Source of the DNA: Leucoraja ocellata
Lineage: Eukaryota
Assembly: GCA_036785375.1 (NCBI GenBank)
Contig: JAWMAR010000030.1
Span: forward strand, 1,984,001-2,048,000
Direction of reading: 5' to 3'
Length of the DNA: 64,000 nucleotides
Both the position numbers and the translations under genes were made by a program. Positions 1 to 64,000 of the stretch are shown one piece after another (positions within the stretch are counted from its first letter, which is position 1; every line of letters starts with the position of its first letter). The notes under the pieces are model-generated. The model saw nothing but the letters and a program-made list of their open reading frames with translations. It did no database searches and had not been told where the DNA came from.

Positions 1-1750
1 AAGCACAAATTTTTCAACGGAGAGGCAATATCTGCCCTTCGCTCCTGTAGTGGAGCTGCTCTGCATCTGAAGGATTTCTCCATCCTCTGGGGAAATTCTT
101 ATTGATGACTAAAATGATTCATGACTGGCCAGACAGATAAAAGCGTAATCCATGTAACGTGACCAAAGCTTTTAATGGACCTTTTAGAAGTGGCTTTCTG
201 TGCAAAAGCAGCATTTTGAGGAAAAATAAATAAATCCCTTCTTGATTCTCGTTTTGATTACACCTTACTATCCATCCAGTCCTGCTCTCCTGTGCAAGAG
301 ATACCAAGTTAAAATCCCTATTGTAAAGATTGACACTGACGTTAAAGATTCCTTGGAGCTATTTGAAGTGAGCATGAAGTTATTACAGTGTCGTCGCCAA
401 TTCCCCTCTCCCTGACACCATTTCCAAAAAGATCCAATAACTGACGTGTATTTCACTACTGATCCTGGCGACTTGCTGCGTGTGTTAGGCACCTACATTT
501 GTCTACATGAAAACCAATACATCCTTTATGTCATTAATTGCATGTGGTTTACAGAATATTGTCTGCCTTTAGAGAGAGGGCTTGTGTCAGCTTCTGGGTG
601 GTTTGCAATGCTGCATGGTCACAATCTCAAAGCAATGTGGGCACGTTTGCAAATTGATGCGACTATCCTATTCTATACTGAGCTCTATCTCATGGTCAGA
701 CTGTAAAATTGTGAAATTCACCCTGCTATCACAATGTACAAGAGTGAAGGTACAAGGAGCTCCAGTGATATGGAACTATTCACAGGAATATTTTTTTAAA
801 TATCCATATTTGTCAACAACTAGTTTACCCAAACAGAACAATGAACAGCGCTAATACTTAACACAATAACTGCATTGCCAATAAGATTATTGTATACATG
901 CATATGAGATTAATGTGAAGTATAATAAAAGGTCACCTTGAAGTGGTGGGTGGACCAGAGGGTTCATTTCTGTGCTGTCCAACTCTTTGATTCTATCCGC
1001 AGTCTGCTGCCTATTTGGGAAATTGCTACCTTAAAATTGGTCATTTTATCCCATTGCATGGAGACGAGGATAAGAAATATTGAAGTTCCAAAATGCAGAA
1101 ACCGAGATTGGGTGCGGGTACATCTATGAATCTACGCCGAGATGCTGTGAATACCACCAAAGGTAACTAAGACATTGAGGAAGACATACTGAATTGGTAC
1201 ATACACCTCAAATATATAATGGCAAGAGACTGCAGCAAGTTCACAAGTGCAATTAAAATAAATGATCAAGGCATTGTAATGTGTATGTGTATTGCACAGA
1301 CCACTTCGTAAGGAGATAAGATATTCATAAGGGCAATCTTTTCACATAAGGCCTGTTGTTGAAAGGCAATGTTGCTGAAAATAATGCATTACTCTGAAAA
1401 AGTGTTTGAGGAATAAGATGCACGTGGCCTTGTAGAGATGATGACTAATTTAACCACTGGCTAAAACCCTTAAGTAGTTGGCCAGGAAAGAGTGACCAGA
1501 GAGATGGGATTGGAATTGGTTCATGGTGTTCTCAGGACATCTAAGCCCAGTTGATCTGGTTAGACGTATCGGTGTACGTAGTAGCTTCCAAAGCAAACAT
1601 GCTTGATTGTTTGTACAACATTCTTCACATCTTTTTAAAGGGAAAAAATAAGGAGGTACGTCTACTAACCTTGAAGGAAACTGATATCTTAAGGTGGTGG
1701 GTTTCTACCATCTTAAGCATGCGTGTTACATGATTGTCTGCTGTGGTATT

Positions 1751-2015
1751 GCAGTGTCAGAGACTCGGGTTCGATTCAGACTACTGATACTGTCTGCATA
1801 GAGTTTGCACATTCTCCCCGTGACCGTGTGGGTTTTCCCCGGGTGCTCCAGATTCCTCCCACACTTCAAAAACGTACAGGTTTGTAGGTTAAGTGACTTC
1901 AGTAAATTGTTGCTAGTGTGTAGGATAGTGCTAGCGTACCGAGATGGCTGGTCGGCGTGGACTCGGTGGGCCAAAGGGCCTGTTTTCACGCTGTATCTCT
2001 AAACTAAACTAAACT
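1751..2015 (+). mobile_element. HE1-type (V-SINE) tRNA-derived SINE, 5'-truncated
   Basis: B-box-like GGTTCGATT, V-domain GGGTTTTCCCCGGGTGCTCC..TTCCTCCCACAC, CR1-like tail GGGCCAAAGGGCCTGTTT and (CTAAA)n end; matches other copies in the window. Confidence 0.88.
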
Positions 2016-2389
2016 ATCAGGGTGTGGAATAAGTGCCTCAACTGGCTTGCATATATACATAATTAAAAGATCTTTAGGCTACACTTGAAGCCATACTACA
2101 GAGTCTGATTATTCAATAGGAACTAACCAACACTTTGTTTTCCAACATGATCTATAGATTTAGCCAATTCAGTGCTGAAGTTCAGAAATTGATAACCCTT
2201 AATAGAATTGTGGTTTGTGTTTTCTTGAAGGAACAAAGCACATTATGTTTTCCCTGGAGATGCTGCATTGCTGTACACAACTCATATTTCCCAATATCTA
2301 ATTACGAGCTATTTCCGATAAAAACCTGTACACAGAGCCATCTTCTAGGGATACATGTTTAGAATTATTTGTAAGTTCTCTTCCAAGTC

Positions 2390-2580
2390 ACACAATATCC
2401 TGATTTGGAAATATATTTTTCCCTTCATTAGCATTAATTGAAAATTCTTAACTCCTTATCTATGCCCGACTGCATTGTGGAGGATATGCGACCTCAAGAA
2501 CTGCAACAGTTTAAAAAGGTAGTTCACCTCCCACTATGTTTTGGCTAAATAATACTGGTGTTATTGACGACACCATTTCA
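2390..2580 (+). mobile_element. Old CR1/L2-group LINE 3' end fragment
   Basis: Degenerate ATCCTGATTTGGAAATATA...AACTGCAACAGTTTAAAAAGGTAGTTCACCTCCCAC...TAAATAATACTGG; related reverse copies near 32695-32815 and 54280-54345. Confidence 0.5.
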
Positions 2581-2669
2581 TGCACAATCACGGGGATAAA
2601 AATAATGCAAAGTTGTACAAAAGTATAGTTTTCATGGAACCAGACATTAATGGTTGGCTGAGAAATTGG

Positions 2670-2748
2670 ATCAGATTCAGATTCAGATTCAGATTCAATT
2701 TTAATTGTCATTGTCAGTGTACAGTACAGAGACAACGAAATGCATTAC
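2670..2748 (-). mobile_element. LINE 3' tail (Rex1/Babar-like) ending in (TGAATC)n
   Basis: (AGATTC)4 followed by TTTAATTGTCATTGTCAGTGTACAG, i.e. ATTAAA plus a short tandem tail on the minus strand. Confidence 0.6.
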
Positions 2749-2929
2749 CTGAGGGAACTGGAGTTAAAATGATAAGAGGAAACAGCAAAACAAAAATCTG
2801 TATTGAACATAGATAAGCAACTGGACATTACTAACTGAGAGGAAGGAGGAAGTAATAATGTTCAAGGTAAATAGAAATAAATAAAATAAAAGGTTTAAAC
2901 AAGCATCCAAAAGGACGGAATGATAAGCT

Positions 2930-3030
2930 AAAATGCTTTTATACTAATGGAACAGGCATTACGATTAAACCGTTGGAATTAGCCAGCTACAATATTGACA
3001 TTATTGGCATTGCAGAAACATGGCTGGGAT
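2930..3030 (+). mobile_element. Decayed CR1 APE endonuclease N-terminal fragment
   Basis: Translates as ..YNIDIIGIAETWL, the typical D-I-I-G-I-x-E-T-W-L motif of LINE endonucleases. Confidence 0.6.
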
Positions 3031-3788
3031 CAGAGGGCAGTCAACAGATGGGACTAATGGAGCAGAGGATGATTTGTAAAGATGAAGCAGGATTGAGAAG
3101 TGGTAAAGTTAGAACAAGGTTTCACAGCTAAAGTAACCAGAAAATAAGAGCAGGAAGTAATTTGAGAGGAGCTGGAAAACAAGGACTGGCATTTACACAG
3201 CTCCCTGTTGTGTTTTTCAGTGTCACTGTGATACTAGTAGTAAAAAGGAAACAATTTGGTACATCAAGATCCAAGATGACCAATATGATTATACATCATC
3301 ACACAGAATATACAGCCACCAGTACGTACTGTCATTTGTATTCTTCTAAAGCGTCCTCTTAACATTCCTTATCTAACTCCATCGACCATTCTTCCTAATC
3401 CTATCCTCCCTAATATCCTGCTGTACCTTCCCCTCAAACATATATCTATACTATTTCAACCTCGCTACTGTTAGTAGTCCCACATTTAAACCACTCTCTG
3501 CTTAAAGATCTGCCACCTGAATTATTTTTATTTCTTTGAAGAATGTCTTGCACTGATGCCCTCTGGTTTTGCTCTTGCCAAGAAGTGAAATAACATTCTA
3601 TGTTTGCATTCTATACAAATCTATTGTGATTTTAAAATGAATGATAAGTATTTTTAATGTTTGTTACTATTAGCTAATAAGATTGTGCGGGCCTTTTGGT
3701 GGGGATATAAACTATTCTTTATTGAATGGTTGCTCATTTGAGGTTGTACATTTTGTAATTAAATTGTAATTTTGTAGTTTTAATTTGC

Positions 3789-4107
3789 TTTAGAGATACA
3801 GAGCGGAAACAGGCCTGTCGGCCAACCAAGTCCGCACTGACCAGCGATCCCTGTACATTAACACTATCCTTCACACAATTCCTTTTTATCCTAGGGATGA
3901 TTTATCTTTTATACCAAGCCAATTAACCTACAAACCTGTATGTCTTTGGAGTGTGGGAGGAAACTGAAGTTCTCGGAGAAAAGCAACGTGGTCACGGGGA
4001 GAATGTACAAACTCCGTACAGACAGCAGTAGTCAGGATCGAACCCACGTTTCTGGCACTGAAAGTGCTGTCAGGCAGCAACTCAACTGCTGTGTCACCGT
4101 GCCACCC
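3789..4107 (-). mobile_element. HE1-type SINE, near full length
   Basis: Reverse complement has the tRNA-like head GGGTGGCACGGTGACACAGCAG..GGGTTCGATCC, the V-domain and the CR1-like tail. Confidence 0.9.
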
Positions 4108-4499
4108 ATTTAGACTGTTAAAGACTGTTAATGGTCAGTACTGGATTGTAAGCACATTGAAGAAAGTTAAGACCATTGACATAATATTGGCATAGCATGG
4201 CAATTGCTATTGGTCATTGGTTCAAGTGGACAATGATCAGCGAATCATTCAAGATATTGAAAAAAATTAGGAAACAAAATCATTTAAATTCCCTGGAGCG
4301 TCAAGGGAATAAAACAAAAGCTTTGTTGTGGACAGATACCAGAGGCTGAATATCCTCCACTCTGTTATATCACTCCATGATTTTCGATCTATTAATTCAA
4401 AAAAGGAACTTAAATCTGGTGTTGAAATAAAATAGTTCAATGATAGGAAAAAGGATATCAAAGACTTTTGTCAGAATGAGACAGTTACATGTCCTGGTG

Positions 4500-5080
4500 G
4501 GATTTCATTAATCTGATGCTGCCTAACCCTTCTGAATATTTTCTATCAGCAGAATTTATCTATTTCAATACAAATAGAGAACGCTAGTTGGCTAAAACTG
4601 TTGAATTTATTATTGATTTCCGAAGGCTGCAATGTTCTGAGATGGAAGGTGAGGAGCAATTCCTCAGGCTTATGATCAGCCTCATTGGAAGGCACAGGAA
4701 ACTGCAGTCTGATGGGTGAAGGGGGGGGATGTGATTGAGAATCACAATGGCAGACACTGGAACCTCAGGGTCACCCTTACATCTCTGACCAGCGTTTCAC
4801 AGCTTTTCATGTTGCTTTGTTTGCTATCTCCCATTCTAATTGCCCTCATTCACCTATAAATCAGCAGCTATGACTTCATTGTGGCAATCTTGCCCTTATT
4901 CTATCACAGGTATTTCCATTTGTCCTATCCATCCTTCCCTCACCCACACTACCTTGTTTTCTCTCCCAGTTCCAATGAAGGATTTGCTCTGTTTCTCTCT
5001 CCAAAGATGCGTCTGACCATCTGGGCATGTATTCAATTTTCAATTTTTATTGCCGATTTCCATCACCTGCAGTTTTGTGA
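4500..5080. mobile_element. Old Penelope-like element remnants (GIY-YIG C-terminus on minus strand, terminal-repeat sequence on plus strand)
   Basis: Minus strand about 4590-4650 reads ..FHLRTLQPSEINNKFNSF, a degenerate version of RLGSLHPSGMNIDFSNF at 34029-34085; 4970-5080 resembles the hammerhead-family terminal repeat. Confidence 0.55.
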
Positions 5081-5262
5081 TATTTATCAACTGAAATACT
5101 CAACAGTTCTTTTAACCCAAAACTATAATATATTTATTATAAATGTTAACATATCTAAGACAGAGCGTTTGGCAGGTTTGCAGATGACACGAAAGTAAGT
5201 AGATTCTAGATTCATAAACAGTGAAGCTTAATATCAAAAATTACAGTAGGCTCATGATCTGC

Positions 5263-5620
5263 AACAGAATTCTGAAAATAAATGGTTTCAGGACCTGGTG
5301 AGGGGTGAGGAAAAATACGAAGTTGGTATATCCCTTTTATCTTTTTTTTTAACTTTTAATATATCTTCTGTTTTCTTTTTCTCTTTTTCTTTTTCTATGG
5401 CTTACTTCTTAACTCTTCTTCGAATTGTTCTTGTCTAAGGGTCTCTTTTGATCACTCTTGCACACACTTACTATCCCATTTCACTCTCTTTACTTTTCTT
5501 CTTTTTTTAAATTTAAAATATGAAGTGGTACAGGAAATGTATTATGTTATTTTTGGCTTATATTATTGTAATGTGCACTACTTCTAATAAATAAAATTAT
5601 AAAAAGATAAAAATAAATAA
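5263..5620 (+). mobile_element. Retroposed 3' end (L1/Tx1-like) with A-rich tail and 43-bp flanking direct repeat
   Basis: T-rich UTR-like body, AATAAA and A-rich tail; 5220-5262 and 5621-5663 match at 42/43 positions. Confidence 0.7.
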
Positions 5621-5896
5621 AGTGAAGCTTATTATCAAAAATTACAGTAGGCTCATGATCTGCTGGGCAAGTGGGCTGAGCAACGACTGATGCAGAAAAA
5701 CACGAGGTATTACTTTTTGAGAAGTCAAACTAGGGCAGGACCTTCACCGTTCATGGTAGGACCCTTGGGGATATTGTAGAGCAGATGGGTCTAGGAATGT
5801 GGGTACATCGTTTCCTGCAAGTGGTATCACAGGTTGATAGGGTGGTGCAAAAGGCTTTTGGTACATTGGCCTTCATCAGTCAGGATATTGAGTTTA

Positions 5897-6085
5897 GAAG
5901 GTAGACAAAAGTGCTGGAGAAACTCAGCAGGTGCAGCAGTATCTATGGAGCGAAGGAAATAGGCAACGTTTCGTCCCGAAACGTTGCCTATTTCCTTCGC
6001 ACCATAGATGCTGCTGCACCCGCTGAGTTTCTCCAGCACTTTTGTCTACCTTCGATATTCCGACATCTGCAGTTCCTTCTTAAAC
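5897..6085. mobile_element. Palindromic Penelope-terminal-repeat-derived element
   Basis: Inverted arms 5897-5973 and 5977-6053; flanking duplication ATATTGAGTTTAGAAG (5885-5900) vs ATAATGAATTTAGAAG (6086-6101). Confidence 0.85.
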
Positions 6086-6358
6086 ATAATGAATTTAGAA
6101 GTTAGGACGTTCTGTTACAGTTGTACAAGACGTTGGAGTGAAGCCGCATTTGGAGTATTGTGTTCAAAATTATGAGTGGATAAGATAGGATGAATGCACA
6201 GAGTCTTTCACCCAGGGCAGGGGAATCAAAAACCAGAGGATACAGACTTAAGATGAGAGGGGAAAGATTTAATAGGAACTCGAGGGGTATCTTATTCCAC
6301 TCAGAGGGGGGTGGGTATTTGGAACAAGCTGCCAGAGGAGACGGCTGAGGCAGGTACT

Positions 6359-6468
6359 ATAGAAACATAGAAAATAGGTGCAGGAGTAGGCCATTCGGCC
6401 CTTCGAGCCTGCACCATCATTCAATATGATCATGGCTGATCATCCAACTCAGTATCCTGTACCTGCCT
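6359..6468 (-). mobile_element. Young CR1 3' terminal fragment nested in an older CR1
   Basis: ATAGAAACATAGAAAATAGGTGCAGGAGTAGGCCATTCGGCCCTTCGAGCC is the reverse complement of the tail at about 49985-50094. Confidence 0.85.
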
Positions 6469-6779
6469 ACAACAGCCTATAAATGCTATAACAGCATTTA
6501 AAAGACACTTGGACAGGTACATGGATAGGAAAGGTTTAGAGGAATAAAGGGTCAAATGGCACTAGTTTAGATGAAGCAATTAAGAGGTTAGGCTGAAGGG
6601 CCTGTTTCTGTGCTCTATGACTGTATGACAGAGGGCGACAGCTTTTTAAGCAAACAGTTATTACCATTAATACAATTTTGAGACCCATGTTATTTGTATT
6701 CAGGATAATATGATGGTTATTGACATCTTAAACACTGCTCCTTTGACCAGCTCGTCTCTCAGTTTTAATGATTAATGCA

Positions 6780-6975
6780 TAAAATAGAAAATGCCGGGAG
6801 ACCACTGCTGAGCAATAAGCAACTGCAAAGTGGAAAGAGTAGATTCATGTTTTGGATGTATACCTTCCATTAGAAAGGAAAAGGAGATTTGACAAAGAGC
6901 TTCCTGAAATATTAAGCTGACTTATCTCTTTGCAGATACTGACAGATCTGCTCCGTGTTTCCAGCATTTCTTCCA
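6780..6975. mobile_element. Old palindromic member of the Penelope-terminal-repeat family
   Basis: Degenerate left arm AAATGCCGGGAG..GTGGAAAGAG and right arm TCTCTTTGCAGATACTGACAGATCTGCT..TTTCCAGCATTT. Confidence 0.5.
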
Positions 6976-6987
6976 TTATAGTCATGT

Positions 6988-6989
<2 letters not shown>

Positions 6990-7021
<32 letters not shown>
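6990..7021. repeat. (CT)n microsatellite
   Basis: About 15 perfect CT units. Confidence 0.97.
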
Positions 7022-7023
<2 letters not shown>

Positions 7024-7711
7024 TGCTTGTACCATTTTAAACTGCACCCATCAGATTTGCAAAGGGTCAGTCAGCAAAGTATCAGAGGGTGGGCTGCAAG
7101 ACGCTATCTTTCAGGGGACAAATTTATACAATCGGAACTGACTGACGTGTCTGCAGAGAAGACAAAGGCTTTTGGCTTGAAGGAAGAATTCTGATTAACC
7201 TTAAAACCAGGGATGGAAGTCATGATGTCATGTTCTTCCGATCAGCTTGCTGTCTGCCTCATGATTTATCTGAGTGTTGTCAGTCACAGGATATTCAAAA
7301 GGAAGCCCAACAGCAATTAAGAAAATCAATAGGAGAAGTTTGTGTCGCAGACCACCGTCAGTCTGAGTCCCACCATTCAAAATGCAACTCAGTGAGATTA
7401 AAGGATACAGTTGGAATTTGAGAATTAAGCAAACTGAGGATGAAAATTATTATTTCATGATGTTCCATATTTCAATGATTCATTCGATTCTCCATTGTAA
7501 TGTAGCCCTTATCCAGAAGCTGGAAGAACCTGCACTCCAACTTCAAAACAGATCTGGCCATACATTTCTTGGATGTATATCTGATACTGAATATGTGGAT
7601 GAGGTAAATCCTGCACATTGCATTGAAGTGTGAGTGAAATCAAGGAGCATCTGCAATATGTGGAACCTTCCCTGAGCTCTGATCATCTGAAGTACATTTC
7701 AGGTCATGAAA

Positions 7712-8002
7712 GGCGGCATGGTGGCATGGTAATAGAATTGCTGCCTTACAGCGCCAGAGATTTGGGTTTGATCCCGACTACGTCTGTACGGAGTTTGTCC
7801 GTTTTCCCCGTGATCGCCTGGGTTTTCCCCGGGTGCTCCGGTTTCCTCCCACACTCCAAAGGTGTACAGGTTTGTAGATTAATTGGCTTCAGTAAAAATT
7901 GTAAATTGTCCCTAGTGTGTAGGACAGTGTGGTATCGCTAGTCGTTGCAGACTTAGTGGGCCGAAGCCCTGTTTCCGTGCTGTATCTCTAAACTAAACTA
8001 AA
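7712..8002 (+). mobile_element. HE1-type SINE, full length
   Basis: GGCGGCATGGTGG head, V-domain GGGTTTTCCCCGGGTGCTCCGGTTTCCTCCCACACTCCAAA, (CTAAA)n tail. Confidence 0.92.
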
Positions 8003-9499
8003 AAAACATAGTCACTGACATAGTAAATGCACCAACCAATGCAAGGACTGAAAATCTGCTGAGGTTCATCAGAGCCAGAAATAATCCCGAATAATTTCCA
8101 ATACCCTCATAGCAATTGCACTGTCAGACATATTTTCGCGCCCTGGTTTGTTCCTCCATCTGGACTAATCTCCCCTTCTCATGTGGATTTTGCATTTAGT
8201 CTCTAACAACAGCACTGGGTGCAACCTTGAATTCTTAAGAAGCCTCACTGGTGCATCCTAAAGGATGTCAATCCTTTAAATGACTAAAGGATGTCAAGCC
8301 TTCCTCTTTCTTCAGCACCGTACCTCAATCTAAAGAGCAGGGAAAGAGAACATTGTTCCAGACAAAATGTTCCTTCCATCCAGGATTCCTCAATTTAATT
8401 AAAACCCTGCCTAGTCTAAGGAAATTCTTCCTTGTACTCTTTAATATCCCAATGTTGAATTCACTCATGCCTCACTGCCTGTATACTCCAATATCTCAAC
8501 ATGTATTTGCACTCTTCCCTCACTCTCTCCATCCTTTTATACCTCACCCAGTCTCCCTGCTTTCCTAAACCCTTTAATAGCCCACCTTTACCAAGCGCGA
8601 TATGAAAGAATATCAAATAGAAATCACTCTTCTGAAGCACTTGTTATTGTCAGGCACTTAACATATTCACATAAAATTATACAGTCACAGAGAAAAAAAA
8701 ATTAATATTATTTCGAGTTTCCACTGGATCCGTCGCACATTATACTTCCCCCCATCAATTCCCTGCCAGGGCACAGAGCTTTCTCTTTCCTATGTAAGGC
8801 TCTCCTGGGAATAAGTCCTTCTTAATTGAAACAGACCCTCATAAAAAAATCACCAGCTGGTTTTGTTGCCAAATCCTCATAAATAACCCGAGTTTCAAGA
8901 AAGCAGACAAGCCAATTAACACAATGCACAGTTTTGTGGAGCAAGGCAACACTTAGACAGCACAGAGCAACCAGACGTGACCATATAGCCAAACAACGAT
9001 ACAGCATAGATAAGGTACCAGAAATTAACCTCGGTTTGTTCTTCATAATGTAAAGGAAGGTTAGGATTCACAGTTGTACCTGTTTTGTAGGCATCTGTTC
9101 AGAACTGATGGGTGCAATTGGGCTGAGCTTGGTGTACATTGCCTGGCTCTGATTGAGGTTCATTGGCCAGGAGACTTCTCTGTGCAGGTGTGCCTGTACA
9201 CAAAGCTCCCTTTCCCAGCCAGTAAACCTTCAAAACCTGCGAGTTCAGGGGTGGGAGAGCCCATATTCCCATCGCAATTAAACAGATTTCAGGCACGTTA
9301 TTCAATGTGTCAAGAAGGCCCAAGGAATCCCAGAGCAGGCTTTAAAATTGGTTTGGAACCGCAGTGCGTACTTGGACCTTAAAAGCAATCAGATGTGTGC
9401 AGGCCAGAGATTTGGATAATGAACTGGTTCTGTGCAGAAGTGTGCTTAGATCATGCATCTACTGGGAGTTATCCTACGCTGAAATCATCTGGACTATGC

Positions 9500-9720
9500 T
9501 GGGCACTTATTAACACTTTGGGTGAGATCTTAAACCAAAACCTAGCAGCTCATTCAAGGAGATGTTAAATATCCCAGACTATCATCAAAGAGAGTGAGAG
9601 CTATCCTAATAAATGCTCCCCTCAGGCAGTGGCAGCAACTAAAATAACCCTGCATTTTATTCCTGTTACTGGGATTTGTGGAAATTGGCAGCAGAGCTTG
9701 CCACTCTTCATGGAAGAGCT
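9500..9720 (+). mobile_element. Old Deu-domain SINE (SacSINE1-like) fragment
   Basis: GGGTGAGATCTTAAACCAAAACC..GATGTTAAATATCCCA..GAAATTGGCAGC resembles the Deu core. Confidence 0.45.
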
Positions 9721-10019
9721 GGGTTAAGTCAACAAAAAGGGTCCAATTGAATATCTGGAAGACCGCAGAGAGTATTTCTTCCTGTGGCACTGAAAGGACA
9801 GATTAAACCATGAGCTCAGATCAGTGTGCACATGAAGCTTGTATAGTGGCACATTGAGAGTTCAAGCTCCTAGACAATAATTCCTTCTCTGAAGTGTATG
9901 AGAGGACAGGCCACTGAACAATGGTTCTTCACCAATGTGCAATTGTGCACAATGCAACACTCAGCATGACCAGACAACCCACTCCCCCTTTACCCCAACT
10001 ACTGCCCCAATGATCAATA

Positions 10020-10340
10020 TCCACACACAACTGTGGAAAAGTGGGAGCCAACTTTCAATAGACAGATGCATCATTGACAAAACCCACCATTGCATCAGCA
10101 ATTAGCCTTCTGGAAAAGGAATTGCACAATGACCAACACCTCAGAAGTGGGAAGAAGCTTATAGTCTGTAGAGCAGCTGGAATACCCAGCTTTCTGTACA
10201 CTTTGGAAACATGAATAATCTGGACACCTTAAGGCATGGGAAAATTACCTCCCATGCTGTCTTTGCAAGATCCTCTCTATCCATCAGCAGGATAGGTACA
10301 CCAGAGTCCTTGCCCAGCCCAATGGCCCCAGCAACATGAA
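10020..10340 (+). mobile_element. Decayed RTE-clade LINE RT fragment
   Basis: Reads KKLIVCRAAGIPSFLYTLET* and later CCLCKILSIHQQDR, matching the RTE motifs K..VYRA.V...LLYG.ETW and CLRKIL.I.WQDR. Confidence 0.65.
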
Positions 10341-10681
10341 CCTGATCAACTTTACAGCAGTATGGAGCTAGTGAAATGGGATTCAGGGGACTGCATTAGC
10401 GATTCCCTGCTGAGCCGGGCTGCAAAGATTAATTCAATTAACTATAACTGAATTAATGTATGCAGAGAAAAAAAAAGTATCTGTAATGGTGACAGCAAAA
10501 GGACTACAAATTCCTAAAAATTCAAACAGTTCACTGACTGCCTTTATGAAAGAAATTCTACTGGCCACACAAGTTTGGCCTATCTGAGACTCAGAACCTA
10601 CTAGCATGGTTCATTCTTTCCATTGGTTAACATGGCCCTGAAAATCATTCAATTCAAAGGACAAATGGCAATGTAGAACTT

Positions 10682-10782
10682 CAGTTTGAAGAAGGGTCTC
10701 GACCTGAAACGTCACCCCAATCCTTTTCTCCAGGGATGCTGTCTGACCCGCTGAGTTACTCCAGCTCGATGTGTCTATCTTT
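10682..10782 (+). mobile_element. Hammerhead-family short element (core slightly mutated)
   Basis: TCAGTTTGAAGAAGGGTCTCGACCTGAAACGTCACC..GCTGAGTTACTCCAGC. Confidence 0.8.
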
Positions 10783-11505
10783 ACTTGTGACACCCATGTA
10801 TAAAATGATACAATCCATGTATTTGATTGCTCTAAAATGATTCTCAATAATTAGCCTAAACACACACAATGGCCTTGTCGATAATGAGTCAAGATAATGA
10901 CAAAGTACATGATGCTTGGAGGGGAACAATGGAAAAAGACATTTATCCTTCCATAAGCACTTATGCTTTAGAAATCTGGTATTCATTTGAACAAGGGTCC
11001 AGTCAAGGGGTTTGGTTTTGAACAAAATGATCCATAAATTTGTTTGCAGATTAAAATTGTAGCTGTAGAATCCCTGGCCAAAGGAAACTCTCTGCTCCTT
11101 CAGTGCCTTTGGCTTAGGAAGAACAGGTGCAAATTAAAATCAAAGCAATTGCTTTTTTCGCAAGGTGAAGTGAAAGGAGAAATTGGGTAATAACTTTAGG
11201 ACTGGACAAGAAAGATCCGAACACCTGCTGGGAAATGTCAACACTTGAAAATCATCTGCTAAGAGACCTCGGATTCATCCATCTTCCACAAGCAAGCTAG
11301 AAGGTTTATGTCAGCTGCAGGTGATCACTATTTAAACTGCTAATAATTTACAATGTACACAGGCAAATAAACTGGCATTAGGAGTGCAAGCGCATTTGGA
11401 TTCAATGCGCATAGCACACAACAATAGATAGTTGTCATTAAAAAAATCCATTCTTTGATTAATCTGAAGAATAGCCTCCAATTTGGCACCAGATATTACA
11501 CTGGT

Positions 11506-11655
11506 ATAGACACAAAATGCTCAGTATTCAGAAGGGTCTCAACCCAAAACATCACCCAGTCCTTCTCTCCAGAGACTCTACCTGTCCCACTGTGGTACTC
11601 CAGCACTTTGTGTCCATCTTCAGTTTAAACCAGCATCTGCAGTTCCTTCCTACAC
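11506..11655 (+). mobile_element. Hammerhead-family short element with a short inverted 5' arm
   Basis: TAGACACAAAATGC inverted arm, then AGAAGGGTCTCAACCCAAAACATCACC..CCAGCATCTGCAGTTCCTTCCTACAC; flanks ATTACACTGG / ATTGCACTGG. Confidence 0.8.
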
Positions 11656-12577
11656 ATTGCACTGGCAGAGTTTGGACTGTTATTTCAAGGCTGGAATTAC
11701 AGGTGACCAGCACGGAGACTCGATATAAAACTTTGCCTTGTCAAGTCTGAGTAGGAAAGTAAGGCAATTCACAGCATTTCATCCCTTATCAAGTTGATGA
11801 GAAGAATACTCGGTAAAATCAACAAACTCTACTCCAAAATGACCAACAATAACACTGTCTACAAATTGCTTGTAAAAACCCACAGCTGTCTTATTCCATA
11901 TATGAGGTGTCACTTCCCAGCTTCGCAGTGAGGGATCAATTTTGTAGGCAACCAATTCCAAAAATCCTGCACCTCCTGACTGGCAAGCACTCGAAGAACC
12001 ACCAGCGATTGGGTGGTTCGTCGAATCAGACTGGGGTCCTAAAGCAGGGAGCAGGGCTCCCTCCAGTGGCTCAAAGTATAACAGTCAAGTCGTAATGAGT
12101 TCGACAGGTCAGCAAAATGCACATTTCAATAACCACTGTTTAACATGAATGCAAATACTGCTGAGCTTTCTTTGTAAGATCTTGGCTCCCACCTCTGAAC
12201 TCACATTAAGATCAACTTTAGAGCATTAGGCCCTTTGGCTTCATGCCAGTTTTTGAAGGAGCTGACCAATTTACTCGCATACTGCATTCAACGTTTTGAT
12301 TTCATGGCATTTATTACAAGAGAAACTAAAAGATTCAGTACATATGCCAGTAAATTGACTTAGTACCTCTGCTATTGCTATTTTACTCTGGTTATGAGTG
12401 CACACGCTGATCATTCTTTAATAACTCACCCACTGCCAGTTCTTATGGTCCTCATACCCACCATTTTAAACTCTCAGGGCATGTTGGATGACTGGACCAC
12501 TTCACCGACAATACCCACTTCCCTTTGATGAGACTGCTCAGACAGACAGATCAGGGCATACACAAAATTAGTATACT

Positions 12578-12682
12578 CTGGATGCTGAAATGTAGCAGAG
12601 AATGCCTGAAAAAGTAATCTGGCAGCTCACATGGAGAGAAGAACAGAGTTAATGTTTCAGGTCAGGGATCTTTCATCAGAAG
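12578..12682 (-). mobile_element. Old hammerhead-family element
   Basis: Minus strand reads TTCTGATGAAAGATCCCTGACCTGAAACATTAAC. Confidence 0.65.
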
Positions 12683-14397
12683 GTGATTGAACCTTGTTTC
12701 TTTAAAAACCTGAAAATTATAGGAAGGAAGTACAAAAGATAAGAGGTTCCTTTGCTGGGAAATCTTGGAAGAGATTGTGTGTTGAGTCTGAATTTCAGTG
12801 AGAAATACAGGAGAGTGGGAAAGTCAGCTTAAACCCTACATGACTAATGCATGCATAATGCAAAATGACTGAAATAAATGGAAACTTAAAATGTAGGTTA
12901 TTTTTGGAAGAAAAGCTTAACAGTGGCCATAGAGATAAATAAAGATCCCACAGATATTCAAATATAATCAGTAGATCCAGTATTGTAAGGGGAGTTAAGG
13001 ATCAGCAATGTGCACAGGGATGCACAATGAGTTTTTTTAATGTAAACATAGGCCTAGAATATTTTTGTCTTTTACCAATAATAACTGAGGAAATGACAGA
13101 GACCAACTTTAAAACATTGGTTTAATGCACATTGCCATTAAAGAAACATTGGTTACAATATATCTTTAATGTTAACCAAACATTTTACTTTAAGAATGCA
13201 GCTTTCCAATGAGCCATTGATTACAAATGTGTAACCTATATACTGTGACTGGGCATCTTGAGTGTAAAAAAACCCAAGTAGTAAAAATATAGACAACAAC
13301 AGACCTGATATGTGCAGGAATAATTTATTATTAATACCAATTTAGTTGGCATTAATAACACAAATTTGATATATTTGACCAAAAATTAAAACTAAATCAA
13401 AAATACCTGATTTTACCCATTAATTGAAATGGTTCAAAAGGAAGGAAAGACATACTTGAACTAAACCGAAGAATTCAAAATCCCTGTATGTTCTATCTGT
13501 CTCATCTATAATCTTTGCTAAGAACAGGAGACTGGGAAACATGTCGTTTGTTATGCTTAGTTTCCGCTTATCAAGGCCCTGACTGGAAATGGATTTTTCC
13601 ACCTCTGATCTCCCACCCAAGTCATTAACTTAATACGCTGGCCCTTCCTTTCCATCAATCCCCCTGCAAGGATCTATGAGTAGAGGAGAGCAAGCTGTGT
13701 AGATTACAGAAAGATAATGCGCCCTTTGGGAAAGCAGACTGCAGTAGCACCGTTAAATTTACAAGCATTTCAGCAGTTGCAATTAACACTTACTATGCAC
13801 TCCAATTCACTCATTATTTGCTGCATTCATCCTCATTACAGCGTACGGTAATAATGTTAGGGAAATGAACTTTCCTGTGCCATTTTGTGAGCAAGAGGCG
13901 ACGTCAGGTACCTTTCGCTTTGTACAGGACAGTTCAGATGAAGGTCAAAGCTTGTATTAGATTTATTTCCTATTTAAGGGAATATAAAGGATCCCCACCC
14001 AATGCTTTCAAATATGACTTCATAATGTCCAAAGTCTACTAAATATGTTAAACATCAAGCAGATTTAAAGAACATTTGAAGCACGGGGTGAGTAATGAAT
14101 TAATGGTGATGATTAGGTTTATTGATGGTTGACTGTATCTCCTGCAAGGGCATGCTATTGCCAGTGTCAATGATTATCTTATCTCATCAGCCCAACAAGG
14201 CTACGCTAGCTGTCTGAGCAGTCCCATCAATCCTATTCCCCTTCCCTTATTTCCCGTACTTACTCTTATGTGCCAATAACCCAATAACCCCCACCCCCCC
14301 CCCCCAAGTATTCACACCAGGGGATGCAATAATCCAACCAGACAGCAAATATTTGGAATGTGGGAAGAAACACGAGAAACTGAGAAACTTCAACGAT

Positions 14398-14775
14398 TAA
14401 GGGAAGACAATAGAAGTATATAAAATGATGAGAGGCATAGATAGGGTAGACAGTCAGATTTTTTCCCCCATGGTGGTAATGTCCAATTTTAGAGGGATTA
14501 GCTACGTGAGAGGGGGAAAGACTATGGAGATGTGCAGGACATGTTTTTTATTACGCAGAGAGTGGTGGGGGCCTGGAACACATTGACAGTGGTTGTGGTG
14601 GAGGCAGATATGATAGTGGTGTTTAAGAGCTTTTTAGGTCGGCACATGGAAGTGCAAGGAATAGAGGGATATCGATCATGTGTAGTCAGAAGAGATCAGT
14701 TTAACTTGCATCATGTTTGGCACAATCATTGTGGGCCGAAGGGCCTGTCCTGTGCTGTACTGTTCTATGTTCTAA
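14398..14775 (+). mobile_element. CR1 LINE 3' fragment inserted in an old reverse SINE (about 14340-14885)
   Basis: ORF end FFITQRVVGAWNTL..VVEAD...FKSFLGRHM and tail GGGCCGAAGGGCCTGTCCTGTGCTGTACTGTTCTATGTTCTA. Confidence 0.88.
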
Positions 14776-14939
14776 TACCCATGGATCACAGGGAGAATGT
14801 GCAAACTCCAGGCAGCACTTGAACTAAGGATTGAAAACAGAACACTGGAGCTGACAAGACAAGAGGTCTACCTACTCTGCCACAATGCTTCTTCCCTGTG
14901 GCTATTAAACTGTACACCTCCTCCCCCTTCTATCATGGG

Positions 14940-15122
14940 GTCGACTGAGACTGATTCCCAACACCCCCCCTCCCCCCAATCTTTTCATGATCCCCAAGCC
15001 ATTCCCCTTTCCACACGTCATTTTCATTTCATGTTTCATGTATTTTGTGTTTTTATGACTGTTGGCAGATCAATTTCTCTCCTGGGATAAATACATTTCT
15101 ATCATATTGTATCGAATCATAT
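14940..15122 (+). mobile_element. Rex1/Babar-like LINE 3' UTR fragment
   Basis: TTTTATGACTGTTGGCAGATCAATTT..GGGATAAATACATTTCTATC followed by a decayed (TATCG)n-like tail. Confidence 0.5.
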
Positions 15123-15599
15123 CAAAATGGAAGATTTGCTGCGAGTACAATTAGTAGTCTGGTGCAAATTAGGCTAATTAGCTCAAATAAAATCATATCG
15201 GGAGGGGTGGTTGATTAGTGTGGGGTTAGTGTAAATGGGTGGTCGATGGTCAGTGTGGTCTCGGTGGGCTGAAGGATTTGTTTCCATGCTATATCTTTCC
15301 ATTCACTTGATGCTGAACTGTTAATGTACTGGAGGTTAAAATAGGTTTCTCGCAAAATTTACACAGGATCATTGACAAATGTTATTGAAGATAGTTTCTG
15401 GGTAAATAAATAGTTCTTAATGGTGTTGCTTGAAAAGGTGGCTTTGCATTTTAATAACAGGCTGAAAGTGCCTCTCACAGTGTGATTATCGGAGACTTGC
15501 CAGAGTAAATGTTCAGTCTGAATGTGTGGCCAGTCTTGTGGGCAGAGTCACCACATAATGGATGATGGAAACATGATAGGCATTGGATGTAGATTTTGA

Positions 15600-16530
15600 A
15601 CAGAAGAAATATGAGTAGGAGTAGGCCATCAAGCTTGATCCACTATTCATCAAGATATTGGCTGATGTTCCACTTCAGCACCATTTTCTAGCACAGCCCT
15701 CACGTCCCTTAACTCTATCAATCTATGTTTAAAATTAAACTAAGAGAGCATCCACAGCCACATGGGGTGGAGAATATCAATGATTCGTGAAGAAATCCTT
15801 CTCACCTCAGTCATAAACAGCTAAAACCTTTTCTCAAAATGTAGTCCCTGGTATAAGACTCATCAATCAAGGGAAAGGTTCTCTGTGGCCTTTATACATT
15901 TAACATTCTGTGATCTCTCTCTCATTGTTGTAAACAATAAATAATACAGTTCGGTCTACTCAATCACTTCTTATACCAACCCACTTTCACTGGAATCTGC
16001 CCGTTACATCTTTATTGTACACCCTTGGGGCAAGCGAACCCTTTCTTGGTAATGAGATCAAAAGTATACACTCTACCACAGTTAAACCACCAAAGCTTAA
16101 TACAATTGCAATAAAATGTATTTACTCTTGTATGCAATCCCTTTCATTATAAAGGGTTTGATAGAGATGCACAGCCGACCATCTGCCTTCAAACTGCTGG
16201 TTGTACTTGCATGTTGGCTTTCAGTGACATATGTACAGGCCCAGGTCCATTTGTACATCAATACTAACTAACTTTCCGTCACTTTACAAATACTCTGCTG
16301 GTTTATTATGTGCTCCAGTGTGGATGATTTCACATTTTTCCACATCATGTTCAATATGCATTGTTCTCGCCCGCTCAATTGGTTTCCCCATAGTCCCTTG
16401 AATCATTCACTATGCTCACAGTCACACCCCTACTGAGTTTATACTTACGAACCATTACCTTCAAACAAATTCTTAACATAGATTGTAAGTAGCTGGGGCT
16501 TGAGCAGCAATCTCTGCAATACCCCTCCAG
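15600..16530 (-). mobile_element. Old CR1 LINE fragment
   Basis: Starts with reverse tail GAGTAGGAGTAGGCCAT; degenerate CR1 RT-region sequence follows. Confidence 0.65.
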
Positions 16531-17849
16531 ACAATTCCAAATACATGACATCTAATTTTCCTCCCTTATATATTCTACAGGTCATATCTTCCCAGACCTC
16601 TGACAATTAGTCGAATTACTTGCTGCACCTTTGGCTGAAATGTCTCCATTTCTGTTAGACAAACTAATACACCCTAACAGAATCTCCAGGTTGCCATGTT
16701 TAAGTATATACATTTAAAAAAATTTAATGCATTGGTCCCTGTTCCCAATAAGGAAGCTCAAATTCTAAAAGAGTACGTCGGAAACTCCAGTATACAACTA
16801 GTCTTAATTTAGCAATAATTAAAATAAACAACTGTAAATCACAGATAGATAATGCTCAAATGTTATAGACACATTCACGGGTGGCTTCGGTGACTTGATT
16901 TCTCTCATTTCAAAGACAAAATATTAAGTTATAACACTTCGACATGTACATTTATGAAATTAGTAGCCAATCTACTGTTTGAGGCTTGCGATACATTGAT
17001 CGAGTATTCAAATATCACTAAAAAAAAAACCTCACAAAGCATCCCTAGAAAAAAACAGCTTGAAACCTAAAGAGAATCACCTCCTACACAAATGTGCCAT
17101 TCTTCAATTAGTGGTGAATTATTGGCATTACTGTGCTCCAGACTTGTGTCCCAGAGAATCAGATTAAGCGCAAACTCATTTTTCCTGAAACCATAAAAGT
17201 CACTGTCTGAATAAAGCCTTAATATCTGGCCCTTTGCTGTTGATTTATTGTAATGATCACATTTATCATAGAGTATAATTGTCACTATAGAAAAAAAGAG
17301 GATAATAAACACTGTTTAATTGAAGATAGACACTTATATAGAAGATAATTGACACTGGTCACACATTTAGTGGACTCAGCTTTGGGAAACAGGGAAAAGA
17401 CAATGGGACATGTTGAAATGCCACAGATAGTGCAGAGGTGAGAATGACCTCACAACCCAATGAACCAACACACCACTACATGATTGGCAATTGGAGAATG
17501 GGCGTGTGAAAAGTTCAATTCACCTACAACATAGGGTTAAATTCACCAGTTTTGTAGTAATAGCATTGCTCAGGAGCATATTCAGTAAATGATGCCACCA
17601 GATCAATTGTTGAACTTGAATGCTTTTTTTTTGACAAAATATCCAACTGTTGGACAGGGGCAATCTGTGAATATAATTCATTTCTTTAAGCTCCCAGAAA
17701 GCTTTTGGTAATATTCCTGAATATAAATTATTAGCTGAAATTTAGGGAAAATCTTTTGCAAATACACCTGATGCTTGGTCAACTTTCAATTAAAAATTTT
17801 AAACTGCTTAGGTTTTAATAATGTAACATGGCAAAACAATGGTAAAATG

Positions 17850-18155
17850 ACTGCCACAACAGCAGGAGTTCTGAACTGTTGATCCAGAGACATGTGTTTG
17901 AATGCCACAATAGCAACTGGGAGAATTTAAGTTTAATTAATTGAACATAGTTGGAATTAAAGCTAATCTTAGTGGCAGTGACCTTGAAACTACTGGGTGG
18001 TTGCAAAAACTCATCAGCTTCATTAATGTTCCTGAGGGAAGGAAATTAACGATCCTTCCCTGTATTTGATTATATGTAACTCCACATCCAGCGATGTGGA
18101 TGACTCCTTGGTGTGTGACCAATTAGGAATGTAAATATGAAAATAAATGGTGCCG
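17850..18155 (+). mobile_element. Old tRNA-derived SINE with CR1/L2-type tail
   Basis: GATCCAGAGAC..TTTGAATGCCAC..CATTAATGTTCCTGAGGGAAGGAAAT..CAATTAGGAATG..ATAAATGGTGCC; related copies at about 10370-10670 and 55450-56125. Confidence 0.6.
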
Positions 18156-18379
18156 TTTACTGCAACAAGTTAATTTGATAAATGACTAAATAATGCCCTA
18201 TTTCAAAGTACTTCAAGACCTTTAACATTCATCTGAACCTCAAGGGTAAACAAGATGGAGCAGAGTTCATTACCTCATCTGAAGATGTAAGAGCTCCATC
18301 AACATGGCACGGGTCTCGGCAAACACTATGCGTTGGTCCTAGAATAGTTCATTAATACAATGTTTTCTACTCAGTGGTC

Positions 18380-18560
18380 AAAGCTAGAAGCTCATCCGCC
18401 CTTTGACAGGTCTTGTTTATGGTCCTGCTGGGGGTCCACAGCCCCCTCCTCACCTGGCAAACCAGGAGGGGGAGACGGTTTAGTCGCCGACTATCCAACC
18501 ATGGGGCAGGTAGCACGGGATTACATGGTACCCGTGGCGGGGGGAACTCCCCCTGACCTG
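18380..18560 (-). mobile_element. GC-rich hairpin-dense fragment, possibly an RTE-clade 5' UTR
   Basis: Several short inverted repeats in about 130 bp; resemblance to RTE leaders is from memory only. Confidence 0.35.
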
Positions 18561-18565
18561 ACCCA

Positions 18566-19165
18566 ACATACAAGGAATTTGATTTGCCACACAGTCATAC
18601 CAAAAAAAGCAACAAGGCACACAACTACATAAAAATTAACATAAACATCCACCACAGCGCACTGTGATGAAAGACAATAACGTGTTATCTTCTTCCCTCT
18701 TTTCTCCCATGGTCGGGGCAGTCGAACCATCCACATCGGGACGATTGAAGCTCCCGCAGCCGGCGATTCGAAGCTCGCACGATCGGGATGGTCGAAGCTC
18801 CTCCTAACCAAGGGATCGGGAGCTCCACGTTAAGTCCGCAGGATCCCGCGCTTGGAGCTCCCGAAGTCGATCCCTAACCAAGGGACTGCGAGCTCCACGA
18901 TGTTGTCCGCGGGCTCCCGCGGTTGGAATTCCCGAAGTCGATCCCCAGCAAAAGGCCCGCCAGCTCCATGATGTTAGGTCACAGTGCGGACGGAGATACG
19001 ACACGGAAAAAGTCGCATCTCCGTCGAGGAAAGAGATTAAAAAATGTTTCCCCCACCCCCCACATAATACAACACCAAAGATACACTAAAACATACATTT
19101 AACAACGCACTAAAAACAACGAAAGGAGAAAAGGACGAGACAGACTGTTGACGAGGCTGCCATCG
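18566..19165 (-). mobile_element. Non-autonomous CpG-rich retroposon with Rex1-like 3' region and internal 70-bp tandem repeat
   Basis: Minus strand starts GATGGCAGCCTCGTCAACAGTCTGTC and ends TTGGTATGACTGTGTGGCAAATCAAATTCCTTGTATG; repeat units start at 18803, 18873 and 18944. Confidence 0.6.
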
Positions 19166-19810
19166 TACCGGTAAGCCCAGCTAAACAAAAATTATTGGCA
19201 GAGTTATGCGAGCCAGAATGTCAGAGTTGGAATGTTACATTTCGCTCTTGGCTGTAGTTTGGATGTTCATCTATTCGCAACATTTTGGAAATGTAACAAA
19301 GATTTTTGCTATATCTCGCCATTATCATTAACCTCAGTTATGGCATGCCATTCATAAGATGTTGTGTGCATGAAAATGATTAATAAAGGTAGTATGGAAG
19401 AAACTCTGTGACAGTGCAATTCCATTCAGACAATCTGTCTGTTCCATCCAGCAGATGATATACAGGCAACAGCGACATGGATTTTCACCAATTTACTGTA
19501 CTTAACCCCTAGGGGGAGGGAAGTACCGGTAGGGAAACTGCAGAGACATAAACCTCTGAAGATTCATCCTTGTGAAGTTGGCTGACCTCGAGAATATCAA
19601 TCTAAAATTACAAGCTGCATTATTCTTGGCTTGTTTCATTCCAAAGATAGCACTGCACAGTCTACATTATAATCATTACACTATCACACAAATGTCTACT
19701 ATTAATCTAATCCAGGTTGGATTGGTTATGTTAATCAAATAGATGTCTGAGTGTGATCACTGTAAATAACACGCACTGCACAAAATTAGGGATAGAATTT
19801 CCGCACACAC

Positions 19811-19945
19811 AGAGGGGGAGGGGGGTAAGAGGAGGAGGGAGGGGGGAGAGGGGGGGAGTGGGGGTAGAGGTGGGGGTGAAGAGGGAGTGGGGGAGAGGTG
19901 GGGAGATGGGGGAGGGAGGGGGAGTGGGGGGAGGGAGGGGGAGAG
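19811..19945 (+). repeat. G-rich low-complexity purine tract
   Basis: Many G-runs of 3-7 separated by short A/T spacers; no C. Confidence 0.95.
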
Positions 19946-22799
19946 TGTGTGTAATTTCTACTGAAGCTAGTGTTTTTAATTTCTTTCAAAGCTGACGATA
20001 GGCTCTAGAAATTATTTATTGATTCCGTGATAAGGAATAAAGGCACTGCACTCTTTGAAGCTCTGTCTGTTCCTGCTTTGGCACTGGCACAGTTGACTGC
20101 TTGACTGGGATGTGCAGTTCTCATTCCTTCCATCGCTCTCAGTGATGAAGCCACTAGCCAATGCCTGTGTTTGGAATTAAACCAGATTCACAACTGTCCT
20201 CTCTTTCTGTATTTGAAGTCACATTAGAACGACAGGAAAAAAAATGTAAATGCTTACACAAAATCCATTGAACAGAACAAAATGAATTAATGCTTCAAAC
20301 ACGCACAGTATCAGAGATTCTAAGATGCCTGCATCTGTAATGTTAGCATTGTTTCTCTATCTAAATGTCTGTGTTCCAGCAGTGCATTACTAACAAATGT
20401 TGCTTTAATTACCTGCCAACAATTCAACCTCTGCCCGTATAATAAAATATCCAACTTTTCTGCAATTTAAATTAATATGATCAGTCAAATGTAGGATTTT
20501 CCATTTTAATCACTTTTTAAAGGTGGACAAGATAGGCTGAAGGGCCATTTCCGTGCTGTACAGCTCGATGCCTTTATTTCAGGATATACTGTAATAGTAG
20601 ACTTTTTTCATGCGCCTATATTAACTTGCAATGTAATTTATTTAACTTTGGTTTGAATGATGATTGGGCACCACATAGAGTGTCAGGAACAAAAACCCTT
20701 ATGCAATTAATGGAATACATTAATTAAAATGAAAAAAAAAAACATTGGACAAGACAGCTATAGATTGATCCACATCTCACTACGTCTTGTGTCTTGCTGC
20801 TGTTTTGTGATAGAGGCAACAGAGTGCTCAAACGATGTATTTGCACTGAATCTGAATACATCAATGAAGGATGATAATACAAAAAAGTGCAAGACCACAG
20901 ACGGCAAATTGGCCCAAAATACATTAACATGTACATTAACATGTTATGTAAATACTCACAATGCATTTTTTAAATCCCATTAGTAAAGGGAGTCAAATGG
21001 GTTCCAACTAGTCACCTACCAATTAAAAACACCCTACAGTAAACCATTTATTAATACCATAAAATTGTATGTAATGTCTAGAATTTATTTCAAAAGGGAC
21101 AGAATTGATGTTGGGAAGTGTTGCTTACAGCACATATAAGAGCACTTTTACAGCCTTGTCAACATATAATATGAATATAGAGATAGGGAGAGGGCACAGA
21201 GAGATTTACATTACTATCAGAAAATCAAGGTATGCATATCAGGAAAGGATGAACAGACTGGGTCTCTTCTCTTGAGGAGATATCCAAGGATGGCTTAATG
21301 GCAGTTAAAAGCATTAAATGGTTAAGGTTGTGGAAATGTGCTGTCTGGGTGTCAGTACCGAGGGGTGGAGGGATGTGATGGCCAGCATCCGTAGTCCCAG
21401 AGTCTTCAGGAATTCAGTCAAGTGGTGATGGTGACTGGAACTCCTGAAGGTTGTATCACACACAGACATTCCAGTGGTGCAGAGCAATCTGGAAATCGTT
21501 ATTATCACATTTTACTGCAGAAACTTTTTCAATTGTATAATTGCATAATTGTAATTAATTTCTCATGCAATCCTTTCTTGCTCAAAGGATTGGTCCAAAA
21601 GATCATCCATCAAAATCCCTATTTCCCTCCAAATTAAATGAAAGACACTTATTCTGTTTTCATAGCAAACCACTCTTGAGATATCACCATTTTAATTTGG
21701 ACTGACCTTTACTTTTTCCATGTTTATTGCTAGATTTCATTTATTGGGATTAATGGGGTGTTAATAGTTTTGATGTTTGCTTCAGTGGGTTTAACTCCTC
21801 CATCAATCACCAGGATCAAATGTTTTACAATCAGAAATTGCAGACTTTGAAATTCCATCAACGGACCCAGTAACATTCAAACATGAAATTAATAATATTT
21901 GTATTAATATATCCTAGATAGGATAGAAACTGTTGAAATGTACTTCTGCGTTGTGATCAGGTTTCCTTGTACCAGGGACTAACTTCTGCATTCAGTTAAC
22001 ACTTACTGCCATTTCACACCCACTGTCACCTGCAACCATATATTGTAAGAGACCTGACCTCAGGGACAGGAATCTGCAACATGAACCAATTTTGAGGAAT
22101 AATCAGAGCCTATTTCTTTCCTGTGGCAGATTCTGTCCGATTCTGTTTTTATTCATTGGACCTCTGCGACCATTGACTTATTCTTAGGAACAACAACTGT
22201 GGCACAGAAACTCAGTCGCCTTGGCTACAATATACAAAGGTTCTGCTGGACCCTGATATTGCTAACTTCAGATTCCATAAGATTCCAGGATTTTTTGTCT
22301 GATTTAAGAACTGTCTTCCACAGGTTCTTTCATTTAGAGCAGAAATAAGAACATGAAAATTAAGTGGAAGATTCACTGTTTATCTTACACAGGCAACAAC
22401 AAAGGAGGCGATGCAAGCCCATTAAGTCCATGCTGGCTCATTGGGAGAAATCCCATTCCACCTCTCCAGCTATTTATTCTAAGAGGCTTCATAATGTACG
22501 ACATGGATACAGATACACATTATCTTGCAGACCGCAAGTTGCCGAATGATATCACAGACACACTGACATTAGAGTCATAGAGTGATACAGTGTGGAAAGA
22601 GGCCCTTCAGCCCAACTTGCCCACACAATTGACACCACAAATATACACAACTTTTTTTTTTAATCATTTGGGTTTGCCCACTTTCCCCAATAAAACCTAT
22701 CTCTGACTGGGTATAAAATTATGCCTATTGGAAATAATTTCTTGGATACAAACATTTATCTTGCTACTATGAGAAGCAATTGTCTTATTTCAGCCCTAA

Positions 22800-23016
22800 A
22801 GGGCCTGTCCCACTTTCACAACCTAATTCACGACCTCTGCTGAGTTTGCCCTTGACTCATACTCGCAGCATGGTGGTCACGAGGTCGTAGGTCGGTCGTG
22901 ATGCTAGTCATAGGTACTCGTGGCATCAAGTAGGTTGGGGTGTTTTTTCAACATGATGAAAAATGTCCACGAGTAAAAAAGGTGGTGAATTAGATCGTGA
23001 AAGTGGGACAAGTCAT
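22800..23016. mobile_element. MITE, PIF/Harbinger-like
   Basis: Termini AGGGCCTGTCCCACTTTCAC / GTGAAAGTGGGACAAGTCAT; TAA on both flanks (22797-22799, 23017-23019). Confidence 0.8.
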
Positions 23017-23789
23017 TAACCCTGTAATCTGCAGGCACTTCACTTAATTATTATATGCTTGCAATGACAGCGATCGGGTTTAGCATCCTAGAGTCTGGTA
23101 CCGTACAATATGCACAGCATACAAATCAGATTAGAAACCACTCAACCCAGATTGTGCTTTAATAATTTAAAAAATAGGAAAAATAAATAAACAGCACTCC
23201 ATTCTTCCCACGGAGCAGATGCTGTTTATTTCATTTTGTTATTTTGATGAACGACATCTCACACACACATCAGAAAACAATATATATATATTTTTTAATT
23301 GCCCTGTAACCAGTCGATGACCTTTCACCACTTCATGGCATAATCCATTGTCATAGCTATTAAATCCCTTTACATCCTAGAAGATGATCAAGTGGCCAGC
23401 TGCTGCTACACTAGCTTTTGCATCTTGCACATTCAGTAGCTTGTGTTGTTACTGCAGAGCTTACTGACTAAATATAACACAGATGGAGGCCATTCTGCCC
23501 ATTGTGTTAATGTTACCTCCAAAAGCAATACTAGCAGTCCTATTCTCCCCTCCTGATTTTCTGCTAAACCTCGTTCATGCCCACCAACTCCATTCTATTT
23601 TGCCACTTACCTCTACAAACAGTCAATTTGATTATCAGCATGTCTTTGTGGACAAAAATACTGGATTGCCCCTGAGGAAATTCATGCAGTAATGAGGAAG
23701 TCATATACATTTCACATAGAAAGCATTTTACGTCTGAACTTAGCCAGTGCTCCTGAAATTGTGAAACAACTCCACACAGCTGAACACTT

Positions 23790-24765
23790 TAGATTCAGAT
23801 TTAGATGTCTAATGTCAGATTGCAATGAAATTCCTTGTTCACATGAAGCTCATACAGTAAACAGTATACGATAAATACTACATTAAATACGACGGGAGCG
23901 AAACCATAGAATAATGCAAGATTGTAATGAAAAATCCAAGTCATGCAAAGAAAATTCAAGTACAATAAAATAATAATTGGATGAAATGGAGTTGAAAGTA
24001 AGAGTGTGTGGCAGCACATCCAGCAATGAGGTGTGAAAGAGGTGACTGGTTCAGGAGGTGAATTACAGTGGATATCTGGACTATCAAGCTCCTGTACCTT
24101 CTCCAAGAAAGTAGAGAGGAAAGCAAGTGGCCTGGGTAGCTGTCTTCCTTGACGATACTTCCAGCCTCCCTGGTGCAATGCCCGATGAAGATGGACAGGA
24201 TGGAATGAAATGACAGACCTGTGATGGATTGGACATTGTTCACCAAGCTCTGCAGATTCTGGCAGCTAAGAGCTGAGCAATTGTCATGCCAGGCTGAGAT
24301 GCATCCCATCAGAATACGTTCTGAAGAGGTTCAAGAAAATGCCGCAATGCTGGATCCTCTCAATCGCCTGAGACAGTAAATATACTGTTGAGCTTTTTTG
24401 ATTGTTGAATCAGTGTGAAGGAAGCAGGATACGTTACTGGTGATGTGGGTGCCTAGGAACTTGATGTTTTTGACCATATCTACAGTAGCTTCATCGATGA
24501 GGGCAAAGTTGTGTTTCTTGCAGACCATCCCCCACAGCCAGCCCTTCTTCCTCAGGTCAACAACTAACTCGTTCATACTGCTGATACTCCAGGAGGTTCT
24601 GTGCTTGGCCACACAGTCATGGGTGTAGAAGGAGTAGAGCAAGGGACTGGGCACACATCCCTGAGGGTGAAGGTAATGCTACAACCAATTCTAATCAACA
24701 GATGCAGACCAAGTCCAAGGTCCAGAAGTTCAGGAATAAGGTTAAGAGGTATTATGGTCAATGAA
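23790..24765 (-). mobile_element. Rex1/Babar LINE RT-to-3' fragment
   Basis: Minus-strand ORFs give PLLYSFYTHDCVA, ELVVDLRK, KFLGTHITSN, IKKAQQYIYCLRRLR and GCISAWHDNCS. Confidence 0.88.
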
Positions 24766-24774
24766 TATCGGACA

Positions 24775-24890
24775 AAAGGAACTGCAGATTACAAAAAAGA
24801 CACAAAGTGATGGACTAATCTCAGCGGGTCAGACAACATCTCTGGAGAACATGTTGGCCGATATTTTGGGTCAGGATCCCTCTTCGGATT
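24775..24890 (-). mobile_element. Hammerhead-family element (decayed)
   Basis: AAGGAACTGCAGAT..AGACACAAAGTG..CTCAGCGGGTCAGACAACATCTCTGGAGA..TTTTGGGTCAGGATCCCTCTTCGGA. Confidence 0.7.
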
Positions 24891-25167
24891 CATCAAGGAG
24901 CAGGAGAGCAACAGGAATCACAGAGGGGTAACAGTGACAGAGGGTCACACAGAACTCTCATTGGAGAGAGGAGGAGGACTTCTTCAAGGTAGGCATATCT
25001 TAAGGAGATGTTATTGTGGAGCAGTAAAATGTAGAAACAAGAAACTACATATGCTGGTTTATAAAAAAGGACACACAATGCTGGAGTATGAAAATATAGA
25101 GTCTTATCTTGTCCTTAAAAACCCATTGTCTGAAATAAGGCAGCAGGCTCATCTCTACTGATACTAA

Positions 25168-25484
25168 AGGGCCTGTCCCACTGTCCGAGGTAAGTCAAGA
25201 GCTCTTCCGAGTTAAAAAAAAAATCAAACTCATGGTAAGCACATAGAATGTACGTAGCGGTTACGTCGGAGCTCGGGACGTCTCTTAGCAGCTCGTAATT
25301 CTAACGGCAGGTACTCAGGAAACACGGCAAGCTCGTGAAGACTCGTGAAGATTTTTCAACACGTTGAAAAATGTCCACGAGAGCCCCACGTACCTACAAG
25401 TGGCTATTACCGTAATTCACCGAGTTCGAATCAGGGGAAACTCAGGAGAACTCTTGAATTCACTCGTACAGTGGGACAGGCCCT
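25168..25484. mobile_element. MITE, PIF/Harbinger-like
   Basis: Perfect termini AGGGCCTGTCCCACTGT / ACAGTGGGACAGGCCCT, flanked by TAA and TTA; imperfect inverted repeat extends about 45 bp. Confidence 0.85.
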
Positions 25485-25859
25485 TTACAAACCCTGAGAA
25501 CATTGGAAATCTTTCAGGGACCACTGCAGTGACTATTGGGAAACTAACTGAGATTCGCTGAATATATAAAGCAGACATTTTCAAACAAATATAGATTCAG
25601 AAAGCTGAGCGATGGCTTCAGTGTTTTCCAGTATGATGAAATAAAGAGCCAAAGAGATAAAACTGAGCAGGGTAGCAACAGAGTGCATTTAAGTACAAAC
25701 ACAGGGGAATCACAACAGTCAAAAGAAGAGACAAACCTTACCCACGAAAAGTATCAAGGGAACGTAATCGCCGAGATTTGGGTTTTGTGGCCTTGGCTGA
25801 GGCATCAGCGTCACTTACAGGAGCAAGTTCCTGAAATGGAGAACATAAACGTAATTAAG

Positions 25860-26460
25860 CATTTCCCAATAGGGTGGGTGGAGGCTAAAGAAGACAAAAA
25901 AGGTTGACAAGGCAAAGCCATAGATATTGTCTATCTGGGCTTCAGCAAGGTGTTTAATAAGGTTTTGCATGGTAGGCTGCTTTGGAGTGTTAATCATTTC
26001 TCACGTTGCAATGGAAGTGCGCCCTTGGTGAGGCTACTAATTTACGTAAATGGGTAGGATTATTGCACAATAGTTGGCAAGGGCCTCATTTTCTGTGTAT
26101 GGTTGTCTGACTATCACTTTATATGCAATTGTCACAGAAAAGATGTAAATGCTAATTGATCGGATCTACAACGTCGAAGACAGGCAGTGACCTCTGAGTA
26201 TCCATAATAAACGATGTTTATTAAATGATGGAATAACAGCTGCCCCAATTCTAATCTCCTCTGGATGAAATATTGATACCAAGTGCAAGTACAGTTGACC
26301 AACTGTATACTAATTTCTATAATTCGATACATTTGAGGAGATTAGTTGGAAAGCAAGGAGTAGGTGGAAAGGCCAGGAACATGGACAAAGTGGAAGATCA
26401 GTCATGATCATTCTAAATGACCAACCAGGATCAATGGGCTGAATGGCTACTTATGCTTCT
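25860..26460 (+). mobile_element. Scattered old CR1 RT and 3' fragments
   Basis: Degenerate VD..YLDFSKAFDKV.H.RL-like DNA at about 25900-25985 and tail ATGGGCTGAATGGCTACTTATGCTTCT. Confidence 0.5.
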
Positions 26461-26519
26461 TGGTCAGAGAAGTTTAGGGAGACCAAAACTGGTTTTGTCC
26501 TAACATGATGAATGCTAAC

Positions 26520-26958
26520 CTGCAATGAACCCCAGCAGTGCCTCAACTTTAAAATTGTCATCCTGGCTTTAAACTGCTTCAATGATTTCTCTTCTTTCAA
26601 TCTCTGTAGTTTCTCTCAGACCGACAACCCTCCTGTCGAGTCTTCTGGTATTTTTGCTGTTGAGTCTTCTGGTATCTTTCCTCTGGAATTGCTTCCCAAA
26701 CAAATTCTGGTTCCTTTTCCTGCTTAAGGAACTAAGATTTTGATCGAAGGTAGACAAAAAATGGTACCTCAGCGGGCCAGGCTGCACCTCTGGAGAGAAG
26801 GAATGGGTGACGTTTTGGGTTGAGACCCTTCTTCAGACTTTAATCACTGGTTTTAGTAACTTAGCCTCAATAGTCTTGTTTTCAAAGTCTCCAGTGAAGC
26901 ATGTTGGGGTAATTTGCTACATTAAAGATACTGTATTAATGGAAATTGTTGTTGTTGT
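26520..26958 (+). mobile_element. L2 LINE 3' fragment, interrupted by a hammerhead-family element
   Basis: CLNFKIVILALNCFND..NLCSFSQTDNP resembles the L2 ORF end; tail GTGAAGCATGTTGGG..CTACATTAAAG..(TTG)n. Confidence 0.65.
26743..26840 (-). mobile_element. Hammerhead-family element
   Basis: Minus strand AGTCTGAAGAAGGGTCTCAACCCAAAACGTCACC (G12 lost, consistent with CpG decay). Confidence 0.82.
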
Positions 26959-27810
26959 CATTCGTCAAGCACAATTCTCCAGATCCCGTTTTGGCATAGA
27001 TGTTTATACACAAATGTGTCCGGCCACAGAACGCAGCAGTCGTTGATTTGATTTGGATGTATGCTGCCCTGGGCTAAACATTCAGTCTGACACAGATCAG
27101 ATTACCAAGCTAAACAGAGCCGGTATCTGCTTGCAGTCTAATTTTATTTGATAGATCTTTTTGTCATTAGGATTTGTCAGGCCAGAGATAACCCAAGCTA
27201 AGCAAAGGACAGTGCTCTGTGGCTACAAGCGACGTGTTCAGACTGAGGATATGGGCACGGTGGAGCCATTCTTAAAGAGGCAGACCTCGTTGTGGTAACA
27301 CCATGCCCACTGTCGGTTTAAGGGAACAGCAAATACAAATCAGCAGTTTGCTTTTAGCATGGTGAGTTAAAGTAACAAAATCAGAAGCTTATCTGATGAC
27401 AAGAAGCAACTCTTCACATAATGTGTTTGGGGCTTCTCATTCTATAGGCTGTTGCAGTTGGGATGTCCAATAGAGCATTTCAAAATTGTAATTGAAACAT
27501 TTTTAAGGGCATAATTAGACAATTCCCCCAGTGAAGCCACTGCACCCTACGTTTTAGTTATCATTATCAGGAGAGATATCCCAGACAGTTTTATATGCTC
27601 TGGATACAACGTAAGCAAAGGACTTGAAAGCAGAATGACGGAATGAGTACGGAAGGTTTCACTCTGTCTATCGACTCTATGCCAGGTTTATGAAGTAGCA
27701 ATCCAGCTTGACTCACTCTCCCGCCCACTTACCGAGGTCAATTAATTATTTATTTTCATATAACTAATCAAGAGCAGGTTTCATTAAAGTTTGGGTGAAT
27801 TCATTTCTAA

Positions 27811-27990
27811 CTCAGCGAGAGAGGCAGCATCTATGGAGAGAAGGAATAGGCGACGTTTCGGGTCGAGACCCTTCTTCAGACTGAATGTCCGACCTGGAAT
27901 GTCGCCTATTCCTTCTCTCCGTAGATGCTGCTCACCTGCTGAGTTCCTCCCGCATTTTTGTCTATCTTCGATTTTTCCAGCATCTTTCTT
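27811..27990. mobile_element. Palindromic hammerhead-family element with 12-bp flanking duplication
   Basis: Inverted arms around 27885; ATTTCTAACTCA at 27803-27814 and 27995-28006. Confidence 0.85.
27848..27884 (-). ncRNA. Minimal hammerhead ribozyme motif (intact core)
   Basis: Minus strand TCAGT-CTGAAGA-A-GGGT CTCG ACCC-GAAA-CGTC-GCC: CUGANGA, stem II, GAAA and a GUC triplet. Confidence 0.68.
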
Positions 27991-29791
27991 AATAATTTCT
28001 AACTCATATAAATACAGTATTTCTTACCATAAGAAGTATTGTATTGCAGTCTCTTAGGAATTAGCATTCATTTTTATATGGGAATTCCCATTCCCCATAC
28101 ATGAGGTATATCGTTTCCACAAATTAAGAAAATTCCTTCAATTTTTACATTCAGCTTTTTATCTCCAACTGGACTCATAACCATGAGCAAGAGTGTATTC
28201 ACATCATCATATGTGTAAAATCGACTAAAGACCTTCCATTTATCAGTTTATTCACTCATCACTGTTCCTACTCTCTCCCGCTGATATTTCATCCACTATC
28301 ATTGTGATAACCAATGCTAAGCATTTACTATATCCTCTATTATTGTCATTTAAGGTGTCATATTCGTTGAATTTTATCAGGCTTGTCACTTCTCGCTATG
28401 CTGCTCACTTTACAATGTATATACAGGTACCTCTTTATCCTTCCCATTTTTGCTCTGTGCATCTTGAATTGCTGCTGCTATTTTTGCTTTTTACATTGAT
28501 GTATAATTGTCCCACCAATGTCATGGGTCTTGATAATATTAATGCTGAAGTTTTGCATTTGTATTTGGGAGATTTAAAATCCATCAATTACTTTCTTACA
28601 AATTCCGAGTGCCGCCCACAGTTTGGGCAGCCAGTGAATTCTCTCATAGAGTTCCAGTCCAATCCTTCCTTACCTCTTCAATTCATTTTGTTATAGCCTG
28701 ACCCCTGATTTGTGACCCTCCTGCTTCCTCTTCAAACCCAATATTGATATTCAATCATGTTACATACCAGACTGCCTGCTATTTTCTGTCATTACTCATG
28801 TAAAATTAAGATCATCTGCTGCCTTGTTGGCTCGTGCTCCTTCAGGAAAGCAATCAGTAAATTTGACCATTTCCGACTGCTACCACTGTTTCTTCCCCAA
28901 AATGCATTTAAAACTCCCATTATCATTTTCCCTGATGGTTCTCTCTTTTCTTCATATCATATTCATATGACAAACCATTCCTGTCCTCTCATGCTATTTT
29001 AAAGGTGTTATAATTAATGGCACTGTGGGGTTGCAGTGTGTTTAACAATTCAACTTGCTCCAGATCAACCTCTTTCTATTTGAGGAACAGTAGAAGTATT
29101 TGTGCCTGAAGCGTATTTCACCTTCCTTACAGTTCAAACTTAAAGCAATCACAAGGTCAAGCACTGACAAATATGATGATTAAGTACGTGGGTCACAGGG
29201 CAGCTCTCCTATTTACAAAACCTTCTCTTTCTCAATCACCATACTCTTTTTTTGGACAGCTGTACCACCAACACCACAGATTTTTTCAATCAATAATCTC
29301 TGATCAATATATGATCACCATCTTATTCATTAATATTTTAAGCAGTATTTTTGTGTGTAAGAAAATCAATGCACTAGTGAATTGACAACTTTTGTATCTG
29401 CTTAGAGGGAATTCCAGGGTCTCATGGTGATGGAACACAGCCACACTTAGGGGGAGTGTAGTCCAAGATTCAGGGACTAGAGGACAAGCGGCAAGGGTTC
29501 CTCTCCCGGTGCATTCATTCATCTTTCTATTTAAAGATTTAAGGGAACTGGCTACTTTACCTATGTCACATTGGTAGGCATTGTTCATTCATTTTTTACT
29601 TAGTTTATTACTATTTGAACAGTAAATCCAATGGAGAAAGCTTTCAGGCAATCCAGTTAGAGAATAGCAAAAGGAGGAATTAAACTATTGGAAAAACACA
29701 ATGAGACTATAAAGGAGAAGCAATGAGGAAGATGAGAACTGATTGATTGATTAACATGGCCAGAGACCTGACATCCAAAGAAATGTTATTA

Positions 29792-29893
29792 TCAGTCTGA
29801 AGAAGGGTCTTGACCCGAAACGTCACCCATTCTTTGTCTCCAGAGATGTTGCCTGTCCCACTGAGTTACTCCAGCATTTTGTGTCTACCTTCA
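29792..29893 (+). mobile_element. Hammerhead-family element
   Basis: TCAGTCTGAAGAAGGGTCTTGACCCGAAACGTCACC..CTGAGTTACTCCAGCATTTTGTGTCTACCTTC. Confidence 0.88.
29793..29828 (+). ncRNA. Minimal hammerhead ribozyme motif (intact core)
   Basis: CTGAAGA 29797-29803, extra A, stem II GGGT/ACCC within 29805-29816, GAAA 29817-29820, CGTC; predicted cleavage after 29824. Confidence 0.7.
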
Positions 29894-32800
29894 GTGATAT
29901 TAGAAAGATTGATTAGGGAGTAGAGCCAAATCCTACAGCAAAGAAACAGAGATCCCATTTTTGTTTAATCTTAAGAAAATGGGATGGATAATTAATTTCA
30001 AAAATAGATACAAATTCTGCCAATTTAGACTTGTGATTTGAAGAGCATTGGTCATTTCTTGACTAGTAATTAGTATCAGTCAACTGCACTGGCTTGGCTG
30101 TGTGTCGCTGGATGGGATCCAGGGGCCTAAATCAGTGGTAGACTGCAAGCATTGAATGATATTACTATATTGTGCTTTCCTTGATTTAGTTGTAAACTGG
30201 GCAAAATGAGGCCAACCACAATGACTAAAAACATACTTAGGTAAATTACACTGAGATCTTCCATGCACTAGTGTACTGTGATTTTTTTTTAAATGTCCTC
30301 GTAAACAATGTGGACAGCAGGCAGGAGTAGGTGAAGGAGAGCCAGCACTTTGATAACCTAAAGACCCTGACTCTGCCTAGGCTGAAACAGCAACTCTCCT
30401 CATCCCTGCGATTTGCTTTAAGATAAGAATTCAAGTTCTTTACTGCTGGTAGATTTCAACCAGCATGCTATTAGAGTGCTCCCCGCTGAGTACATAATGT
30501 CTCAATATCCACTGAAGCCCACTAATCCCCATGAGTAATTTGCTATATGGAGACAAATCTCACCCCAAGAACCCCCTCTCATTGAAGTGACAGTCCCAGA
30601 TACAAAATGGTGCTCGTGTGACTTTGCTTCTAACACAAACATAATGCATGATTTTATTTTGTTTTAAACATAATTCTAATTGCTAATGCTCACAATGCAT
30701 TGTAGCACATGCTTGAATATTGCTTCCCCTGTTAACTGGACAGAAACTGCCTCAGATCTACCATCTCTGCACCATCTCCAAATAATATGCTTTAATGCCG
30801 AGAACAACTTCTCAACCCTGTGCATGCTACTTTTCCACACAACATTCAGTACAATAAGAATGCCATAGTGGAGTCAAAAGTAAAATACTTTCTACTCTTC
30901 ATTATGTGATGTTAATTACTTGCTCATAAGAAGTCCAAACAGCTGGAATGGTTCTGCACTTACAATGCTGATGCTGTGAGCCGGTGACCTGAGGAGTTGC
31001 TGCACAGACCTCTGAAAGCACTTCATCCTGAAATAAACACAACAACTGTAAGAATTATTCTTTTACATGCTCAGGATCACATTTTTTTTAAATGCGGCTA
31101 GTTGTTTCCATGAGTTTGTGGATACGCGCAGAGAATTTTAAAAAGTCATTAAAAATCAGATAAGATCCCAAAAGGCAAAATCAGATGAAGTTGAGTGAAG
31201 AAGAGATACAAAGAGCATGGGGTGGTGGAATGTGTTTATCTGGTGAGCAAGGGGCAGTAAGATTTGTACATGTGTGTGAAAAAAAGTATTCCTGTGTGGA
31301 GTTACATATATAATCCATGATTGTTCACGAGTTGGTGTCACAAGAATGCAGGAGTGATTCTCTGGTGGGAATATACATTATGGGTGTGTGTGCTAATGAC
31401 AGCTTTGTGAGCAGTGAAACTGTGAATGAGACTCAGTGGCAGGATGCAGAATACTGATGGAACAGATTTATTGGAGAAATGCAAAATCACCAATGCATAA
31501 TTTTACAGGTTAGATGGAATGCTCTTGACACCTAAGTAATTGAAGTGCATTTTTGCCAATAAATTTAATGGCCCCATCAAAATAAACAATTAAAAGATTT
31601 AGGAAAATGAAAGGCAAGGTCATTAAATCACCCAGCTAAGTGAATGCTGTATAATCAAGTGGGTTGCAAAATTATACACTATATTGGTTGTTCTAAATGC
31701 TGAACACAAAAACAACACTAGAATTGAAACAAAGCAAGGCTTTTCAGAACATTTTGTGGCACATGACCTTTGACAAGTAAATTCTTTATAATTTGGCAGT
31801 GATTAAAGGAGTACATTTAAACATCAGTCATCATATTGTTATTTTTGGGTTAAAGTAAACTACAAGTGCATTACTTTATGAAAATACTGAATGTTACTTA
31901 TGTGGCTTTTTGACCTGACGCAAGCAAGCTAATGCCAAGCAGTGCAAGGTTCTCTCTTAAAACCTATCAGGACTGCATCATGCACATGCCATCCTCCAGA
32001 TAGCCATTGGCAGGTTCCCTGAGGGAGTCCTTTCAACTATCAGTACCAAATATATTTAGTATTCTGACAAAGTGGATTGTCCTAATGCATTATCATATAC
32101 ATTTTCCACTGTTTAAATTGCAGATATCCGCAGTGCAGTCAATCATAGGGATTGTTCTGTAATATAAGAAAGGACTACCTATCACAAAGAGTAGTGGAAG
32201 GATAGAAGCTGACATGCCCGTGCACCTTAATATTTTGACATGCAGGCATTGTATGTTAACCTTCAACTTCTATGACCAATCTGGGGAAAAGGATTCTCAT
32301 ACTGGCTTAAACCTCTCGTTAAAACAAACACTCTGAATACCAGGCTGAGATGTATTTTAAACCCCACATGCCCACCTTTTGGCTGGATCACAAGGTGAAA
32401 AAATATTAGTTCTGCATGCACAAATGGGAAAAGTTCAGCTAAGTCTCTGCTTGCTCACTGTGTGGTTGAGACAGCCATAAGCTGGTTGAAATCTACTCTT
32501 GTGATTTTGTGATGTGATCAGAGTCATGGGCATATTCTTGCAATTGATACCCTCTTTGCAAACTCAACAAATCCTTCAACTGATTTTATGAAATATTTAG
32601 ATGGTAGAATGATATAATTGAACTGTACGTCATTTATTAATGAATGTTGGGGGAGTGGGGACAACACGAGCGGATATCATCATACTTGCTTTGCATTCAT
32701 TCACATTTCAGGACTTGGATGTCACTGTGAAAGCCAGAATTTATTTCACCATCCCGAGCTGCCTTTGAGAAGGGGGTGGGTAAGACTTCTTCCTGAACCA

Positions 32801-33904
32801 TTGCAATCTCCTAGTGGCCTGGAAATCAGTGTAAGCTCTTTTGCAGCAAAATGTAGGTTTCACCCATATAATGGATATACTACTTCCATCCCAATTCCCA
32901 GTACTATTCAGCCACTTCACTGTTATATGGAAACAAGACATACTGTGTTGGACACGGGAGGGGACTTTGACATATCCTGTTCAGATTTTACATTGGCTTC
33001 ATTGAAAAAGTTTGGTTTATAGAGACTACCTTTATTCTTTCCCTGTAGTTTCCTCAGGGCGGATAGATGGCATTTTCGCAGTGATTTGAGTTAAACATTT
33101 ATCCTTTGTTTTTATCACTGATAATGTATTATATGATATTCTTAGTGGTCCACCTTCCCTGAAATAGACCATTGAAGGAAACCCTGTCCCTGGACCATTA
33201 ATTCAGCACTCCCTCGACTATCATGGTTGAACTATTTGATTTGGTGAGGAAGGTTCAGCATTAACCATAGACATCAACTTGTGCCTGCTGATTGTTTTGA
33301 AAATCAGAAAGCCTACTTTGCAAGCTTTACAATACCTTTGCATAGGTCATTGAATTGTCCAGCATTCATGGTTGCCACTGCAACATCTATAATTCTAAAT
33401 ATGTTTAATCTACAAGGACATGAAAAGTGTTACCTGTACACGTAACCTCCTGTAACATAAATGGAAATCAGTCCAACAGTGACAGCAAATATAACAGCGA
33501 TAGCTGTGGATGAGAAAGGAAGAAAATGTCACTTGCTTTGGTGATGGCAGGCACTTCATTTAGGTAGAAAAATGAATTTGTTTTACTGTTGCACATGGTT
33601 AATGATGTACTGTAGGAACAACACTAGGCTGTTCAACCCTTCCAGCTTATTATACTATTTAATAACATTATGGCCGATCTGAGACCTAACCGTTTCCTTC
33701 TCAACGTTGATTCTTAGTAAGGAGTATAAACCCCTTAAAACCTTTAACTAACAAAATCTTCTCACACTTCAAATTAATATGGCCTCACAACAATTGAGGA
33801 TCACTGGGGAAAGTTTCAAATATATATCAATCCGACATGTATAGGTGTTTCCTAAAATTCTTTCTTGGCCCTTGTTCTAATCTTTAGATTATGTCCCATC
33901 ATGG

Positions 33905-34086
33905 AGATACAAGGGGCTATAAATGCTGAAATCCTGAGCAAAAAAAAACTGCTGGAGAAACAGGAAGAAAGGAAGAGGTGGAGCCAGAGGGTTGAGGGAG
34001 AGCTGAGAAGGGGAGGAGAAAGTAAGGACTACCTGAAATTAGAGAAGTCAATGTTCATACCGCTGGGGTGCAAACTGCCCAAGCGG
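33905..34086 (-). mobile_element. Penelope-like element 3' region (GIY-YIG C-terminus, UTR and terminal-repeat remnant)
   Basis: 34085-34029 translates RLGSLHPSGMNIDFSNFR*, a typical Penelope ORF end, followed by a pyrimidine-rich UTR and TTCTCCAGCAGTTTTT..GATTTCAGCATTTATAG. Confidence 0.8.
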
Positions 34087-34439
34087 TTCCAATAATCCTT
34101 CCAGTAATTCTGCGTTCCACAGTATTCAGAGCATCCTAAAGAAGACTTCAGCAGTTCCACCCGGTTGTGTTTTCATTCTCTAGCCATGAACAGAATCATC
34201 TCCAGCTATTACTCAAATACGTCAAATCCAAACATCGGACATCCTTTGCACTTCATAGCTGCTGTTAAACCTGTTGCTCATTTTTCAAATGTTTTGTTCT
34301 CATTTAACACGGCCACTAAGAGTTGGCAGAGCAGGGCATAATAAGAACATGAATATATAAAGTCAAAAGGAAAGATGGCTAAACATATCCATTCAATGGT
34401 AGAAGATGCTAAAACCATTCTAATAATAGCAGAAAATAG

Positions 34440-34715
34440 CACTATCACTGGAGAAGTTGAACTAATTAAACTAGTGGGACTACAGTCTGACGAGAACCCT
34501 GGATCATACAACCTTCTTCCTAGGATATTTTTTTAAAGGCTGCAAAGGAAATGAATGAATTGGTTAGAATTTTCTAAAATTCCCAAGAAACATTGAACAG
34601 AAATCCTTTCATATATAACCACCACTGAAGAAAGTAGAGACAGAGAGCAGGAAACCATAGCACATTTAGCCCACTGTCTGTTATTGCAAAAATGCTGGAA
34701 TCCATTATTAAGGAC
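34440..34715 (+). mobile_element. Old CR1 RT fragment
   Basis: Degenerate KLVGLQSDENPG...LPRI..K, GNHSTFS and KMLESIIKD. Confidence 0.6.
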
Positions 34716-35562
34716 TCGTCTTACATCTGTTCTTATTTCTTACACATTCACAAATAGTTTTATCCTTGATACACACTATTTAAAAGCTGGTCATTAATCC
34801 AAAGATGTTTTTGAATCTTAACTTTAGCTCAAACTTTTACTTTTCGGCCTTGTTTCGCCACACTTGATTGGATACTTGAAATATTCTAGGTGTCACATTT
34901 TTCATTTATGCACACAATTACCCACTCAGAAGCGCACCATAGTTTTGTACTGATCCTTTCCAACCGATCGTTATAAAACGAATAAGAAGGACAAACTGCG
35001 AACAGTTGGATTAAAGTCAATGACCTTATCGTTGCTTTACAAAGTAGCTATCAAGCTTTGGCCTCCAGCTGCCATTTACAATTTGAAGCCATTATTTTAC
35101 TGACCGAGTAAGCGTATAGTTTAATCTGCTCGGAAGACTAAATAGTTTAACCCTTCTGAAGCTTGCAAAAGATGTGGGCATGGCTGCTTGGTGCTCAAGA
35201 ATGGGCGATCTCTTGAAGATTTAAAATATCAGGCCTGATTTACCTTCTATTACCCCAAACCCCAACAAATTTTCAAATCATTTGTGATGGATTGTTCAAT
35301 TATTTAAGTAATAATTGCAATCTATAAAAAAATTAAATTCCTGCATCAATCAACCTTATATAGTATGCTTTATACACTGTCAACATAATTTCTCAATTTA
35401 ATCAGGGCTAGTGCGGGACAAAAATAAAAGCTATTAGGTTGGCCAGAATTTTGAGCATTATTGGCAGAACTTAAGGAAGCTGACTCTGCATATAATATAT
35501 GCACTCAGCCAATATAATTTGCAATATTGTCACAACTGGGTCTAATTATTCATAATAGCAAA

Positions 35563-35785
35563 TAAAACTGCAGATGCTGGAAATCCCAAATAAAAAAAAA
35601 TATTCATAAATGTCGGATAGAATCTAGATAGAGAGGAACAGAGCTCAGGCCAATGTACTTTCATCAAATCTTCATGGCTTATTCTGATAAAAGGTCATTG
35701 ACCTAAAATATATTAACTACAATTCTCTCTCCACTGCATTTGCTTAACCTGTGAGTATTCAGTGCTAATTCTGTTTGCATTCCTG
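35563..35785. mobile_element. Old palindromic hammerhead-family element
   Basis: Left arm AAAACTGCAGATGCTGGAAATC..CTTTCATCA; right arm TTCTGATAAAAGGTCATTGACCTAAAA.. Confidence 0.65.
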
Positions 35786-35989
35786 ATAGGTCATACTTGG
35801 TCATAGGCAGAAGAAAGATATCAAACAATCTTATTCCCATTGTACAAGACATTAAGTAAATATCTTCTCCTTACTCAAGCTAAGTTATACCTAACCACAG
35901 TTTGTTGGTGATTCTCATCCCTTTGGCTCAACTCATCTATGATGACCAAGTTGCATAACTGAGTTAGTATTACTTGCGTGAACCTGGTT

Positions 35990-36900
35990 CATATCCTACC
36001 AGACCTTTCCTAGCCATGCACCTGTGCAAATATCTTAATTGTACCTGTCTCTAGCACTTGCTCTGGCAGCTTGTTCCATATGCACACCACCTTCTGCGTG
36101 AAAAAGTTGCCCAAGTTCTATCATGTCATATTAGGTCCCTTTTAAATCGTTCCCCTCTCACCTTAAATCTCAACATACAAGTTTTAGCATCCCCTATCCT
36201 GGGAGAAGATAGCTATTCACCTGATCTGTGACCATCACGATATTATATGGCTCCAAAAGGTTGCCCCTCAGCCTCCAGCGCTCCATGGAAAAGGTCCTAG
36301 CATATCCAGCCTCACTTTATAATTCAAACCTTCCAGACCCGATAATATCATCATTAATTGGGTTTTCTACACCCATTCCAAATTAGTGGCATGCTTCAGA
36401 TGGCCAGCCAATGCACAGTACTCCAAATGTGGCTTTATCACTATCTTGTACAGCTGTGACAAGACATTCCAACAACTGTATTCAATGCCCTGACTGATGA
36501 AGCCATGTGTGCTAAACTCCTTCGTCAACACTCTGTCGACCTGGATCTCCACTTTCAAGAAACCATGTTCCTATGTCCCTTCATTATAACACTCTCCAAT
36601 TTATTGTGTATTGCCTGGTTTACCTTAGCACAATGCAACATCATGCATTTAACCAAATCATTTCTCGGCCCATTGGCCCAGTTGATCAAGATCACATTGT
36701 AACATTAGATAACCTTCTTAACTGTCTGGAATATAACCAATTTTAGTGTCGTCCACAAACTTACTAAACATGCCACCCACATTCTCATCCATTAATGTAA
36801 ATGATGAATAAAAATGGATCCCTCTGGTACACCACTTGTTCCAAGCCTCCAGTCTGAGAAGCAACCTCTATCACCACTCTCTGTCTCCTACTTTCAAGCA
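35990..36900 (-). mobile_element. CR1 LINE RT/3' fragment
   Basis: Minus-strand ORF QVDRVLTKEFSTHGFISQGIEYSCWNVLSQLYKIVIKPHLEYC. Confidence 0.88.
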
Positions 36901-37313
36901 TATTTTGACGGTCTGTACCTTGTGGAAGCTGGCCCCCGTTCTACCTGCTGCTGTACATTAAAGGAAGGGAAGGTGAAGTCTACAATATTGCAGGAGAAAA
37001 TATCAATGACCTTCCTACTGCATCAATCATCAGCAATCTGACATATATGACATCATTGGCTGGAATACTGCTGATGCTTGGAGGTTGAGAAATACAGTGA
37101 GCTGGACATATGGATGTCCATGAAGTACCCCTTTTATCTACAGAAGACATTTACAAGTAGAATATGTTTTTGGGCCACAGGGTTGTTGTTAAACCTGGTT
37201 GCTGTATGAGTGATTATGAGCCAAAATGTCATGTGGACAAATTTAATGCATCTTTCTGTTCCCTGTGAAACTATTAACCGTTCTAATGAAAGGTCCCTGA
37301 ATTGAAACAATAA

Positions 37314-37465
37314 TGCCCCTGTCCCACTTAGGAAACCTGAACGAAAACTTCTGGAGACTTTGTGCCCCACCCAAGGTTTCTGTGCAATTCCCGGAGGTTC
37401 CCAAAGGTTTTTGTCAGTCTCCCTACCTGCTTCCACTACCTGCAACCTCCGGCAACCACCTGAAA
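37314..37465. mobile_element. Truncated MITE (related terminus) nested in an old hammerhead-family element (37280-37560)
   Basis: TAA then TGCCCCTGTCCCACTTAGG; host reads TTCTAATGAAAGGTCCCTGAATTGAAACA before and TCTTTCCATAGATGCTGCCTGACCTGCTGA after. Confidence 0.7.
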
Positions 37466-38194
37466 CCATTACTCTACTTCTCTTTCCATAGATGCTGCCT
37501 GACCTGCTGATTCTTTCAGTTCTATTTCAGAATTTCAGCATTTGTAGTTTTGTTTATTTTCAAAGCACATCTTATGTCACAAATAATATTATACAATGCA
37601 TGATACCAAGATACCAAGGCACTCGAAAATGTGCACAAAATTGCTCATCTGTAGATGAGCAAGTATTGCAAATATAGGTTTATCAAGTGCTGAACTACTT
37701 TGTTTTTTCCTTTTAACCAAATGTCCTTCACATGCATCACAGAATGTTATTAATAGAAGGCTTGCATTAGCTTTGAATTAATAATCCAATTGCACATCTT
37801 CTGAACATTGGAAAATATACAACAGACTCAGCATTTTCTTAATGTAAACTTTTCAAACTATTAAAATTTAGAATCAGTATTTTTTTTTTTGTGTGTATTT
37901 TGTTACATCAATGGTCCCTGAATTAAAACAACAACATTATTTTTGAGTCCAACTTATTCATCAGTGATACTCCACTAATTTATTATCTTTAGGGTAGAAT
38001 ATTTCAAGATGTTCAGATGTTTCTCAACATTCATTGCATACATTGTGCGCCATAAATGGTGTTACAGCATTGAACATGGATACATTTTATTCCTTGGAAA
38101 TATATAATTTGTCATTAATAGAACTGGCTTCCCATTCCAAAGACTGTATTTCCAATTACAAAAATGTCCATCGTCTTTCACAGCTTACAAACCT

Positions 38195-38356
38195 CCAAAG
38201 CCCTTGATAAGCAATGAAGTATTATACCGTTGAATTGCAATCAATGTTCTCATGTGAGAATGTTGTAATGTTATGAGTGCAGTTTGAGCATTGTAAGACC
38301 CCACAGAGAACAATGAGATAATCATCAGATAATTACTTGGCTGAGGGATAAATACA
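38195..38356 (-). mobile_element. Deu-domain SINE 3' half
   Basis: CCAAAGC..GCAATGAAGTA..TGTTGTAATGT..AAGACCCCACA..CAATGAGATAAT..CAGATAAT..TGAGGGATAAATA. Confidence 0.6.
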
Positions 38357-39327
38357 CTTTTAAAATCTAAACATACTATATCTCCTTTGCAACCAAACAA
38401 AATGCGTCAAATGCTCTATGCATTTCTCTTCTTTTAAGACTGGTTTTACAACCACAATGACAGTGCATGATTGTTACTGAATTGATTTACTTTCCATTGA
38501 AGGCATGTAATAGACCCCAACACGCGATCAGGGAGTTGTAACTCGCAGCTCATCAGCCAGCCGACACTGTTTATTGATCAGAAAACAGATTGTGTTCATG
38601 ATATTGCAATGAGATATTTTAATTACTGTTGTACATTGCACCCCGACCTCCAGTCCATTAGTACAGAATTAACCTCCATGCGTGACTCTGAAGCAGTGGA
38701 AACCTTGACTAGTCTGCCTTGTAAAAGTACCACTGTCATCAATACCAAAAATCAATAGTCAATAGTTGTAGATTCTCACATTCAAAATGCTTCCAATTTT
38801 GCTTAACAAAGACCTCTTAAGCAAATTTCACAAATGCCAATAACTCATCATTGGCTTTGTTTGTACACCAATATCCAGTAGTAATATTCATGACATTTGA
38901 GGCTGCAAGATCGTGTAGAGAACTATAATTACTGTTGTAACACCCATTAAATTCAATTAAGTTCAAACCAGATAGATTATGCGATTGGGAAAGAGACTGA
39001 AAGTTCATTTTACCTGATCGAAATGAGCGGATCAATTTCATCATGGGCATCGTAGTTGTTATGGAGCTGCTTGTTCGGGAACAGGAGAACTTCATACAGC
39101 AACAATTATGCCCAATGTAAACCAGCACCTGCAGTTCTTTGTCTATACTCATTGCATCCTGTATTAGCATTTAGGATGTTAGTGGTATAGGCAAGTTCAA
39201 GGCCACATGTCATTATCTTAAACCAATCTGTCAGTGAAGAGCCTAACTTAGCAATGTATTTTTACAATTTAATGGGTTGAAAAGTTATATTAGTGACATT
39301 TTATCATATTATTACAAAATATATTAA

Positions 39328-39416
39328 AAGGGTTTCAACCCGAAACGTTGCCTATTTCCTTCGATCCATAGATGCTGCCTCACACGCTGAGTTTCTCCAG
39401 CATTTTTGTCTACCTT
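39328..39416 (+). mobile_element. Hammerhead-family element, 5'-truncated within the core
   Basis: AAGGGTTTCAACCCGAAACGTTGCCTATTTCCTTCG..TTTTGTCTACCTT. Confidence 0.85.
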
Positions 39417-39749
39417 AAAAGAATTCCTGTTACTTTTTATTCCAAGATTCCTTATTTTTTGACATAAAATATTAATAATCGAGTAGTTGAATAACGTGTG
39501 TAAAAGAAAAACAAGGACTATAGTTCTAAAATAATCCGATTTGTTTATTTTGGTAAGGAAATTCATAGTTGATAAATTTGATTTAAATCTTTATGTTGGT
39601 ACAATGAGGATCAATGGGGTAGAACGTTTGATGTGGTCTACATGACTTCAGCAAGGCTTTTTACAAAACCATGCTTGCAAAACTCTACACAACGTGGACT
39701 GACAAATGTGGACCAATATTGGTTCTGTGACAGGAAGTAGAGAATGATA

Positions 39750-39912
39750 AAAGCTGAAAAATATTGGAAACACTCAGCAGGTTAAGCAGCATCTGTGGGA
39801 AGAGAAACAGAGTTGATGATTCAGCTCTGAAGCCGTTTGTCAGATGTAGATCTCAGAACTGCTGAATGGTTCCATGATGTTCTGCCTTTTTTAGATTACT
39901 AGCATCTGCTTT
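39750..39912. mobile_element. Old hammerhead-family element
   Basis: GGAAACACTCAGCAGGTTAAGCAGCATCTGTGGGAAGAGAAACAGAGTT..TAGCATCTGC. Confidence 0.65.
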
Positions 39913-40631
39913 CCTTTCAGCAAAGGATAATCATGGACAATTTACAATTGATGTTAATTTTGTTTTGTTTTTAATTGGAAATCAGTGGACACAAAACATT
40001 CATCTTCAGACATATAGAACCCATTGTCAGCTTATAAATTTACACAGCCGATTTACGCAGATATCCCAATACATTTAGAGTAGGTTTGGTTCACAATATT
40101 TACAGGGTCACAGTAAATGAACGTCTGAACGTGTGAGGACTCCTGACAGAATGAGCAAATTGAAACAGTGTTGAAAGTTGCAGGATAATGTTAGCCTGAG
40201 GACAGAAAAAGACTGCATAAAAACAGCCAACAAAGATTGCTAGTCACTTCTAACCAATTAATAAAAATAACCTTTTTCCAAAGGAAAAGGTCAAAATACA
40301 CCACCAGTTTACATTTAACTCTCTCCTATATAGGTTAGGTTGCAAAACAAAAGGAAACACATAAACACTATTAATAAAACAAATATGCATGAATGTGCAG
40401 CAGACTGCTTCTGCCACACTTCTCCAGTGGCTCATGTTCCACCCTGACCTTAGATGCTGACTGTGGAATTTGCACGTTCTTCAAGTGACAGTATTGATTT
40501 CCCAAGGGGGCTCCAGTTTCCTCCAATATCCCGAAGCATCCTAGTAGATTAACTATTCCGCAGTGTAAGTGGGTGGCAAGAGCATTAAGACTGTGTTAAT
40601 TGGCAGGCAAAGGAGAATAGGAGAAAGAAAT

Positions 40632-40650
40632 GGGGGGGGGGGGGGGGGGG
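40632..40650 (+). repeat. Poly-G run within an old SINE (about 40400-40710)
   Basis: G19 homopolymer. Confidence 0.9.
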
Positions 40651-40907
40651 CTACAGATGGTCTGCTCTGAGAAATGGCATACATTCAATGGGTCTCCTAT
40701 GCTGTAACAAAATATGGCAATTATTGAAAATACATAGTAAGATTATAAGAATATGAAAGAAAAGATTTTTGATATCCCAGGATAGAATAAATGGGTGGCA
40801 TTTTGGGTCGAGGCCTTTCTTCAGACTGAGAGTCAGGGGTACCCCAACGTCACACAATTTTGACATCCTCTACTAATGTCAACCAATTTTATCTCAATGA
40901 GCTTCCA

Positions 40908-41290
40908 TGTTAGCTTTGGCTCAGCTGATGGTATATTCATCTCTGAGTCACATATGTCAGAAATTTGAGTCCTGTAGCAGAAATGTGAACAGTATTGGGG
41001 AAGTACCTTCCATCTGAATGGGACATTGAGCTAAGAACCTGCCTGCCTGCCTGCCTGCTCTCATGTTACTGCGGTAAAGCTCCCACAGTACTTCAGAAAG
41101 AAAAATGAGAATTCTCTCAATGTTCTGGCTAATCTTTCTTATTCAACTAAAGGTCAGTTCAGCTTATCATTCATCTCACTACCATCTCTCGATTCTGCTC
41201 CATGGATGTTATCTATTTGCCAACACAAGAGCAGCAACAATTCATAAGTACAATTCATAGCAGATATTATTGAGAGATAAGATTAAGCCC
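40908..41290 (+). mobile_element. Deu-domain SINE (SacSINE1-like), old
   Basis: Head GGCTCAGCTGATGG..CTCTGAGTCA, core GAATGGGACATTGAGC..AAAGCTCCCACAGTAC..GTTCTGGCTAATCTTT; includes a (CCTG)n expansion. Confidence 0.6.
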
Positions 41291-41985
41291 TACTCCTTTT
41301 ATTTAATAAGATTGTATAAATTATTAATTTTGCAATATCTAATCATAAGTGAAATTTAAAATAAATAATAAATAATCAAAGTTAAAATGAAGAGGTTTTT
41401 TTAAATGGAAACTCAAACCATTCTTCCTAGAAATCACAGCATCATCAGAAAATAGCAGAAAATATCTGTCGGCCCATTATCTCTAATTGGAGATACACAT
41501 GACTTAACTTAATTTGTAAATGCTGTGTTTTGGTAGATTAAGAACACTGTATGCTTATTACATTAGCAAATGACATTGTAGAAGCTTACCATCCTTCGAG
41601 TGCACACTATACGAGATATTCGGCTATAAGACAAAGCTTTTCTTCCTTGTTTTGTAAAACATTCGCTGTAAGTTGAAGACAACTTTGAGATAAAGAAGTT
41701 TTCATTCAGAAAGCTTTTTCTACCAGTGACAAAATAGGATCGTTTCCAGTTATCATTGACTTCAAATAGGAAAACAATATCCCCGAATACCCCGTTTATT
41801 TACTTTTCTTCAAAATCTATAATCTCTGACACATTGTCATCTCATCTCAGCTGACAGGGTGAAGTATCTTGGTGTGTGGCGGTAAAGATTTGGTATTTCC
41901 CTGATGACCCAGCAATGGTACACAGCTGAAACCACTCAAACTAAATGAAGTAGGAACTCCATTCCCAGTCTGCACTAAGTCTGTG

Positions 41986-42066
41986 ATAGACAATAGACAG
42001 TAGGTGCAGGAGTAGGTCATTCGGCCCTTCGAGCCAGCACTGCCATTCAATGTGATCATGGTGATC
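41986..42066 (-). mobile_element. Young CR1 3' terminal fragment
   Basis: ATAGACAATAGACAGTAGGTGCAGGAGTAGGTCATTCGGCCCTTCGAGCC. Confidence 0.82.
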
Positions 42067-42502
42067 TGAGTAAATGGAATGATAGCAGGACCCAAACTGT
42101 ACCTCCTACACATCTTGATTTGGAAAAGGGAACCATTCAGCAGCCCTGGTGACAAATTCACACATGCAGCTACATCTGTTCTAAATACACGCTTTTTTCT
42201 GCCTGTGTCAAATCAAAATTAATTAAGTAATAATACATCGGAAGTTTCAGGCTGGCTGGTTGAAATATTAATGACGCTGGAATAACAGACCACGGGATAA
42301 ATGAACTCAATTATTCTGACTGCTGAATCATTCAAGCAAGATACTTCTCAGGAGAAAATAATAACTGAGCATTAATAGTCCCTTTTATAAGATAGGATAA
42401 CTGAATTTAAAATATAACTAACATTTGATTGAATTTGTGTACCAACAATTCACATCTTAAAATCTTTGATCTGCCTGGACGCTTTAATTCTGTAGGTTAA
42501 AA

Positions 42503-42514
42503 ACTGACGTCAGT
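42503..42514. promoter_or_regulatory. Palindromic CRE (TGACGTCA) in repeat-free sequence
   Basis: 12-bp palindrome ACTGACGTCAGT; function untested. Confidence 0.3.
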
Positions 42515-42693
42515 CAGGTGCAATTTTCCACCACAACAGCCCATTAAAACAGCTCATTAGGAACAAATCAGCATTGACGCATCCGAAAGAAGTATTTTTA
42601 ACTGTATTTATGTCTGTAAATTGAAATCAAGTTTTACACCTTAGTTTTCTTATTGCACCATTATAACTAAGTATTATAATTCCCCAACAGCAC

Positions 42694-42988
42694 TAGTTTA
42701 GAGATACAGTGCGGAAACAGGCCCTTCGTCCTACCGAGTCTGCACCGACCAGCGATCACCCCGCACACTAGCACTATCCCAAACACTAGAGGCAATTTAC
42801 AATTTTTACCAAAGCTAAGTAACCTACAAACCTGTACGTCTTTGGAATGTGGGAGGAAACCGGAACACCTAGAGAAAACCCACGCGGTCACAGGGAGAAT
42901 GTACAAACTCCATTCAGACAGCACCCATAGTCAGGATCGAACCCGGGTCTCTGGCGCTGTAAGGCAGCAACTCTACCACAGTGTCGCC
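42694..42988 (-). mobile_element. HE1-type SINE, near full length
   Basis: Reverse complement of the consensus seen at 7712-8002. Confidence 0.92.
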
Positions 42989-43424
42989 TCATTGATCTGA
43001 CAATGTGTGTGGTGTTGTTTTGCAAAAAAAAACATGCAACAATCCAACAGAATCCTAATCCACGCAATGCAAGTATCTTGGGATAGAAGTCTGCTTTTGA
43101 GAAGTTGTTGTCAAAAGATAAAGGAACTCACACTGTCTTTAATTCAACGAAAATACCCAAAGAGTTTTACAAAGGGAAACATGAGGTTAAAATACTTTGC
43201 TGTTTATCCTTGTTACTGATTATTTAGGTGAATTATGTTTATATAGCAGGGATAAATCTAAAAGTGAACCAGTAATCAGAATGCCTGTTCTAATAAACAT
43301 TGAAATCAGTAAAAAGTTTGAAAAGAAAAGAATATATGTGAATACAATCAATCTGACCATGGTGCACGGTAAAGTGTACAACATTTGGTGCAAGATACAG
43401 TTTGAAAACATCAGATTAAAGATA

Positions 43425-43940
43425 GTTTAACGGTCTCCAATGATATAGATGGGAGGTCAGAACTACACTCCAGCTGGGCCCTTCAATTGCCTGATAACAG
43501 CTCGGAAGAAATTGGTCCTGAATCTGGAGGTGTGCGTTTTCAAATTTGCCTGATGAGTGAAGAGGGAGCGACCAAGGTGAGGCTGGTCCTTGATTATGCT
43601 GGCGACCTTGTCGAGGCAGCGTGAAGTGTAGATGGACTTCATGGAAGGGAGGCTGGTTTGTGTGATGGTCTGGTCTATAGCCGAAACTCTGCAATTTCTT
43701 GCGGTCTTGGTTGGAGCTGTTCCCAAGCAAGCTGTGAAGCATCCTGATAAGATGCTTTCCACGGCACATCTGTAGAAGTTAGTGAGGGTTGTTGGGGACA
43801 TGCCGAACATCTTAAGCCTTCCAAGGAAGTAAAGACATTGGTGTGCTTTATTGACATAGCTTCAATGTGGCTGGTGCAGGACAAATTGCTATTGATATTT
43901 ATTCTCTACTTCGACATCATCAATGTTAGCTGGGGTATTA
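43425..43940 (-). mobile_element. Rex1/Babar LINE C-terminal fragment
   Basis: MFGMSPTTLTNFYRCAVESILSGCFTA..LPSMKSIYTSRCLDKVASIIKD..HTSRFRTNFF. Confidence 0.9.
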
Positions 43941-44047
43941 TGTCCACTGATTCACTTCCAGATGTCAATCACAATCTTCTTTGCAGATTTTGCAGCATAG
44001 TGATACAGATCAAAGAAATGTCAAGACCAGACTTATTTTGTCACTTG

Positions 44048-44129
44048 TGTTCAAGAAGGAACTGCAGATGCTGGAAAATCGAAGGTACACAAAAATGCTG
44101 GAGAAACTCAGCGGGTGCAGCAGCATCTA
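44048..44129 (-). mobile_element. Hammerhead-family 3' terminal fragment with 10-bp TSD
   Basis: TTGTCACTTG at 44038-44047 and 44130-44139. Confidence 0.82.
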
Positions 44130-46372
44130 TTGTCACTTGGCACATCAATCATGGTTATAGACTTAAAAAAGAAACTGCTGGAGGAACTGAGTTGGTCATG
44201 TCAATCTGACCTGCTAAATTCATGCAGCAGTTAATTTTTTACTCAAGCTTACAGCATTGCAGTATGTTTTGTATCCATGGTAACAGCCATATTTGGTCTA
44301 TCAACAATCGGGATAATGTATAAACAGAGAGCAAACCTTAACAACCCTAATTTTGGATGTCTGGGTTCACTGTTCTCAGAAGCTTCTAGACAATCCACAT
44401 GAATTACTTTGTCCCACAAAGATGTATGAACATTCAGAAGTGTATTGTCAGTTATAATGTGGTACCAATGTAAATGTTATCCAATGGAACCATTTGTCTG
44501 ACTCAAACTCTCGAAGTAGAGAATGCCATTACTGTTATCAAAACGTATTGAATGAAGGAATGAATACTTTATTGTCACATGTGACAAGTCACTGTAAAAT
44601 CTTTGTTTTGCATACCCAGGGTATGCAAAGAGTCACCATATAAAGGGCACCAACAAAGTTACTCAAGAGTTTCAAAACTTGATGTGGTTTGAATTCAGAG
44701 AGATCCCACTGACAGTGTCTCCGACAGAATGTCTGCTCGTAATACCTTTTGTATCCACGAGCTTCAGCCTCTGAGTGGCTTGGTTCGATTAAATCATGCA
44801 ATGTCATCATATTTTCCTTCACTGAAGCTAAATGCCACAGGAAGTAAAGGAGCAAACAGATATAAACAAATTTGGACAAAGTTCAGATTTCCATTAATTC
44901 TTACTTTGATAATCCGAGAAGAATAGTGAGCCTCTATTTACAAAAATATGTTAGTGACAGGAAGAACTTAAAAGGAAAAAAGGCCTTATGTTGCAGTTTC
45001 TCAGATGACTTAGCAAATCTTCACCGTCCAAGACTGAACTGATATTTGCTTTTAAAGTCCATTATTTCCATTAGTCCCTGAGGTAACTTAATGCATCTTA
45101 AAAATGAACACGGAGTGGGGGGTAGGGGGCTCCACGTTATGAAGTACGCAAAACTATTGAAATCGGAAACACTGACTAAGTGATCCGAGCAAGTGCACTG
45201 TTTATTGCTGATTAAGTGGAAGGGTGACAGTGATGGATGGCAACCATTTTCCGCAGTTTGACAAAATAGACCACCTCACCATGGTTCAATCCATGGCTTT
45301 GCAACCAATACCCAAATCTCAAAATATGAAATGGATTGCTGAACATATAGAGAGTGCACAAACCAGTTTTGTCGTAAGGTCCTCGACCTGAAACGTTGTT
45401 TCACTCTCTATATTCATTGCATGATTTAGTGAGCATTTCTGGCATTCTTTTGTGCACTTTTGCATAACCTCAAGTTAAATTCCCCAGAATGTTAGGTTAT
45501 GAAGTGAATTTTTTCAAGACATTAAACCTTGGGGAGGGCAAATGGATCATATAAATGTGGTCGAGTAAAGAAAATATTTTTGCTGCTTGGCAAGTTGAGC
45601 CGTGGGGAGAATAATATAAAGATTAGTCAGGACTTGCGATTCAATTGGAACCATACAGAGGATGAAATTTCATATTCTGCAAATAGTAATTCGTGCTGGA
45701 CTACTTAATAATTTCAGATGTGAGATTGACAGATATTTGTATAATGTTAAGAAAAAATGGAGGCATCTGGAATTAAGTCGTAGATGAGTCCCCACTGTAA
45801 CATGCAGTGCAAGTTCAAGGGGTGTAATTGCATATACCCGTTCCAATGAACATATATGGTGTGTAGACTACAATTCAGACCGCAGACAGTCTATATTTAA
45901 AGCATTATCTCAAAATATTGGGGCATTTGTTAGTGTCTGTGGTATATCAGAAGAGGCAACAATGGGCCAGACTCAGAGGTTCAGCAGCTGCAGGTACATT
46001 ATTTACCATTGAGACATTAAAGAAAGCCTTTTGGCCCATTGTGGTCGAGGTGTTCAAAAACTTGTGCAGTATTGAGGGAGTACACAGCACCACAAGTATA
46101 AGCATCCTGTTGATTAACCAAGGCCACAAATGCCTGGCATCAATCAATATCCCATTAAGACCATGGATCTGTATTTATTACAGTGCAATGGAGTTATTTA
46201 AATAAAAGCTACTGACCATTGCTCAAAAGAAAGGACTTTGGAACATGGAACAGATTTTTCCAATTGATTCAATCAAACTAATTTAGACAAGGTCAGGCTG
46301 AAAATTTTTTTTTTTTTAAAAGGTGAGTGCATTAACTCTACTGATATCTATGATGACCAATAGATCTTAAGT

Positions 46373-46495
46373 TTAAAAGGAACTGCAGATGTTGGAAAAA
46401 TCGAAGGTAGATGAAAATGCTGGAGAAACACAGCGGGTGAGGCAGCATCTATGGAGCGAAGGAATAGGTGACGTTTTGGATCTTCAGACTTACTC
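46373..46495 (-). mobile_element. Hammerhead-family element with 11-bp TSD
   Basis: AGATCTTAAGT at 46362-46372 and 46496-46506. Confidence 0.85.
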
Positions 46496-47797
46496 AGATC
46501 TTAAGTAATAAATATTGGCATCTGAACAAAGGGCCAGGTCCTTGCAACTTTAAAACAAACCCCAACTCGGCATATCTATTCAGTTTCTAACTAATATTAT
46601 GGGACAAGTAAGAACTAATTAAAAATGAGATCTACATACCTCTTTCAGACTACATTAAGGTGGATAAATAATGATCTACCCTGATTTAAGAAGGGTAGCA
46701 AGGAGAAACCAGGGAATGTAGGAGTCCAAGTACAAAGAAAGACACTAATGCTAGAGTAACTCAGTAGGTCAGGCATATATTTACAGTATATACTACCTAT
46801 CTGTCATCTCCACAACTTATATTCCTGCTTAGTTTTGTGTCACTGCCAAACTTAGATATATTATATTAATCTCTTCAGCCCTACGGTTGATATAGATTGT
46901 GATTAGTCAGAGCCAAGGTCTGGTCTCTGCGATATCTCACTGGTCACAGTCTCCTAATTTGAGAAGGATCAATTTATCGCTCCTCTTACTTAGCTGGTGT
47001 CAGAGGGGGAGGGGTGAATTGAATTAGAGAAATTGTAATATTGAAATCAATATGTTACTCTGCTGTAAATAAATGGGTGGGATTGAATAGCTTCTGTAAT
47101 AATTTATGACCTTGAGTCACAGATTATTCTTCACCTTAAGCATCAAAAGAAAAATAACTGCACCAATGAGCCACTGAAATTGCCACATATTGTTAGTCCA
47201 TTATTATAGAATGAGGTGCTACTATTAAAATGGATACGAAGCATTATAAAGTGAGCATTGACTCTAGTGCACTTAGTGAAATACAATGAATGTGCCACCT
47301 TATTTCCAGTTGTTATAAACTGAAAGTGGCTTGTTCATCTTTTCCTAACTAAAGACTATCTAAAAACATCAAAGTTTCAAAAACAACATTTGCAGACATG
47401 CCTTCAGGCAGGCTATCATTGTTGGAGCCTTAACAAATTAACGATAATCTATTAAACCTGAAGGGGCAGTAAATTCAGAGTTAATACACTTTGTCACTTG
47501 ACTATGAATGAAAAAAAGGAGCTGATGTTTCTTTATTGAGTGGCAGGCAATGCAAAATTAGCTCCTCCATTCAGCCGTTACCTAAACTGAATGCATTATT
47601 GATTAGCTGAGAGAATGAACACTGGGCTCAAGCTGGCAATCTGCAGGCGTTCATCTCTTTGAGAAGCAGCAAGCCAACACTTTGATGAGTTTGGTGTAAC
47701 GTCGAGAGGAACTGGGGATCAGGAGGTGAGGTTTTGACAAATTTGCCCAATGACTAGAAGGGATTCATTGATCTGTTCAACAGGTTGTCTTTATTTA

Positions 47798-47993
47798 GGA
47801 AGGAACTGCAGATGCTGGTTTAAACCGAAGATAGACACAAAATGCTGGACAGGCAGCATCTCTGGAGAGAAGGAATGGGTAAAGCTTCGGGTCGAGATCC
47901 TTCTTCAGACTCCATAGTCTGTCACTCACCCATTCCTTCTCTCCAGAGATGTTGCCTGTCCTGCTGAGTTACTCCAATATTTTGTGTCTATCT
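47798..47993. mobile_element. Palindromic hammerhead-family element
   Basis: Inverted arms joined at about 47910-47925; flanks CAGGTTGTCTTTATTTA / CAGGTTGTTTTTGTTCA. Confidence 0.85.
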
Positions 47994-48919
47994 CAGGTTG
48001 TTTTTGTTCATTATGCAAAGAAAGGTCATGCCTTAATTAAGGAAACACAATGAATTCAATTGGGTCATAAGCATTTAGAGCAAATGATTCTTGATGCACT
48101 CACACACTTACAAATTATGTTTATTCCCTGTTTACTTTATTTTCATCTCGATTAATCAATTTAATCGTGACACAAATGGACATACAAATGTGGCCCCTTA
48201 CAGTGTAATGCATTGCTGAATAGCCAACTTACAGACTGAGCTGGAAAATTTACCAGACAACTCAAAGTACCGCTGCTCAACTGAGCATATTTATGCCCCT
48301 ACACCATAGTTGTTTATTTCAACCTTACTTCCAAGTAATTATTGATCCCTAATTAGATTTCCAAATTCAACCCTAAAAGGACAGTTTTGTGCTTGGATCT
48401 AGCAATGGTATTCAGGCACTTTGCACTATTCCAGCAGATGCATGAATATTTTTGTGTCATTATTTACATTATGGTGAATCTGAAATGGAACAAATGGAGC
48501 AATTCTATTGTCATTGCAGAATAATCTTGTAATAAGGGATAGTTTCAAAATATATAGGGTATAGAAGCATAAATCGGAGTATTATCAGTGCAAAGTGATA
48601 GGAACCGTGACAATTTTGTACCAGAGAGGTCTGATCCTTATCTGTGTCCAGACCATCACTAATTTGATAGATGCCTTTTTAGTATGGTGCTTACTGTCAA
48701 CACTAACATCAATTTCAACATTTAATTGAGATTTATGTTTATTTCCAAACAAATTTCCTAAATTCACAAATATTTCCTAACTTTTAAGGCCCAATTAGTG
48801 TCAATATAATATGAAGATAATCAAAACAAACGGGGACAAAGCAATGAACCTAATTATATTTATATAATATTACAAGCCTTGCACACTTCCTGTGTGTTCT
48901 GCCACACTTCACTGAAGGT

Positions 48920-49043
48920 GTCAGTGGTTATGGGGGAAAAGGCAGGAGAAAGGGGTTGAGAGGGAACGATAGATCAGCCATGATTGAATGGCGAGTAAAC
49001 TTGATGGGCCAAATGGCCTAATTCTGCTCCTATAACTTATGAA
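48920..49043 (+). mobile_element. CR1 3' terminal fragment
   Basis: GGTTATGGGGGAAAAGGCAGG..GATCAGCCATGATTGAATGGCG..ATGGGCCAAATGGCCTAATTCTGCTCCTAT. Confidence 0.85.
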
Positions 49044-49495
49044 TCAATTATGCCTATACAGTATTGTTAGAAACATCACCCTAAGATTGAATGAGAACAG
49101 CAGCATAGAGGCCAGATTATGTTATAATCTAAAACATATATTATTCTCTTTCCACGGTCAAGTGGTAATTAGAATTTTTAAATGGGTTAACGTGGGGGAA
49201 ATTAATGAGTGTGATTAATTTTTCCCAGGTTTGCTGGTTTGAAATGGCTTCTTTCCCTTGATTGTGATTATGGCTGCACAATGATCTCCTGGGAGATGAA
49301 CCATGAGAAACAGTTCAACCTGTGCAAATCTAACTAGCCATTGGCTTCAGATGCATAAAAGTCACCTGTAATGATCAGAAAAAGAATAAAATTGTGTAAT
49401 TATCCACCATTTGAAGACTAATTATTATTCCACTGTCAGACTGTATCAAAAGAAGCCTCGGATACCACAGACCATTCGCAGCTAAGATCTGATTA

Positions 49496-49615
49496 TGGTT
49501 CTGATGAAAAACCTGAACCTGGACCTGAAACATGAACTGTTTCTCCTTCCACAGATGTTGCTGAACTGCTGAGCTTTCCAGCATTTTCCATTTTTGTTTC
49601 AGATTTCTGCATCTA
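49496..49615 (+). mobile_element. Old hammerhead-family element
   Basis: GGTTCTGATGAAAA..GGACCTGAAACATGAACTGTTTCTCCTTCCACAGATG..TTCCAGCATTTT. Confidence 0.7.
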
Positions 49616-49794
49616 TGTTTTTTTATATTTCATTTTCATCAAATTCTAGATATGTAGGATTCTATAGAATCGTCAGTGGTCGGTGGAATTGTGGCAAGAT
49701 GTTAGGAAAGATAGAACAGGCTGGTTTGCAGCATTTTGAACTGATGATACCTGGACAGTATTGTTAGAAGCATCCCCCTGAGACTATTAATCTT

Positions 49795-50312
49795 GAGCGG
49801 CATGGTGGTGCAGTGGTACAGATGCTGCCTTACAGCGCTTGCAGCGCCGGAGACCCGGGTTAGATCTAAGGGTGCTCTCTGGAATTCTCTGCCACAGAAG
49901 GTAGTTGAGGCCAGTTCATTGGCTATATTTAAGAGGGAGTTAGATGTGGCCCTTGTGGCTAAAGGTATCGGGGGTATGGAGAGAAGGCAGGTACAGGATA
50001 CTGAGTTGGATGATCAGCCATGATCATATTGAATGGCGGTGCAGGCTCGAAGGGCCGAATGCCCTACTCCTGCACCTATTTTCTATGTTTCTATGTACGG
50101 AGTTTGTATGTTCTCCCCGGGACCTGCGTGGGTTTTCTCTGAGATCTTTGGTTTCTTCCCACACTCCAAAGATGTCCGGGTATCTAGATTAATTGGCTTG
50201 GTTGATGTAAAAATTGTCCCTAGTGTGTGTAGGATAGAGTTAATATGTGGGGATCGCTGGTCAGTGCTGGACTTGAAGGGCCTGTTTCCACGCTGTATCT
50301 TTAAACTAAACT
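49795..50312 (+). mobile_element. HE1-type SINE containing a nested CR1 3' end (about 49881-50094)
   Basis: SINE head to GGGTGCTCTCT, then CR1 end (LWNSLPQKVVEASSLAIFKRELD..TTCTATGTTTCTATG), then the SINE resumes at TACGGAGTTTG. Confidence 0.9.
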
Positions 50313-52199
50313 ATTTTACTTCATGTAACTTTTGGCAGTATCATATATTCATCTGTCCCATGTTATTTGTATAATTCTTTTATTGTGGCATTTGCTCAAC
50401 CTTTAATAAATGTTATGAGTTCTAGGTTATACTGCTTTATAAGTTTTGACTAGATCTATCTACCCTGATGGCTTCAGGCCAACCTCAGGGGAGAGGTGTA
50501 TGAGACATTACCTCTGGCAGATGTGGCCTCTGGGCAGACATCCATGTATGAAGCAGATGTTGATTCATCTAAGGCAATCTATTCACTAATGCTACGTTAC
50601 AAAACATATCCAATATCATTGGTTCCTATCATGAAAAAGACAGACTTGAATGTGTATTGTATAATCTCATCCCACAAAAGCACCACAAAACAATTAACGT
50701 GGCAGACTATAATTTGGAACACTGCAAGATCCGAATGAAACCCATGAGTCTGACTGCTTCCAAATGCCACATAAAGTGCAATTCTACTCAAATAAATCTT
50801 ACCTGATAATGTTCTTCAAATATGACTTGAACAAATTAAAAGCATTGCATTTTAGCAGTATTTAGCAAGCAATTAAGAATATAATGAACCGTGGGAAGGG
50901 GGATAAAAGCACTAGATTTATTACGGTCTTTGCTATACAGATATACTGGTGAACATGAATAAGACCCTAGTCTAGAGAGGAACACCACGACACCTCTTGC
51001 ATTTTCCAATGAACCCGCCTGCCACAAGCTAAGCCATGACAGTAGGTCAAGGGGCATAGCCATGAATGTAGGGTAAACTTTGGAACAAGTTGCAATTTAA
51101 AACCGATTAATTCCACAGTGCTGTAATCAAAATGCAGATATTTGCATATATTGGAAATAATTGCAGAAAAAATAGTGTGACCAAAACATCGAATCATTCA
51201 AGAGCAAATTAAAGGATGACAATCTTTACATAAAAGGCTTTGTGTATAAGAGTGTATAAGAATTATAACACTATAATTTTCAATTTATCTATTACAATGG
51301 CTAGAGGAAAGACAGGTTGTTGATTAAAATATTTAGGAGTGAAAGAACTTGGTTGACATGCATGACTGTATATCCTATAGATTGAAAGCAGGTATTACAT
51401 TTTTCCACATAAAATAATTGATGCTGTTCTCAAGCACCTGCCCATTGCCAATTCAAGGAGAACAAAAAGTGTCTTGAGAGCTGATGAAGTCTTTCTGATC
51501 AAAGATAGACACAAAATGCTGGAGTAACTCAGCGGGACAGGCAGCGTAGATGATGACCAGAATTCCCACAGATTCCTGCTAAATTGCAAATTGTGTCGTA
51601 ATTACGTAAAGATGGTTTAATATCTCATCTGAAACGCAGCACCTCAGACAAGGCAGCACTCTCTTTGCCAAGATTATGTGAACAATTCTATAGATTGCAG
51701 CCCCAATTCAGCAATAACTTACTGAATAAGAGATGAGCTTTCAACTCAGCACACGCTGACCAAAGTCATGCTGCTTACAAAACAGGGATGTGAAGTACAG
51801 ACTTCAAAATATATATCAAATAAAAAGAAAATAGAATACCATTCCACAAATTCCTTCTTAAAGAGATTTGTTTGACCTACTTATTTATCCTTCTTCCTGT
51901 GTTTACAATATCAGTAGGAGAACAGTTTGACTTATTTTGAAAGACTTAGAGCTTGATTTAGTATTTGAGTGTCATAAAAATGTCATGCAATCATCCTACC
52001 ATTAAATACTTGTCACAGTGACAGATGCTTTAATACCCAACTTAACCTCGCCAGCCTTTGCTCATTTATTATTCAGCTTTTCAATATTTAAGCTGTGTCA
52101 GCTGTCACAAGTGCAAAAATGAACAATGTAACACACAAGGCTGGTTTCCGAGCCATCGATTCCACTCATAAAGCCCAAATGTGTTTCTATTCCCAATAA

Positions 52200-52520
52200 C
52201 CTACTGTGGTCTTCAGGACTCCAAGCCCTTTGAACTCTTCCTCAGATTCTCAAATGTCCGAGTCGAAACAATATACCTTCCAATCCATCAGTGCTCCGAC
52301 CCAGAGATGCAAAGACAATGCCCAAGTGCCGTTTCCATCTACTTAGCCTGAACAATTTGACCTATAAATTCCAGGAAGCTCGAGAACTCCTTACTTTCTG
52401 ATTTTTCTGGTACAACTCCAGTGAAAGTTTTCGAAGTGCTGTTCTTCTTCTCATTCTGTCATTGATGGATGATTCTTCATCTGAACACCCAGATCTTTAA
52501 GCATTTCAACATCTTTCATA
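52200..52520 (-). mobile_element. Highly decayed RTE-like LINE RT fragment
   Basis: Minus strand VEMLKDLGV, then MRRRTALRK (compare FKYLGS..EIRRRIA.AK), with frameshifts. Confidence 0.4.
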
Positions 52521-52547
52521 TCAATTACCCTAGATCATATGATCCCA

Positions 52548-52832
52548 AGTCATAGGAGAAGAATTAGGCCATTCGGCCCATCATGATAGATCAGGGATAA
52601 TAGATCATAGATCATGATAGATCATGGATGATATATCTTCCTGTCTCAACCCTATTCCCCTGCCTTCTCCCCATAACCTTTGACATCCATATTAATTAAG
52701 AACCTGTCAATCTCTGCTTTAAAAATACCCAATAACTTGGCCTCCACGCCAACTGTGGCATTGAATTCCACAGATTCACCACCCTTTGACTAAATAAGTT
52801 TCTCCTCATCTCCTTTCTAAAGGTACGTCCTG
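52548..52832 (-). mobile_element. CR1 3' fragment
   Basis: CATAGGAGAAGAATTAGGCCATTCGGCCCATC..GAATTCCACAGATTCACCACCCT. Confidence 0.85.
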
Positions 52833-52996
52833 TTAGTTAATGAGAGAATGGTGTTAATTATAAAATGAAATTATAGCATGAAATTTCCAAGAACATTAAA
52901 TAGGCAAATGTGGTTAAAAGTTGCACACACACATTCTTGATTGTTCTTTCCATTGACATTTATGCTAGGTAAATAGAATTAGACAATAACTAAATA

Positions 52997-53214
52997 TAGA
53001 CACAAAATACTGGAGTAACTCAGCAGGACAGGCAGCATCTCTGGAGAGAAGGAATGGGTGACGTTTTGAGTCGAGACCTAAAGATCTGAAGAAGGGTCTC
53101 GACCCAAAATGTCACCCATTCATTCTCTCCAGATGCTGCCTGTCCCACTGAGTTACTCTAGCATATTGTGCCTACCTTTGGTGTAAACTGGCATCTGCAG
53201 CTCCTTCCTAGACA
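52997..53214. mobile_element. Palindromic hammerhead-family element
   Basis: Inverted arm 52997-53079, then CTGAAGAAGGGTCTCGACCCAAAATGTCACC..GCATCTGCAGCTCCTTCCTAGAC. Confidence 0.88.
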
Positions 53215-54792
53215 GCAACTAGATGGGCTGATGTGGTGCTGAAGAGTATGGTGTCTCCAGTATGACTCTATAGTATGACTGACACATTCTGATGATTGAT
53301 AATAGTTCCAGTATTATGGCTCCAAAACTGGGCATTCAAGAAAAATGCAAGGAACTATTAAATTTTACTGAGCTGTTATGAATGTATCTGATCACAGAAG
53401 AGTTATAAACACAAAGGTGTGTATAATGTTGGAGTTAATACAAATGTTGCCTCATGACTCCAGCGAGCTGTAGTTCGATACTAACTTCCGATGCCTTCTG
53501 TGAGGAGTCCACAGATGCTGCCTGACTTGCTGAGTCTCATTGCTATTTTCTATTTTTATTTCAGAGGTCCCTTAAATGTTTGCCAAAGATGATTTCCCTT
53601 TCAAAAATCTATATTGGCCATACCGAATTCTCTGAAATTCTCCCCACAGTTGAAAACAGGATTGTCAGAGATCAAACTCCACTCAGTTGCTTCAGTGTCT
53701 GTCAGTTACATATTAGAGCCCCGTCAATTGAGGAGGTCTGTCAGAGATTGCAGTGAATTTAAACTTTTGTAGATTGACACATGGGAAAGTCAACAATCTG
53801 TAGAACGACTTTCACAGAAAGTCTGCAAAGTACTATTGATGAATGGCCAACCAGCCAGAACGAGTGGCTGCTTCCACTTATAGGGGGAAATGGTCTTTTT
53901 CACACTTCATTCCAGATAATTTAACAAGCTCATGGCCTAATGAGGAATGCAACACTGCAAGTGAGCCATCAGCAAGTTCTTTACTCGCCTGCATAATGTG
54001 TTACCATGACAATGTGAACATTACATCATTGTAAAGTGCAGCTTCATTACCAGCTATAAAGTTCAGAACGTGGAGGCCCATCAAATGGCAGCTTAGAATG
54101 GTTAGCAGCAATTAATCATGATAAGATTCTTCTTCGCTAGCTTTGCCAACATTAAAAATTGCAATTATAACCAGAGAGCCAGAAAATAAATGCATCTAAA
54201 TTATATTCAATGTGTCGAACAGTTATGATATGTGCAATACATGAACTAAATTCCAAAATAATGCAGCTTTTAATATTCTCGCATGGGACCTGGGTGAGGC
54301 CCTCATGAGCAGCTTTTGCCCTAAGTTTCCTTGAGAAAGTAGTGGTAACTACAATGAACTACTGGGACTCTACACAGGACGTTCCATGATTTAAACTGAA
54401 CAATGATGAATGAATGGTACTGATACATTTCCAAGTCTAAGATGTGTGATTTGTCAATCAAGGCCAATTGTACTTATATATCGTGGAGAAAGTATGAATT
54501 AAATTGATGTGGACATTGGTTGATCTGGGTGGTGGTAAGTCCTCATTTGAACATGAGATGGTTGATGGCAAATCTTATATCAAGAGAATAGGGGATGGTT
54601 GGGGATTGGAAATATGATTCTTCTGAGTCAAGTGGCTCAACCTGCGAAGGTTGTAAATATTTGCATATAGTTTGATGATTATGTGGCACAAAACATGGTA
54701 TTTCGCTTTTCTAATTTAAATTATTGATATGTTATTGCATGCAAATTGGCAGCATAAAGCTGCAATCAACAAAGAACACACAGAGAAATGAT

Positions 54793-55036
54793 AGGTAGAC
54801 ACAAATGCTGGAGAATCTCAGCGGGTGAGGCAGCATTTATGGAGCGAAGAAATAGGTCACATTTCGGGTCGAGACCCTTCTTCAGAAATGATACGTCAAA
54901 GATAGATGTACCTCAATTCCATCTTATCCCCCCCCCTGGTCCAATCTCTCCCGACCTATGTCCAAGATACCTCATATGCCCTTCGTCTCTTTAACGACTT
55001 CCACTTTCCGAGCCCCCACTCCCTCCTCTTTACTAT
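54793..55036. mobile_element. Penelope-like element: inverted terminal repeat joined to an RT fragment
   Basis: 54793-54886 is an inverted hammerhead-family arm; 54909-55036 translates YLNSILSPPLVQSLPTYVQDTSYALRLFNDFHFPSPHSLLFT, matching Penelope RT just upstream of the DV.SLYT motif. Confidence 0.85.
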
Positions 55037-55449
55037 TTATACCGACACACAAAATGATGGTTATAGTGGAGGCAAGGATATTAACGAGCAAACAATTAAG
55101 AAGTCCTCATTCTGGATCTTTAATATACAGGGTATAAACAAAAAAATCTACGAAGCTATATCATCCTCTGAAAGGAGACACAAACTAAAAAAGTCAAACT
55201 TTAAGGTCAACCTTATGAGGTACAATTCAACACCATTTTTGCTGAATTGTTGGTACTTTCATCAATTTCAAATGATCTTTAGTCTTGTTATTCATGGTTA
55301 TTAAAATACCTACAAATACTGTTAACTGGAAATAGCAACAACATGTTAAAAATGCACATATATGTCCCACAGCATTATAAGCGAAATATGAGTTGTGTTT
55401 CAATAGATTTCAACACAAGGCATTAACACAGTAACTGCTTATTCACTAC

Positions 55450-56125
55450 AGGATGGTAACTGGATTAGTAATCCAATGATCTGGGGACATAATTCCAATC
55501 CTACTGCAGGAGCTTTGCAGTTTGAATCCAGTTAATTTATTTAATACTGTATTAACAAGATGAAAACTAGAAAATACTGGACATACTCAGCAGGTCAGGC
55601 CACATCTGAGGAAAAGGAAATAGAGTTAATGTTTCAATACTAACAAAGTGTTTTCTATCCGAGATGTTAATTCGGATTCTCTTCCCACAAATAGGGCCTG
55701 ACCTGCTGACTATTTACATCAGTCTGAAGAAGGGTTTCGGCCCACAACGTTGCCTATTTCCATTGCTCCATAGATGCTGCTGCACCCGCTGAGCTTCTCC
55801 AGCACTTTTGTCTACCTTTGATTTTCCAGCATCTGCAGTTCCTTCCTAAACACTATTTCCAACATCTTCTGTTAAAAAGATGATATCAAGTATGGATACC
55901 CATGAAAACATAAGAATATCATAAAATCATATCTGGTTCATAAATGCACTTTACATCTACTATTGTAATTATCAGGTCATACTTGCATGACACTAAGCCT
56001 ATAGCAAAATATTGACTTTGAATACCTTTGAAATGACCTCACAAGTCACTCAATTATAAGAAAATTAGGGATGGACAAAAATGCTGGGCTTCAAAGTGAT
56101 ATCCAAATCTCACGAATGAATCAAC
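55450..56125 (+). mobile_element. Old tRNA-SINE containing an old hammerhead-family palindrome (about 55565-55875), which itself contains a young copy (55719-55851)
   Basis: SINE head CTGGATTAGTAATCCA..; young insert TCAGTCTGAAGAAGGGTTTCGGCCC..TTCCTTCCTAAAC is flanked by ACTATTT on both sides. Confidence 0.72.
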
Positions 56126-56945
56126 ATGTTGCCAGCAGCCTTTATGCATCGTATACATTTCCCAAGTAGCACAAACTACATTGTACTTTGCAGTTAACTA
56201 AATGCCCATTAATGCAGAACATTATGAAATATTACTGAGATAAGTACTGATTATTGATGTTGATAAAAGCAAAGAAGGGCTTAGTGATTCTGGCAGATTT
56301 AAGAAGATTAAACCCAAGAAAGAGTATAATATCGAAACAATTATTTTTTAGGTTCACATCTTGCACTTTGCGGGATGCTGCAGAAGTTGTTGGAATCTGG
56401 TTTAAATGGAATTAAGATATTGCATATTCGTTCAGTACTCCTATGTCCCCACTCACATCAATCTGCGGATTCAAAGGTAACATATCACGCTAAGATCCAG
56501 TTATTAAATTACTGGGACTATGCTCCTGTTATCAATTACCACAGCAGAGCTAACATGTCCCATTGTCATCACAGACTGCATCAATCAGTTTTGGCCTTTT
56601 GTGTCAATATCCCTCAATTTCAAAGACCGGAGATGCATAATATCAGTGTAATCTCTGAAGGACACATTTCCTGGGCAAACAATGACAACCAGTCTGGTTC
56701 TGTGTTCAACAAAAGATGAGGAGAAGTCCTGGCCTTTATAAATCATTGATAACCGAGTCACAGATTGCCACATGGAGTCCCTCCAATAAGTACTCGGTGT
56801 GGAAGAGCTGCCAAGAAGCTGCCTGAAAGCAATGGGTAATTCAAAATCTAAAGAGGAGGGTGAATTGATGAATTATATGCAGGGTAAATTATAATTGAAG
56901 CATTTAGGAACAGATATCTCAAGGGAAAGAGAGAGCAAAAGTAGA

Positions 56946-57650
56946 AGAACATAGAACAAAGAATAGTACAAAGCAGGAACATGCCCTTTGGCCCAGAATG
57001 TCTGTGGCCACACATGATGCCAAGACCCTCTCTTATCTACCTACTATAATCTATATACCTGCATATTCATAGGCCTGTGTAAAAGTTTCTTGAAGGCCTC
57101 TGTCATACCTGCCTCAACCACAAATCCCAGAAGCATGTTTCAGGCACTCACAACCCTCTGTGTAAAAATCTTGCCCCGCACATCTCCTTCAAACTTTGTC
57201 CCTCCCACCTTAAAGCTATGCCGTCAAGTATATGACTTGTTCCATCCTGGGAAAAAGGTTCTGACTGTCTACCCTATTTATGCCTCTCATGATTTTACGG
57301 ACTTCTATCAGACCTCCCCGCAACCTCTGGCATTCCAGAGAAAATAATCCAAATCTGTCCAACCTCTCCCTGTAGCTAATACCCCTAATCCAGGCATCAT
57401 TCTGGTAAACCTCTTCTGCACTCTTTCCAAAGCTTCAAACCACTCCTGTAATGGGACGACCAGAAATGTGCGCAATATTCTAAATGCAACCTAACCAAAG
57501 TCCTATAAAACTGCATTATGTATTCTGGACTCTTATACAGTAATCAACGCCCTGACCAATGAAAGGAAGAATACCATACGCCTTTTTTTTTAAAACTCTA
57601 TTTGTTTTGCCACTCTCAGGAAATTATAGACGGAGCCCAAGATCCCTCTA
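56946..57650 (-). mobile_element. CR1 LINE RT/3' fragment
   Basis: Reverse tail AGAACATAGAAC..CAGGAACATGCCCTTTGGCCC; typical CR1 body CCAGGCATCATTCTGGTAAACCTCTTCTGCAC. Confidence 0.9.
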
Positions 57651-57696
57651 CAAAATCAAAGGGAATCATAACAAATACACATAGACTTCAATATAT

Positions 57697-57962
57697 TGGG
57701 GCCGTACCAAACGTGGTGAACAAACAGTTACTTTATTCAGGTGTTACATGTATGTTTGGTCCACTAACATAATTGTCATTGCTGCTGTAGCTGAGCGAGG
57801 GTGTTGTCTCGAGCTCAGCTACCTGTTGACTGGGGTTGATCTCAAGGTGAGATATGCTTATGTAGCAGGACACTCCCCTTAGCCCCTGACATCACGTGAC
57901 AGCCTTCGTAACTACTGACGAGGGTTCGACCATAAGTGGTCTGTGTATCAGCTGACGCCACA
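57697..57962 (-). mobile_element. Probable solo LTR (Gypsy-like)
   Basis: TG..CA termini (TGGGGC / GCCACA), ATAT on both flanks, AATAAA on the minus strand near 57732, CpG-richer than the flanks. Confidence 0.6.
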
Positions 57963-58750
57963 ATATCTACAATACTCCACACAAAATAGATAATCCGAAA
58001 GATGGGTTTCTTACATGGATGCTCTCAGGGATGATCAGGGTCTAATAGACCCGGATTATTTTAAAATGAGGCTGAGCAGAAGCTGAAATAGAAACAGAAA
58101 ATCCTGCAAAATACCTTAGCAGGTCAGGCAGCATCTATGGAGACCTCATTAATTCCACAAATCAACAAAACATTTTTTTTGTCTTCTCTCTTTACTGTCT
58201 GCTTGCACCGTTAAGTATTTTCTGCTTTTTTAAAAATTTATTTTAGACTTCCAACATCTGCAGTTTTTTGCTTCTTACAGTAGCAAGTGTTCCCGTGCAG
58301 CACTTACTCACTGCCCAGAATGTGAATAATATTTTCAGTCATAGTGGAAATAATTGGGTAATTATTCCCAGCAAGCAAGTCTGGCAGCTTCACTATGCAT
58401 GTCCCAGATTGATTCTTTGCATTAGATCTGTACGTGACCATCCTCCCATCACATTTATTCAGCAAAATTATCCCTTTTATTTATTAAGAGAAGTTTCAGC
58501 CGTTCATTATTAACTTGTGTTTACTTCTCTCTTTAAGTAAATTCTCTTTTCCAATAGACCATTTGTCCAAAGCCCTGCCCAACCCCAACTCACTAGCTGA
58601 CCGTGTTATCGTTGTCACTCTTACATATATTTGAGGATGATAGAACGACTGATACTGTTAAAGATATCTCATACATCCATAAAATACATGACAATATATA
58701 AATCCACAAAAATGAGCTGCAATATTTCTGAGAAATAAAAGTGGCTCAGA

Positions 58751-59036
58751 TTAGAGATACAGCATGAAAACAAGCCCTTCAGCCGGCTGAGTCCACACCA
58801 ACCAACAATCACTTGCATACACTATCCTACACACACTGGAGACAACTTACAGAAGCCAATTTACCTACAAACCAGCACGTCTTTGGAATATAGGAGAAAA
58901 CCAGAGCACCCGGAGAAAACTAATGTGTTCACAGGGAGACCGTACAAACTCCATACAGACAGCACCCGTATTCAGGATCTAACCCGGGTTTCCGGCACTG
59001 TAAGGCAGTAACTTTATCGCAGCGCCATTGTTCCGC
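58751..59036 (-). mobile_element. HE1-type SINE
   Basis: Reverse complement of the HE1 consensus including the tRNA-like head. Confidence 0.9.
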
Positions 59037-60547
59037 ATTAATGCAAGTTTTAAACAAACTGGAAGTTCATTTAACTGGGGCTTTATACTATTAACTGGTT
59101 TAAAGTTCTCATCCCTACTTATTCACTAGTTACCTTAAATAATTCCTGATTATAAAACAATATGGGTATCATATGTATTGTTCTTCCATCATCATTGTAA
59201 ATGTAATCATTATTAACCAAAAATTATTCAAAAGTAAAACTTCAAATTGTATAGGGACACCTCATACAAACCCACAGCAGACTCGACCTCCTCAATATCA
59301 CCCATTTATCCTCCAATTAGAGTACAACATAAGTTATTCTCCAACATTCATAAATAAAGTTCACTCAACTTCCATCTCAAGAAAGAGACAATAAAAAGAC
59401 TGAGGCCATTTGAAACATGAGCTCTGAACACTTACTTTAGAATTATTTACACGTAAAACAACTGAAAAGGTCGTGAAGGTCATACTGTGCATGGAACTAA
59501 CACATTTGTAACATGAATTTTGAAATATTAGAGAGAATGATTGCTTAACAAAAGCTGTGGGGGTTAAGAAGAACAGACACGGCAAGAATTTTGCAACCCA
59601 ATGAGCGTACTGTATTTAAAAATATCAGCACGGTGGGGCATTGGTAAAGCAGCTTTCAGTTCAGCTAAAAATATGAGGACTTAGATTTGGTTAAATGATG
59701 CACATGGGAAATGACAGAGATATAAATGGAGATTAGACTGCTCACAACATGTGGCTCTGGATGCAAGAAGTAAGGAAAGCTGCAGATTCTCCACAAAGCC
59801 CAAGCATAGTTCATGACAGCAGGGAATGGTAATTCAAGTTCAATTTTTAATTTCCTTTCGTTCCTATGCTTGAACATCACACGTGTGAAGACCAAGACCA
59901 AGTTGATTAGTTTCCACTTTGTGTGCTCTGTGCAAAGTGCAAGAGTAAAATTGGAGTCATTCTCAGCATTTGATCTTAACATGGATAAAATCGTCAGGTG
60001 CAAAACAAGGCTCTGAACCCTTAGGGAAAAGATTATGAACTAGGTATGCGGGTAGCACTTTGGAACATAAGAGTATTCCACAAATCTTTCAGATCAGGGG
60101 TGAGAGTATACTTATATATTTTATCAACTTTGACCGAACCTAATGAACTCCAAGTCATTCCCTGGCATGTGCGTTGCTGCACTTCTACGCATACTCACGT
60201 ATATAGCTATTGACAGGTGCTTGGTCTGTGATGTAGCTGCACAAGAGGTTGCTTATTAATTCATCGCTTGAAGTGCTGTGTACCCAGATTGAGTAATGAC
60301 CAAACTCTCCATATGAGTCATAATAACTATTAAAAGAAAAAACAATTAAAATTAGCATCTCATGCAAGGAAAGCATTGTTATACTTTACAGAATCCAGGC
60401 AAGTTAGTATGATGATACATGTCAGAGTTCAAAGTTTTATCAACTTTAAGATCTTGAATGGCCTTGCTCTGTTGTGAATGTCAGCTCTTACAAGAAAGTA
60501 AAACAAACAATAAACATATACATTTACAAGCATGCAATAGGTGTTCC

Positions 60548-60664
60548 AATTAAGTGTAAAATTGTCCCTAGTGTGTGTAGGGTAGTGTTAATACGCGGAG
60601 ATCCCTGGTCGGTGCAGACTCGAAGGGCCTGTTTCTGCGCTCTATCTCTAAACTAAACTAAACT
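60548..60664 (+). mobile_element. HE1-type SINE 3' fragment
   Basis: AAATTGTCCCTAGTGTGTGTAGG..GAAGGGCCTGTTTCTGCGCTCTATCTCTAAACTAAACTAAACT. Confidence 0.88.
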
Positions 60665-61114
60665 GCACATTAGACAAATTTGTAGGACAGGGCTTCCCAA
60701 CCTTGAGGAGGTGACTCAACGCAAGTTAAAAGCATCAGATAATGTATTAGTTTGATATTTTTCCATTTGCCAAGGTAAATAATTTAGTGTAGAATAGTAC
60801 GCCGATCTTATAGTTAATCTACGCTAATCCCATTTTCCCCACATAAAGTCCAAACCCTTCTATGCCTTGCCTTTTTAAGTATTTGTCTAATTGTCTCTTG
60901 ACTGTGCCCTACTCCACCACCTTCTTTGGTTGCGAGCTCCAATTCATTCTCTGTGTAAAGAAATTTCCCTGTAAAACCCCGCACCGTACCTCTCCTCCTT
61001 CCTCTCAACTTAAACCTATCCCCTCGTACTTTTGATGCAATCAGCACAGCAGTATTTAATTATTCAACATAGATTAATGTCAGGTTTACAGGTAGTGAAG
61101 AAAACATGATTATT

Positions 61115-61485
61115 AATATGATAGGAAACTGAATATGGAAGTTGGGATGTTATGTGGCCACTTTACAAAACACTGGTTAGACCACACTAAAAGACGGGGT
61201 TGCACTGGAGAGAGAACAGAGGAGATTCACTAGGATGTTGCCTTGTTGGAAGGAATTTAGTTACGGGGAGAGCTATGATAGGTTGGGGGTGTTTTCCTAG
61301 TGCAAAGGAGACTGAGAGGTGATCTGATGGTGGTAGATACAATTATATAAATAGACTAATCAGAATCTTTTTCCCATGGTATGAGTTTAAAAGATGAGCG
61401 TAATGCAGGTAAATGAGATGATTATAGATAGGCAAAAACCTTGGCATGGACCTGTTGGGCTGAAGGTCCTACTTCTGCGCTGCAA
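61115..61485 (+). mobile_element. Old CR1 3' fragment
   Basis: LYKTLVRPH..ALEREQRRFTRMLP. Confidence 0.8.
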
Positions 61486-61551
61486 TACTGAGTTTTTACA
61501 TCAATCTTGTGTCAACAGCATGATGCCCATGAGCAGATATTGTGTCATATA

Positions 61552-61814
61552 TCAAGTCAAGTCAAGTTTATTTGTCACATACACATACGAGATGTGCAGT
61601 GAAATGAAAGTGGCTCGCGGACTTTTGTGCAAAAAGACAAATAACCAAACAAATTATAAACACAATCATAACACACATATTTTTTTACATAATAAATAAT
61701 AGAAGGAAAAACGTTCAGTAGAGTTAGTCCCTGGTGAGATAGGCGTTTACAGTCCGAATGGCCTCTGGGAAGAAACTCCTTCTCAACCTCTCTGTTTTCA
61801 CCGCATGACAACGG
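61552..61814 (-). mobile_element. Rex1/Babar LINE 3' end with (CTTGA)n tail
   Basis: TCAAGTCAAGTCAAGTTTATTTGTCAC; ORF end ..RLRRSFFPEAIRTVN on the minus strand. Confidence 0.8.
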
Positions 61815-63094
61815 TATCTATGTCATGTTGGCTACATCATTTTGGGTTGCAATAGTACGGGGCACCGGGAGTAATCTAGAGATTACTATCCTTGAGGTCC
61901 TACGTTTTACTCTTCTGCCTAACTGTCCATATTCGCTTCGCAAGACCTCACCCCTTTTCCTACGTAATTTGTGCCAATGTGCACAACAATTTCCGGCTGC
62001 TCACACTCACTCATGAGAAGGTTCTACATCCGCTCAGAGACATCCTGCACGCAGGCATCAGATGCACATCTCTGACACAAAATTTCAAACCGGCATTTTT
62101 TTATGACCAAAAATTTGTTTCTGGGGGAAAGTTTCAGGAGCAAGAATTTTAAGGAAGCAGGCCATGGATAATTGACATTCACTCACCACCTGATCGAATA
62201 ATGCATGAACATTGAGACTGCAATTGCTGTAGTGTGGCAGTTGCTATGCACCATCCTTGTTTGGCACACAGAAAGATTTCGCTAACATCGGTAAAATCGT
62301 TGATTTACTCTTTTGGTGATATTGATTAAAAGGAAAATGTTATACAACCCCCTGTTTTTTCACAAATACTGCGATGAGAGATAACAGCCCAATAGTGGTG
62401 GCAGAAAGGAGGCAAGTTTTCAAGGCACTTAATAGATTTTTAAAAAACAGTATTCTAGGGAATCAACTTTTACCACTGAAAGTAATTAGTAGATTGAAGG
62501 TTTGCTGGGGCTTGACAAATCATGAATGTGGTCTCTTGGGGAAACTTACACTGAGGGTGTAAGAACCAACACTTGGAACGGGAGGACTGGTACAATGGGA
62601 GAGTGAAATTAAAAGGACTGCGCAGTTACTTTCTCCTAAATACCTGAATAGGTAATCAGGGCTTCAGTTTATGATCTAATCTGTAGTCTGCATCCTGAAC
62701 AATCCTCTGGAACTGGAGTATTGACTGAGAATCTGAGCCAAACCTCCTACAAACTTCTGGCCTATGTCCCCGGAGTCCGGCAAATAAACCCAGCTGACAG
62801 TCAGAAATTAAAATTACCACAAAGTGCCTGCCTTCTTATTGCTTATACCCACAGGAAATAAAAATATTTAAAAGCTTTCCTGAAAAAAACCCATAACAAA
62901 TCATCAAAATAAAAAAGGGGCCTTTATTGATACATTAGTTTGATACAGTGAAAAGGTATAACTGCAGCACCAGCAAATTTTATTCGATGTTTGTCATCTA
63001 ATAAGTTGAGCAAAGCGGTCCAAATATTCAAGAGCTCTCAGATGAAAATTATGCTTTGGAAACTCTCCAAAAACAGTTATTACAAAAGTCTAGT

Positions 63095-63268
63095 AAGGAA
63101 CTGCAGATGCTGGTTTACACCGAAGAGAGACACAAAAGCTGGAGTAACACAGCGGCTCAGGCAGCATCTCTGGATAGAAGGAATGGGTGAGGTTTCAGGT
63201 TGAGACCCTTCTTCAGAGTCTCGACCCCAAACGTCATCCATTCCTTCCAAACAGAGATGCTGTCTGTC
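63095..63268. mobile_element. Palindromic hammerhead-family element
   Basis: Arms joined at about 63218; flanks TATTACAAAAGTCTAGT (63078-63094) / TATGACAAAAGTCTGGT (63269-63285). Confidence 0.85.
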
Positions 63269-63369
63269 TATGACAAAAGTCTGGTGGACTTATACTCGTG
63301 CTATTTCAGGCTGCAACTCAGTGCCACTCAGCTTCAAATTCTTATCACCTGTAAACGTGGATGCAGTTT

Positions 63370-63782
63370 TAGAACATAGACCTTAGTACATACAGCACAA
63401 GGACAAGGCCCTTCAGCCCAACATTTTATGCCATCTTGATACCAATCTAAACCAATCCCACCTATATCAACACGGTCCATATCCCTCGAATCTCTGCCTG
63501 TCTGTCTAACAACATTCATTATATCTGAAGGCAGACACAAAAATGCTGGGGTAACTCAGCGGGACAGGTAGCATCTCTGGAGAGAAGGAATGGGTGAGTT
63601 GTTACTCAGACAGTTATTATATCTGCTTCTATAATCTCTCCTGGTGCCATATGGCTGAAACCAATCACCTACTTACTGTCTCTAATAAACTTGCCATACC
63701 CTTCTCCTTAAATCTTTCTTCCTCTCAGTGTAAATACCTTCCCAGTATTTGAAATTGCGATCCTGGGAAAAAGATTCTGTCT
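63370..63782 (-). mobile_element. CR1 3' fragment with nested hammerhead-family insert (63528-63615)
   Basis: CR1 reverse tail TACAGCACAAGGACAAGGCCCTTCAGCCCA; insert flanked by ATTATATCTG at 63518-63527 and 63616-63625. Confidence 0.78.
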
Positions 63783-63849
63783 TGGCTAATATTTAAAAAG
63801 GGTTGCGAGGCCATGACAGGGAGCCACAGGCCTGGAGGCCTAACATCAC

Positions 63850-64000
63850 TGTTGTATATTTGGATGCTTGGAACAGACTTCAATAAGGCTCAGACACGGG
63901 AGTAATCTTACAAGCTACTTTATTGCAGGATGCCACCTTGAGTCTCCCCGTGCACATGTGTACTTGCACCAGACATCACAAGACATCACATATACTAATT
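63850..64000 (-). mobile_element. Possible LTR cut by the window edge
   Basis: TGTTGTATA terminus, then CTTTATT (AATAAAG on the minus strand) and GACATCAC repeats, a layout similar to 57697-57962. Confidence 0.35.

Follow-up and report, generated by a model that had tools for sequence, protein, structure and literature searches.

Minimal hammerhead ribozymes (min-HHRs) of metazoan Penelope-like elements (PLEs) were defined by Cervera and De la Peña in 2014 (PMC4209133). In the sections of that paper available to us, the consensus has a fixed A9 and a variable extra base, covariation among consensus families within genomes is already noted, and Fig. S3 includes an A-U first pair of stem II (D. 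willistoni, Latimeria 2) as well as G·U first pairs. For PAc, the Poseidon element of Anolis carolinensis, the accessible passages report protein-assisted hammerhead cleavage, and in vitro insertion that is unaffected in hammerhead mutants (PMC11167929). Elsewhere, the function of the hammerhead in PLEs is called unclear (PMC8557442, excerpt). Animal non-LTR retrozymes carry type I hammerheads related to Penelope terminal repeats and, according to the available part of the preprint, occur in one chondrichthyan (bioRxiv 10.64898/2026.07.22.740005).

Here, we analysed hammerhead-like repeats of the skate Leucoraja ocellata, starting from a 64-kb stretch of its genome (the window). An earlier note on this DNA had proposed that compensatory base changes across three subfamilies kept the hammerhead fold through successive amplifications; our analysis mostly confirmed the observation, the phenomenon itself being already known. 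The skate motif shares with the min-HHR, as far as the consulted sections of PMC4209133 describe it, the CUGANGA box followed by one extra base, stem II, the GAAA box, the palindromic 15.2-16.2 positions, the absence of helix III, the location in a terminal repeat and the mostly dispersed single copies. It differs in having shorter stems, with 4-5 bp in stem II and 2-4 bp in stem I; helix I, which has 4-5 bp in the min-HHR, comprises 4 bp in the lineage here called O1 and 3 bp in O2, while A, B and C have no more than 2 contiguous bp. Copy number is far higher as well: exact matches exceed 62,000, compared to about 9,000 for Xenopus. Unlike the families in that paper, the skate lineages stay alignable, so that changes can be placed on a tree. 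With PAc the skate repeats have in common a hammerhead within the terminal repeat of an element with a reverse transcriptase (RT) and a GIY-YIG endonuclease, conserved between related species; in PAc, however, the ORF starts at stem II and cleavage has been shown with the protein (PMC11167929, passages available), whereas here the hammerhead is predicted from sequence. Non-LTR retrozymes are defined in the accessible preprint text as tandem arrays, while the copies in the 64-kb window are dispersed singles or inverted pairs, and tandem units typical of retrozymes are absent from it. Our literature search returned no publication describing these lineages from a cartilaginous fish, and the readable supplement of PMC4209133 contained none of the cartilaginous-fish terms searched; the supplements of the retrozyme preprint may list chondrichthyan families.

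The hammerhead copy and its relatives in the window

The copy at 12647-12683 lies on the minus strand and retains a CUGAUGA box, an extra A, a 5-bp stem II with A-U as its first pair, GAAAC and the 3′ strand AACU. Its hammerhead positions are C3 at 12679, A10.1 at 12671, U11.1 at 12659, G12 at 12658 and N17 at 12651, with the 3′ strand of stem I at 12650-12647. Decay is visible as an A·C mismatch at 10.3-11.3, a G16.2-to-A change and a stem I reduced to 2 bp. This copy and those related to it in the window, assigned to the lineages described below, are as follows:

12575-12685, minus strand: old-type (O1b) Penelope terminal-repeat remnant, hammerhead and downstream block
12647-12683, minus strand: decayed minimal type I hammerhead, with coordinates taken from the sequence
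35681-35790, plus strand: old-type (O1b) copy with decayed G8 and G12
37279-37340, plus strand: old-type (O1b) hammerhead fragment, downstream part gone, weak score
37452-37553, plus strand: additional old-type (O1) copy without the 5′ part
45362-45468, plus strand: old-type (O1b) copy, CUGANGA box damaged
49497-49615, plus strand: old-type (O1) copy, stem II interrupted by a 5-nt insertion, GGTT before the core
55718-55844, plus strand: young B1 copy with a mutated GAAA box and U·G at 10.4-11.4
39326-39420, plus strand: young B2 copy (U-A at 10.4-11.4), 5′-truncated
5967-6078, plus strand: young B1 copy, 5′-truncated, right arm of the inverted pair 5890-6060
29791-29895, plus strand: young A1 copy, core intact
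27808-27884, minus strand: young B3 copy (stem II of type A, downstream part of type B), core intact

The three copies from which the earlier note had pieced together its young type B indeed score best against B1 (55724 and 5977) and B2 (39328). Likewise, its five old-type copies all score best against O1b and have A at 10.1 and T at 11.1, with those at 35683 and 49501 being among the copies that built the O1b consensus.

Rfam covariance models returned no hammerhead family among their five matches in the window at E up to 1, which is expected for a minimal motif without helix III; the matches are to microRNA hairpins only, well under the gathering scores, and two of the loci lie on inverted repeat pairs. 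Tail-to-tail or head-to-head inverted pairs occur at 5890-6060, 47800-48000, 52985-53210, 27808-27990 and 63095-63270; such pairs are typical of Penelope-like insertions, and some of them yield the spurious microRNA-hairpin matches. A loose core pattern searched in the window alone gave 15 matches against 7.4 expected, a marginal excess. The window also holds a second dispersed family, SINE-like with (TAAAC)n-like tails (1749-2013, 3779-4032, 7782-8000, 42772-42981, 50126-50313, 58831-59022 and 60617-60660), and a third short repeat family with 88-97% identity among copies (6359-6468, 41993-42061 and 49985-50094).

Lineages, their ages and the parent element

Both young types, A and B, exist as the earlier note had spelled them out: their combined 27-nt pattern has 62,453 exact matches in the 3.44-Gb genome and none in the reversed control. 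So that the hammerhead itself would not bias the choice, copies were gathered with models of the downstream part only. Random stretches totalling 1.414 Mb yielded 682 matches, compared to 0 in the reversed control, and a later sample of 1.75 Mb yielded 882. Clustering on the downstream columns separated A1, A2, A3, B, C, O1 and O2, with a median non-CpG divergence of 8, 11, 12, 5, 14, 21 and 19%, respectively. The further division into B1-B3 and O1a/O1b relied on hammerhead letters and is therefore not independent of the motif. Altogether, there are about ten lineages, 5-21% decayed, with a common core.

Homology between old and young types extends beyond the hammerhead, as the old downstream-only model matches young copies in the window with E ~1e-6; the young-only downstream model recovers one of the five old copies named in the earlier note. 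O2 accounts for 23 of the 882 copies in the 1.75-Mb sample and is missing from the window. The idea of successive waves stands in so far as the amplifications can be ordered by age; the lineages themselves are parallel branches of an unrooted tree rather than a single line of descent.

The same 3′ end (A1, A2) is found with several unrelated upstream spacers (loci L079, L102, L132, L123 and L257), a combination suggestive of repeat ends having been swapped among elements. For many old copies, the same contig holds a second one with near-identical flanks (C26:1735848 and C26:1967869; C101:4452036 and C101:5034397), which suggests uncollapsed haplotypes or segmental duplications and inflates the pattern counts.

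Long reading frames with a GIY-YIG domain stop ~110-125 nt ahead of young copies. A protein search for parental ORFs scored 134 of 196,857 candidates, from which ten long ones were taken, and in nine of these ten the repeat lies directly behind the ORF, i.e. as a 3′ terminal repeat. Two scanned ORFs (763 and 682 aa) contain Pfam RVT_1 above the cut-off (E 4e-7 and 4e-8), and both match GIY-YIG with 19.3-19.7 bits, under the 22.6 cut-off (E about 1e-3). The order of RT followed by a GIY-YIG endonuclease in one ORF is that of EN+ PLEs, the GIY-YIG match being below the cut-off. Endonuclease remnants were also recognized upstream of one O1 copy (33% identity) and of one duplicated O2 locus (40-49% identity), and each lineage group (A, B, O1 and O2) thereby has an RT plus GIY-YIG ORF or a remnant ~110-300 nt before the motif. 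These ORFs and remnants identify the motif as the terminal-repeat hammerhead of Penelope-like elements. A clean 5′ terminal repeat was not found, and the 5′ copy examined, at locus L283, looked like a separate inverted insertion. At that locus, an inverted terminal-repeat pair with repeated 12-nt flanks (L283:2610-3150) lies in or beside the 5′ part of a long copy of the element itself, and a 27-nt tandem repeat of ~20 units (L283:3427-4010) is situated in the N-terminal coding region of the parent. By inspection, coding constraint downstream of the hammerhead has no support, as the reading frames differ among lineages.

Directly before stem I, all lineages have a pyrimidine tract and AG resembling a 3′ splice site (L283:6520-6564; L214-L267). 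In D. virilis Penelope, the 5′ side of helix I marks the end of an intron (PMC4209133, available section). RNA data from related organisms show a steep increase in the depth of reads and contigs at the stem I edge; two raw RNA runs from related organisms yielded no supported splice joint, and they contain no position with many read starts or ends, although this library type combined with a high-copy repeat cannot report on cleavage.

Changes in stem II, stem I and the core

The earlier note had the first pair of stem II changing from G-C to A-T. The A-T pair is real but restricted to about half of the old family, the rest having G·U: eight of the ten lineages carry G10.1-C11.1, O1a has G·U and O1b has A-U, and the states across lineages form a G-C / G·U / A-U series. 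In the unbiased sample of old copies, the pair is A-T in 15, G-T in nine and G-C in two of 35, with A in 18 and G in 16 of 38 copies at position 10.1. A hand tally of the 100 listed among 116 old-type matches, near-duplicate loci included, gave G 54, A 34, T 9 and C 3 at 10.1, and TG 74, CA 4 and CG 2 at 11.1-12. Since C11.1 and G12 make up a CpG, T at 11.1 could be plain decay. At true CpG sites, however, TG and CA appear in similar numbers (in O2, CA 18, TG 11 and CG 10 of 40), and the large excess of TG over CA at 11.1-12 therefore marks U11.1 as parental rather than as decay in the copies.

A10.1 is linked to U7, which is present in 17/17 such copies compared to 7/13 with G10.1 (p=0.003), and the linkage recurs in 62 matches (p=0.003). 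Moreover, the loop starts with A in 20 of 37 A10.1 copies compared to 3 of 63 others in a hand tally of the first 100 of 241 matches, the G rows of which are partly contaminated by young copies. Positions 7-8 of G10.1 copies read TG (7) or CA (6), as expected after decay of a parental C7-G8. We read this as two old sub-lineages, a putative O1a (C7, G·U) and a putative O1b (U7, A-U), and position 7, said to vary between A and T, accordingly also takes C. Taken as a whole, the downstream columns do not support the split (permutation p=0.47), two single columns reaching p=0.001 and 0.005 without correction, and other G sites of O1 are also high in G-to-A changes (38% at 10.3 vs 47% at 10.1). A suspected third old lineage with a G-C first pair and a 5-bp stem was dropped, as 11 of its 20 loci are clearly young, two are clearly O1 and the rest are unclassifiable; the association between 10.1 and 11.1 in that list was dropped with it. 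In A3 copies, G10.3 reads A in 22 of 93, with no linked sites, and A at this position in A3 (and in 38% of O1) may reflect either a mutation hotspot or a sub-lineage with a stem II mismatch.

In stem I of O1, AGUU is paired with AACU, with U-A in 21/32 and 21/29 copies. Of the pairing GGTT/AACT ascribed to the old type, the AACT strand holds, but its partner is AGTT in the consensus, with GGTT found in one of the five copies (49501). The innermost stem I pair of O2, 2.1-1.1, is C-G in five, C·A in three and U·G in one of nine. Compared to the young types, the old ones have an additional stem I pair beside the core, U-A in O1 and C-G in O2, which is the cleanest double change in the data set. 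Young stem I contains U·G in B and two wobble pairs in C.

The CUGANGA box, the GAAA box and U16.1-H17 are present in nine of the ten lineage consensuses, the extra base between A9 and 10.1 is A in all ten, and, once corrected for CpG decay, all carry the palindromic ACGU (15.2-16.2); a helix III is missing throughout. At the CpG of this palindrome, O1 copies read CA in 24, TG in 19 and CG in two of 59. CTGA-GA and GAAAC are therefore as fixed as the earlier note had them, except in O2, which has C at the normally fixed A9. With this position left free, 40 O2 matches have C in 33, T in five, G in two and A in none. At loci L244-L267, C at position 9 is followed by A, and the innermost stem I pair is C-G. 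In the hammerhead core, G12 and A9 form a sheared pair. O2 (CUGAUG-C-A) might be a natural register-shifted hammerhead, in which the A beside stem II would act as A9 and the bulge would fall between G8 and A9, a tentative and rather doubtful proposal. In the sections of PMC4209133 available to us, no row of Fig. S3 with C at position 9 was found, and natural core variants are listed in PMC3088659, of which the passages seen make no mention of position 9. The hammerhead of the Chrysanthemum chlorotic mottle viroid likewise has one extra A between A9 and G10.1, but it possesses a full helix III, and the variants tested there alter the extra base, whereas O2 alters the base before it (PMC3705267, accessible part). 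Should the register shift be true, the accepted numbering of the PLE minimal hammerhead would need revising; should O2 instead be inactive, a Penelope lineage would have been copied tens of thousands of times although lacking a functional ribozyme.

Probable selection on parents and decay of copies

On an unrooted tree of the ten CpG-corrected consensuses, the core has one change over 14 positions, namely the C at position 9 in O2, compared to 41 of 82 variable downstream columns (p=0.003). All 6-8 stem substitutions between lineages keep Watson-Crick or G·U pairing, for which the post hoc chance is roughly 0.0002-0.016, and at the CpGs at 15.2-16.2 and G12 the core-breaking side has never decayed in any lineage consensus. 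The adjacent 100-nt upstream spacer does not align between lineages (top z of 3.7 in 41 pairs vs 13.4 within B, from ten single copies), nor within A1 or within A2. These data support conservation of the fold in the parent lineages, as proposed, but formal covariation, the check set by the earlier note, is not significant. In 20 real copies, hand-picked as closest to their consensuses, 92% of cells pair, compared to 14-51% in slid registers; two of eight pairs change on both sides, a count reached by 332 of 500 shuffles, and the covariation score is reached by 20 of 500, a score that related sequences can attain without structure. Covariation among copies within a lineage was not detected either, and the differences between young A and B, taken earlier for compensatory, are one-sided wobbles. 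The hammerhead is absent from the predicted minimum-energy structures, and folding of the alignment recovers stem II but not stem I.

The genomic copies behave differently from their parents. The full motif is intact in 24 of 115 A1 and 36 of 80 B copies covering the core, and in none of the 26 O1, eight O2, 27 C or 75 A3 copies. Hammerhead features are lost from copies at about the background rate, i.e. by neutral decay. In six of the seven families, the non-CpG core of the copies is 3-8 points more conserved than composition-matched downstream sites, an excess that may be explained by the alignment step favouring copies with a good core; the conservation of stem II in the copies is not above expectation, and core CpGs decay freely.

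Considering these results together, we favour, with a probability of nearly four in five, the reading that the window and genome contain dispersed, decaying terminal-repeat fragments of some ten Penelope-like lineages, whose hammerhead fold was likely kept by selection acting on active parents, not on the copies. The parent transcript would fold into a hammerhead that processes the precursor RNA, probably cleaving either in dimers joined by the ACGU palindrome or assisted by the protein of the element, and for this reason only parents with a paired fold would have gone on amplifying. Loss of the CpG at C11.1 would have produced the G·U state, the likely intermediate between G-C and A-U. This reading is weakened by the non-significant covariation, the missing downstream support for the O1a/O1b split, the high G-to-A rates at other G sites of O1, the nearly equal conservation of the downstream block, the short stem I of the young lineages with its two wobble pairs in C, the amplification of O2 with C at position 9, the failure of the predicted folds to show the hammerhead and the Anolis mutants, in which in vitro insertion was unaffected.

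An unlikely alternative is that the terminal repeat owes the conservation of its entire 3′ end to a role as promoter, splice signal or protein-binding signal, with the hammerhead riding along and its cleavage weak or dispensable. The core is not uniquely conserved, since a 38-nt downstream block, with 9 of 38 columns variable, is nearly as invariant; the region 15-90 nt past the cleavage site (55760-55844 in the window, and in all copies) hardly differs between lineages and can form an outer helix AUGCUG/CAGCAU and an inner one GCUG/CAGC, without compensatory changes. This block may be a candidate binding site for the protein of the element. The same alternative gains from the pyrimidine tract and AG that precede stem I in every lineage, from the spread of O2 despite its C at position 9, and from reports that catalytic mutants still insert in vitro (PMC11167929) and that Naiad elements thrive without canonical hammerheads (PMC8557442), as given in the parts of these papers available. 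It is opposed by the way in which changes follow hammerhead rules, with N7 and N17 varying, stems pairing and core-side CpGs intact in the consensuses, and by the Anolis relative, which, in the accessible text, cleaves once the protein is added (PMC11167929).

We consider it hardly credible that the host keeps the copies as working ribozymes in its own transcripts. The conservation excess of the non-CpG core and the abundance of the repeat in RNA reads of related organisms would fit this notion, but good-core alignment bias can account for the former, stem II is not above expectation, core CpGs decay freely and no O1, O2, C or A3 copy covering the core retains the full motif. Very improbable, too, is an origin of the A-U pair as an artefact of a single old G10.1 parent, through CpG decay at 11.1 and a mutable G10.1. 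That 10.1 and 11.1 do not covary within O1, that global downstream linkage is absent (p=0.47), that nearby G-to-A rates are high and that apparent covariation in the 241-match list was traced to mutated young copies would all suit such an artefact. However, decay in the copies is excluded by the preponderance of TG over CA at 11.1-12, three partly overlapping samples link A10.1 with U7 and with the loop A, and all five old-type window copies of the earlier note have A at 10.1.

Of our results, just two were not found in print, as judged from the available sections of the cited literature, namely the O2 core variant and the G·U intermediate. In some ten lineages that differ in age and can still be aligned, the parents retained the fold through the turnover of the neighbouring spacer; this retention constitutes modest independent evidence of selection on the RNA. 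O2 broke the core rule and yet spread. Together, O2 and the G-C / G·U / A-U series provide a dated natural mutagenesis panel for the question of whether cleavage matters to Penelope transposition, and the skate genome is a useful test panel rather than a new system.
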